From IMG/VR virus record IMGVR_UViG_3300031630_000008: a stretch of 43,643 nucleotides of DNA, one strand, 5' to 3'. Shown here one piece after another: positions 1 to 43,643 of this stretch. The stretch's first letter is position 1. Every line of letters starts with the position of its first letter. Source of the DNA: a virus. The translations under genes and the position numbers were made by a program. A model generated the notes under the pieces. That model made no database searches and was not told the origin of the DNA. It worked only from the letters and a program-made list of their open reading frames with translations.

Positions 1-839
1 AAGATGTAACTCAGTGGAAGTCTGGAAAGATTAGCCCGTCTGAGAAGAACTTCATCACCCAAATCCTTCGGCTATTCACGCAATCTGACGTGATAGTTGG
101 AGGTAGTTATGTGGATGTATTCCTACCTCGTATTAAGAACAACGAAGCTAGGATGATGATGCTGTCCTTCGCCCAGCGAGAGACTATCCACATGCGCTCT
201 TACGCTCTTCTCAACGACACCCTTGGATTCCCTGAATCTGAGTACACCGCATTCCTTGAATACGATGCGATGGCTGAGAAGATTGAGTTCATGCAGAACT
301 TCGACCCAGACACTAAGTCAGGCTTAGCTAAGGCTATTGCTCAGACAGTCTGTAATGAAGGGATGTCCTTGTTCTCTGCCTTCGTAATGCTCTTGAACTT
401 CCAACGCTATGGAAAGCTTAAAGGCATGTGCGAAATAGTTGAATGGTCCATTCGAGACGAGACAATTCATGTTGCTGGTATGACTGAATTGTTCCGTGTG
501 TTTATCAATGAAAACCCAGAGGTAGTTACTGATGAGTTTAAACTTTCTATCTACGAGATGTACCGCACTGCCGTTGCGTTGGAGGATAAGGTTATTGATC
601 TGGCATTTGAACTGGGTCCTATGGAAGGCCTCAATGCTAGTGAGGTTAAGGAATATATTAGGTTTATCGCAGACAGGCGACTCGTAAATCTAGGACTCAA
701 AGCTAACTGGGCTATTAAAGAGAACCCTCTACCTTGGTTAGATTGGGTATTAAATGGCGACAGCTTCAAGAACTTCTTTGAAGGTCGTGTAACTGACTAC
801 AGTGCAGATGGTATGACAGGTGAATCATGGGGATGGTAA
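1..839 (+). CDS. nrdB: Ribonucleotide reductase small (beta) subunit, class I ferritin-like. This is the 3' part of a CDS that starts at 43507 and crosses the circular junction.
   Basis: The frame of ORF 90..839 stays open back to nt 3 and continues from 43507..43643 through the 22-nt terminal overlap. Two E-x-x-H di-iron motifs are present (QRETIHMRSY, RDETIHVAGM). The joined CDS is 954 nt. Confidence 0.85.
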   Translation, partial: DVTQWKSGKISPSEKNFITQILRLFTQSDVIVGGSYVDVFLPRIKNNEARMMMLSFAQRETIHMRSYALLNDTLGFPESEYTAFLEYDAMAEKIEFMQNFDPDTKSGLAKAIAQTVCNEGMSLFSAFVMLLNFQRYGKLKGMCEIVEWSIRDETIHVAGMTELFRVFINENPEVVTDEFKLSIYEMYRTAVALEDKVIDLAFELGPMEGLNASEVKEYIRFIADRRLVNLGLKANWAIKENPLPWLDWVLNGDSFKNFFEGRVTDYSADGMTGESWGW

Positions 840-1549
840 TGCGAAAAGAACGTAAGGGTCGTAAGAAGCCTAATAGGGAAGTACAAGATAAGTTTCTAGA
901 TGAGAAGCGTCACGCGGTTCCACCACTAAGACCTCAGACGGATATGCAAGCTGACTATATGGCAGCTCTTATGACGGCTGAACAGGTTGTAGTGTTAGGC
1001 CCAGCAGGTACAGGTAAAACCTACATCGCCTCTACAGTAGCGGCTGATCTATATCGTCTAGGACAGATCGATAAGATTGTTCTCACCCGTCCAAACGTAA
1101 CTGGATCTAAGTCATTGGGCTTTTTTCCGGGGACGATGGAGGAGAAGATCGGACCTTGGGTTGTTCCATTCACTGACATCATTCGTAAGCGATTAGGTGG
1201 AGGACAGTACGATGTGGCCCTGAAGCATAAGGCTATTGAGATTGTACCCTTTGAGGTTATGCGTGGTCGTACATTCGATAAGGCATTCGTCATTCTTGAT
1301 GAAGCTCAGAACACTACCCCAGAAGAAATGAAGATGTTCCTAAGCCGTGTCGGTAAGGACTCGACAGTTGTAATCAACGGCGACGTTAAGCAGCGTGATA
1401 TCAAAGTCACATCCGGATTAGAAACAGTTATTAGATTGGTCAAAACCCAAGGGTTACCAGTGCCTGTTATCGAATTTGGAATGGACGATATTGTACGCTC
1501 AGATGCGTGTGCTATGTGGATTAGAGCATTTGACAGAGAAGGTTTATAG
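827..1549 (+). CDS. phoH: PhoH-like ATPase
   Basis: Walker A GPAGTGKTY, Walker B FVILDEAQN and a GDVKQRD motif. An alternative start at ATG 839 overlaps the nrdB stop (TAATG). Confidence 0.85.
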   Translation: MGMVMRKERKGRKKPNREVQDKFLDEKRHAVPPLRPQTDMQADYMAALMTAEQVVVLGPAGTGKTYIASTVAADLYRLGQIDKIVLTRPNVTGSKSLGFFPGTMEEKIGPWVVPFTDIIRKRLGGGQYDVALKHKAIEIVPFEVMRGRTFDKAFVILDEAQNTTPEEMKMFLSRVGKDSTVVINGDVKQRDIKVTSGLETVIRLVKTQGLPVPVIEFGMDDIVRSDACAMWIRAFDREGL

Positions 1550-1912
1550 ATGGCTATTAAGTATAAGTTCGGCTCGATAGAGCATAAGAAATCAATGTGG
1601 TCTAACGCCAAGTACCGGGCAGGTGGTTTAGGCATTCAGTTTTCCATAACTGCAGAGGATTTAAACATCCCTGAATCGTGTCCTGTTCTGGGCATACCTT
1701 TATGTGCGGGTGGTACATCCGGTGGTACACACAACAGCGCAACGTTAGATCGTTTAGATCCAAGCAAGGGCTATACACCTGATAACACTGCCGTCATAAG
1801 CATGCGAGCTAATCGTATGAAGTCTGACTGTTCTCCTAGTGAGATCATGCAGGTTGCTATGTGGACTCAACGCAAGATAGGACGAGCGGAGGCTCTCAAT
1901 GGAACCCTCTAG
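1550..1912 (+). CDS. Small HNH-type endonuclease-like protein
   Basis: The motif CPVLGIPL...ATLDRLDPSKGYTPDNTAVISMRANRMKSD resembles small phage HNH proteins (xDRxD..KGY..xN....S...N..K). The ATG abuts the phoH stop. Confidence 0.5.
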   Translation: MAIKYKFGSIEHKKSMWSNAKYRAGGLGIQFSITAEDLNIPESCPVLGIPLCAGGTSGGTHNSATLDRLDPSKGYTPDNTAVISMRANRMKSDCSPSEIMQVAMWTQRKIGRAEALNGTL

Positions 1913-2177
1913 CGTAGAGCATACCGGTGGTAGCTCAAACTACTACCGGGCATTTGTAAGTAGTCCAACCACTCTACCTACAGGCTATACAGCTGAATGT
2001 AACGACATCATTGAATCCCTAAATATGACCTTCGCTGAAGGTAATGTATTCAAAGCGTTGTGGCGTTCAGCTGCCTCCCGTCAAGGTAAGGAAAAGAAGG
2101 GTAACAACGCTCGTTATGATGCCGAGAAGATGTGCTTCTTTTCTGAACGAATTCTAATTGCTAATCAGGATAAGTAA
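1899..2177 (+). CDS. Small conserved phage protein (DUF3310-like by eye)
   Basis: 92-aa ORF. The pattern SSNYYR...ECNDIIESLNMTFAEGNVFKALWR resembles the DUF3310 pattern as I remember it. It overlaps its neighbours in an operon-like way. Confidence 0.4.
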   Translation: MEPSSVEHTGGSSNYYRAFVSSPTTLPTGYTAECNDIIESLNMTFAEGNVFKALWRSAASRQGKEKKGNNARYDAEKMCFFSERILIANQDK

Positions 2178-2479
2178 TGACTAAGACTATAAGTGAAGCT
2201 ACTGGCTTACCCATACAGACAGGCGTTCCTAGTGATGCCTATCGAACTGGTTGGGATGGCTTGTTCAAGGACAGAGTAAAGCTCGGAGTGAGTCCCTCAA
2301 CTGAGGTGACTAACATCGACTGCCGCCCAAAGGTGACAACTATCAACAGCGCCTACTTGAACTCCATACAGAAAGACAGTGAGTTCCTTGAGTGCTTGGA
2401 TGCTTGTGGCGTCTGTGATTGGGAAGGCTATAAAGAGGCAGTTACCATGTACGAAGAAGAACAGGAACAGAACCGATGA
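2177..2479 (+). CDS. Hypothetical protein
   Basis: 100-aa ORF. Its start overlaps the upstream stop (TAATG) and its stop overlaps the thyX start (ATGA). No recognisable motif. Confidence 0.5.
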   Translation: MTKTISEATGLPIQTGVPSDAYRTGWDGLFKDRVKLGVSPSTEVTNIDCRPKVTTINSAYLNSIQKDSEFLECLDACGVCDWEGYKEAVTMYEEEQEQNR

Positions 2480-3114
2480 ACACTGAGTACATAGACCACA
2501 TGGGCAATGATGCCTCTGTTGTTAGAGCAGCGCGTGTATCCTTTGCAGCTGATGCAACTGAGTTTAACGCTGAGAATGATACAGGGTTAATAAACTACCT
2601 CGCTAATCACAATCACTGGACTCCCTTTGCTCACACCTCAGTGACCCTACGAATGAATGCACCTGTTCCTATTAGGACTCAGTGCTTCAAACATAAGGTT
2701 GGCTTCTCTGAGAATGAAGAGTCACGTAGGTATATCAGTTCTATGCCTAGCTTCTACACTCCTGAACAGTTCCGTAAGGCTCCTGAAGGTAGCGTGAAAC
2801 AAGGCTCTGGTGAGGATATGCATCCCATCGCTAATCGATACTGGCGTAGTAGTTTTAAGACTGTCTACACCATGTGTATGGACGCTTATGACACCGCTAT
2901 CTCCGGTGGTATGTGTCCGGAACAAGCCCGCTTTATATTGCCGCAAGGTATGGAAGTGAGTTGGTATTGGACAGGCTCCATTGCTGCCTACGCCCGGTTC
3001 TGTAAACAACGTCTTGACCCTCACGCTCAGAAAGAAATCCAAGAGCTGTCTCAAGAAGTATCCAACATCATGGCTCAGCTGTTCCCTGTTAGTTGGGAAG
3101 CTTTGATGAGTTAA
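2476..3114 (+). CDS. thyX: Flavin-dependent thymidylate synthase
   Basis: N-terminal DHMGNDASVVRAARVSF, a ThyX-type motif KHKVGFSENEESRRY (RHR...S...S.RY class), and ARFILPQG...YARFCKQR. Confidence 0.8.
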   Translation: MNTEYIDHMGNDASVVRAARVSFAADATEFNAENDTGLINYLANHNHWTPFAHTSVTLRMNAPVPIRTQCFKHKVGFSENEESRRYISSMPSFYTPEQFRKAPEGSVKQGSGEDMHPIANRYWRSSFKTVYTMCMDAYDTAISGGMCPEQARFILPQGMEVSWYWTGSIAAYARFCKQRLDPHAQKEIQELSQEVSNIMAQLFPVSWEALMS

Positions 3115-3283
3115 AGATTTTGGGAGTGAACCTTCTAGTGGGCAAACTCTAGAGTTAGGTAGCGACTTACCGCATTCGTGATATGCACGGACACTTCCCC
3201 CCCCTTATAGCACTATCGGAGATTCCCCCTTCGTTAGTGCTTTCTTTATGTCAATTGTCGGCGCTCATGCCAGAGGTATCAAA

Positions 3284-3499
3284 ATGAGTAACGAAAACGA
3301 AGAGTTAGATCTTCCATTATTCCCCCTATCTTCCCGCGAACTACTAGTTCTTCTACATGAACATTACCCACCACGCTGTGTGGCTTACAACGAGTCTGAG
3401 ATTAGTGCTCATCGTTATGCCGGTATGCGTGAGCTGATTGATGAACTAATGGTTTGGCAGGAGGAGGCTGATGAAACCCCAAGTACGCCTATGCATTAA
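3284..3499 (+). CDS. Hypothetical protein (71 aa)
   Basis: ATG 3284 is preceded by AGAGG at 7 nt. The longer ORF from 3248 has no SD. The 3' end overlaps the next gene. Confidence 0.45.
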   Translation: MSNENEELDLPLFPLSSRELLVLLHEHYPPRCVAYNESEISAHRYAGMRELIDELMVWQEEADETPSTPMH

Positions 3500-3950
3500 G
3501 AACGACTTCGCTCCTATGCTCAGGATGGCTTCACTCATGCATCAAGAAAGTCCTGTCTATAAGGACCTAACTCTAGATGAGGCGAAGCTTTTAGACCTAT
3601 GCCACTTGGCAGTCGCACACCCCGAACTCGCAACAATACTCGTAGCTACACACTCAGATGGTCGTATCATCGGCATGTTAGGAGCGGTAGCTACTCAAGA
3701 ATACTTCGGCCCAGACACTACTACATGTGACCTATTCCTTTATGTTCTACCAGAGCATAGGGGAAGCATGGCTGCATTACGTCTCATTAAGAAATACCAG
3801 AAGTGGGCAGAAGATCTAGGTGCTACACGCATTAACTTAGGTATAACCACAGGTCTATTCTTAAAGGAGACAGGTAGGTTGTTTGAGGCAGCTGGCTTTA
3901 CACACTCCGGTCATCAATATACAAGGATCAATTCTAATGGGAATTATTAA
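3471..3950 (+). CDS. GNAT-family N-acetyltransferase
   Basis: Acetyl-CoA-binding-type segment LYVLPEHRGSMAALRLIKKYQKWAEDLGATRINLG. Strong SD GGAGGAGG upstream. Confidence 0.6.
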   Translation: MKPQVRLCIKNDFAPMLRMASLMHQESPVYKDLTLDEAKLLDLCHLAVAHPELATILVATHSDGRIIGMLGAVATQEYFGPDTTTCDLFLYVLPEHRGSMAALRLIKKYQKWAEDLGATRINLGITTGLFLKETGRLFEAAGFTHSGHQYTRINSNGNY

Positions 3951-4053
3951 ACACAGTCGTACAAAAGCTGAACAAGAGCGTAAAGCCGCTGCTGAACAAG
4001 CAATTAAGCAAGCTAAAGCAGCTAAGGCTAAGAAGAAAGAAGGGGACGAATAA
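3937..4053 (+). CDS. Possible 38-aa Lys/Ala-rich peptide
   Basis: ATG 3937 lies inside the GNAT 3' end. The stop TAA overlaps the next start (TAATG at 4051-4055). It fills an otherwise non-coding 100 nt. Below the ORF-track size cut-off. Confidence 0.3.
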   Translation: MGIIKHSRTKAEQERKAAAEQAIKQAKAAKAKKKEGDE

Positions 4054-4286
4054 TGTGCTTCGGATCTCCATCTGCACCGCCTAAGCCTAAAGAAGCTCCC
4101 AAGGCAATTCTTCAGAAGCCTGAAAAACTTAAATCAAAATCTCAACGTGATGCTGAAACAGCAGCGGTTGAAGGTAATAAATCATTAGCTAAACAAAAGA
4201 ACCGCAAATCTTTCCGCATTCAGCTTGGCTCCTATCTAGGTGGTTCAGGTAAGTCTGGCGGTGGTGGCAGCGGTTTGAGTCTATAG
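4053..4286 (+). CDS. T7 gp6.7-like small basic virion protein
   Basis: N-terminus MCFGSPSAPPKPK matches the T7 gp6.7 N-terminus as I remember it (MCFSPKIKTPK). Basic, Gly-rich tail. Sits just upstream of the portal gene. Confidence 0.5.
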   Translation: MCFGSPSAPPKPKEAPKAILQKPEKLKSKSQRDAETAAVEGNKSLAKQKNRKSFRIQLGSYLGGSGKSGGGGSGLSL

Positions 4287-4295
4287 GGGTAGGGT

Positions 4296-5801
4296 ATGAC
4301 TGAAACAACCCAAGCTCGTTATGAGTCTCTAAAGGGTAGGCGTGAGCCTTTCCTTACTCGTGCGCGAGAGTGTTCGGCTATTACAATACCAGCACTATTA
4401 CCACCACAGGGTCACAACTCTCACACAGTATTGCCTGCGCCTTATCAAGGCCTAGGTGCTCGTGCCGTTGTGAGCTTAGCTTCCCGCTTAATGATTGCTA
4501 TGTACCCACCGGGTATGAGTTCGTTTCGTTTACAAATTCCGTCTGAAATCCTAATCCAAGAAGGTCAGCTGGAAACCGATCAGGAAACTGAACGTGGTCT
4601 AGCCCTATCTGAAAAGGCAATCAGTAACGAGATTGAACGAAAACAGTGGCGTCAGCCTACACACCTTACTCTTCAGTATCTTATTACTACAGGTAACGCC
4701 TTAGAGCAGGTACTTCCTGATAACCGTATTCGCGTCTTCCGATTAGACCAGTACGTTGTTGTGCGTGACATGACAGGTGATGTGACTGAGATCATCATTG
4801 AAGAGTACTTCTCTCCTACTAACTTACCCGAATCTGTTCGCTCCATGTTGAAGGCTGAAGATGCCCCAACACAACGTGTTCCAATATTCACGTCTTGTAA
4901 GAAGACGAACGAAGGGTATGAAGTTCATCAGGAAGTTAGTGGCACAAAGGTTGCTGATTCTGTAGGCGTCTATGATGTGTGTCCGTTCAACGCATTACGT
5001 TGGACTGCTGTAATAGGTGAAGATTACGGACGAGGCAAGTGTGAAGAACACTTAGGCGACCTCATGGCTGTAGACGGTTTGTCTAAGGCTATGCTTGACG
5101 GTGCAGCCTTGGCTTCACGACACATCATGATGATACGTCCTAACGCTGCTGGTGGTCTTAACCTACGCAGGCGTATTGCTAAAGCTGAAAACGGTGAGTA
5201 TGTAGTAGGCAACCCTGAAGATATAGGGATGCTTGCATATCAGAACGCACCGGGACTTCAAGTAGCTAAGGCTGAACTGGCTGAGAAGAAACAAGAGATT
5301 GCTTCGGCGTTCTTGATGAACTCTAGCGTCCAACGCCAAGGCGAACGCGTTACAGCTTATGAACTTAAGATGATGGCTGAAGAGTTAGAAGGTTCCCTAG
5401 GTGGAGCGTTCTCTATGCTATCTCGTGATATGCAATCAGCTCGTCTTAATCGTCTCATCACTCAAATGCAGAAGCAGGGTAAGTTACCACCATGGCCTGA
5501 AGGCGTAGTTGAACCAACCGTTCTGACAGGATTAGAAAGTCTAGGTCGTGAGCAAGACGTTCAGCGTGTAGGCTCAGCTCTTCAATTCCTACAAGGACTA
5601 CCTCCAGAAATCCTCGACTATGTACGTTGGGCGAAGCTGCTAGGTAAAGCCTTTAATGGTCTATCCCTTGAGGATGCTGTTAACACAGAAGAAGAAGTGG
5701 CTCAGAAGCGTCAAAGCCGACAGATGGAGCAGGGCTTAGGCTCAGCTGCTGAAGCTGGTGGTGCTGCAATGGCTCAACAAATGGTAGAACAGGGGGCGTA
5801 A
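4296..5801 (+). CDS. Portal (head-tail connector) protein, T7 gp8-like
   Basis: Colinear matches to T7 gp8: YESLKGRREPFLTRARECSAITIPALLP, YGRGKCEEHLGDL, FLMNSSVQRQGERVTAYELKMMAEELEGSLGG. Confidence 0.93.
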   Translation: MTETTQARYESLKGRREPFLTRARECSAITIPALLPPQGHNSHTVLPAPYQGLGARAVVSLASRLMIAMYPPGMSSFRLQIPSEILIQEGQLETDQETERGLALSEKAISNEIERKQWRQPTHLTLQYLITTGNALEQVLPDNRIRVFRLDQYVVVRDMTGDVTEIIIEEYFSPTNLPESVRSMLKAEDAPTQRVPIFTSCKKTNEGYEVHQEVSGTKVADSVGVYDVCPFNALRWTAVIGEDYGRGKCEEHLGDLMAVDGLSKAMLDGAALASRHIMMIRPNAAGGLNLRRRIAKAENGEYVVGNPEDIGMLAYQNAPGLQVAKAELAEKKQEIASAFLMNSSVQRQGERVTAYELKMMAEELEGSLGGAFSMLSRDMQSARLNRLITQMQKQGKLPPWPEGVVEPTVLTGLESLGREQDVQRVGSALQFLQGLPPEILDYVRWAKLLGKAFNGLSLEDAVNTEEEVAQKRQSRQMEQGLGSAAEAGGAAMAQQMVEQGA

Positions 5802-5826
5802 GCCTCCTCGACTCACAGGATAATTA

Positions 5827-6642
5827 ATGACAGACACAACAACAAAACCCGTACCCGGCTCAGATGAATACAATCAGCAAAAAGCTGACGAATTCAAACA
5901 GGGTCACGGAAAACCCTCAAGTGATAATGTAGACTCAGCCCCAACCGCTCCTAAACCGGATAACGGACAGGACAAGTTCTACAACGCTGAGACAGGTGAG
6001 TACAACTGGCAAGCACATGCGGCAGAACTTGAGTATCGCATGGGTCAAGGCAAAGATACGCCTCCAGCTGATGACGATAAAGGCACTGATCCTACTAAAG
6101 ACGAACCTAGCGATCCTTCAGATGAAGCGGCAAAGGATGTCGTAAGTAAGGCAGGTCTGGACGTTGACTCATTAGTACAGCAAATCCAGCAAGACGGTAG
6201 TTTAAGCGATGATGCTAAAGCTGCTCTCGTTGCTCAAGGCGTAGACGCTAATCTTATTGACTCTTATGTCGAGAACTTAAAGTTCCGTATGGAGCATGAA
6301 TCCAAATCAGCCCTCGACTATGTGGGTGGTGAAGAAGAGTGGAATAAGGTTAACGCATGGGCTGAGAACAACCTTAATGCTGACGAGAAAACAGCGTACA
6401 ACGATACGCTAAATGGAGCAAACTGGAAGATGGCTGTTGACGCTATTAAGTCCCGCATGGGGCATACATCAGAGCCTAACTTAATGGTAGGCAATGAAGT
6501 GGGTAACTCAGCTACGGGTTACCGTTCACGAGCAGAGATGAAGAAGGATATGGCTAACGCTGAATATCGTACCAATCCTACCTTCCGACAGACAGTCATC
6601 GACAAGATGTCTGTATCCACCTACGACCTAGATCACAGCTAG
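5827..6642 (+). CDS. Scaffolding protein, T7 gp9-like
   Basis: Acidic, low-complexity 271-aa protein located between the portal and major capsid genes. Confidence 0.65.
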   Translation: MTDTTTKPVPGSDEYNQQKADEFKQGHGKPSSDNVDSAPTAPKPDNGQDKFYNAETGEYNWQAHAAELEYRMGQGKDTPPADDDKGTDPTKDEPSDPSDEAAKDVVSKAGLDVDSLVQQIQQDGSLSDDAKAALVAQGVDANLIDSYVENLKFRMEHESKSALDYVGGEEEWNKVNAWAENNLNADEKTAYNDTLNGANWKMAVDAIKSRMGHTSEPNLMVGNEVGNSATGYRSRAEMKKDMANAEYRTNPTFRQTVIDKMSVSTYDLDHS

Positions 6643-6650
6643 GTCATACC

Positions 6651-6666
6651 GCCTCCTTCGGGAGGC
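6651..6666 (+). promoter_or_regulatory. GC hairpin with UUCG loop downstream of the scaffold gene
   Basis: GCCTCC TTCG GGAGGC is a perfect 6-bp stem. No T-run follows, so it is more likely a processing or stability element than a strong terminator. Confidence 0.4.
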
Positions 6667-6908
6667 ACCTATTCTAAGGTAGCGCCAAGCCAGCGTTGCC
6701 CCCGATACGGTCGCACACCCAACACCCTGACATGACTAGGCTAGTTTATGTGGGTTAATTCCGTGCGCTCGTGAGAAGTACCTATGCATTGACCTGTTAC
6801 GACAGACAATCCTTGTAGCGGCTACAACCTTAAAACCTTTCTACACATCTATCTATATCGTCCCGTCTTGGGACACACATTAAATTCTATTTATTACAGG
6901 GCATTATC

Positions 6909-7886
6909 ATGGCTATTTCTAGCGTTACATCTGCACCATCACGCTTTGGTGCTGGACAAACTTCACCCGCTGACAATCGCGGTTTATTCTTAGACGTATT
7001 TGGTGGTGAAGTACTTACCGCCTTCGACATGGCTACAGTTACTCTTGACAAGCATAACGTCAAAACTGTAGGCGGCGGTCAGCGTTCATTCCGTTTCCCT
7101 AAGACTTGGAAAGCGACTGCTGAATACCATACTCCGGGTCAGGAGCTTATGGGTACTGACATCGAGACAGGCGAAATCGCCATCACTATCGATGACATCT
7201 TAGTATCTCACACTGCAATTGCTGACATCGATTCTATGTTGTCACACTTCGATGTGCGTTCTGAGTATTCTGCTCAGATGGGTCGTGCTTTGGCTCGCGT
7301 ATTTGACAAGAACGTATTCCGTCAAATCATCAAAGCTGCTCGTACTGCTGGTGATGGTCCATTCCCCGGTGGTGACACTATTGTTGGTTTAGGCGCAGCC
7401 TCTACTGGCGCTGAGTGGATCGATGCGATCCGTCTAGCTAACCTTAAGTTCTTCAACTTGTCTGTTCCTGAAGAGCAGAAGCGTTACATGTCTGTATCTG
7501 CTGAAACCTTCAACAAGATCAAGTTCGCTAAAGACGCAAACGGTCAGTACTTAGTACTTGATGCCGATCTACGTCACAGTGGAGCTGGTGGTGTTGAAGG
7601 CCGTGCTGACTCTCTTACCATTGATGGTGTTGAGATCGTTAAGTCTTTGAACATGCCTAACTCTGACGAAACTGCAGATACTAGCGTGTACGCAAAGTAC
7701 CGCGAAAACTACAGCACTACTCAAGGTGTTATCTGGACTGCTGATGCTGTTGCGACAGTTAAGCTAATGGATATTGGCTTTGAATCAGAGCGTGATACTC
7801 GCCGTCTAGAAGACTTCTTGGTTGCCAAGATGTTGACAGGCCACGGTACTCTACGTCCAGAGTGCGCTATCGAATTAACTTCGTAG
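6909..7886 (+). CDS. Major capsid protein, T7 gp10A-like
   Basis: LFLDVFGGEVLTAFDMATV, ITIDDILVSHTAIADIDSMLSHFDVRSEYSAQMGRALA and MLTGHGTLRPE are colinear with T7 gp10. Confidence 0.93.
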   Translation: MAISSVTSAPSRFGAGQTSPADNRGLFLDVFGGEVLTAFDMATVTLDKHNVKTVGGGQRSFRFPKTWKATAEYHTPGQELMGTDIETGEIAITIDDILVSHTAIADIDSMLSHFDVRSEYSAQMGRALARVFDKNVFRQIIKAARTAGDGPFPGGDTIVGLGAASTGAEWIDAIRLANLKFFNLSVPEEQKRYMSVSAETFNKIKFAKDANGQYLVLDADLRHSGAGGVEGRADSLTIDGVEIVKSLNMPNSDETADTSVYAKYRENYSTTQGVIWTADAVATVKLMDIGFESERDTRRLEDFLVAKMLTGHGTLRPECAIELTS

Positions 7887-7920
7887 TCCACCCCCCAGGT
7901 TCTAATTAGTTAGAGCTATA

Positions 7921-7949
7921 AGCCTCACCTTCGGGTGGGGCTTTTTTTC
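7921..7949 (+). terminator. Rho-independent terminator after the capsid gene
   Basis: AGCCTCACC TTCG GGTGGGGCT forms a 9-bp stem including one G-U pair, followed by TTTTTTT. The position is analogous to T7 T-phi. Confidence 0.75.
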
Positions 7950-7964
7950 TTATATGAGGTTCTT

Positions 7965-8561
7965 ATGTTCACGAAACTCGATGCCGTCAATCAGATCCTC
8001 GAATCAATTGGCGAAGATCCAGTATCATCTTTAAGTTCTGGCCTGCCTGATGCAGAAGCAGCAGAACGTATTCTCAACAGAGTGTCCCGCGAAGTACAAG
8101 CCAAAGGTTGGCTGTGTAACCTTGAACGCGATTACTCTATGGCAATTACTGCCAACCAAACTATTCCCTTGTCGTCAGACATTTTACGGATTGATACCGT
8201 AGGTAAGGACAGAGCGATAAACGTCACCGTCCGTAAGTATCTAAATCAATCTCACCTTTACAATATTGCAGATCACACATTCATCTTCACTGGCTCAGTC
8301 ACCGTAGACATTGTGTGGGAGCGAGACATCGGGGACTTAACTCCCGAACTTCAACTGTACATCACAGCTAAAGGCGCAAGACGCTTTCAAGAATCTGAAC
8401 TAGGTTCCGTAGCTGCTGACCAATTTGCCGTACGTGCTGAGCAAGAAGCTTATGCTTCCTTAATGGATTCTGAGGCTGAAGCTGAAGATTCTAATGCCTT
8501 AACTGATAGCGCCTATTGTCGTTACATCATAGGCCGTAACCATCCACTAGCTGGGAGATAA
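7965..8561 (+). CDS. Tail tubular protein A, T7 gp11-like
   Basis: MFTKLDAVNQILESIGEDPVSSL matches the gp11 N-terminal pattern (..AVNDILASIGEPPVSTL). The ORF-track start at 7935 lies inside the terminator and was rejected. Confidence 0.8.
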   Translation: MFTKLDAVNQILESIGEDPVSSLSSGLPDAEAAERILNRVSREVQAKGWLCNLERDYSMAITANQTIPLSSDILRIDTVGKDRAINVTVRKYLNQSHLYNIADHTFIFTGSVTVDIVWERDIGDLTPELQLYITAKGARRFQESELGSVAADQFAVRAEQEAYASLMDSEAEAEDSNALTDSAYCRYIIGRNHPLAGR

Positions 8562-8563
8562 TC

Positions 8564-10801
8564 ATGGGTAAACTGGTCGAACAAACCCTCCGCACTATGT
8601 ACCAAGGCGTAAGTCGTCAACCAAGTACTGTACGCTTACCCGGTCAGGTAGAGGAAGCTGAGAATGTACTTTTCTCTGTAGTCTCAGGCGGGTTCTCTAA
8701 GAGGCCGGGTACTCAGCACTTAAAAAACACAGTAGTAAATGATAGTGACATCGCACTCTATGGCTACGAAAGAGACGCTGCCGAAAAGTATCTAGTCATG
8801 GTGGGTAACGGAACTATCTACGTCTATGATGTAGCAGGCAATCAGATGGTTGTAACAACCCCTTCAGGTACAACTTACCTAGAGGCTGCTACACCTTCTC
8901 AAGACTTTTCCTTCACTACTATCGCTGACCACACCCTTATAGCTAACAAGCAGGTAACTGTAGCTATGTCAGACGATGGTGTGTTTGATGCAACCACTAT
9001 GCCTCACGTATTGGTGCGCGAGGCTGACGCAACCTTCACCTTTAAACCTTCAACTCTATACACTAAACGTCCTACCATAGATCCAGATTATTATTCCTCA
9101 CCAAACGTGACTTACAGTTTGACGGATAATGCTGGTGGTCGGTTTGCTATCGATGCAGCTACCGGTTTAGTTACTGTTGCTGACCCGGCTTTATTCAATG
9201 CCACTACAAATGTTTCACACCCAATAACAGCTAGCGCGGTTAGTGTTGACGGAACAACCAACAGTCAGACTTTCAACATTTATGTGTACGCTTCATCTGT
9301 AGGAACTATTAGTGATGATGACCCTGACTTAGACTCTCCAGATGTTAATGGTATGGTGTTTGAAGGAGCACAAGTAGGCGATCTAGTAGGCCTTACGGTC
9401 TTTGCTGAAGACAGGGTAAAGAATGCCCAACCTAAAGTGGCAATCTTACCAGCTGATTTAATACCTACGCCTGATTTCGTAGGACATAAAATATCAGACA
9501 TTACTTTCTTCCGTAACCGACTAGGTCTTGTAGCTGACGAGACAGTGTTCTTCTCACAGGCTAGTGACTATACAAACTTCTGGCCTAAGACCGTAGCGCA
9601 AGTTATAGACTCTGATGCTTTTGGTCGAACAGCTTCTAGCTCACAGGTTAACCTAATCCGTTTTGTTGTTCCTTTCCGCAAGGCTTTATTCTGTTCTGCA
9701 GACACCGCTCAGTTTGAACTATCCGCTAATGCAGCCTTAACCCCTTCAGCTACAACTATAGATATCGCAACAATGTACACCGCTGAATCACTATGCAGGC
9801 CTATAGGCTTTAGAGATGAGCTGTACTTTGCTTCGCGTAGTGGTAGTAGCGCCGTTCTATTTGAGTATTACTACAGTGATACCTCGGTAGGTCATACAGC
9901 TAACGATGTCTTAATACATGCCTCTGGTTATGTACCAGCTCCTATCACCCATTTAGTTGGGGATACTGTAACTGGAACCATTCTAGCTTTGAGTGGTGCA
10001 GATCGTTCCTCCATCTATGTCTATAAGACCTTTTGGTCCGGTGATGAAAAGGCCCAATCGGCTTGGTGTAAGTGGACGTTTGGTGAGAATACGGTAATAC
10101 ATAGTGTTACTACTCTAGGTGGCGATCTATTCCTTGTGCTATCCCGTAATGGTGTAGTGGCTATTGAGAAGATGTCACTTAACGGTGACGAGAAACCTGA
10201 GCACTTTAAGTATCCTCTACGTTTGGATTCGTTACAGCACATCACAGGTACTTATGATTCTGTCGCTAATACCACCAGCTATGTTAGTCAGTATCCCATA
10301 ACTGAAAACACGGTAGCTATTGTTGATACAGCGAATGCAGCTAGTAACCTGAAAGGTCGTTTAATTACAACCACAGGTGTTAGCGGTAATACGCTTATAT
10401 CAACTGGGGATCAAACCGGTAACCCTATCTACATAGGTAATAACTACCTCATGTCGGTTGAACTATCCAAACAGTTTATCCGAGAAGGTAATGACGACAC
10501 TACAGTTACGACAGGTAGGCTACAGCTCAAACGTATCTACTTCGATTATAAGGACTCAGCGTTCTTGCAGGTTGAAGTAACACCCCACAAACGTACACCC
10601 CGAACGTTTACGTTTAATGGCTCAACCGTGGGTGGTTTAATCCAAGCCTCTCCTAATCTATTAAGCGGTGTTTTTGATGCCCCTGTTAGATCACAAGGCA
10701 GTACAGCAATTATTAAAATCCTTAACCCAACATATCTGCCATGCACAATTACAAGCGCAAAGTGGAAAGGGTTCTTTAACGAGATGACTCGACAGGAGTA
10801 A
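8564..10801 (+). CDS. Tail tubular protein B, T7 gp12-like, with an inserted cadherin-like segment
   Basis: Supported by size, position after gp11, and the gp12-like segment FFRNRLGLVADETVFFSQASDYTNFWP. The insert lies at about 9098-9420. Confidence 0.8.
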   Translation: MGKLVEQTLRTMYQGVSRQPSTVRLPGQVEEAENVLFSVVSGGFSKRPGTQHLKNTVVNDSDIALYGYERDAAEKYLVMVGNGTIYVYDVAGNQMVVTTPSGTTYLEAATPSQDFSFTTIADHTLIANKQVTVAMSDDGVFDATTMPHVLVREADATFTFKPSTLYTKRPTIDPDYYSSPNVTYSLTDNAGGRFAIDAATGLVTVADPALFNATTNVSHPITASAVSVDGTTNSQTFNIYVYASSVGTISDDDPDLDSPDVNGMVFEGAQVGDLVGLTVFAEDRVKNAQPKVAILPADLIPTPDFVGHKISDITFFRNRLGLVADETVFFSQASDYTNFWPKTVAQVIDSDAFGRTASSSQVNLIRFVVPFRKALFCSADTAQFELSANAALTPSATTIDIATMYTAESLCRPIGFRDELYFASRSGSSAVLFEYYYSDTSVGHTANDVLIHASGYVPAPITHLVGDTVTGTILALSGADRSSIYVYKTFWSGDEKAQSAWCKWTFGENTVIHSVTTLGGDLFLVLSRNGVVAIEKMSLNGDEKPEHFKYPLRLDSLQHITGTYDSVANTTSYVSQYPITENTVAIVDTANAASNLKGRLITTTGVSGNTLISTGDQTGNPIYIGNNYLMSVELSKQFIREGNDDTTVTTGRLQLKRIYFDYKDSAFLQVEVTPHKRTPRTFTFNGSTVGGLIQASPNLLSGVFDAPVRSQGSTAIIKILNPTYLPCTITSAKWKGFFNEMTRQE

Positions 10802-10803
10802 CT

Positions 10804-11358
10804 ATGTGCATCACAGCAATTATAGCCTCGGCAGTAGCAGGCTTAGCCTCAGCCGCTCAACAGGCAAAGATAGCTAGTGAGTCTACGGAACGTGCTTATG
10901 CGGCAGAAGAGAAAAACCTTGATCTTGTTTATCTAGAGAACAACCGTTTACAGCGGGAGTCTCATGAGATTTACGACTCGGAGGTACACGATAGAGTGCG
11001 TCAAGCTAATAGAGAGCTTGGTGCGCTGACTGTACTAATGGGTGAGACAGGTGCTTCTTCTTCTTCCATAGCAGGTCTTTCAATTGACTCAGCTTATACA
11101 ACAGGTATGGATGTATCACGCATCAATACGAGTAGAGGTAACCAAATCGAATCACTGCAGGCTAACAAGCGAGCAGGGAAGATGGGGTACCTAAATCAAA
11201 CAACACTCGCTTATAACCAAGGTGCAGCTGCGGTAGCTAACGCTAACTCAAATGCTATTGGATCTATAACAGGCGGGATGTCTAGCTATGGTAAAGCCAC
11301 TGCTAAGACAAAACAATATAACAATCAGCTTAACGGCTTAAACAACGACTTATCATAG
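10804..11358 (+). CDS. Internal virion protein A, T7 gp14-like
   Basis: N-terminus MCITAIIASAVAGLASAAQQAK resembles T7 gp14 (MCWAAAIPIAISGAQAISGQNAQAK). Size and position also fit. Confidence 0.65.
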   Translation: MCITAIIASAVAGLASAAQQAKIASESTERAYAAEEKNLDLVYLENNRLQRESHEIYDSEVHDRVRQANRELGALTVLMGETGASSSSIAGLSIDSAYTTGMDVSRINTSRGNQIESLQANKRAGKMGYLNQTTLAYNQGAAAVANANSNAIGSITGGMSSYGKATAKTKQYNNQLNGLNNDLS

Positions 11359-11368
11359 GAGGCGGTAG

Positions 11369-14300
11369 ATGCCTGAATTATCAAACACTGGTTCTGGTGC
11401 TCGCACGACTCGTTCTGGACGCAGTAACAACCAGCTTCAAACACGAGCAGGGGCTACAGCCAAAGTACAAATCAAGGGACGTGCTCTTGCAACAGAGAAT
11501 AGCCAATCAATCATGAGTGGTGGATTAGCCCAAGCTAGTGCCGTGGGTAATCTTGGAGCATCCATCAGTAGCTTCTTTGGCGCTGTTGAGCAGATTGATT
11601 CTGATCTAACACAAGTGGAACGGGCTGAAGAGCTTCGCGTAGCTAGTGAGGCTAGGAACGAGCGTGACAAGTTAAAAGAAGCTAGTCATATAAACATAAT
11701 TAACAATTCATCCAACAGTCTATTTACAGGAGCTAAGACCTCGGTCATTGATACTCATAATGTGATGGATGGTTCTAGCTTAGCCTCTGGGCTTGATGAA
11801 TATTATGATGTCAATAACGAGGACACAGGTGATGATTTATTAGAGCAGCGTAAAAAGAACGCTTATGATAATAAGGTTATGCCTCACCTAACTCTGGCGG
11901 CTGAAGGTCGCGCTAAGGAGATAAGGGTACAAGCCCTCCAAGACGTAACCTCTTCTATAATGTCCCGAACAACTCCTATGACTACGGCGTCCTTTGCGAA
12001 CGACTTCGATATGCTTAGTGCTATAGCTCCTGAAAAATCAGATTCTGTACTGTCAGCTAGTTTACTATCGACCTACATAGAAGCAGCTAAGAAGAATGGC
12101 AAGATGCCTCAGCTTTCAAAGTTTGTTTCTGAAGCAGCTGTCATTAAGAAGGGTGAAGAGTTCCAGACGTTTGCTGAACGTTTCCCTATTAAGTCCGCAG
12201 AAATGTTGGCACGGGGTTGGTCTGAACACCAAGCAAATCAAACCCAAGAGTCTAATGAAGCAGCTAATGATTTACGCACCGCAATAGGCTCTCTAGAGCT
12301 AAACGCGTATAGTGATGAAGACCTCGCTGCAGCCACGTTACAAGCTCAGCAGTTTACCAATCTATACGGTGACCGTTCTAACTTCAATAGCATACTGGCT
12401 GTCCTTGATGAGAAGGCAGTACAGTTAGGTAAGCAACAAGCAGAACTAACACGGTGGGGTCTTTTACACCTAGGTAAGCCTAGTAATATGAAGATGGAAG
12501 ATTACAATCAGAATCAACTATCTAAGTTTCTGTTGGACCCTACTACTAACTTCCTAGACGCTGACTTAGATGATGCTACTTTCTCAACGGTGTCTTCCAC
12601 CTTAGCTATGGCAATTAATAATCACGAAGGGATGATGGGTTCTGTATCTAAGAAGGTTAAGTCTTCTATCTCTGGCATGGTTGCTTCTAAAGACAAGCAC
12701 ACTCAGCTGCGAGGCTTTCAAATATTACAGAAGCTCAATAAGTTAGACCCGGAAATGTCAGCACGTATGCTATCCGGCAACCCAATTGCGGGTGCTATAT
12801 ATGATGGCCTAGCTAATGACAACGGAGCGGCTAATCTTCAGTTAGGTATAGATGTTGAGAATGAGGTTTTATTTAACGCACTGACTGATAAGGATACCTT
12901 AGAACGTCATAGGGCTGAGCTGATTGCGGACGTTGATGTGGAATCTTTAGATCAGGTTTTCTCATCTATGAATTCTGATAGCTTCTTCTGGGACAACGGT
13001 AACATGGAGAAAGTAGCTGACTTCTTAGGACAAAGTGATGACGATATTTTCGTTGTTCCCGGCGGTCCTGTGGAGAAAGCTTGGATGAACCAGTTCCTTG
13101 CTCTACGCATAGCTTCTGAACACAGCGGTATTACCTTAGATAGTGGCGACCTTGCAGATAAAACTTGGGACTTAATACGTCCTACCTTAACTGCTGAAAG
13201 GGTGAGCGAGAATAGCTATCGTGTATCCATAGGTAATAAAGTTAAACCAGTAAATCACCTATCTTCCGTACAAGCGGATGGGTCGTTGCATAACCAGTTG
13301 GCTGATGGCACAAGTATCGTTAACCCCTACCAACCTAACGAAACAGTTAACACTAGTGCGAACATGGATAATTCCGTTCAAACTATCTCTAGCTGGAGCA
13401 TTTTTGGTGATGGTGAGGTTGGTTACCGGGCTATTGATGATGGTAGTGGTAAGTCACTTGTTACACATACGAATGCTTTAAACATACCTGAAGATATTCA
13501 GTTTGGTGTAGGAGCTTCATATGACTTAACTGGTGATTGGGTGTTGGGTGAATACCTTATACCTGAACGAAAGCCTGTTCATTTGGAACTTACAGGTGAC
13601 GTAGCGTTAGACCAGTTATCTCTACAAGCTATCCAAGGTGATCTTCCGGAATCTATGCAGCTAATCCCACAGTATCCAGCAGGAACATCAGCTGCTGAAC
13701 GTAAGGATGGCACAGTAAAAGCTGAACGTTACAAGATCAGTGTTTATCCACACTTAACTAAGGAACAAATCCCTGCTACGTTCCACACACCTGAAGTTAT
13801 GGAAGAGCTTAGTAAAGGCGGTCATGTTAATCCTCAAGAGGAGCGACCTCCAGAACTACAAGGTTTTGACAAGCGTCCTAATAAAGACCACAAGTGGCAA
13901 GAAGATCAAACCATAACTAAAGATCGCCTACCCTTCACTAACCTCCAGTCTCAAAGCGACTCAGATCACAATACGATTATGAAAGCTGCCGTAATGGATG
14001 AGTTAAAGAATGAAGGTGCTGTTAGTCCTACCGTAGGCTTAACGTCAGAAGCGTTTTCTTCTATGGCTGGGTCTGCTGAAGACTTTAGTTGGTTTATTCA
14101 AGAAGCATTCACAAAGGTAAAGGAGCATATGGGTACTGATTCAGATCCTACTTATCAAGCCAAACGGTTTGAGATGATTGGCGAGCGTGAAGCTTGGAGA
14201 TCGGGAGCTTACTGGGATGGTGTTGAGAAAGCTAATGGCGGTAAAGGCTACCGTACTGTTGGTTTTGGATTCAATCTAGATTCAGTAGGTCATAAAGATC

Positions 14301-14767
14301 TATTTAAGGAAACCCTGAAAGTCGGGGATGATTACTATAAGTCCGTTTACGAAGGTACTGCAGATATTACTGAGGCTCAAGGCCGTAAGTTATTTGACGC
14401 TGCTGTAGGCGAGGCCGAATCAATAATCGACAATCGACTTAAAGGCGTTGATCTAAACCATCAACAACGGTTAGCACTTGTTTCTATGGCGTACAACTCG
14501 CCTAAACTAATCGGTAAAAACTTAGTTGGTCAACTTAAGTCTGGAGACTTGGAAGGTGCTGTGCAGGAGATCCTGTACAAATCTAACGGTTCCCGGATGC
14601 TTGGCCTTTACAACCGCCGCTATGAGGAAGCCCTAACATTTGTTGGAGCTAACAGAGCGAACGGTATTCCTTCCTACCTGTCCTATATGGCTGATGTTTT
14701 ACCTGCAAAGTACGGCATAAAGCTAGCTGATCAGGAATTGTCGGATGTAGTTAAAGGTACTAGCTAA
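11369..14767 (+). CDS. Internal virion protein (gp15 position) with a C-terminal GH24 lysozyme-like domain
   Basis: 1132 aa. About 14150-14650 encodes GEREAWRSGAYWDG...GYRTVGFGFNLD...ITEAQGRKLF...HQQRLALVSMAYNSP, a T4/lambda-type lysozyme pattern (E-x8-D...T.G.G). Confidence 0.7.
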   Translation: MPELSNTGSGARTTRSGRSNNQLQTRAGATAKVQIKGRALATENSQSIMSGGLAQASAVGNLGASISSFFGAVEQIDSDLTQVERAEELRVASEARNERDKLKEASHINIINNSSNSLFTGAKTSVIDTHNVMDGSSLASGLDEYYDVNNEDTGDDLLEQRKKNAYDNKVMPHLTLAAEGRAKEIRVQALQDVTSSIMSRTTPMTTASFANDFDMLSAIAPEKSDSVLSASLLSTYIEAAKKNGKMPQLSKFVSEAAVIKKGEEFQTFAERFPIKSAEMLARGWSEHQANQTQESNEAANDLRTAIGSLELNAYSDEDLAAATLQAQQFTNLYGDRSNFNSILAVLDEKAVQLGKQQAELTRWGLLHLGKPSNMKMEDYNQNQLSKFLLDPTTNFLDADLDDATFSTVSSTLAMAINNHEGMMGSVSKKVKSSISGMVASKDKHTQLRGFQILQKLNKLDPEMSARMLSGNPIAGAIYDGLANDNGAANLQLGIDVENEVLFNALTDKDTLERHRAELIADVDVESLDQVFSSMNSDSFFWDNGNMEKVADFLGQSDDDIFVVPGGPVEKAWMNQFLALRIASEHSGITLDSGDLADKTWDLIRPTLTAERVSENSYRVSIGNKVKPVNHLSSVQADGSLHNQLADGTSIVNPYQPNETVNTSANMDNSVQTISSWSIFGDGEVGYRAIDDGSGKSLVTHTNALNIPEDIQFGVGASYDLTGDWVLGEYLIPERKPVHLELTGDVALDQLSLQAIQGDLPESMQLIPQYPAGTSAAERKDGTVKAERYKISVYPHLTKEQIPATFHTPEVMEELSKGGHVNPQEERPPELQGFDKRPNKDHKWQEDQTITKDRLPFTNLQSQSDSDHNTIMKAAVMDELKNEGAVSPTVGLTSEAFSSMAGSAEDFSWFIQEAFTKVKEHMGTDSDPTYQAKRFEMIGEREAWRSGAYWDGVEKANGGKGYRTVGFGFNLDSVGHKDLFKETLKVGDDYYKSVYEGTADITEAQGRKLFDAAVGEAESIIDNRLKGVDLNHQQRLALVSMAYNSPKLIGKNLVGQLKSGDLEGAVQEILYKSNGSRMLGLYNRRYEEALTFVGANRANGIPSYLSYMADVLPAKYGIKLADQELSDVVKGTS

Positions 14768-14779
14768 CAAAGGTGATAC

Positions 14780-17700
14780 ATGGACTTAATTCGTTCATCA
14801 ACAACGCCGGCAGAGGACGCATTCAACCGCGTCCAGACTGTCGATTTAAACACAGCCGTAGGGCCACAAAGTAACGTACAGGCTATAGGTGACGAACAGC
14901 CCGGTACATTAGAAACAGCAAAGTCCTTCTATCAAAATGAAACCCTAGTGGGTACAGCTGTAATGGCTATGGGAGAGTGGGGTCATGGACCTCGTGATCC
15001 TTCATTCAACGTATACCGCCACTTCAATGATAACAAGGAATCGTTAAAGGACATGGAAGTTTATGTCCGACAAGGCATGTTCGATTCTGTAGACAACAAG
15101 GAGCACTTCGATAAGAGATCCGCGCGTCTTCGTCAGGAGCTTACTAACCGTGACAACATGATGAACGGCACCTTTGCCGGTAACATGCTGGGTATGGGCT
15201 TATCCCTGTTAGATGTAATGACCTTGGTTCCCGTTCTGGGGCAGGTCAAAAAGGGTAAATCCTTAAAGACCGCACTAAACTACGCTGGTAAATCTGCCGG
15301 GATAGTTGGTGCTCAAGAAGTCGCTATGCATCAAATGCAGGACTTCCGGACAATGAACGAGTCCCTGTTCAATATGACAGCTGCTGCTACGCTAATGTCT
15401 GCGGTAGGTGGATACAAAGGGTTCAAGGCTGGCGGTGGTACAACTATTACCCAAGCTATTGGTAAGGCAAACGATGGACTAGCTAAAGGTGTTGAATCAG
15501 CAGCTACGTCTGTTAATAAAGCATTGCCTAAGTCAGTAGAACAGTACGAGGCCTCAGTTAAGTCTGTTGACTCAGTAGGTGCAGCTAAGGTTGCTGATAC
15601 ATCTGAATCTGTAATGGCAGGTACTAGAGGTAAAGTAGCTAACGCACTTGATAAGGCTACTACTTGGGTTGATAAAGTCACCCCTGTAGGACGTTCGTAC
15701 GCATGGTCTGTTGAGGCCGCTCGTGATGTGACCCAACGTCTTATGGACACAGGTGGTCGTATTAACAAAGGGCATGCCGCTGGTGAAGTGACGCTTAATG
15801 CTGAGTCTATGAAGAATGCTTTAAAGACTGAGTATGATTCACTTCTTCTCCGGAATGAGAACCTAGTAGTGGAACTGAACGTTAAGTTAGCTGGAGTAAG
15901 CCGGGTAGCTCAGCAGTTGAAGAATGATGGTACTCGTGCAGTTAACTTCTTGCAGAGTTCAACCGGTCAGGCTGAGACATTCCAAATGGGTTTGTTAAAG
16001 ACTCAAGATTTTAATGACTACGTTGTACGAACCTTACATGACTACGCTGATGGAGACTATCTCGCTAAGCTGGAAGGCACTTGGGGTAAGGACAAAGCTA
16101 AGATGATCGATGACGCCGCTAAGCAAATGGCTAATGAGATCAATGTAGCTAACCGTCACTTAGAAGACCAAATGGTTGAGCACGGTTTAATTACCGAGCG
16201 TCAGCGCATGGGTGATGACTACAAGATGGCTCAGTTGTGGAACAGTAAAGTTATCGGTGAGGACACTCATGTAGCTCGTGACTTCTTCTTAAAGACTCTA
16301 CAAAGCGAACCTGCTGAAGAGTTCATTGAAGACTTCGGTATGAATCTGGATCAGTACGCTAAGCTAGGTGTTGAAGACATCTCTATTAAGGTCGGTGATG
16401 AAGAGAAGCTCATTACTAAAGCTGAAGGTCAGCAAATTAAACGTGAGATCCTAGAGGATTGGGCGGGGGATAACTTCGAGAAAGCTCTTCAAGAAGTTGA
16501 ACAGGCTGCTCTTCAAGCCCTACAAGCTGAGAAGACTGCTCGTAAGTCTATGGTCGAGGCTGCTGCTGTTATAAGGCAGAACACGACTAATATTAAGAAC
16601 CTCTCCGTCAAGGCGGCTAAGGATGTTGTCCGTACAACTCAGGAACACATTGAGTTAACTAAGGCATCACGAAGCAAAGCTCAGGCTGAGATAGCTGAAG
16701 CACAGGCAGAACTTAAAGGTAAACTCCATAAGGAGTATGCCCAACAGATCGCTCACGTAGAGGCCGGTCCTACAGCTCGTGCTCTAACAACCGCTAACCA
16801 GAATCTTCGTAAGTTGATGAAAGTTAAAGGCGCTCTTGAGCAAGACCCTAAAGCAATTAAGCAAGCACAGGAAGAACTTGTGCAAGCTGAGATCTCTCAT
16901 ACCGTAGCTATCGATGATGCGTGGCGTACACTTAAAGTGAACACACCTGAGATGGCTAAGTACAAAGAGAAGGCCTTAGAGGCTAGACGTAAGATGCGTA
17001 AGGCTGAGAGTAAGATTGAAGCTAAGCAGAAGCGTGTAGCTGAGCTAGAAGAGGCGGTTGGTAAAACAGAAGCGGCTATTAAGCATACTCGGAGCTTGAA
17101 CAAGGAAACTCGTCAAGCCTACAAAGAGATGAAGAACGCGTGGATGAAGACGGCGAAAGGCGCTAAGAAAGCTGGTCGTATTAATCGCCGAGCTGGTAGT
17201 GCTAAGAACATGGTGGAAACGGTAGACGAGCTGGTGGGTAACCTTCAGCATAGTCAGAAGTCTCCTCAAGGTGTTCTTCACGAAGCGATGTTCCAAGGTG
17301 GGCGTAGTAAGAGCCGTAAGATTCATCTCACTCCAGAGCAAACTCGTGAGGCCCATGACTTAGGCATACTTAAGAAAGACTTGTTCTTTGTGTTGGATAA
17401 ACAGTGGGACGAAGTGACGGCTAGATTAGCCTTGCGTAAGACATTCGGCGACAACGTTAAGTTGGACCTTAGTGATCTGAAAGAAGACATAGCGCGTAAG
17501 TACGATGAGGAAATCAGTTACCAGCGTGGACGGAATAAGAAGTCCTCTCACCTAGCTGCTGAAAAGGTTAATGTATTAAAGGATGTTGATGGACTATTAG
17601 ACCGTCTGTACGGACGTGCTGGTATGCCTGACGACCCTGATAGTGCTTTGTTCTGGGCTACCGGTAAAGCTCGTGAGTATAACTTTGCACGTTTTGGTGT

Positions 17701-18961
17701 TGAGTTTATAGTCACATCTATGACTGACCCGGCTAACATGATTCTGACGAATGGCTTTGGTGTCTACAGTAAGAAGTACTTTGATGCATCAGCTAGTATC
17801 CTGAAGGATGCTCCTGACGATGTTATACATAAGATAGCTGTAGCATCTGAGCGTTTACTACATAATGCTCGTCATCTGAAGTTGTCTGGTTCTGATACCT
17901 TTAACCAAGGTCTTGGTATAGGCGCTACAGGATCTACAAAGCAAAAGGTTACTGCTAACGTTGACCGCCTAACAGGTGGTATGAACGAGAAGGTTAACGT
18001 CATATCTGGTCTTAGTGCTTGGAACACAAAGCAAAAAGCCATGACGATGATCTTTCAGCAAGACAAACTTGTGGACATTGTTAAGAACCCTAGTCAGCTA
18101 ACTGATCTTTATCGTGCTCGTCTCGCTACTATCGGCATAGGCCCTGACCAATTAAGTTTGTGGAACAAGATGGCTAAGGAGTTTGGCACGTCCTCGGATA
18201 GAGGCGTTAAAAGCTTTGACGCTCAGAACTGGCAGACCCGTAATGAGCTTCCTTATAACGAATCTCGTCAGGCCTTTGAAGATGGTAAGAAGCTGCTTAA
18301 AGATGGTCAGATCGAAGGTGATGATTTAGATGTTCTTAAAGCTACCATGGATGCTGAGTATGCAAAGTACGCCGAAGGCCGTGAGGCTTATACTTCGTTT
18401 GTATCCTCTATGAGACAAGCAGCTGACCGGGGAATCATGACTCCAGGAATAGGGGATACTCCTCTACTAATGGATGGCGCTTCCGCTAAGATGCTGATGC
18501 AGTTCCAGACGTTTGGTTTTGTAATCATGAACAAGATGATAGCTCCTGCCGCTCAGCGTATGCATCATTACCGTGACGTTGAGGCTGTCGCCTCGATGGG
18601 TATGGCGTTAGCTCTAGGTGGTATGGTTACTATCTCTAAGGATCTAATCCGTGGTGGTGAAATCAAAGAGCGTTCAGCTGGCGAATGGACACGCGATGTA
18701 CTTGACCGTTCTGGTCTACTTACATGGTTGTCTCCTTACATTGCCGCCATAGAGAAGACCACCGGCTTAGGCGCGGGTGGTTCACGTTTCCAAGCAAACA
18801 ATACTATAGGTCAATTACTAGGTCCTACCATGGGTCTAGCTAGCGATACTATCGATGGTTTAAACGCACTATCTGATCCTAATCAAGAGGCAAGCGACAA
18901 GCTAAAACAGCTTGCTCCTTATCAGGCTCTCTTTAAGTTATCCAACTTAACCTCCGATTAG
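14780..18961 (+). CDS. Internal virion (ejection/core) protein, T7 gp16 position
   Basis: 1393-aa ORF with a long coiled-coil-like central region. It is the last large gene before the fibre genes, and its size is comparable to gp16. Confidence 0.6.
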   Translation: MDLIRSSTTPAEDAFNRVQTVDLNTAVGPQSNVQAIGDEQPGTLETAKSFYQNETLVGTAVMAMGEWGHGPRDPSFNVYRHFNDNKESLKDMEVYVRQGMFDSVDNKEHFDKRSARLRQELTNRDNMMNGTFAGNMLGMGLSLLDVMTLVPVLGQVKKGKSLKTALNYAGKSAGIVGAQEVAMHQMQDFRTMNESLFNMTAAATLMSAVGGYKGFKAGGGTTITQAIGKANDGLAKGVESAATSVNKALPKSVEQYEASVKSVDSVGAAKVADTSESVMAGTRGKVANALDKATTWVDKVTPVGRSYAWSVEAARDVTQRLMDTGGRINKGHAAGEVTLNAESMKNALKTEYDSLLLRNENLVVELNVKLAGVSRVAQQLKNDGTRAVNFLQSSTGQAETFQMGLLKTQDFNDYVVRTLHDYADGDYLAKLEGTWGKDKAKMIDDAAKQMANEINVANRHLEDQMVEHGLITERQRMGDDYKMAQLWNSKVIGEDTHVARDFFLKTLQSEPAEEFIEDFGMNLDQYAKLGVEDISIKVGDEEKLITKAEGQQIKREILEDWAGDNFEKALQEVEQAALQALQAEKTARKSMVEAAAVIRQNTTNIKNLSVKAAKDVVRTTQEHIELTKASRSKAQAEIAEAQAELKGKLHKEYAQQIAHVEAGPTARALTTANQNLRKLMKVKGALEQDPKAIKQAQEELVQAEISHTVAIDDAWRTLKVNTPEMAKYKEKALEARRKMRKAESKIEAKQKRVAELEEAVGKTEAAIKHTRSLNKETRQAYKEMKNAWMKTAKGAKKAGRINRRAGSAKNMVETVDELVGNLQHSQKSPQGVLHEAMFQGGRSKSRKIHLTPEQTREAHDLGILKKDLFFVLDKQWDEVTARLALRKTFGDNVKLDLSDLKEDIARKYDEEISYQRGRNKKSSHLAAEKVNVLKDVDGLLDRLYGRAGMPDDPDSALFWATGKAREYNFARFGVEFIVTSMTDPANMILTNGFGVYSKKYFDASASILKDAPDDVIHKIAVASERLLHNARHLKLSGSDTFNQGLGIGATGSTKQKVTANVDRLTGGMNEKVNVISGLSAWNTKQKAMTMIFQQDKLVDIVKNPSQLTDLYRARLATIGIGPDQLSLWNKMAKEFGTSSDRGVKSFDAQNWQTRNELPYNESRQAFEDGKKLLKDGQIEGDDLDVLKATMDAEYAKYAEGREAYTSFVSSMRQAADRGIMTPGIGDTPLLMDGASAKMLMQFQTFGFVIMNKMIAPAAQRMHHYRDVEAVASMGMALALGGMVTISKDLIRGGEIKERSAGEWTRDVLDRSGLLTWLSPYIAAIEKTTGLGAGGSRFQANNTIGQLLGPTMGLASDTIDGLNALSDPNQEASDKLKQLAPYQALFKLSNLTSD

Positions 18962-18973
18962 TAAAACCCTTAA

Positions 18974-18998
18974 GCCCCTCAGTCGAGGGGTTTCTTTT
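18974..18998 (+). terminator. Rho-independent terminator-like hairpin
   Basis: CCCCTC AGTC GAGGGG followed by TTTCTTTT. Confidence 0.6.
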
Positions 18999-19021
18999 AT
19001 CTATAATTCATAGGAGTCCTT

Positions 19022-21123
19022 ATGGCTTACTCTTATGTGTCTTATATCGCCGAAACAGGTCAGACACAGTTCACTATACCTTTTAACTACCTCGATAAAG
19101 AACACGTCAAGGTTATGATTAACGGTGAACTATATGAATCCTTTGGTTGGTTTTCAGACACACAAATTCAAATTCTAGCGGCTACCAATGGTGACCGAAT
19201 ATACATCTCACGGGAGACTTCTCCTGAAGCGCGTTTAGTTGACTTCGTTATACCCGGTCAGCTAACAGAAGAAGACCTCGATACAGCCTTTACTCAGATC
19301 CATAACCTCTCCCAAGAAGCAGTAGACCAATCACAACTAGGTGTCTATGAGGACGTAGCCACTGGCAACTTCTCAGTTAAAGGTAAAACCCTTACAAATA
19401 TCGCAGAACCTGTTGACCCTGCTGATGCTGTAACCAAGGCCTACGTTGATAATATTAATCTAGGCGTAGACTTTAAGTATTCCGACATCTTAACTAAACA
19501 CACAGATGTGTCAGTTAAACACACAGACGTAGTGTTGATACGTGATGAGCTATATGGCTTAACCACGCACATGACTGCGCTTCCTTATGGGGCTACAGGT
19601 TCTGTTGCCTATAACGCAAACACCGGTGAACTTACCTTCTCACTATCTGAAGGACCTCAAGGCCCAATAGGTGCCACAGGTAATGCCGGAGATACAGGAC
19701 CTCAAGGACCCTTTGGTCCTCAAGGTGTTATTGGTCCTGAAGGCCCTCGTGGTATTCAAGGAGAATTAGGTAACACAGGTGCTGTAGGTGACCAAGGTGT
19801 TACAGGTAGCCAAGGCCCCCGTGGCACAGCAGGCCCGTTAGGTCCAACAGGACTTCAAGGTGGTGTTGGTGACGAAGGTCCTCTAGGTGCTACAGGTGAC
19901 ACAGGATCTCAAGGCCCTGAAGGTGGTGACGGCCCAATGGGTCCCGTAGGCGCTTCAGGTTCTCAAGGACCTACAGGTGACACAGGATCTCAAGGCCCTG
20001 AAGGTGGTGATGGTCCGTCAGGCCCAACCGGTCCTCAAGGTACTCAAGGCCTAACCGGTGATACAGGTTCTCAAGGCCCGGTAGGAAGTGAAGGCCCTAT
20101 TGGCGCTATTGGTTCTACAGGTACTCAAGGTCCTACCGGATTGACAGGTTCTCAAGGCCCTGTTGGCGGTGATGGTCCATTAGGCCCTGTTGGTACTCAA
20201 GGTCCTACAGGTGCAACTGGTGACACAGGCCCCCTAGGTCCCGTTGGTGACACAGGCCCCCTAGGTCCTACAGGTTCTCAAGGAACTACAGGCACCACAG
20301 GTGAGACTGGTCCTCAAGGTGTTGTTGGTGATACAGGCCCTCTTGGCCCAACCGGAACACAAGGCCCAACTGGAGCTACAGGCTTCACAGGTGCTCAAGG
20401 TCCTGATGGTGATGACGGTCCGCTAGGTCCGACAGGTTCTCAAGGAACTACTGGACTAACTGGAGCTACAGGAACACAAGGTCCTATCGGTGATTCGGGT
20501 CCTCTAGGCGCTACTGGATCACAAGGTACTCAAGGTATTCAAGGTGCTACTGGCCTACTAGGTGCTACAGGTTTAGATGGTCCATTAGGCCCTGTCGGTC
20601 CTCAAGGTACTCTAGGTGCTACTGGTGATACAGGCATTCAAGGACCTGTTGGAGATGCTGGTCCGTTAGGAGCAACAGGCCCTCAAGGTTCTCTTGGTGC
20701 TACAGGTTTAACGGGTGCTACAGGTGCTACAGGTTTAGACGGTCCATTAGGTCCTATCGGCCCTGTTGGTTCTAAAGGTGCTGTAGGCGACACAGGTTCA
20801 CAAGGACCATTAGGTAACGATGGCCCACTAGGTGCTACAGGATCGCAAGGACCCACAGGTACTACAGGTCCGATTGGTCCATTAGGCCCTCAAGGTATTC
20901 AAGGTGACTTCGGTAACCAAGGCCCTGTCGGCGACCAAGGTCCATTAGGTCCTGTAGGTTCCGTAGGTGACGCTGGTCCATTAGGCCCAACTGCATTAGG
21001 ACTTGCCTTCGGTAACTTCTACATGGACCCAACAACAGGAATGCTAACTATCGAATATTACGGTAGTGCCGCAGACCAAGACTTCTCAATCAATTCTAAC
21101 GGTGAACTAGAGGTAACAATCTA

Positions 21124-21124
<1 letters not shown>
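19022..21124 (+). CDS. Tail fibre protein with a T7 gp17-like N-terminal adaptor and a long collagen-like rod
   Basis: N-terminus [36 protein letters not shown] has the tail-fibre N-domain pattern. It is followed by about 149 G-X-Y triplets and a roughly 44-aa C-terminal tail. Confidence 0.8.
19652..20992 (+). repeat. Collagen-like G-X-Y coding repeat (about 149 triplets)
   Basis: In my reading of the translation, Gly occupies every third residue from [10 protein letters not shown] to GDAGPLGPT with no break. Confidence 0.85.
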
Positions 21125-22758
<1,634 letters not shown>

Positions 22759-22767
22759 GGAGGCAAT

Positions 22768-23394
22768 ATGAGTCAATCAATTGCTTTAGGTAATGTTAGC
22801 ACCACTAACTTTAATGGTAGTGCTGTGCAGAAAATAAACCTCAATGGTGCTCAGATATGGTCAGGCTTGTTTACACAACAAATGACGGTTGGCTCTTGGT
22901 CTACTAATGATAAAATACCTCTAAGCGACTACGGCTTTGGTTACAACTTCTTCAATGACGGAGCAATGTACGGTTACCTTGCCGACTTAACGCCTCAAGG
23001 CCTTAATGGAGCAGAAGTATATGATGTCAGTGATGGTGGTTTAAGTGGTTATACCACTCTTGGAACCCTAAGTCTGGAGGTAGGTGTTCAAGGAGGCGTT
23101 ATGGGTGTAAATGACTTTAGTAAGATGGTACTTAATGGCCGTGAGTGGAATACACATGGGACTCCCGTTGCTTCCACAGACCAACCTACAATTTTGGCAG
23201 GGTCGACCACTGTTGGGTATTCCTCTGGCCAACAAATTATAGACGGCGTGGTCTACTCTACCTATCACTGGGCCTACGATGTTTTAAATGGGGGCCAAGC
23301 TAATCCACAGGATTGCTATTTAGGGAGGCAGCTTGGAAACGTTCAGACTGTTATAGGAGCCGTGGGCGCACAAGTAGGCCTTAGTTTTCAATAA
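22768..23394 (+). CDS. Hypothetical protein, possibly a distal fibre or receptor-binding component
   Basis: 208-aa ORF with a strong SD (AAGGAGG), immediately after the fibre genes. No motif recognised. Confidence 0.45.
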   Translation: MSQSIALGNVSTTNFNGSAVQKINLNGAQIWSGLFTQQMTVGSWSTNDKIPLSDYGFGYNFFNDGAMYGYLADLTPQGLNGAEVYDVSDGGLSGYTTLGTLSLEVGVQGGVMGVNDFSKMVLNGREWNTHGTPVASTDQPTILAGSTTVGYSSGQQIIDGVVYSTYHWAYDVLNGGQANPQDCYLGRQLGNVQTVIGAVGAQVGLSFQ

Positions 23395-23415
23395 CAGTAT
23401 AAAGAGGACATCAAC

Positions 23416-23961
23416 ATGATGTACGCACAATTAATAACAGAAGTCTCACCCGAGGACTTCGACAGGCTATATGCTTCTAGTGAGCCTTATATGCTTGGAG
23501 GAAATCTTGGCCCTAACCTATCCTTAACTAGATCAAGTTTAGGGAGGGTAGAGGCTGATTTGGTGGACAGGGTTAAGTCAAGCTTAAACCTGAAGCTTTT
23601 TGAGATGCTAAGTTCAGACGTTGTGTTTGAACTGCGTGAAGTAGGTACAGATGTATTGTTAATGATACAGAGTGGGACTGTGGATGCCCAAGGAACTTTC
23701 AATGTTGTACTAAGCCTCTTTGCTCCTGATGCTTCTGGGTCACTAGCGTGGGTTCATGCTCCACCAAGTAACTTCGTTGTAGAAGAACTAATGGAACCTA
23801 CAGGAATCCAGCGAATCATCCTTCATCCCCGTGGGGATAACATGGTCAAGTTCATACTTGCTATGGGGGGTACTCGTATATCTGATGGGCCAAAAGGAGT
23901 GCGCTATCGGACCCCTTGGGGCTGGGATGGTTTCCCTGATGATGAGTACGTAGAGCCGTGA
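23416..23961 (+). CDS. Hypothetical protein
   Basis: 181-aa ORF with SD AAGAGGA. No motif recognised. Confidence 0.45.
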   Translation: MMYAQLITEVSPEDFDRLYASSEPYMLGGNLGPNLSLTRSSLGRVEADLVDRVKSSLNLKLFEMLSSDVVFELREVGTDVLLMIQSGTVDAQGTFNVVLSLFAPDASGSLAWVHAPPSNFVVEELMEPTGIQRIILHPRGDNMVKFILAMGGTRISDGPKGVRYRTPWGWDGFPDDEYVEP

Positions 23962-24105
23962 CAGCATACGAATGGATAGTTCCAGCCTCAGAGGAAGTTG
24001 GACTTGGTTGGGGTTGGGAGTTTACGCCCTTAGCCACTGAGTCCCCTTCAATCTCTGTACCACCAATGAAACAACCAGCAACAGGGACTATCTATGGAGG
24101 ATGGT

Positions 24106-24327
24106 ATGGACCAATATAACGAAAGAGTCACTAAGATAGAGTGGAGAGTTGATGGTCATGAGAATGAAATCTCTATCCTCAAGCAAACCTCCACTGACTT
24201 AAAGACAACCCTTGAAATAATCACCATGACTCTCAAGCAAATCAAATGGATTGCTATGGGCGCAGGCGCTGTTGTGTTTGCGGACCAATTAGGAATTATG
24301 GGTGTGCTTAAACTAGCGGCCCTATAA
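24106..24327 (+). CDS. Small protein with a C-terminal transmembrane segment (lysis-region protein)
   Basis: ATG 24106 lies 5 nt after GGAGG. The protein has a coiled-coil-like N-terminus and the hydrophobic C-terminus IAMGAGAVVFADQLGIMGVLKLAAL. Confidence 0.45.
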   Translation: MDQYNERVTKIEWRVDGHENEISILKQTSTDLKTTLEIITMTLKQIKWIAMGAGAVVFADQLGIMGVLKLAAL

Positions 24328-24345
24328 CAAACTAGGAAAAACAAC

Positions 24346-24741
24346 ATGGCATCTCTCAATCCCTTCGCGGGGATTGCTGGGAGTGTCATGGAAGGTCTTG
24401 ATGACCTGTTCACGTCTGACGAAGAGAAAGCGAATGCTACCCTTCGACTGACCGAAGTCCTCCAGAAACCCCACAACTTACAAGCGATGGCAAACATCGA
24501 AGGCGCTAAGCATAGCTCCGTGTTTGTGGCTGGATGGCGTCCTGCAATAGGGTGGGTATGTGCAATTGGTCTTGGTTACCAGTTCCTTATCCTCCCGTTT
24601 GCTGGACTCATCAACGCATTCCATGCATTACCGGCAGAACTCCCCGCTATCCAAGCGGCTGAACTCTCAACTCTCGTCATGTCCCTCCTAGGATTAGGTG
24701 GACTAAGAAGCTACGAGAAAGCTAAAGGAATAACCCGATGA
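24346..24741 (+). CDS. Holin-like membrane protein ('holin of 3 TMs' type by eye)
   Basis: DDLFTSDEEKA...EGAKHSSVFVAGWRPAIGWVCAIGLGYQFLILPF matches the pattern I remember for the GTA/3TM holin family. Several hydrophobic segments. Confidence 0.55.
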   Translation: MASLNPFAGIAGSVMEGLDDLFTSDEEKANATLRLTEVLQKPHNLQAMANIEGAKHSSVFVAGWRPAIGWVCAIGLGYQFLILPFAGLINAFHALPAELPAIQAAELSTLVMSLLGLGGLRSYEKAKGITR

Positions 24742-24980
24742 AAAAAACTAGTGCTGACCTCAAGGGTTCGCTACTTAAATCTTTATGTGACCGGGTAGAG
24801 AACGGTGAGTTAGACCCACGGTCTGGCGAGCAAATACCTGCACCCGCAAGCACACTTAACGCTGCTGTTAACTTTCTAAAGCAGTTCCCACCTGAAGAGA
24901 TGGTTGTCCAGACAGACAATAACCTGTCCGACACCCTTAAGAAGTACACCAACGTAATGCCTATCAAGGCAACTAACTAA
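24738..24980 (+). CDS. Terminase small subunit, T7 gp18-like
   Basis: 80 aa, directly upstream of the large terminase. STLNAAVNFLKQF resembles T7 gp18 QLYNAINKLLDRHKF. The start overlaps the holin stop (ATGA). Confidence 0.55.
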   Translation: MKKTSADLKGSLLKSLCDRVENGELDPRSGEQIPAPASTLNAAVNFLKQFPPEEMVVQTDNNLSDTLKKYTNVMPIKATN

Positions 24981-25022
24981 TCGAGGAGGCTTCACAACCC
25001 CTTCGTTAATCGAGGAGGCTTC
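24978..25022 (+). repeat. 16-bp direct repeat TAATCGAGGAGGCTTC, two copies
   Basis: Exact copies at 24978-24993 and 25007-25022, between the two terminase genes. Confidence 0.8.
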
Positions 25023-25056
25023 GTGCCTCTTCACTACCCATCATTAAGGCAAGCCT

Positions 25057-26952
25057 ATGCTCAACCCCTACATGATTGACGATAAGCCTCACTGGCAAGC
25101 CGCGTTCCCTGAAGAACTATGGCCTGCGTTTGATGACTTTCGTAACTTCCTAGCCATTGTGTGGCACCACCTCGGACTACCGCCCCCAACAGAGGCACAG
25201 TATGAGATAGCCCACCGTCTACAGTACGGTTACGACACAGCTGAAGCTATTGAGTTAGACAATCATCAACTAACCTCGCTGTATGAAAACCCTCGTGAAG
25301 ACATTGTTCGATGCTTCCGTGGCGCAGGTAAATCTTATATCACATCAGCCTTCGCTATATGGCGGCTCATGCGTAACCCCCGTGACGAGAAGATCCTAGT
25401 TGTATCTGCCGCAGGTAGTAAGGCTAAGGAGTTCGTATCGCAGACTAAAGGTATCATCTCATCGATGCCAATCCTCAAGTGGCTTATAGAAGGCGCTCGT
25501 GAGAAAGGAGCTGCACGTAGAGATCAGGCTGACCAGTTCGATGTGTCAGGCAGTTCGTTGTCCCAGAGCTATTCCGTAGCTGCTAGGGGCATCACCTCCC
25601 AGATTACAGGTAGTCGTGCTACGTTACTGATCGCAGACGATATCGAGGTAGAGAAGAACTCCCTCACAGAGGAAGCCCGACAGAGAATCGTTAGGGTCGT
25701 ACAGTCTGACTTCGTGCCTATCACCAAGACAGAGCATGGTAAGGGTGACATCATCCTATTGGGTACACCACAGACCGAAGAGTCTATCTACAACGTACTC
25801 GTTAAGGCCATGCAGTTCCGGACATTCACAATCCCAGTACGTTATCCCACAGTAGACAAGTTGAAGAACTACGTGCTACGTGACGAGTTAACAGGTGAGG
25901 ATGTAAACATCTTAGCGCCTTACCTAAAGCGTAAGCATGCTAATGGTCTACTAGAGAATGGTCAGGTAACTGATACTCGCTTCGGTCATGACGAGATGGT
26001 CGCCATCGAGTCTAAGGGTAGAGCTACATACGCCCTACAGTACATGCTCGATACGAGTCTGTCTGATGCTGAGCGTTATCCATTACGTCAGTTCGACTTG
26101 GTTGTGTTCTCTACTAACCCCGTCAAGGCACCCTTGCAGGTACAGTGGGGTCGTGACAGTGATAAGAAGAATCAGATCAGAGACATTAGTAACCTAGGGT
26201 TCTCTGGTGACCACTTCTTAAGGCCTCTCTTCACTGATACTGAGTGGGAAGCTTATGACGGTACGGTGCTATTCGTTGACCCCGCAGGTCGTGGTAAGGA
26301 TGAAACAGCATGGGCCATTGTGTCTACACTGAATGGCATCATGTACGTCCTCCATGTAGGTGGCCTTAAGGGTGACCCAGCAGAAGCCATGCAGCAGATC
26401 GCTATAGATGCTAAACGTTTCTCAGTTAACGTGGTAGAGGTAGAACCTAACTACGGACAGGGACTATGGGTTACTTCATTCGGTCCTATCCTTCAGAAGG
26501 TCTGGCCCGGCGGTTGTACTGTGCAGGAATCTGAATGGGCTAAGGGTCATAAGGAAGGGCGTATCATCGATACCCTTGAGCCTGTCATGACGCAGCACCG
26601 TTTAGTGATGGATGAAGCTCTCATACGTTCCGATGTCAAGAATACAGACCATGTGTACTCCCTTATGTACCAGCTTACACACATTACTCGTGACCGTGGA
26701 TGCTTAAAGCATGACGATAGGGTGGATGCGTTAGCAGGTGCTGTTGCTTACTGGCAGAAGTCGATGGGTCAATCCGTAGATGAAGCTCGTCAAGGTGTCC
26801 TAGACTCCCGGTGGGAGCAGGAGATTGAAGACTTTATGGAGATGGCACAGGGTGGTTTCGCAGGCAGGGAACTAGGTAGCAACGTAGTGTCTATCAGAGG
26901 CCGTAGGAGGACGGATGGCAGTCGTTCAGTTATAACCCAACGCGATGTATAG
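25057..26952 (+). CDS. Terminase large subunit, T7 gp19-like
   Basis: Walker A FRGAGKSY, LIADDIE (Walker B-like), a nuclease-region motif VDPAGRGKDETAW, plus size and position. Confidence 0.9.
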   Translation: MLNPYMIDDKPHWQAAFPEELWPAFDDFRNFLAIVWHHLGLPPPTEAQYEIAHRLQYGYDTAEAIELDNHQLTSLYENPREDIVRCFRGAGKSYITSAFAIWRLMRNPRDEKILVVSAAGSKAKEFVSQTKGIISSMPILKWLIEGAREKGAARRDQADQFDVSGSSLSQSYSVAARGITSQITGSRATLLIADDIEVEKNSLTEEARQRIVRVVQSDFVPITKTEHGKGDIILLGTPQTEESIYNVLVKAMQFRTFTIPVRYPTVDKLKNYVLRDELTGEDVNILAPYLKRKHANGLLENGQVTDTRFGHDEMVAIESKGRATYALQYMLDTSLSDAERYPLRQFDLVVFSTNPVKAPLQVQWGRDSDKKNQIRDISNLGFSGDHFLRPLFTDTEWEAYDGTVLFVDPAGRGKDETAWAIVSTLNGIMYVLHVGGLKGDPAEAMQQIAIDAKRFSVNVVEVEPNYGQGLWVTSFGPILQKVWPGGCTVQESEWAKGHKEGRIIDTLEPVMTQHRLVMDEALIRSDVKNTDHVYSLMYQLTHITRDRGCLKHDDRVDALAGAVAYWQKSMGQSVDEARQGVLDSRWEQEIEDFMEMAQGGFAGRELGSNVVSIRGRRRTDGSRSVITQRDV

Positions 26953-27385
26953 GTAGGGTGGACGGGGTGTTAGACGGTGCGTGAGGCGGTGGTGAGGCGG
27001 GAGGGTGCTTTCAATTTTACGGGAAGATTCGTAAGGTCATATATCCCCTCGCGCACACTAACGCTACCCCCCGCCTACCCCCTCGGCTTGGACACAACGA
27101 TGGCTCAAATCGGATGGGTGGGGGTGGGCCTCAAGGCTTGCTAATTGCTCATCAAATCACTAGCTAACAGACATTAGACAGACAGTAACGCGCACCGTTA
27201 AGCGTATCGCCTGCTATTGGTGGGCTTTATCGTTACTAGCAGTGTTGTATATAGATTTAGTGTATTTAATTTGATACTCATTTGATCGCTATTGTATGGG
27301 ATGGAGGCGTTACGGCGTGGGCGTTTCGCTCTGATTCGGTTAGCTCAAACACTTGCACACCACTGTTTTTTCGTTTCGTGCACTG

Positions 27386-27415
27386 TTGACAAAGGTTTAC
27401 TGTATGCGCTCTAAT
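27386..27415 (+). promoter_or_regulatory. Candidate host sigma70-type early promoter
   Basis: TTGACA (27386-27391), an 18-nt spacer, then TCTAAT (27410-27415). Located in the long non-coding region upstream of the first early gene. Confidence 0.45.
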
Positions 27416-27457
27416 GGATTTCTCGCCGAAACGCGACCGCTCTTTGACAATAAACGA

Positions 27458-27499
27458 GTTTATCAGGCCGGCATTGCCTAACAGTGCCGCCGAGTAAAC
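27458..27499 (+). promoter_or_regulatory. Conserved imperfect hairpin in an early leader (RNase III-type site candidate), copy 1
   Basis: GTTTA/TAAAC lower stem, a 3x3 internal loop, and a 10-bp upper stem with one bulge. Followed by the AAACGTA...AAAAGGAAGCA leader and ATG 27541. Confidence 0.5.
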
Positions 27500-27540
27500 C
27501 CGCAGTAACTAAACGTATCAAACTAAAAGGAAGCATAACC

Positions 27541-28392
27541 ATGTTAAAGAAAACTGACTTTTCAGCATTCGACACCTATAACCTAATGACTAAAGCCGCT
27601 CTGATGCGCTTAGCTCGCGAGTATGAGGTTAAAGGGTCGCTCTTTGCAGATCCACTAAGCAATCCAAAGGTAGCAAAGAACGCCAAGGAAAACGGCGTGT
27701 TAACCTTCCCGTTACACTTAGCGCCATCTAATGTGAGTGGTTACAATACCTGTGCCATGGCTTCTGACGGCTGCAAAGAGGCATGCTTAAACACTGCAGG
27801 TAACCCAATGTATGCCGCAGGTAAAGAGGCCGCGAGAACGGCTAAGACGCGCTTATACTTCGAGAACCGCCCATTGTTTGTCGCTCTGCTAATCAAGGAA
27901 GTTATATCCGCTCGCACTAAAGCAGCCAAGCTAAACATGGCCCTAGCGTTTAGACCTAACGCAACTAGTGATATTAAATGGGAAGTGTCAAAGGTTAACC
28001 ATGTGGGCGTTTTCATGACTGTTATTGAGCTAATCCATTCGGCAGCGCCAGAAGCTACCATCTACGACTATACAAAAGTGCCAAACCGTAACGTGCCAGG
28101 TTATTACTCGTTAACGTTTAGTTTATCTGAAAACAACGATGCGTTAGCAGCTGGCGAACTGTCACGCGGTCGTAACGTGGCGGCAGTGTTCACCACTAAG
28201 CGCAACCAACCATTACCAACCCATTACACAATTAACGGCGTTACCGCCACTGTGATCGATGGGGATCTAACCGACTATAGGCCAGAAGATAAGCAGGGTG
28301 TTATTGTTGGGCTACGTGCCAAGGGTGACGCGATAGGCGACACCTCCGGTTTTGTACGTCCAGAACACCAAACCACTTTTCTAGCCGCTTAA
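27541..28392 (+). CDS. Early protein with a Cys cluster (C-x6-C-x3-C); possibly the phage 'GP88'-type family
   Basis: ATG 27541 follows the shared RBS AAAAGGAAGCA. The GTG 27484 extension would translate the conserved leader and was rejected. Motif NPKVAKN...LHLAPSNVSGYNTCAMASDGCKEACLNTAGN...IYDYTK. Confidence 0.6.
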   Translation: MLKKTDFSAFDTYNLMTKAALMRLAREYEVKGSLFADPLSNPKVAKNAKENGVLTFPLHLAPSNVSGYNTCAMASDGCKEACLNTAGNPMYAAGKEAARTAKTRLYFENRPLFVALLIKEVISARTKAAKLNMALAFRPNATSDIKWEVSKVNHVGVFMTVIELIHSAAPEATIYDYTKVPNRNVPGYYSLTFSLSENNDALAAGELSRGRNVAAVFTTKRNQPLPTHYTINGVTATVIDGDLTDYRPEDKQGVIVGLRAKGDAIGDTSGFVRPEHQTTFLAA

Positions 28393-28419
28393 ATCCAGTA
28401 AACATACGTTAAAGGAATC

Positions 28420-28566
28420 ATGACAATGAATCTACCAGACAGCATAACAATAGGATCTATTGAGTTTTTAGCCCATACGTGGCCCCTAGTGTTTGGCCTT
28501 CCGGCCTTCTTAATTCTATCTGCCTTCGTGGGTGTTCTCTACGAAGTCGCCAGCAGGGAGCAATAG
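28420..28566 (+). CDS. Possible 48-aa membrane protein
   Basis: AAAGGAA RBS 3 nt upstream of the ATG. Hydrophobic core WPLVFGLPAFLILSAFVGVLY. Below the ORF-track size cut-off. Confidence 0.35.
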   Translation: MTMNLPDSITIGSIEFLAHTWPLVFGLPAFLILSAFVGVLYEVASREQ

Positions 28567-28616
28567 CCATGCAATTAGAATTATTTCCAGAGGCTGAACA
28601 ACTAGAACTCTTTTGA

Positions 28617-28657
28617 GTTTATCAGGTGGTTTTCAGTACGAGAGCCACCGAGTAAAC
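28617..28657 (+). promoter_or_regulatory. Conserved imperfect hairpin in an early leader, copy 2
   Basis: Same lower stem, internal loop and GG/CC as copy 1. The upper stem sequence differs but still pairs (GGTGGTTT / GAGCCACC). Confidence 0.5.
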
Positions 28658-28683
28658 CAAACGTAAAACAAAAGGAAGCAATC

Positions 28684-28872
28684 ATGAGAGCTACAAGCAT
28701 TAATGTGAGCTATTACAAAACTGTCGAGGCAATCACTCAGGCTATTCATTCTATCGAAAATGACAGTGCGAACTATCATGGGGATTGGTTAAGAGGTGGC
28801 CCCGATATAACGCTAAAAGAAGGGGCTAAAAAGAAATTAGCCGCACTGCATAAGAATCTAAACCAAACGTAA
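28684..28872 (+). CDS. Early hypothetical protein (62 aa)
   Basis: Shared RBS AAAAGGAAGCA. No motif. Confidence 0.5.
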   Translation: MRATSINVSYYKTVEAITQAIHSIENDSANYHGDWLRGGPDITLKEGAKKKLAALHKNLNQT

Positions 28873-28891
28873 AACAAAAGGAAGTATAAAG

Positions 28892-29170
28892 ATGATCGTA
28901 ATTACAGCCATCAACAAAACCCATCAAGCCACCGTTAACCGCATGTATATAGCGGATCGTAAATATTCGGACCTTGTGAATGCTAACGATGTAATAGCGG
29001 ATACCGGCGAGTTTGAATACCCAGAAGATAACAAGCTGTATCGCCAAGGCATGGTTAGGCAGGAGAGGGCTTTTGACACGTTTATAACGCACTGGGACAC
29101 ATTGCCTAAGCGTGAACAAAAGAACGCTGAACGCCAGTACAAAGCCATCCACGGCTATTCAATGAACTAG
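28892..29170 (+). CDS. Early hypothetical protein (92 aa)
   Basis: Shared leader AAACCAAACGTAAAACAAAAGGAAGTA. No motif. Confidence 0.5.
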   Translation: MIVITAINKTHQATVNRMYIADRKYSDLVNANDVIADTGEFEYPEDNKLYRQGMVRQERAFDTFITHWDTLPKREQKNAERQYKAIHGYSMN

Positions 29171-29196
29171 ATAAATAACTAAAAGGAAGCAAAACA

Positions 29197-29403
29197 ATGA
29201 AGACTAAAACCCAAGTATACGCAAAAGCACAACGGTTAAGCGTCACGTTAAGGCACTCAATGCACAACCAAACCACAATTAATACAAACGAAAGGCCTTA
29301 CTATTATGACAACGTACAAACAGCGTTGAGCGCGTCTACAGCTATACACTGGCAAGATGTTTGGGATAGTTTAGCCATACGTCAGTCACAACTAAAAGGA
29401 TAA
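29197..29403 (+). CDS. Early hypothetical protein (68 aa)
   Basis: Shared RBS AAAAGGAAGCA. No motif. Confidence 0.5.
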   Translation: MKTKTQVYAKAQRLSVTLRHSMHNQTTINTNERPYYYDNVQTALSASTAIHWQDVWDSLAIRQSQLKG

Positions 29404-29410
29404 TTACGCC

Positions 29411-29806
29411 ATGACCACTATTAAAAGCCCTAACGCTCTCGAATATCACCTAGGCTGGGAAAAGGCGGCTGTAAAGGCTCATTTTAAAGCCAACCTTAAG
29501 CCGGGCGACATCGTGTTAAGCGTTACAACAAGCCAATCCGGCCCAAACGTCACTGAATATCGTTTTATGACGGTTGAAAGTCTAACCAACGTCAGGTTTA
29601 AGCTTACCGGGGCGACTGGTCACAACTACAAGTCGAGAACCTTCTACTTTACAGGCCAGAGCTGCACGGAACCACATGGTCAGGCTCGTATAATCCCATT
29701 TCATTGGGGTATGCGTCATTACCTATTCACTGATAAGCCAGTTAATACCTTGGCGTGTAACTTTGTACAAGATCACGTCATTAAAATACTTGCTCATACC
29801 CATTAA
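29411..29806 (+). CDS. Early hypothetical protein (131 aa)
   Basis: RBS AAAAGGA. No motif. Confidence 0.5.
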   Translation: MTTIKSPNALEYHLGWEKAAVKAHFKANLKPGDIVLSVTTSQSGPNVTEYRFMTVESLTNVRFKLTGATGHNYKSRTFYFTGQSCTEPHGQARIIPFHWGMRHYLFTDKPVNTLACNFVQDHVIKILAHTH

Positions 29807-29821
29807 ACCAGAAGCATTGTC

Positions 29822-29858
29822 GTAGATCATGCCAGACGTGATCTACCGCAACTCTTTT
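29822..29858 (+). terminator. Hairpin plus T-tract after the early gene block
   Basis: GTAGATCA (29822-29829) pairs with TGATCTAC (29839-29846), followed by CGCAACTCTTTT. Confidence 0.4.
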
Positions 29859-29979
29859 GAGTTGACTCAAGGCAGAAACTTTAAATATTTCATACTATTA
29901 GGCCTTGTTTTCCCGTACACTCTACCAACTCTTAGTAGTTGTTGGGCTGTACAACGCCAGTTAGGAGGAGTTATTCATT

Positions 29980-30063
29980 ATGTATAATAATTATGGTTAC
30001 CTAGTACCTGTTTTTTGGACACTAATTGCTATGGTTATAGGCACAATGAGATACTTCAGCTAA
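29980..30063 (+). CDS. Possible 27-aa hydrophobic peptide
   Basis: Strong SD AGGAGGAG 9 nt upstream. The peptide is MYNNYGYLVPVFWTLIAMVIGTMRYFS. It lies in an otherwise non-coding 500 nt. Confidence 0.35.
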   Translation: MYNNYGYLVPVFWTLIAMVIGTMRYFS

Positions 30064-30314
30064 CGCATTGGCAAGCTAACCGGGGGCTAAAATGACCATG
30101 TGTCAATACAAGGCCCTCTTGCTAAGAGCGGAAGATAAAGACCCTACTTAAAGACTACCCTAAGACCACAGTGAAGGAAGAAGACCATAAAAAGAATAGA
30201 TGGTAGACTTCCCCAACTGTAGACTTAAAGTAATCGTAGAGGTCTGCATCATATAGTCTGTCCTACATACGGAAACCGTAGGCTGACAGTAAAACCACTC
30301 AGGAGGGATGTCCA

Positions 30315-30653
30315 ATGGCTTTACATCATAAAGCTACTGACAATAAGTCCAAAACTGCTAGAAAGCAAGGTGGCTTGGTCGTCAAAACACTTAGAACTAC
30401 GAACGAATACACCCAACGTGAGCTAGCTCATAAAGTGGGTTTAGAGTATTACACTTTTATCAGTCAGATCGAAGCAGGTGTAGGTAAAATACCACCGGCT
30501 AAGTACAAAGCTTTTGCAGATGCCTTTGGCGTTGATGTGAAACGTTTCGTACGTGAGCTGATGAAGTTTTATGACCCTGAAACGTTTGAAGTTCTGTTTG
30601 ACGCTAAGCGTACTGAACCCACAGATTATGAAGCACTAAAGCAAGCCTTATAG
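30315..30653 (+). CDS. XRE/Cro-CI-type helix-turn-helix transcriptional regulator
   Basis: LRTTNEYTQRELAHKVGLEYYTFISQIEAGVGKIPPAKYKAFADAFGV is a classic HTH_3 pattern. SD AGGAGGG 7 nt upstream. Confidence 0.75.
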   Translation: MALHHKATDNKSKTARKQGGLVVKTLRTTNEYTQRELAHKVGLEYYTFISQIEAGVGKIPPAKYKAFADAFGVDVKRFVRELMKFYDPETFEVLFDAKRTEPTDYEALKQAL

Positions 30654-30661
30654 GAGGTAGA

Positions 30662-30892
30662 ATGAATCTAGAGCGTGGCATCAGAGAACTGTTCACGGAG
30701 TTATGTGGAAAACAGTCAGAGGTGGTTGTAGGTAGTACAGATGAGGGTGATAAATGGTACTCAAATGGACCATATCACCTTGCATTAAGCTCGTTTGACA
30801 ATAATGTAGCTTTATTCAAGGATTGGAAGCTAGTAGCCATAGCTCCATCGCTAGTTCTTATGCTGACGGTGGTTTTAAGCAACCTTGAATAA
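30662..30892 (+). CDS. Hypothetical protein (76 aa) between the regulator and the integrase
   Basis: SD AGGAGG. Hydrophobic C-terminus. No motif. Confidence 0.45.
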   Translation: MNLERGIRELFTELCGKQSEVVVGSTDEGDKWYSNGPYHLALSSFDNNVALFKDWKLVAIAPSLVLMLTVVLSNLE

Positions 30893-30961
30893 ACAGCAAA
30901 CCTTTGTCGTGAATGACAGTATATACTTTAGTTATATGTCTACTAAAAGAAGGAGTAAATC

Positions 30962-32203
30962 ATGACTAAGTTATTCCGTAGGACGGACAGCTCCGGTAAA
31001 GTTTTATCGCAGAACTGGAACTTCCACCTAAACGGTCAACGTAAGTCGACTGGATGTAAGACCAAACGCGAAGCTATGGAAATAGCCACGTTAATGGTTC
31101 AGAGAGAACTCTCACATAAACATGCCGGGTTAAATTCCGAGGCTTCTATAGATGAAGTTGTGGCGTTGTACGTTAAGCGTCAGACCCTTATGTCAGAGTC
31201 AGGTAAAGGACAGGCTGAGGCCTTCCAGAAGCGTATATGCGGACAGTTTCCGCTTGATGAGTTGTACCGGGTGCCTAACCGCATCGTCCCATACAGCCTC
31301 AAGACAAAGCGCCTCTGGTCTACCATAACTAATAGGGATTTAGATGCCATCATCATGCATCGCAAAGAAGAAGGATACGCTAATGCATCGATCAACAAAG
31401 AGATCGACCAGCTACATGCTATCCAGAAGCAATGCAAGAAGTCATGGGGCATCAAGATCAACCACGAGCTGGACTTTGACGATCTGAAGTTAAAGGTTAA
31501 GAAGAAAAGACGTGCTGCTTCAGAAGTTGAGGAGCAAAGGTTAATCGATGCAATGAATCCTGTTACGAAGACTTACTTAAACAAGTGTACGTGGGAGCGA
31601 GCACCTCGCAACCAAAGGTTGTGGGCTGTGGACACCTTCCATTTGCTAATAACCTACCTCGATACTGGAGTCAGATCGTCTGAAGGCAGGAACATGCTTT
31701 GGGATGAGGTCGACACAGTGAACTGGTTAGGCGTTAAGGTCTATCGTTCTAAGACAGATCGCACGGACATGCTGCAGCTGACTGACCGTCTACGTGAAGT
31801 GCTGCAGACTCGGTTTAAGTATCGTGATGTAAGGAACTCAAAGTTTGTGTTCCCACATGCCTTCGATAATGAAAAGTCTAAGACTGGATGCCTAGGTGCC
31901 TTACGCAAGGGTATCGACAGAGCAGGTCTAAACGACCCTGACACCGTCAAGCGTCACGGTAAGTTTACGGTTCACTCATTACGTGATTCGTATGCCACCA
32001 GACTGACAGAGCAGGGCATCATACCTTCGGAACTAATGCATCTATTAGGTCACGCTAACGAGGAGATGAGTATGAAATACATTCATATGCGCCCCTCTGA
32101 TGCTATTACCAAAGGTACTTTGTTGCGTAATGATGTAGCAGGTGTTCTACCAGAGGGTTTGGGAGGCACATTAGTAGATGCTTATAATGAGAACCGTCTG
32201 TAA
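30962..32203 (+). CDS. int: Tyrosine recombinase / phage integrase
   Basis: Catalytic-type motifs TGVRSSEG (Arg), HSLRDSYATRL (H-x-x-R) and LLGHANEEMSMKYIH (His...Tyr). SD AAGGAG. Confidence 0.9.
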   Translation: MTKLFRRTDSSGKVLSQNWNFHLNGQRKSTGCKTKREAMEIATLMVQRELSHKHAGLNSEASIDEVVALYVKRQTLMSESGKGQAEAFQKRICGQFPLDELYRVPNRIVPYSLKTKRLWSTITNRDLDAIIMHRKEEGYANASINKEIDQLHAIQKQCKKSWGIKINHELDFDDLKLKVKKKRRAASEVEEQRLIDAMNPVTKTYLNKCTWERAPRNQRLWAVDTFHLLITYLDTGVRSSEGRNMLWDEVDTVNWLGVKVYRSKTDRTDMLQLTDRLREVLQTRFKYRDVRNSKFVFPHAFDNEKSKTGCLGALRKGIDRAGLNDPDTVKRHGKFTVHSLRDSYATRLTEQGIIPSELMHLLGHANEEMSMKYIHMRPSDAITKGTLLRNDVAGVLPEGLGGTLVDAYNENRL

Positions 32204-32319
32204 GTCTTTGATTTGACAGACATGATTAAGTTTACTGTACAGACATAATGCAGACAGTTTACTAGTAGTAACCGGCAAAGCGTTGATTTTATTAGATAAT
32301 ATCATTACACTCAGAGTCA

Positions 32320-32376
32320 TCCACAGGCCACGGGGATAAGTCTAGCACTATCTCTGTAACCCCCGTAGCCTGTGGA
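32320..32376. repeat. 16-bp inverted repeat (15/16 complementary) with a 25-nt spacer
   Basis: TCCACAGGCCACGGGG (32320-32335) pairs with CCCCGTAGCCTGTGGA (32361-32376). Confidence 0.85.
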
Positions 32377-32494
32377 ATCCTCCCAATTATGTACCCATTT
32401 GACCACCTCATTGGCGTGTGAAAGGGGTACAGTAAACCTATGACTAAGACCTTGTAACTAGTAGAGTTAAGGGCGATTTAAGGGGTTGTTGAAC

Positions 32495-33766
32495 GTGACA
32501 GACATAATACAGACAGAAAGTGCATCTGAGAATACTCTGCGTATAACTGAGAAGGAAAGAGAGATCTATTGGGAAGCCGCTGCCATTGACAGGGGAAAAG
32601 ACCGTTATAGAGGGACGTTTAGTACAGTAAAGGTTGGACGTGATGGAACTGTTAAACATGAATCAGCCGAGTTAGGGGACGTAGCGCCCGGTCAAATCAT
32701 ATTGAAGGAAATGATGCTTCATGCTGTTCCATACTTCCAAGCCGCCATCGAAGAAGCGAAGCGAGAAATCACTTCAGGACGCCGTGGTGCTCATAAAGAA
32801 TGGTGGTGGTTGATCGGCTGGTTGACAGCTGAGGAGATTGCCTTAGTTACAGCCAGAACAATCCTAACTGAGAGAGCCAGTGGTGATTCTTACCAAGGGC
32901 GTTCAGCCACAGGTTTGAACCTACGCATAGGCCAAGCCGTTAAGGAACAGATTGAATTCAACAGGTGGAAAAAGAACTCCAAGATCTTAGCAGCTGACCA
33001 AGGCGGCTTTGATTTTGCTGCTTGGCTAATCACTAAAGTGGGTGGCACGATTAACCGCCGCACATGGTCACGTTGGAAGGCTAAGATGGACGCCATAGAG
33101 AACGAGGAATGGCCCTCAGACACGCGTGTTCAGATAGGGGCTAAGTTGTTGGACCTTATGATTAAACACGGTGGCGGGTGGTTTGAGGACCGCCTAGTCT
33201 ACAAGACGGGAAAGACTGAGAGGCGGGTGTTTCTCAGCGAAGCAGCACAGCAGGCCATCACGGATATCAACGCACAATTGGAAGTGAATCGTCCTTATAT
33301 GGTGCCGATGCGCTGCCAACCTAATCCTTGGGAGCATAAGTACAATGATGAGGGCAAGCTAACTGGGTTTACAGGCGGCTATGAGATTATTCAGCACAAG
33401 ATTATGCGGTCTGGTATGTACAAACACACAGCCAGCTACCCGGAAGCCTTGAGCGATAAGTTTCTAGACGCCATAAACGTGGTGCAGTCCACTGAGTGGC
33501 AAGTAAATGATTTCATTCTTGACACAATGTTAGTTATACGTGCAGAAGGTGGGGAGTTAGGTGGTATGCCTGCCCTTGAAAACGATCCACTACCTGCCAA
33601 GCTCACAGATGAGGAATGGGATCTTATGGATCAGACTGAACGCACTGAATTGAAGCTTATGATAAGCCGAATTCACGAGGACAACGCTAAGATGCAATCC
33701 AAACGTGAATCACTAATCCGCAAACTTGATATGGCCCGTAGCTTACGCGGTGAAACTACTTATTAG
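32495..33766 (+). CDS. T7-type single-subunit RNA polymerase, N-terminal half (N-domain plus thumb equivalent)
   Basis: Colinear with roughly the first 415 residues of T7 RNAP, up to AINVVQSTEWQVN...KRESLIRKLDMARSL. The likely start is GTG 32495, 9 nt after AAGGGG; the track start is TTG 32486. It ends at TAG 33764-33766. Confidence 0.85.
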   Translation: MTDIIQTESASENTLRITEKEREIYWEAAAIDRGKDRYRGTFSTVKVGRDGTVKHESAELGDVAPGQIILKEMMLHAVPYFQAAIEEAKREITSGRRGAHKEWWWLIGWLTAEEIALVTARTILTERASGDSYQGRSATGLNLRIGQAVKEQIEFNRWKKNSKILAADQGGFDFAAWLITKVGGTINRRTWSRWKAKMDAIENEEWPSDTRVQIGAKLLDLMIKHGGGWFEDRLVYKTGKTERRVFLSEAAQQAITDINAQLEVNRPYMVPMRCQPNPWEHKYNDEGKLTGFTGGYEIIQHKIMRSGMYKHTASYPEALSDKFLDAINVVQSTEWQVNDFILDTMLVIRAEGGELGGMPALENDPLPAKLTDEEWDLMDQTERTELKLMISRIHEDNAKMQSKRESLIRKLDMARSLRGETTY

Positions 33767-33804
33767 TTTATAAGAACCACTTATTAGTACATGAGAACTA
33801 AAAC

Positions 33805-35124
33805 ATGACCAAACGAATTTCATCACGACACACATACCCACACTTTGCAGATTTCCGTACACGTTTATACCCTATGGCGCAGGACTTGAACCCACAGGGT
33901 GACCAGATCTGTAAGGGTCTGTTGCAATTCCACCACGCCAAGCCGTTAGGTGACCGAGGGCTTCACTGGTTGAAGGTTTCGTTAGCCAACACAGCAGGGC
34001 AGGATAAAGCCACATGGGCTGAGCGGATAGCTTGGGTAGATAAAAACCACGACTTAATCGTTGACTCAGGTCTAAACCCTCTGGACGGTGACCGTTTGTG
34101 GGCAGATGAGTCCATCGATGAGCCATACGTTTTTCTAGCGACAGCCCGTGAGTATGCATTGGCTACAAGGCTTGATAATCCTGCACATTTCCTTAGCCGT
34201 ACGGTCTGTGCCATGGACGGAGTATGTAATGGAATGCAAATCCTATCTCTATTAGGTAAGGACTCAGCCGGTGCGGTTAAGACCAACTGTAGCAGCCTCC
34301 AGAAACGCTATGACCTGTACACAGAGGTAATGGATGCCGTGATTAAGCTTAATAATGATTGCGCTCTACAAGGCCGAGAGGAGGCCTTAGCGTGGATGGG
34401 AAACATCAAAAGGGTAACAGTGAAACGAGCAATAATGACAACGCCCTACGGCGTTACACCTCGTGGAATAGCCAGCCAGTTAGTGAAGGATGGCTTCTGT
34501 GATAACCTTGATGGTCGTAAAGGAACCAACGCTGCTTACATGCGTGACCTTATAGTTGAAGCTCTAAAGGATGTGGTGACTTCTGCCTCTACTATCATGG
34601 AATACTTCCAGCAATGTGCTAAAGCTCTCGCAGCACAGGAGATCCCGCTTAAGTGGGTGACGCCAACCGGTGTAGAATGCACACAGGCTTACCATAAGCT
34701 GCGTAAAACTAAGGTTACGACACTGATGGGACAGTTTTCTTTGTGGGATGAGGACTCAGACTTAGGCCTTGATGAGCGCAAGAACTACCTAGCTGCCAGC
34801 CCTAACGTCATTCACAGCTTTGATGCTGGGTTACTCCAGAGTGTGGCACTTCGCCTCAAGAATGATTACGGAGTTAGCTCCACCGCCTTTATACACGACA
34901 GTTATGGTGTCCACCACGGACAGTTAGACTGCGGAGAGAATGCGGTTGATGTCCTCCATAAGGTAATCAGGGAAGAAGCGCACCGAATCTTCAGCGGTAA
35001 CTACCTGACTGAGTTCCGGGAGCACATCCATTCCTATGCACCACATGTAGAACTGCCTATGCCTCCAGCTCAAGGTGATTTTAACGTGGATGAACTATTA
35101 AACTCTCCTTACTTCTTCAGCTAG
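33805..35124 (+). CDS. T7-type single-subunit RNA polymerase, C-terminal half (palm plus fingers, catalytic)
   Basis: YPHFADFRTRLYPMAQDLNPQGDQICKGLL matches T7 FPYNMDWRGRVYAVSMFNPQGNDMTKGLL. Also present: motif A CAMDGVCNGMQ, RAIMTTPYG, SPNVIHSFDA, motif C FIHDSYG, and the C-terminus SPYFFS. Confidence 0.88.
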   Translation: MTKRISSRHTYPHFADFRTRLYPMAQDLNPQGDQICKGLLQFHHAKPLGDRGLHWLKVSLANTAGQDKATWAERIAWVDKNHDLIVDSGLNPLDGDRLWADESIDEPYVFLATAREYALATRLDNPAHFLSRTVCAMDGVCNGMQILSLLGKDSAGAVKTNCSSLQKRYDLYTEVMDAVIKLNNDCALQGREEALAWMGNIKRVTVKRAIMTTPYGVTPRGIASQLVKDGFCDNLDGRKGTNAAYMRDLIVEALKDVVTSASTIMEYFQQCAKALAAQEIPLKWVTPTGVECTQAYHKLRKTKVTTLMGQFSLWDEDSDLGLDERKNYLAASPNVIHSFDAGLLQSVALRLKNDYGVSSTAFIHDSYGVHHGQLDCGENAVDVLHKVIREEAHRIFSGNYLTEFREHIHSYAPHVELPMPPAQGDFNVDELLNSPYFFS

Positions 35125-35204
35125 AAAGTACAGTAAACCTTTGACAATAAAGGGGTGGTCAATAGGGGGGCCTCTTGCTAAGAAACGCGATTTGGAGGTT
35201 TCAA

Positions 35205-35357
35205 ATGCACGAACTATTAAGTCTAGGTGATAGCGAACTCTCTTCCGAGGTGCTCTATCACTTGATTCACGGTCAGCCATTCCCGGTTGACCTATCGATC
35301 AAGCTTAACGAACTGGGAATTGATCCCATCAAACTACAAAACCAATACGATATCTAA
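35205..35357 (+). CDS. Hypothetical protein (50 aa)
   Basis: ATG 35205 lies 6 nt after GGAGG. The longer track ORF from 35175 has no SD. Confidence 0.4.
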   Translation: MHELLSLGDSELSSEVLYHLIHGQPFPVDLSIKLNELGIDPIKLQNQYDI

Positions 35358-35370
35358 AGGATACAAAAGA

Positions 35371-35982
35371 ATGACTAAGAAGAATTTCATCAAAGTTCTA
35401 ACACCAGTAGGCGTAGCAGCATACGCATGGATCGCTCGTCCTGACTCAGGTCACGAGTTCAGTGATGGCAAGTATAAGACAACACTTACTATGGACCCTT
35501 CACAACCCGGCGTTACTGAAGGCCTAGCTAAGCTTGAAGCTGCCGTTAAGGAAGCTGCCATCGCAGAGTGGGGCAAGCTACCTAAAGTATATCGTTCGCC
35601 TATTAAGAGCGGTGACGACATTGCTGATGAGAAGGAAGGCAAAGAAGATTTACGCGGTATGTTCCAGCTAACCAGTAAGTCTAAGTTCCAACCCGGCATG
35701 GTAGATGCTCAACGCAACGAGCTACCAGAAGATGTGTTTGTAAGTTCTGGCGATACCATCCGTATCTCAGCTGTACTAATCCCATACACAGCAGGCGGTA
35801 TGAAAGGTGTAGCCCTTCAACTACGAAACGTTCAGCTCCTAGAGCAACGCTCAGCATCATCAGGTGGTGACGAGTTCGATGATGAAGATGGTTACTCAAC
35901 TGAGTTCTCAAGCTCCAACATCCCGCCCACACCAACTCCTAATGAAGGCTCAAATGACGAAGGCGAACCAGAAGACTTTTAA
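35371..35982 (+). CDS. Single-stranded DNA-binding protein, T7 gp2.5-like
   Basis: MTKKNFIKVLTPVGVAAYAWIARPD resembles gp2.5 MAKKIFTSALGTAEPYAYIAKPD. The acidic C-terminal tail ends in Phe (DEGEPEDF). Confidence 0.75.
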   Translation: MTKKNFIKVLTPVGVAAYAWIARPDSGHEFSDGKYKTTLTMDPSQPGVTEGLAKLEAAVKEAAIAEWGKLPKVYRSPIKSGDDIADEKEGKEDLRGMFQLTSKSKFQPGMVDAQRNELPEDVFVSSGDTIRISAVLIPYTAGGMKGVALQLRNVQLLEQRSASSGGDEFDDEDGYSTEFSSSNIPPTPTPNEGSNDEGEPEDF

Positions 35983-36388
35983 CATACCCGCTAGTGCCTC
36001 TTATTTCCTCCTACCAGTTCAGCCAGTACCAGCCTCCCGTCCTCGGATCGGGCGGTTTGGTGCGTACTACGGCAAGAACTATGAGCAGTTCCGTAAGGAA
36101 TCTCAGCCTATCTGTAACCAAGCTAAGTTCACGATCACTGACAGACCACTAAGACTGTGGATGGAGTGTGTCGTGCTTAAGCCTAAGCAGGGAAAGTTGA
36201 GATACCCAAGGGGAGATATTGATAACTATATCAAAGGCCCACTTGATGTCATGACCAAGGCTGAGAAGTTTTGGAATGATGATGACCAGATAGTGGAATT
36301 ACTAGCATCAAAACGATACTGCGTAGGCGATGAGCCTTGCGGCATTCATATCTACTTTGAACCCATTGAAGACCAACCATACAAATAG
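35954..36388 (+). CDS. rusA: RusA-family Holliday junction resolvase
   Basis: PRGDIDNYIKGPLDVMTKAEKFWNDDDQIV matches E. coli RusA [29 protein letters not shown]. The start is uncertain (ATG 35954 or 35942) and overlaps the SSB 3' end. Confidence 0.7.
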   Translation: MTKANQKTFNIPASASYFLLPVQPVPASRPRIGRFGAYYGKNYEQFRKESQPICNQAKFTITDRPLRLWMECVVLKPKQGKLRYPRGDIDNYIKGPLDVMTKAEKFWNDDDQIVELLASKRYCVGDEPCGIHIYFEPIEDQPYK

Positions 36389-36397
36389 GTACAGCTC

Positions 36398-38053
36398 ATG
36401 TCCGAATGGATAGACACCCATATTTCCTGCCCTCTATGCCCATCCAGTGATGGATACAGCGTGAACGATGAGGGTTGGGGTACATGTTTTAGCTGTGGCG
36501 GTAAGACTCCACCAGAAGACTCAACGAAGGCAACACGAATGACTAAAAGAACACCAAAGAAAGCACAATCCTTACTCGACACGGGTGTCTATAAGGCCCT
36601 AGTTAAACGAAACATTGACGACCATATCTGTAAGAAGTTTGGATACTCAATTGGAGAAGATAACCAAGGCAATACTGTTCAGATAGCAGCATATCGTGAC
36701 AACAACGGGCAGATAATTGCTCAGAAATTACGCTATGCAGGCAAGAAGTTCCTTAGTACTGGTGATATGAAGAGCGCCCTTATGTTTGGGCAGCACCTTT
36801 GGAAGGCAGGCGGCAAGCGTTTGGTAATTACCGAAGGTGAGATCGACTGCCTTGCCTATGCCACCGTGACCAACGGTACGTGGGCTGTGGTATCTGTTAA
36901 ATCAGGTGCCCAATCGGCCAAGGCTGATATCAAACAGCATCTTGAGTTCATTGAGAGCTATGAAAATGTCACCTTCCTGATGGATCAAGACGCACCGGGC
37001 ATTGAGGCGGCGCATGAATGTGCTGCATTACTCAGTCCCGGCAAAGCTTTCATAGCTACACTGCCACTTAAAGACGCTGGTGAAATGCTAGAGCAACATC
37101 GTGCTAAAGAATTAATGTCTGCAGTCTACGATGCTAAAGCGTTCAGACCTGATGGGATACTGTCCGGCGCGGACATCTCAATGGAAGACTTACTTGCGGT
37201 TGTAAAGCCGGGGTATTCAATTCCATATCCTGAATTAGGTAAGAAGTTACATGGTCTGCGTAAGCGTGAGCTAACCCTCATGACTGCCGGATCAGGCATT
37301 GGTAAGTCTACTCTCGCTAGGGAGATAGGCTACCACCTCGTTAAAGAGCACGGCCTTAAGATTGGCAACGTGTTCCTTGAAGAGTCCTACACCAAGACAG
37401 CACACGGTTACATTGCAATAGATAACAATGTTCCCTTGGGCCGCTTGCGTGAGGAGCCTAACTGCATCACACCAACTGCATACCAGAAGTCATTAGATGA
37501 AGTGGTTAAAACCCAATACTTCTATGACCACTTTGGCTCCATCGACTCAGCAAACCTCATATCAAAACTTAAGTACATGGCTACTAGCTTGGACTGTGAC
37601 TTCCTTATTCTGGATCACATATCAATCGTTGTGTCTGGACAAAAGTCTAGTGGTGAGGGTGAGCGGAAGGACATTGACCTACTCATGACCGCATTGCGTG
37701 GTCTGGTAGAACAAACAGGTGTTGGCTTAATTGCTATCACCCATCTTAAGCGTCCCGATGGTGGCCGTAAATCATATAACGAAGGTGGTCGAGTAACCCT
37801 GCAGGATCTGCGTGGTTCAGCATCACTGGAACAATTATCAGACAACATTATTGCCGTAGAGCGTGACCAACAAGGGGATAACCCTGACCAATCACGCATC
37901 CGTGTCCTTAAGAACCGTGAATTCGGTGACCTTGGGGAAGCTGATCTCAACGAATACAACCTAGTTACTGGACGCCTACTACCCGCCCCGGAGAGTAAGG
38001 CTCCTACTAGCTTTGGTGACTTCGATGATGGGGGTGACGATGTTCCGTTCTAA
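36398..38053 (+). CDS. Bifunctional primase-helicase, T7 gp4-like
   Basis: N-terminal Zn finger CPLCPSSDGYSVNDEGWGTCFSCG, TOPRIM-like ITEGEIDCLA, Walker A GSGIGKST, and LILDHISIV. Confidence 0.9.
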   Translation: MSEWIDTHISCPLCPSSDGYSVNDEGWGTCFSCGGKTPPEDSTKATRMTKRTPKKAQSLLDTGVYKALVKRNIDDHICKKFGYSIGEDNQGNTVQIAAYRDNNGQIIAQKLRYAGKKFLSTGDMKSALMFGQHLWKAGGKRLVITEGEIDCLAYATVTNGTWAVVSVKSGAQSAKADIKQHLEFIESYENVTFLMDQDAPGIEAAHECAALLSPGKAFIATLPLKDAGEMLEQHRAKELMSAVYDAKAFRPDGILSGADISMEDLLAVVKPGYSIPYPELGKKLHGLRKRELTLMTAGSGIGKSTLAREIGYHLVKEHGLKIGNVFLEESYTKTAHGYIAIDNNVPLGRLREEPNCITPTAYQKSLDEVVKTQYFYDHFGSIDSANLISKLKYMATSLDCDFLILDHISIVVSGQKSSGEGERKDIDLLMTALRGLVEQTGVGLIAITHLKRPDGGRKSYNEGGRVTLQDLRGSASLEQLSDNIIAVERDQQGDNPDQSRIRVLKNREFGDLGEADLNEYNLVTGRLLPAPESKAPTSFGDFDDGGDDVPF

Positions 38054-38064
38054 AAGGATTCAAA

Positions 38065-39927
38065 ATGAAAGTACTTGTCGCAGATCTGGAGGCCAACGGC
38101 CTTCTTGACACTATTAATCGCCACTGGTGCCTATCAGTTGGCGACCCTAAGACCGAAGAAATTACATGTTATGCAGACCAGCCGGGCTTTCCTCCGCTAG
38201 CAGAAGGCTATGCGTTATTGGCTACGGCAGACCGCGTAGTATTTCATAACGGTCTAGGGTATGACCTTCATGCTATCAACATGATCGTCCCTAACACGTT
38301 ACGGTTTGACCAAGTGTATGACACCTTGGTTCTATCGAAGATGCTCTTCCCTGACAGACGTTCCCACGCCTTAGCAGCGTGGGGTGAAGACCTTGGGTTC
38401 CCGAAGATGGACTTCTCTGACTTCTCCAAGTGGCATCCCATGATGGGAACCTATTGCAACCAAGATGTACTTGTCACCATGAAAGTATACAAGCGTCTGC
38501 AGAAGGAGCTACTAGGGTGGTTCAAGCTGAAGCAAGTGGACTGGCGTCCCGCCGTCAAGCTGGAACACAAGGTCGCATTCTGTCTCCACCTACAGGAGCA
38601 GCACGGCTTTAAGTTAGACATGCCTAAGTTAACCGAACTCTACATTGAACTGTCAGGTGAGAAGTTTGACATTGAGCGGGGGCTACAAGAGATGTTCACG
38701 CCTGTGATTATCCCTGAGAAGGGTACATGGGACTGGACGTTGAGACAGTGGAATCAAGTAGAAGTCACTGTACCGAAGGTTGGAAACAAGGGAAGGGGAG
38801 TTACTAAAGGTGTTCCATACACCAAGATTACTCTTCAACCTTTCAACCCCGGCTCACGCCCACAGTGTACCTACCGTATCAGTAAGGCTCACCTAGATTG
38901 GCAACCCGTCAAGCTTACACCCTCTGGTATCCCTCAGATTAATGAGGCTACCTTGAAGAACCTTGAGTACCCAGAAGCTGCCATCCTTAATCGCTACTTA
39001 CGAATCAGTAAGCAGCTCGGTCAGGTATCTGAGGGTGCTAATGCGTGGATGAAGCTAGAAAAGAATGGACGTATTCATGGTCGTGTTAACCAATGTGGCG
39101 CACGTACCCACCGTATGTCTCACTTCTCTCCTAACGTAGCTCAAGTGGACAAGAAGGACCTCCGAATGCGTGAGGTCTGGACTGCCAACACAGGCGATAA
39201 GCTTGTTGGTTGTGACGCTGAGGGTCTGGAGTTACGAGGATTAGCTAACAGACTATTCTTCTGGGACAAAGGTGCCTATGCCAAAGCCGTTATCTACGGT
39301 GACAAAGCGTTAGGTACGGATGCTCACAGTCGCACCATGAAGGCAGCAGGTATGCCCGACCGCGATTCTAGTAAGACACTAATTTACGCCACGTTATATG
39401 GTTCAGGTAACCCTAACCTAGGGCAGATCTATGTGTCCGCGTGGAAGAAGCACGGTGTTATTAAGAAGGGTCGGTTGCCGGGAATTGGTAAGCGTATTCG
39501 TGATGACCTAGCCAAGGGTATCAAAGGCTTAGATAAGCTTACTGAGCTATGTAAGAAGCGTACCCGTGAGCAGAGTTACCTTAAGAGTGCTGATGGTAGA
39601 GCCATTATTTCAACCTCAGAACACTCATCATTAAATAGTTTGCTGCAGTCCGATGGAGCTGTAGTTATGAAGGAGGCTCTAGCCCACTTTCACTTTGTCC
39701 TTTGTGTCCGTGAAGGACATGTAGACCCTACCACCTACTACCCTAAAACCTTCGACTACTGCGCCAACGTCCATGACGAAGTGCAGATGTCGGTACGTCC
39801 CGCTCACGCTGATGCTATTGGCAAACTGTTTGCTCAAGGCATTAAAGAAGCTGGTGAAAATTTAAACATGAATTGTGAGCTTGCAGGAGCTTATGAAATT
39901 GGAAACAACTGGAAGGATACCCACTAA
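38065..39927 (+). CDS. Family A DNA polymerase, T7 gp5-like
   Basis: ExoI VADLEANGL, motif A CDAEGLELR, motif B DSSKTLIYATLYG, motif C NVHDEVQ. Confidence 0.9.
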   Translation: MKVLVADLEANGLLDTINRHWCLSVGDPKTEEITCYADQPGFPPLAEGYALLATADRVVFHNGLGYDLHAINMIVPNTLRFDQVYDTLVLSKMLFPDRRSHALAAWGEDLGFPKMDFSDFSKWHPMMGTYCNQDVLVTMKVYKRLQKELLGWFKLKQVDWRPAVKLEHKVAFCLHLQEQHGFKLDMPKLTELYIELSGEKFDIERGLQEMFTPVIIPEKGTWDWTLRQWNQVEVTVPKVGNKGRGVTKGVPYTKITLQPFNPGSRPQCTYRISKAHLDWQPVKLTPSGIPQINEATLKNLEYPEAAILNRYLRISKQLGQVSEGANAWMKLEKNGRIHGRVNQCGARTHRMSHFSPNVAQVDKKDLRMREVWTANTGDKLVGCDAEGLELRGLANRLFFWDKGAYAKAVIYGDKALGTDAHSRTMKAAGMPDRDSSKTLIYATLYGSGNPNLGQIYVSAWKKHGVIKKGRLPGIGKRIRDDLAKGIKGLDKLTELCKKRTREQSYLKSADGRAIISTSEHSSLNSLLQSDGAVVMKEALAHFHFVLCVREGHVDPTTYYPKTFDYCANVHDEVQMSVRPAHADAIGKLFAQGIKEAGENLNMNCELAGAYEIGNNWKDTH

Positions 39928-40101
39928 ATGAATACCTATAACGTAACAATCGAACTTAGCATCACTAAAGACATAGCAGTTTACGCCTCATCTAAAGACG
40001 AAGCAGTCGAGGGTGCTATGGCTATGTTCTTTGAAGCCCCTGAAGACGATGAGAACTTCAACATGAAAGTCCAAGATGTTTCTATCATTGAGGATGAATA
40101 A
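39928..40101 (+). CDS. Possible 57-aa acidic protein
   Basis: The ATG immediately follows the DNA polymerase stop. Its stop overlaps the next start (TAATG). It fills the whole gap. Below the ORF-track size cut-off. Confidence 0.4.
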   Translation: MNTYNVTIELSITKDIAVYASSKDEAVEGAMAMFFEAPEDDENFNMKVQDVSIIEDE

Positions 40102-40880
40102 TGTACGGATTAATTGACGGCGACATCATCGCCTTTCGCAGCGCAATCTCAGCTCAAGAGAACTGGGATGATGAAATAGTAGTTGATAGTCGTAAGGCCT
40201 GTCGCAACGCAGACAAACTCATAGCTGAGTGGATGCATGGTGCTCGCGTTAAGAAACCTATCCTTTGTTTAAGCCCTAAGAATGGCGGTAACTTCCGTAA
40301 GGTTATCAACCCTGAGTACAAGGCCAATCGTAAGGGCGTGGACAAACCTGTTGTCTACAACAAAGTGATTGAGCATCTGGAAAAGAACTACCGTGTAAGT
40401 CGTATCGAAGGACTAGAAGCTGACGATGTGATGGGTATCTACGGAAGCATGCCTAGGCTTAAGGGGTCTGTCGTTATCACAATTGATAAAGACCTACTCA
40501 CTATCCCATGTAAGTTGTTCAACCCCTACAAAATGAAACGCCCACAGCTTATCCGTCAGTTCAGTGCGGATCACGCGTGGATGGTTCAGACGCTTATGGG
40601 TGACAAGACAGATGGTTATGCCGGAGCAAAAGGCATAGGCCCTAAGAAAGCCGAAGCTGCTCTTGCTGACTGCAACAGTGTTGCTGAAATGTGGGAGGCA
40701 GTTATCTCACTGTACCGTCAGAAAGAACAGACCGTAGAAGAAGCCTTACTCAACACACGTATGGCCCGAATCCTAAGACACGATGATTACGATTTAGAAA
40801 ACCACCGCATCAAACTATGGGGACCTAATGGTCACGATTGGTTGGAGCTAGAAGGAGAAGCAGATGGAGCACTTGTTTAA
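40101..40880 (+). CDS. 5'-3' exonuclease / flap endonuclease, T7 gp6-like
   Basis: GLEADDVMG, TIDKDL and LMGDKTDGYAGAKGIGPKKA (H3TH region). Confidence 0.85.
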   Translation: MYGLIDGDIIAFRSAISAQENWDDEIVVDSRKACRNADKLIAEWMHGARVKKPILCLSPKNGGNFRKVINPEYKANRKGVDKPVVYNKVIEHLEKNYRVSRIEGLEADDVMGIYGSMPRLKGSVVITIDKDLLTIPCKLFNPYKMKRPQLIRQFSADHAWMVQTLMGDKTDGYAGAKGIGPKKAEAALADCNSVAEMWEAVISLYRQKEQTVEEALLNTRMARILRHDDYDLENHRIKLWGPNGHDWLELEGEADGALV

Positions 40881-41007
40881 CGCACTAGGTGATCTAGTAC
40901 AGGCAGTCACATGGGCAGGCTTAACTCTGTTTGGCTTCTATCTGATGGACCTATTATTAAATCCTGGCATTGCCGAAACAGAAGACGAGAAGGACGAAGA
41001 AAAATGA
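40864..41007 (+). CDS. Possible 47-aa membrane protein
   Basis: SD AAGGAG upstream. Hydrophobic core WAGLTLFGFYLMDLLL. The stop overlaps the next start (ATGA). Below the ORF-track size cut-off. Confidence 0.3.
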   Translation: MEHLFNALGDLVQAVTWAGLTLFGFYLMDLLLNPGIAETEDEKDEEK

Positions 41008-41237
41008 TTATAAAATTTTATACCGAGGGGTGTTCCCCTTGTTACGCAATGTCTGTCCTCCTAGACAAGATGATGGTTGAGTACGATGAAATTGATATTG
41101 GTAAAGATATGGAATCGGCTATTGACCACCGTGTTAGTAGCGTTCCTACACTTATTAATACTGCTGATGGTTCTCGGTTGGTTGGCTTCAAAGATAAGAA
41201 AACGGTGGAGGATTGGATAAATGCTAATCACGGTTGA
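41004..41237 (+). CDS. Glutaredoxin/NrdH/thioredoxin-like redoxin
   Basis: MIIKFYTEGCSPCYAM contains a CxxC active site, followed by VPTL. 77 aa, immediately upstream of nrdA. The track start at 40911 was rejected. Confidence 0.65.
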   Translation: MIIKFYTEGCSPCYAMSVLLDKMMVEYDEIDIGKDMESAIDHRVSSVPTLINTADGSRLVGFKDKKTVEDWINANHG

Positions 41238-42984
41238 TTACTCACGCAACGAACTTCTCTCAGAGCAAGCTCATACCTTACTCACTGACTACTACTGTCG
41301 TGAGGGTGAGGACCCACAAGATGCATATGCCCGTGCCGCTACTGCATTCTGTCGTAACGACTACGAGTTAGCACAACGTATATATGACTATGCCAGTAAA
41401 GGCTGGTTCATGTTTTCATCACCAATCTTATCTAATGCCCCAGCGCAAGGAGAGAAAGTCCGTGGACTACCTATTAGTTGTTTCCTTAGTTACGTGCCTG
41501 ACAGCTTGGACGGTCTTATCGGACATAGCACCGAACTTAGATGGCTATCTGTTAAAGGTGGTGGAGTGGGCGGTCATTGGTCTGACATCCGCAGCGTTAG
41601 TGACGTTGCTCCTAGTCCGATACCTTTCCTGAAGACTGTCGATAGTGACATGACTGCCTACAGACAGGGCAAGACTCGCAAGGGTTCTTACGCTGCCTAC
41701 ATGGACATCAGCCACCCAGACATCATTGAGTTCATCAACATCCGTGTACCTACAGGTGGTGACCCTAACCGTAAGGCGTTCAATATTCACAACGCAGTGA
41801 ACATCCCTGATTCATTCATGGATGCTGTGAACGCTGGCGGTCAGTGGGATCTTGTAGACCCTAATGACCAAACAGTTCGGGACACAATCCCTGCTCGTGA
41901 CCTATGGGAACGTCTGATTGAAACGCGCTTCCGTACAGGTGAGCCTTACCTTAACTTCATTGATGAGGCTAACAGGCATCTACCACCAGCTATGAAAGAG
42001 AAAGGCTTATCCATTCACGGTTCAAACCTGTGCAATGAGATACACCTACCTACTTCAGCAGAACGTACAGCAGTGTGTTGTTTGTCTAGTGTGAACCTAG
42101 AGCATTACGAACACTGGAAGAACACCACTATGGTGGCTGACCTAATCGAGATGCTTGATAACGTCATTAGCTTCTTCTGTTTCCACGCACCTAAAGAACT
42201 CCGCAAGGCAGTCTTCAGTGCTACTCAGGAACGTAGCTTAGGCTTAGGTGCTATGGGTTTCCACTCAGCGTTACAACGTGCAGGCATTCCTTGGGAATCT
42301 CCAATGGCTACCTCGTACAACACTGACATGTTCACTCATATCAAAGCACAGGCTAAGGCTGCCACAGTCCACCTTGCTGAAGAGCGTGGTGCATGTCCTG
42401 ATGTTGAAGGTGTACGTAACTCTCACCTGATGGCTATAGCTCCTAATGCTAACTCTTCAATCATTGCTGGATGTTCAGCGTCCATAGAACCTTTGAAGTC
42501 CAACGCGTTTACTCACCGTACCCGTGTAGGTGCTCACCTTGTCCGTAACCCTTACCTTGATAAAGTCATTAAGAAACATGCTGAGTTATGGCATCTTAGT
42601 TCTAATGTCTGGGTGGAAGAACAGTGGACGTCAGTCATCTTAAATGAAGGCAGTGTACAGCACTTAAAGTGGATGGATGCTTGGGATAAAGAAATATACA
42701 AGACAGCTTTCGAGCTAGACCAAAGATGGGTAGTAGACCATGCAGCAGAACGTCAACCATACATCTGCCAAGGTCAATCCGTGAACCTATTCTTCCCAGC
42801 TGGGACAGATAAGGCTTACGTCAATGAGGTACACCTTCGTGCCTTCAACAAGAAACTTAAAGGACTCTATTACTTGCGTACAAGCGCAGGTGCTAAGGCT
42901 GATACTGTCAGCTTCAAGCCAACTCGTGTAGCTCTTACTGACTACGCTGTTGATGATGATGAGTGCCTGTCGTGTCAAGGGTAA
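41221..42984 (+). CDS. nrdA: Ribonucleotide reductase large (alpha) subunit, class I, apparently without an ATP-cone
   Basis: GSNLCNEI (active-site Cys), GLYYLRT (Tyr-Tyr radical path), and the C-terminal Cys pair CLSCQG. 587 aa. Confidence 0.9.
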   Translation: MLITVDYSRNELLSEQAHTLLTDYYCREGEDPQDAYARAATAFCRNDYELAQRIYDYASKGWFMFSSPILSNAPAQGEKVRGLPISCFLSYVPDSLDGLIGHSTELRWLSVKGGGVGGHWSDIRSVSDVAPSPIPFLKTVDSDMTAYRQGKTRKGSYAAYMDISHPDIIEFINIRVPTGGDPNRKAFNIHNAVNIPDSFMDAVNAGGQWDLVDPNDQTVRDTIPARDLWERLIETRFRTGEPYLNFIDEANRHLPPAMKEKGLSIHGSNLCNEIHLPTSAERTAVCCLSSVNLEHYEHWKNTTMVADLIEMLDNVISFFCFHAPKELRKAVFSATQERSLGLGAMGFHSALQRAGIPWESPMATSYNTDMFTHIKAQAKAATVHLAEERGACPDVEGVRNSHLMAIAPNANSSIIAGCSASIEPLKSNAFTHRTRVGAHLVRNPYLDKVIKKHAELWHLSSNVWVEEQWTSVILNEGSVQHLKWMDAWDKEIYKTAFELDQRWVVDHAAERQPYICQGQSVNLFFPAGTDKAYVNEVHLRAFNKKLKGLYYLRTSAGAKADTVSFKPTRVALTDYAVDDDECLSCQG

Positions 42985-42988
42985 TATT

Positions 42989-43510
42989 ATGAGTAAATTC
43001 ACAGCAGCACAGTTAGAAGAGCATTATGGTTATAGGGCTAGGGGCTATAAAGCAGAATACAATAGCGGTGCATGGTTCGATACTGATGGTGGCCCTGATT
43101 TTAATTCTAATACCGAGAACTGGCGTATCAAACCAGCCAAGAAAATCATCGATATGTCTCACTTGATTAAGAGTGGGATTGATTGTGAGTTTAGTGATGA
43201 TGCTAAGGTTTGGGGTATATCCCAGCTAGATGACGTAGTCCACGGAGGTGCTTTCTTGGACACTAGATGGATACCGTGGGAACACTGCCGCCCACGCATG
43301 AACCACAAGATGTTCCATGATGGTGGTGATTGTCCTTTGCCAGAAGGGTTTAAGGTAATGCCTATCTATCGTGACCCTGCGCTAAGTGTACTTCCTGTAC
43401 ATGCTAGTGAAGAGATTTGGGTTAGTTGTAACCTTCCCTATGAAGTCATAGGCTACGAAATCTTAGGGCTTGCTGATGGTTGGGCTTACCCTTGGGAGAA
43501 TAATCAGTGA
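42989..43510 (+). CDS. Hypothetical protein (173 aa) inserted between nrdA and nrdB
   Basis: ATG 42989 lies after the nrdA stop. The stop TGA overlaps the nrdB GTG start (GTGA). No motif recognised. Confidence 0.5.
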   Translation: MSKFTAAQLEEHYGYRARGYKAEYNSGAWFDTDGGPDFNSNTENWRIKPAKKIIDMSHLIKSGIDCEFSDDAKVWGISQLDDVVHGGAFLDTRWIPWEHCRPRMNHKMFHDGGDCPLPEGFKVMPIYRDPALSVLPVHASEEIWVSCNLPYEVIGYEILGLADGWAYPWENNQ

Positions 43511-43643
43511 GCCTACTAACCCCATCACTAGCATACAAACCCTTCTCCTATGCCAGCTTCGTCAATCAAGCAATTGAACATGACAAGCTCCATTGGGGTG
43601 AGTGGGAATGTGACTTAAATGAAGATGTAACTCAGTGGAAGTC
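43507..43643 (+). CDS. nrdB: Ribonucleotide reductase small subunit, 5' part (continues at nt 23 of the window)
   Basis: GTG 43507 lies 8 nt after GGGAG. The translation VSLLTPSLAYKPFSYASFVNQAIEHDKLHWGEWECDLNEDVTQWK runs off the window end in the same frame as 1..839. Confidence 0.75.
   Translation, partial: MSLLTPSLAYKPFSYASFVNQAIEHDKLHWGEWECDLNEDVTQWK
43622..43643. repeat. Terminal overlap identical to nt 1-22 (circular closure of the assembly)
   Basis: AAGATGTAACTCAGTGGAAGTC occurs at both window ends. Confidence 0.95.

Follow-up and report, generated by a model that had tools for sequence, protein, structure and literature searches.

T7-family polymerases serve as the textbook example of a single-chain RNA polymerase (RNAP) and as a workhorse of biotechnology, and the locus considered here raises the question of whether one of them is encoded by two genes. 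The locus lies in IMG/VR record IMGVR_UViG_3300031630_000008, a viral DNA of 43,643 nucleotides that was analyzed as a whole and is referred to below as the window. An initial annotation, made from the letters alone, had read the locus as a T7-type RNAP carried on two separate, intact genes. The colinearity of both products with T7 RNAP, their motifs, the position of the break, and the intactness of the halves support that reading, and we consider it very probable that these are two real genes for the two subunits of one T7-family RNAP in a temperate T7-like marine phage. The pieces are as follows.

32495..33766, + strand: RNAP subunit gene 1 (ORF1), 423 aa from a GTG at 32495, ending in RGETTY and a stop
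33767..33804, + strand: intercistronic spacer, 38 nt, with stops in all three frames
33805..35124, + strand: RNAP subunit gene 2 (ORF2), 439 aa, ATG start

ORF1 was listed at 32486..33766, where a TTG start at 32486 gives a 426-aa alternative; the GTG at 32495 is the likelier start because a Shine-Dalgarno sequence (AAGGGG) lies 9 nt upstream of it and the homologues of ORF1 are all called at 423 aa. The product matches Pfam PF14700 RPOL_N (E=6e-12) and, in a phmmer search against the PDB, T7 RNAP residues 62-406 (E=2e-6), and a MAFFT alignment shows it colinear end to end with T7 RNAP residues ~1-415. Judged by this alignment, ORF1 is the N-terminal promoter-binding (and refolding) domain plus the thumb, at full length and equivalent to T7 ~1-415; the RPOL_N match and the colinearity thus confirm what had been proposed for a product of about 423-426 aa. 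No paralogue of either RNAP half was found elsewhere in the window.

ORF2 matches Pfam PF00940 RNA_pol (E=1e-85) and T7 RNAP residues 416-882 (E=1e-44, phmmer against the PDB). It is equivalent to T7 416-883, with the T/DxxGR block, palm, palm insertion, fingers, specificity loop, and a C-terminal YFFS. The RNA_pol match and the T7 alignment confirm the earlier assignment of this 439-aa product to the palm and fingers, and the motifs quoted for it (CAMDGVCNGMQ, FIHDSYG, SPYFFS, and YPHFADFRTR in place of FPYNMDWRGR) are all found. The colinearity with palm and fingers also stands, but ORF2 extends beyond it by 10 additional N-terminal residues (MTKRISSRHT) without counterpart in unsplit enzymes. 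Motifs A, B, and C are present together with both catalytic aspartates, D138 and D365 (T7 D537 and D812), and R203, K207, Y215, and H337 correspond to T7 R627, K631, Y639, and H784; every residue invariant in a set of 50 T7-family enzymes is retained, these six included. The DxxGR block upstream of motif A reads DFRTR (residues 16-20), its D, R, and R invariant and its G replaced by T, a replacement that speaks against the two-gene model but also occurs in the nearest unsplit relatives and in the nearest relatives with the S1 split described below (L004, L014, L015).

Aligned with T7 RNAP, the break falls after W415 (W415/F416), four residues past the T7 thumb/palm boundary, in the loop that connects the long thumb helix to the first palm strand and just upstream of the DxxGR block. 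The spacer (33767-33804, TTTATAAGAACCACTTATTAGTACATGAGAACTAAAAC) occurs once in the window in a repeat search. ORF1 and ORF2 are in different frames and the spacer has a stop in each frame, so that no single indel can join them, which upholds the earlier claim about a 38-nt gap closed in all frames. That length is correct for the window but peculiar to it: the spacers of relatives measure 10-11 nt, and that of the window is 27 nt longer. Two features lie in or across the spacer.

33758..33787, + strand: direct repeat ACTTATTAG, copies at 33758-33766 and 33779-33787, the first copy being the last codons and stop of ORF1
33791..33808, + strand: mini-ORF of five codons, ATG AGA ACT AAA ACA TGA

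The direct repeat is absent from the spacers of related loci and has the appearance of a trace left by a small duplication or insertion, an event confined to this genome that made its spacer longer.

Would a single ORF be recovered if the window were an artefact of sequencing or assembly, or a recent pseudogene whose true or ancestral form is one gene? Such cases exist among the distant matches: P0223/L094, considered as an independent split of the window type, is a plain frameshift on a contig with 1.8x coverage, in which homology continues in the other frame without a start codon. The window locus behaves otherwise. The initial annotation had asked whether the split recurs at this position in related phages, and it does: the ten loci examined (L001-L003, L006-L011, and the window) come from different samples and assemblers, and all break at the identical residue. 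Their junction consensus is ...RGE[T/V]TY and a stop, followed by MT[K/N/T]R[I/T]SSRHTYPHFADFRTR, so that ORF2 always opens with ATG and a conserved 10-aa extension. The flanking residues are conserved, while spacers of 10, 11, or 38 nt, frame offsets of +1 or +2, and both TAG and TAA as stop codon occur among the loci. In each of the ten loci, the domains are divided between two ORFs, and the two genes are adjacent, 10-38 nt apart. Independent samples yield the same break on dozens of contigs: 19 contigs carry exact copies of ORF2 and 6 carry exact copies of ORF1, sister clusters are found on 17-53 contigs, Tara samples among them, and a prophage copy of the split RNAP lies within a 421-kb bacterial contig.

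Selection on the two halves points the same way. Both show pN of 0.07-0.19 against a saturated pS of 0.66-0.83, and omega, where an estimate of dS is possible, is 0.02-0.07 for both; purifying selection on both is strong despite the saturation of synonymous sites. Together with the motifs and catalytic residues, this bears out the earlier statement that both halves are intact. Homologue searches found no unsplit copy at >56% identity, a Megablast search with the locus matched none of 50,697 phage records, and tblastn recovered only unsplit enzymes at ≤38% identity. The split is real, of long standing, and fixed in position among relatives. We consider the artefact or pseudogene explanation already refuted by these comparative data and its probability extremely small.

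Among N-terminal proteins of 430-443 aa considered as further window-type splits, P0223/L094 proved to be the frameshift described above. Brevundimonas phage Babayka and Mesorhizobium phage Lo5R7ANS, which seemed split in match tables, each have a single gene.

One polypeptide could also be made from these two ORFs during translation. Programmed recoding, whether by frameshift, stop read-through, or a ribosome hop in the style of T4 gene 60, would do so, and the recurrence of the ORF1 end, ACTTATTAG, 21 nt downstream superficially resembles a pair of take-off and landing sites. However, a ribosome landing on the second copy would meet another TAG at its end and terminate again, and the 10- or 11-nt spacers of relatives are devoid of the repeat. 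Frame offsets of both +1 and +2 among relatives mean that no single recoding mechanism could be conserved, and ORF2 has its own conserved ATG. Neither a conserved recoding signal nor a fixed frame relation was found among the loci, and we regard recoding as very unlikely.

Restoration at the level of protein or mRNA, by a split intein or an intron, is conceivable in that phage replication genes generally can harbor mobile introns and inteins. The lengths at this junction argue otherwise. ORF1 ends at the homologue of T7 W415 and ORF2 adds only 10 residues, which leaves no room for a ~100-aa N-intein half and a 35-aa C-intein half, and no such halves are present at the new termini; a spacer of 10-11 nt is too short to hold an intron. 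We take these sequence lengths to have excluded both already and give them next to no credence.

The preferred reading, two genes for two subunits, then has to account for expression and assembly. Genes 1 and 2 are adjacent on one strand and are therefore probably co-transcribed. Translation of gene 2 probably starts by coupling to termination on gene 1, since 10-11 nt separate stop from start in relatives and the Shine-Dalgarno sequence, only a weak one, overlaps the stop. In the window, the Shine-Dalgarno-like element upstream of the ORF2 ATG is the weak GAGAA, much weaker than for most genes of this genome, which counts against the two-gene model. The TGA of the mini-ORF overlaps the ORF2 ATG as ATGA, making the mini-ORF a possible bridge for translational coupling; it is not conserved, because the spacers of relatives are short. 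Gene 1 would supply the N-terminal promoter-binding/refolding domain and the thumb, and gene 2 the palm, fingers, and specificity loop, with all catalytic and template- or NTP-binding residues. The two chains would associate noncovalently into the T7 RNAP architecture, and the assembled enzyme, by homology and genome type, would transcribe the middle and late genes of the phage.

An AlphaFold2 model of the joined ORF1 and ORF2 sequences has a mean pLDDT of 94.7 and a pTM of 0.91, with low confidence confined to residues 1-8 and 421-427 (the junction, TTY|MTKR), and superposes on T7 elongation complexes with TM scores of 0.76-0.80. The joined sequence is thus predicted to form a complete T7-like fold. 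The input was an artificial fusion with a 122-row alignment built from protein matches, unsplit homologues included, and the model therefore speaks to compatibility with the family fold, not to subunit assembly. A single-sequence AlphaFold prediction of the joined protein (pLDDT 36) was discarded.

The surrounding genome is that of a temperate T7-like marine phage, a T7-like podovirus (Autographiviridae-type) by gene set rather than by formal ICTV criteria. PHROG matches, along with the Pfam context of relatives, identify an RNAP of its own, a primase-helicase, family A DNA polymerase, exonuclease, portal, scaffold, capsid, tail tube A and B, internal virion proteins, and large terminase, and all long ORFs of the window are on the + strand. 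The genome measures 43.6 kb, its largest ORF encodes 1393 aa, and no virion RNAP is present. Upstream of the RNAP genes lie the following.

30962..32203, + strand: tyrosine integrase gene (PF00589, E=1e-20), directly upstream of RNAP gene 1
~32300-32312: attachment site between the integrase gene and RNAP gene 1, from the homology boundary of prophage L009

Homology with L009, an integrated prophage, starts at window position ~32312. No tRNA was found at the attachment site, and repeat searches of the window gave no convincing T7-style phage promoter consensus, the latter a point against the two-gene model. A link between the split and a temperate lifestyle was considered and rejected: unsplit relatives (L015, L018, L019, L020) also have an integrase upstream, so splitting does not go with that lifestyle.

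A split at another site is found in most relatives that are 36-56% identical to the window enzyme. This split, S1, combines an N-terminal gene of 250-310 aa with a catalytic gene of ~555 aa and breaks at T7 278/279 (L004, L014, L021, L022, L024, L031, and L038; also prophages of the isolates Devosia enhydra [L096] and Marivibrio halodurans [L097]). Among the matches listed, it accounts for 105 of 120 ORF2 homologues and 96 of 146 ORF1 representatives. The window type, a single 50%-identity cluster, is the rarer of the two architectures in its clade. S1 relatives belong to the same phage clade, are 36-56% identical to the window enzyme in the catalytic part, and share with it the two-gene principle and a layout of integrase, att site, RNAP, ssDNA-binding protein, RusA, primase-helicase, and DNA polymerase. 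The S1 break lies 137 T7 residues upstream of the window break, between conserved PW and GGY, and the thumb therefore goes with the catalytic gene in S1. The hairpin PW...GGY is enlarged by 9-14 aa in all members of the clade. Whereas the window-type genes are adjacent, S1 genes may overlap or stand up to ~1 kb apart with other small ORFs between them.

This last feature suggests some independence of expression in S1, and with it a different role for the window genes: ORF2 might be a minimal polymerase that works alone or with another partner, and ORF1 a dissociable, sigma-like initiation or regulatory factor rather than half of an obligate heterodimer. In T7 RNAP, the thumb and N-terminal elements form the RNA exit path during elongation, and ORF1 holds the corresponding parts, which argues against a dispensable role, as does the adjacency of the genes in every window-type locus. 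Engineered T7 fragments have served as interchangeable sigma-like and core parts, but a three-piece engineered T7 RNAP is inactive if any fragment is missing (PMC4299498), and mutation of either gene of the two-gene coliphage N4 enzyme abolishes middle transcription (PMC4496689). We therefore regard a non-obligate partnership as unlikely and retain the reading of two subunits of one enzyme.

How the two split sites relate is a matter for a more tentative proposal. It is possible, though we hold it to be doubtful, that "single-subunit" phage RNAPs are repeatedly and stably multi-subunit in nature, that split sites turn over, and that the window lineage derives from S1, was re-fused, and was re-split at the thumb/palm boundary. 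The S1 break, carried by a large uncultured clade of temperate T7-like phages, would have set the N-terminal promoter-binding part apart as its own gene, and re-fusion would have left the enlarged PW...GGY hairpin. Neighbor-joining with bootstrap places the window clade with 67-68% support and leaves deep nodes unresolved, so that the order of fusion and fission events can only be inferred. The split may also be adaptive, for instance as an AND gate that damps leaky polymerase activity from genes at the prophage edge. If this history is correct, it would provide naturally optimized split points for synthetic biology.

More broadly, the results describe natural splits at T7 278/279 and 415/416, both unlike the N4 site and kept by selection over long divergence. 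The split would have arisen independently at least three times and is frequent among the temperate phages of an uncultured clade, and the T7-type fold would tolerate assembly from separate chains without helper domains. T7 RNAPs have been split by engineering for logic gates, biosensors, and continuous evolution; the natural cases offer ready-made, evolution-tested split points and interfaces, as well as a system in which to ask whether a separate N-terminal promoter-binding part has regulatory value in lysogeny. They also call for caution in annotation pipelines and taxonomic definitions that presume one RNAP gene.

Compared with known systems, the window enzyme shares with the single-chain RNAPs of Autographiviridae the domain order, T/DxxGR block, motifs A, B, and C, specificity loop, and C-terminal aromatic tail. 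It differs from them in consisting of two polypeptides, in its identity of only ~21-34%, in a PW-GGY hairpin longer by 9 aa, and in being carried by a temperate phage.

Engineered split T7 RNAPs form a second comparison. The enzyme was reportedly split at about residue 179 by Ikeda and Richardson and by Shis and Bennett. Segall-Shapiro et al. (2014) described five seams, including 67, 179, and 601, the three that our comparison with 278 and 415 covers (PMC4299498). Such enzymes work (PMC4299498, PMC6009699), and they resemble the window enzyme in having the same fold, breaks in surface loops, noncovalent reassembly (which for the window enzyme is presumed), and fragments adjacent on one transcript. 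Those splits are artificial and usually need helper zippers for good activity, whereas the window split is natural, old, and maintained by selection. A T7 phage with a fragmented RNAP (Bull lab) is viable, at a large fitness cost (PMC6009699).

The nearest known case is RNAPII of coliphage N4, a heterodimer of gp15 (269 aa) and gp16 (404 aa) found in N4-like phages (Schitoviridae; structure 6DT7), and, being an active enzyme made of two such pieces (PMC4496689), it is a precedent for the window enzyme, as are the engineered splits. The initial annotation knew of no described natural two-gene version in a T7-like phage; N4 RNAPII is a natural two-gene T7-family enzyme (PMC4496689), but one of N4-like phages, with its break elsewhere and its N-terminal domain truncated. 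A full-text literature search found natural heterodimers only in N4-like phages and no publication on either the 278/279 or the 415/416 split, an absence that is not proof. Both enzymes are encoded by two adjacent same-strand genes for nonoverlapping, consecutive parts of the T7 fold, with the N-terminal region and thumb on the upstream gene and motifs A, B, and C on the downstream one (PMC4496689 for N4). The N4 break, however, corresponds to T7 G453/K454, after DxxGR and before motif A, and the window break to W415/F416, before DxxGR, ~38 residues upstream of that of N4; gp15 has a truncated N-terminal domain, with thumb and DxxGR included (PMC4496689), whereas the domain is full length in the 423-aa ORF1. 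N4 RNAPII requires the cofactor gp2 and alone is without sequence specificity, transcribing only denatured DNA (PMC4496689). Kinship is remote, with E=7e-5 for ORF2 against gp16 (6dt7_B) compared to E=1e-44 against T7 RNAP, and N4-like genomes have a virion RNAP, unlike the T7-like, temperate genome of the window. The enzymes closest to that of the window are either unsplit or broken elsewhere, so its split arose independently of that of N4, at a site apparently not described before.

The T7-type RNA polymerase (RNAP) of this phage is encoded by two adjacent genes, whose limits were taken from the ORF list and the raw sequence:

32486/32495-33766, plus strand: ORF1, RPOL_N domain
33805-35124, plus strand: ORF2, RNA_pol domain

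The two ORFs lie in differing frames, and the 38 nt between them contain a stop in all three frames. For ORF1 the likeliest start is the GTG at 32495 (423 aa), because this codon is preceded 9 nt upstream by a Shine-Dalgarno sequence (AAGGGG) and because its homologues are called at 423 aa in seven of eight clusters (the other at 439 aa). Pfam assigns ORF1 to RPOL_N (E=6e-12) and ORF2 to RNA_pol (E=1e-85), and a PDB search matches them to T7 RNAP residues 62-406 (E=2e-6) and 416-882 (E=1e-44), respectively, with mitochondrial RNAPs matching ORF2 equally well. When aligned to T7 RNAP with MAFFT, the products are colinear and do not overlap: the last residue of ORF1 aligns with T7 W415, and ORF2, after ten residues (MTKRISSRHT) lacking a T7 counterpart, picks up at T7 F416, placing its YPHFADFRTR at the position of FPYNMDWRGR. 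By the domain layout of T7 RNAP (thumb 326-411, palm from 412), this break coincides with the thumb/palm border. All columns invariant in 50 T7-family enzymes are retained, including both catalytic aspartates, the motif B R/K/Y, H784, and H811. The initial annotation had described ORF1 as colinear with the T7 N-terminal domain plus thumb and ORF2 with the palm and fingers, the gap as closed by stops between ORFs in different frames, the break as lying just before the FPYNMDWRGR equivalent, and the halves as otherwise intact; its factual statements are therefore all correct.

Its interpretation as a two-gene polymerase is also supported, the split being real in all loci compared. Among 5.8 billion proteins searched, the close relatives of ORF2 form five clusters (84-88% identity, all 438-439 aa) and those of ORF1 form eight (74-100% identity). 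The comparison covered nine related loci of varied sample origin (Logan, ENA, IMG/VR, and a GenBank MAG contig carrying the label Bermanella sp.), including a prophage within a 421-kb bacterial contig; all nine break at the same residue as the window, ...RGE[T/V]TY-stop being followed by MT[K/N/T]R[I/T]SSRHTYPHF.... Exact copies of the window ORF2 occur on 19 contigs and sister clusters on up to 53, Tara Oceans data among them. Nei-Gojobori estimates for both halves give pN of 0.07-0.19 versus pS of 0.66-0.83 (omega 0.02-0.07 where estimable), so that synonymous sites are saturated while the proteins are conserved. The shared break residue, the many contig copies, and the pN/pS values together rule out sequencing error as well as pseudogene decay. 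A true artefact provides a contrasting negative control: P0223 (443 aa), a distant N-terminal RNAP protein from L094 (350-2688; 1.8x coverage), was considered as a window-type split and rejected as a plain frameshift after ...DLNPQ, the homology continuing in a different frame with no start codon. P0272 (431 aa) was a second candidate beside it.

The spacer itself varies among loci in length (10, 11, or 38 nt), frame offset (+1 or +2), and stop codon (TAA or TAG). In the window (33767-33808 region) it exceeds that of every relative by 27 nt and carries a duplicated ACTTATTAG. This repeat resembles the take-off/landing pair of a ribosome hop that would join the two ORFs during translation, but its second copy ends in a further stop and relatives lack the repeat; since both frame relation and spacer vary, a conserved frameshift or hop is excluded. 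An intron or split intein is ruled out by the lengths. While most window genes have a clear AGGAG-type Shine-Dalgarno sequence, ORF2 has only GAGAA; relatives have a short stretch of purines 10-11 nt before the ORF2 ATG, overlapping the ORF1 stop. These weak signals suggest that translation of ORF2 would be coupled to ORF1 termination and would yield near-equimolar subunits made side by side. A mini-ORF of five codons also lies in the window spacer; its TGA overlaps the start of ORF2 (ATGA), and it may, speculatively, keep the coupling.

The two products were modelled with AlphaFold2 as one artificial head-to-tail fusion on an alignment of 122 rows (unsplit enzymes and pieces of both split types); the model has a mean pLDDT of 94.7 and a pTM of 0.91 and superposes on T7 elongation complexes with TM of 0.76-0.80. 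Confidence is low only for residues 1-8 and for 421-427, the junction (TTY/MTKR), which follows a long thumb helix (380-417) and precedes the first palm strands; the new termini are therefore predicted to lie in a flexible linker. Being an artificial fusion, the model speaks to fold compatibility and does not establish assembly. We infer that the two products assemble and are active. As ORF1 keeps the full-length N-terminal domain and ORF2 the specificity loop (alignment with T7), the assembled enzyme would act as a complete promoter-specific T7-type polymerase; phage promoters were looked for in the window and not found.

More broadly, natural splits of T7-type polymerases are common in this uncultured clade, where they fall at a second site. 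ORF2 homologues in the next tier, at 36-56% identity, fall short of 800-900 aa: 105 of 120 homologues listed measure 540-600 aa, and every such locus inspected has a separate upstream RPOL_N-homologous gene (250-310 aa) beside a catalytic gene of ~555 aa. This break, S1, falls between conserved PW and GGY (T7 278/279).

S1 loci: L004, L014, L021, L022, L024, L031, L038
S1 prophages in isolate genomes: L096 (Devosia enhydra), L097 (Marivibrio halodurans)

The two S1 genes overlap by a few bases (Devosia), are 28-33 nt apart, or are separated by 0.4-1 kb with small unrelated ORFs (L004, L021, L024, L031, and Marivibrio). In an exhaustive HMMER search with ORF1 over 1.84 billion representatives, 96 of the best 146 new representatives are stand-alone proteins of 240-350 aa ending at query residue ~280-283 and 28 are unsplit (>740 aa); the window's 423-aa type is a single cluster. 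Unsplit enzymes also occur among relatives at 43-50% identity (L015, L018, L019, and L020).

When the catalytic region is analysed by neighbour-joining with bootstrapping, the window clade adjoins the S1 lineage L004 (67%), and together they adjoin an unsplit lineage (L013/L015/L020; 68%) within a mostly S1 radiation whose deeper nodes lack resolution. The PW-GGY distance is 9-14 residues in all clade members, split or not, versus 4-5 in T7 and the outgroups; in the window this region is confidently modelled as a beta-hairpin. The long loop fits an ancestral S1 split that some lineages later closed by re-fusion; the window's would be one of these, with a renewed break at 415/416. It is also consistent with loop expansion first and cutting afterwards. 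Any adaptive value of the split is inferred, as is the succession of fission and fusion steps.

The genome (43.6 kb, genes all on one strand) carries a T7-type set by PHROG: portal/adaptor, scaffold, capsid, tail tube A and B, large terminase, and family A DNA polymerase, as well as an internal protein with a lysozyme domain. Two consecutive large ORFs, 19022-21124 (700 aa) and 21124-22758 (544 aa), are full of collagen-like GXY triplets, visible as dozens of 9-nt-phased DNA repeats, and probably encode collagen-like tail fibre proteins. A tyrosine integrase gene lies directly upstream of the RNAP genes, and splitting does not follow integrase presence. Since homology between the integrated copy L009 and the window begins at window position ~32312, the att site is placed between the integrase gene and ORF1, at ~32300-32312.

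Att-site region: window 32204-32494; L009 9512-10001; upstream of the RNAP N-terminal gene in L096 and L097

No tRNA was found at the att site. A 19-nt repeat, ACAGACATAAT[G/A]CAGACAG, occurs at 32239-32257 (integrase-RNAP intergenic) and 32498-32516 (first codons of ORF1), with a weaker copy at 27167-27185, and may serve as an operator or as integrase arm-type sites. A direct repeat of 26 nt, TAAACCAAACGTAAAACAAAAGGAAG, with two perfect copies (28653-28678 and 28859-28884) and a third at 73% identity (29269-29294), lies in a small-ORF region upstream of the regulator and integrase genes and is a candidate promoter or operator element.

This att placement puts the RNAP genes at the extreme prophage edge: in L009 they stand beside host genes (tolB-pal-cpoB-nadA and others), reading inward from host DNA and severed from the upstream HTH regulator and integrase. 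The Devosia and Marivibrio prophages share this layout, which may help silence the polymerase in lysogens. The L009 host NadA shares 82-83% identity with proteins from uncultured marine MAGs (Gammaproteobacteria, Pseudomonadales, and Oceanospirillaceae) and ~69% with those of cultured Marinobacterium and Motiliproteus, which points to an uncultured Oceanospirillaceae-like marine gammaproteobacterium as host. A near-complete relative (L008; GenBank JAPYOO010000011.1, 43,292 bp, coverage 305), deposited under a Bermanella sp. MAG, probably represents a phage genome that was binned with this Oceanospirillales population or infects it. Among 50,697 records, no cultured phage was closer than 34.5% (ORF2) or 26% (ORF1).

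Full-text literature searches, of incomplete coverage, turned up no account of T7-like phages with a split RNAP, which is thus absence of evidence only. Engineered split T7 RNAP is functional, with 36 in-frame sites in five seams (including 67, 179, and 601), all in surface-exposed regions (PMC4299498); in our model, the window junction shares the flexible-linker property. T7 phage with a fragmented RNAP is viable with an initial fitness loss of ~20 doublings/h (PMC6009699), a loss large enough to make the long natural maintenance of splits notable. The sole natural multi-chain T7-family polymerase found in the literature is coliphage N4 RNAPII, in which gp15 (269 aa) comprises a truncated N-terminal region, thumb, and DxxGR and gp16 (404 aa) the palm and fingers, motifs A-C included; among >500 homologues surveyed, all 24 heterodimers came from N4-like phages (PMC4496689). 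Both N4 and the window encode a T7-family RNAP in two genes, whereas the window retains the full N-terminal domain and breaks elsewhere (aligned positions: N4, T7 G453/K454; window, 415/416; S1, 278/279). Because ORF2 is far nearer to T7 RNAP (E=1e-44) than to N4 gp16 (E=7e-5; PDB search) and has unsplit or S1 enzymes as its closest kin, the window split is independent of that in N4. Judged by sequence, the window RNAP would be a heterodimeric T7-family polymerase with a full N-terminal domain and a new break point, from a temperate T7-like marine phage.
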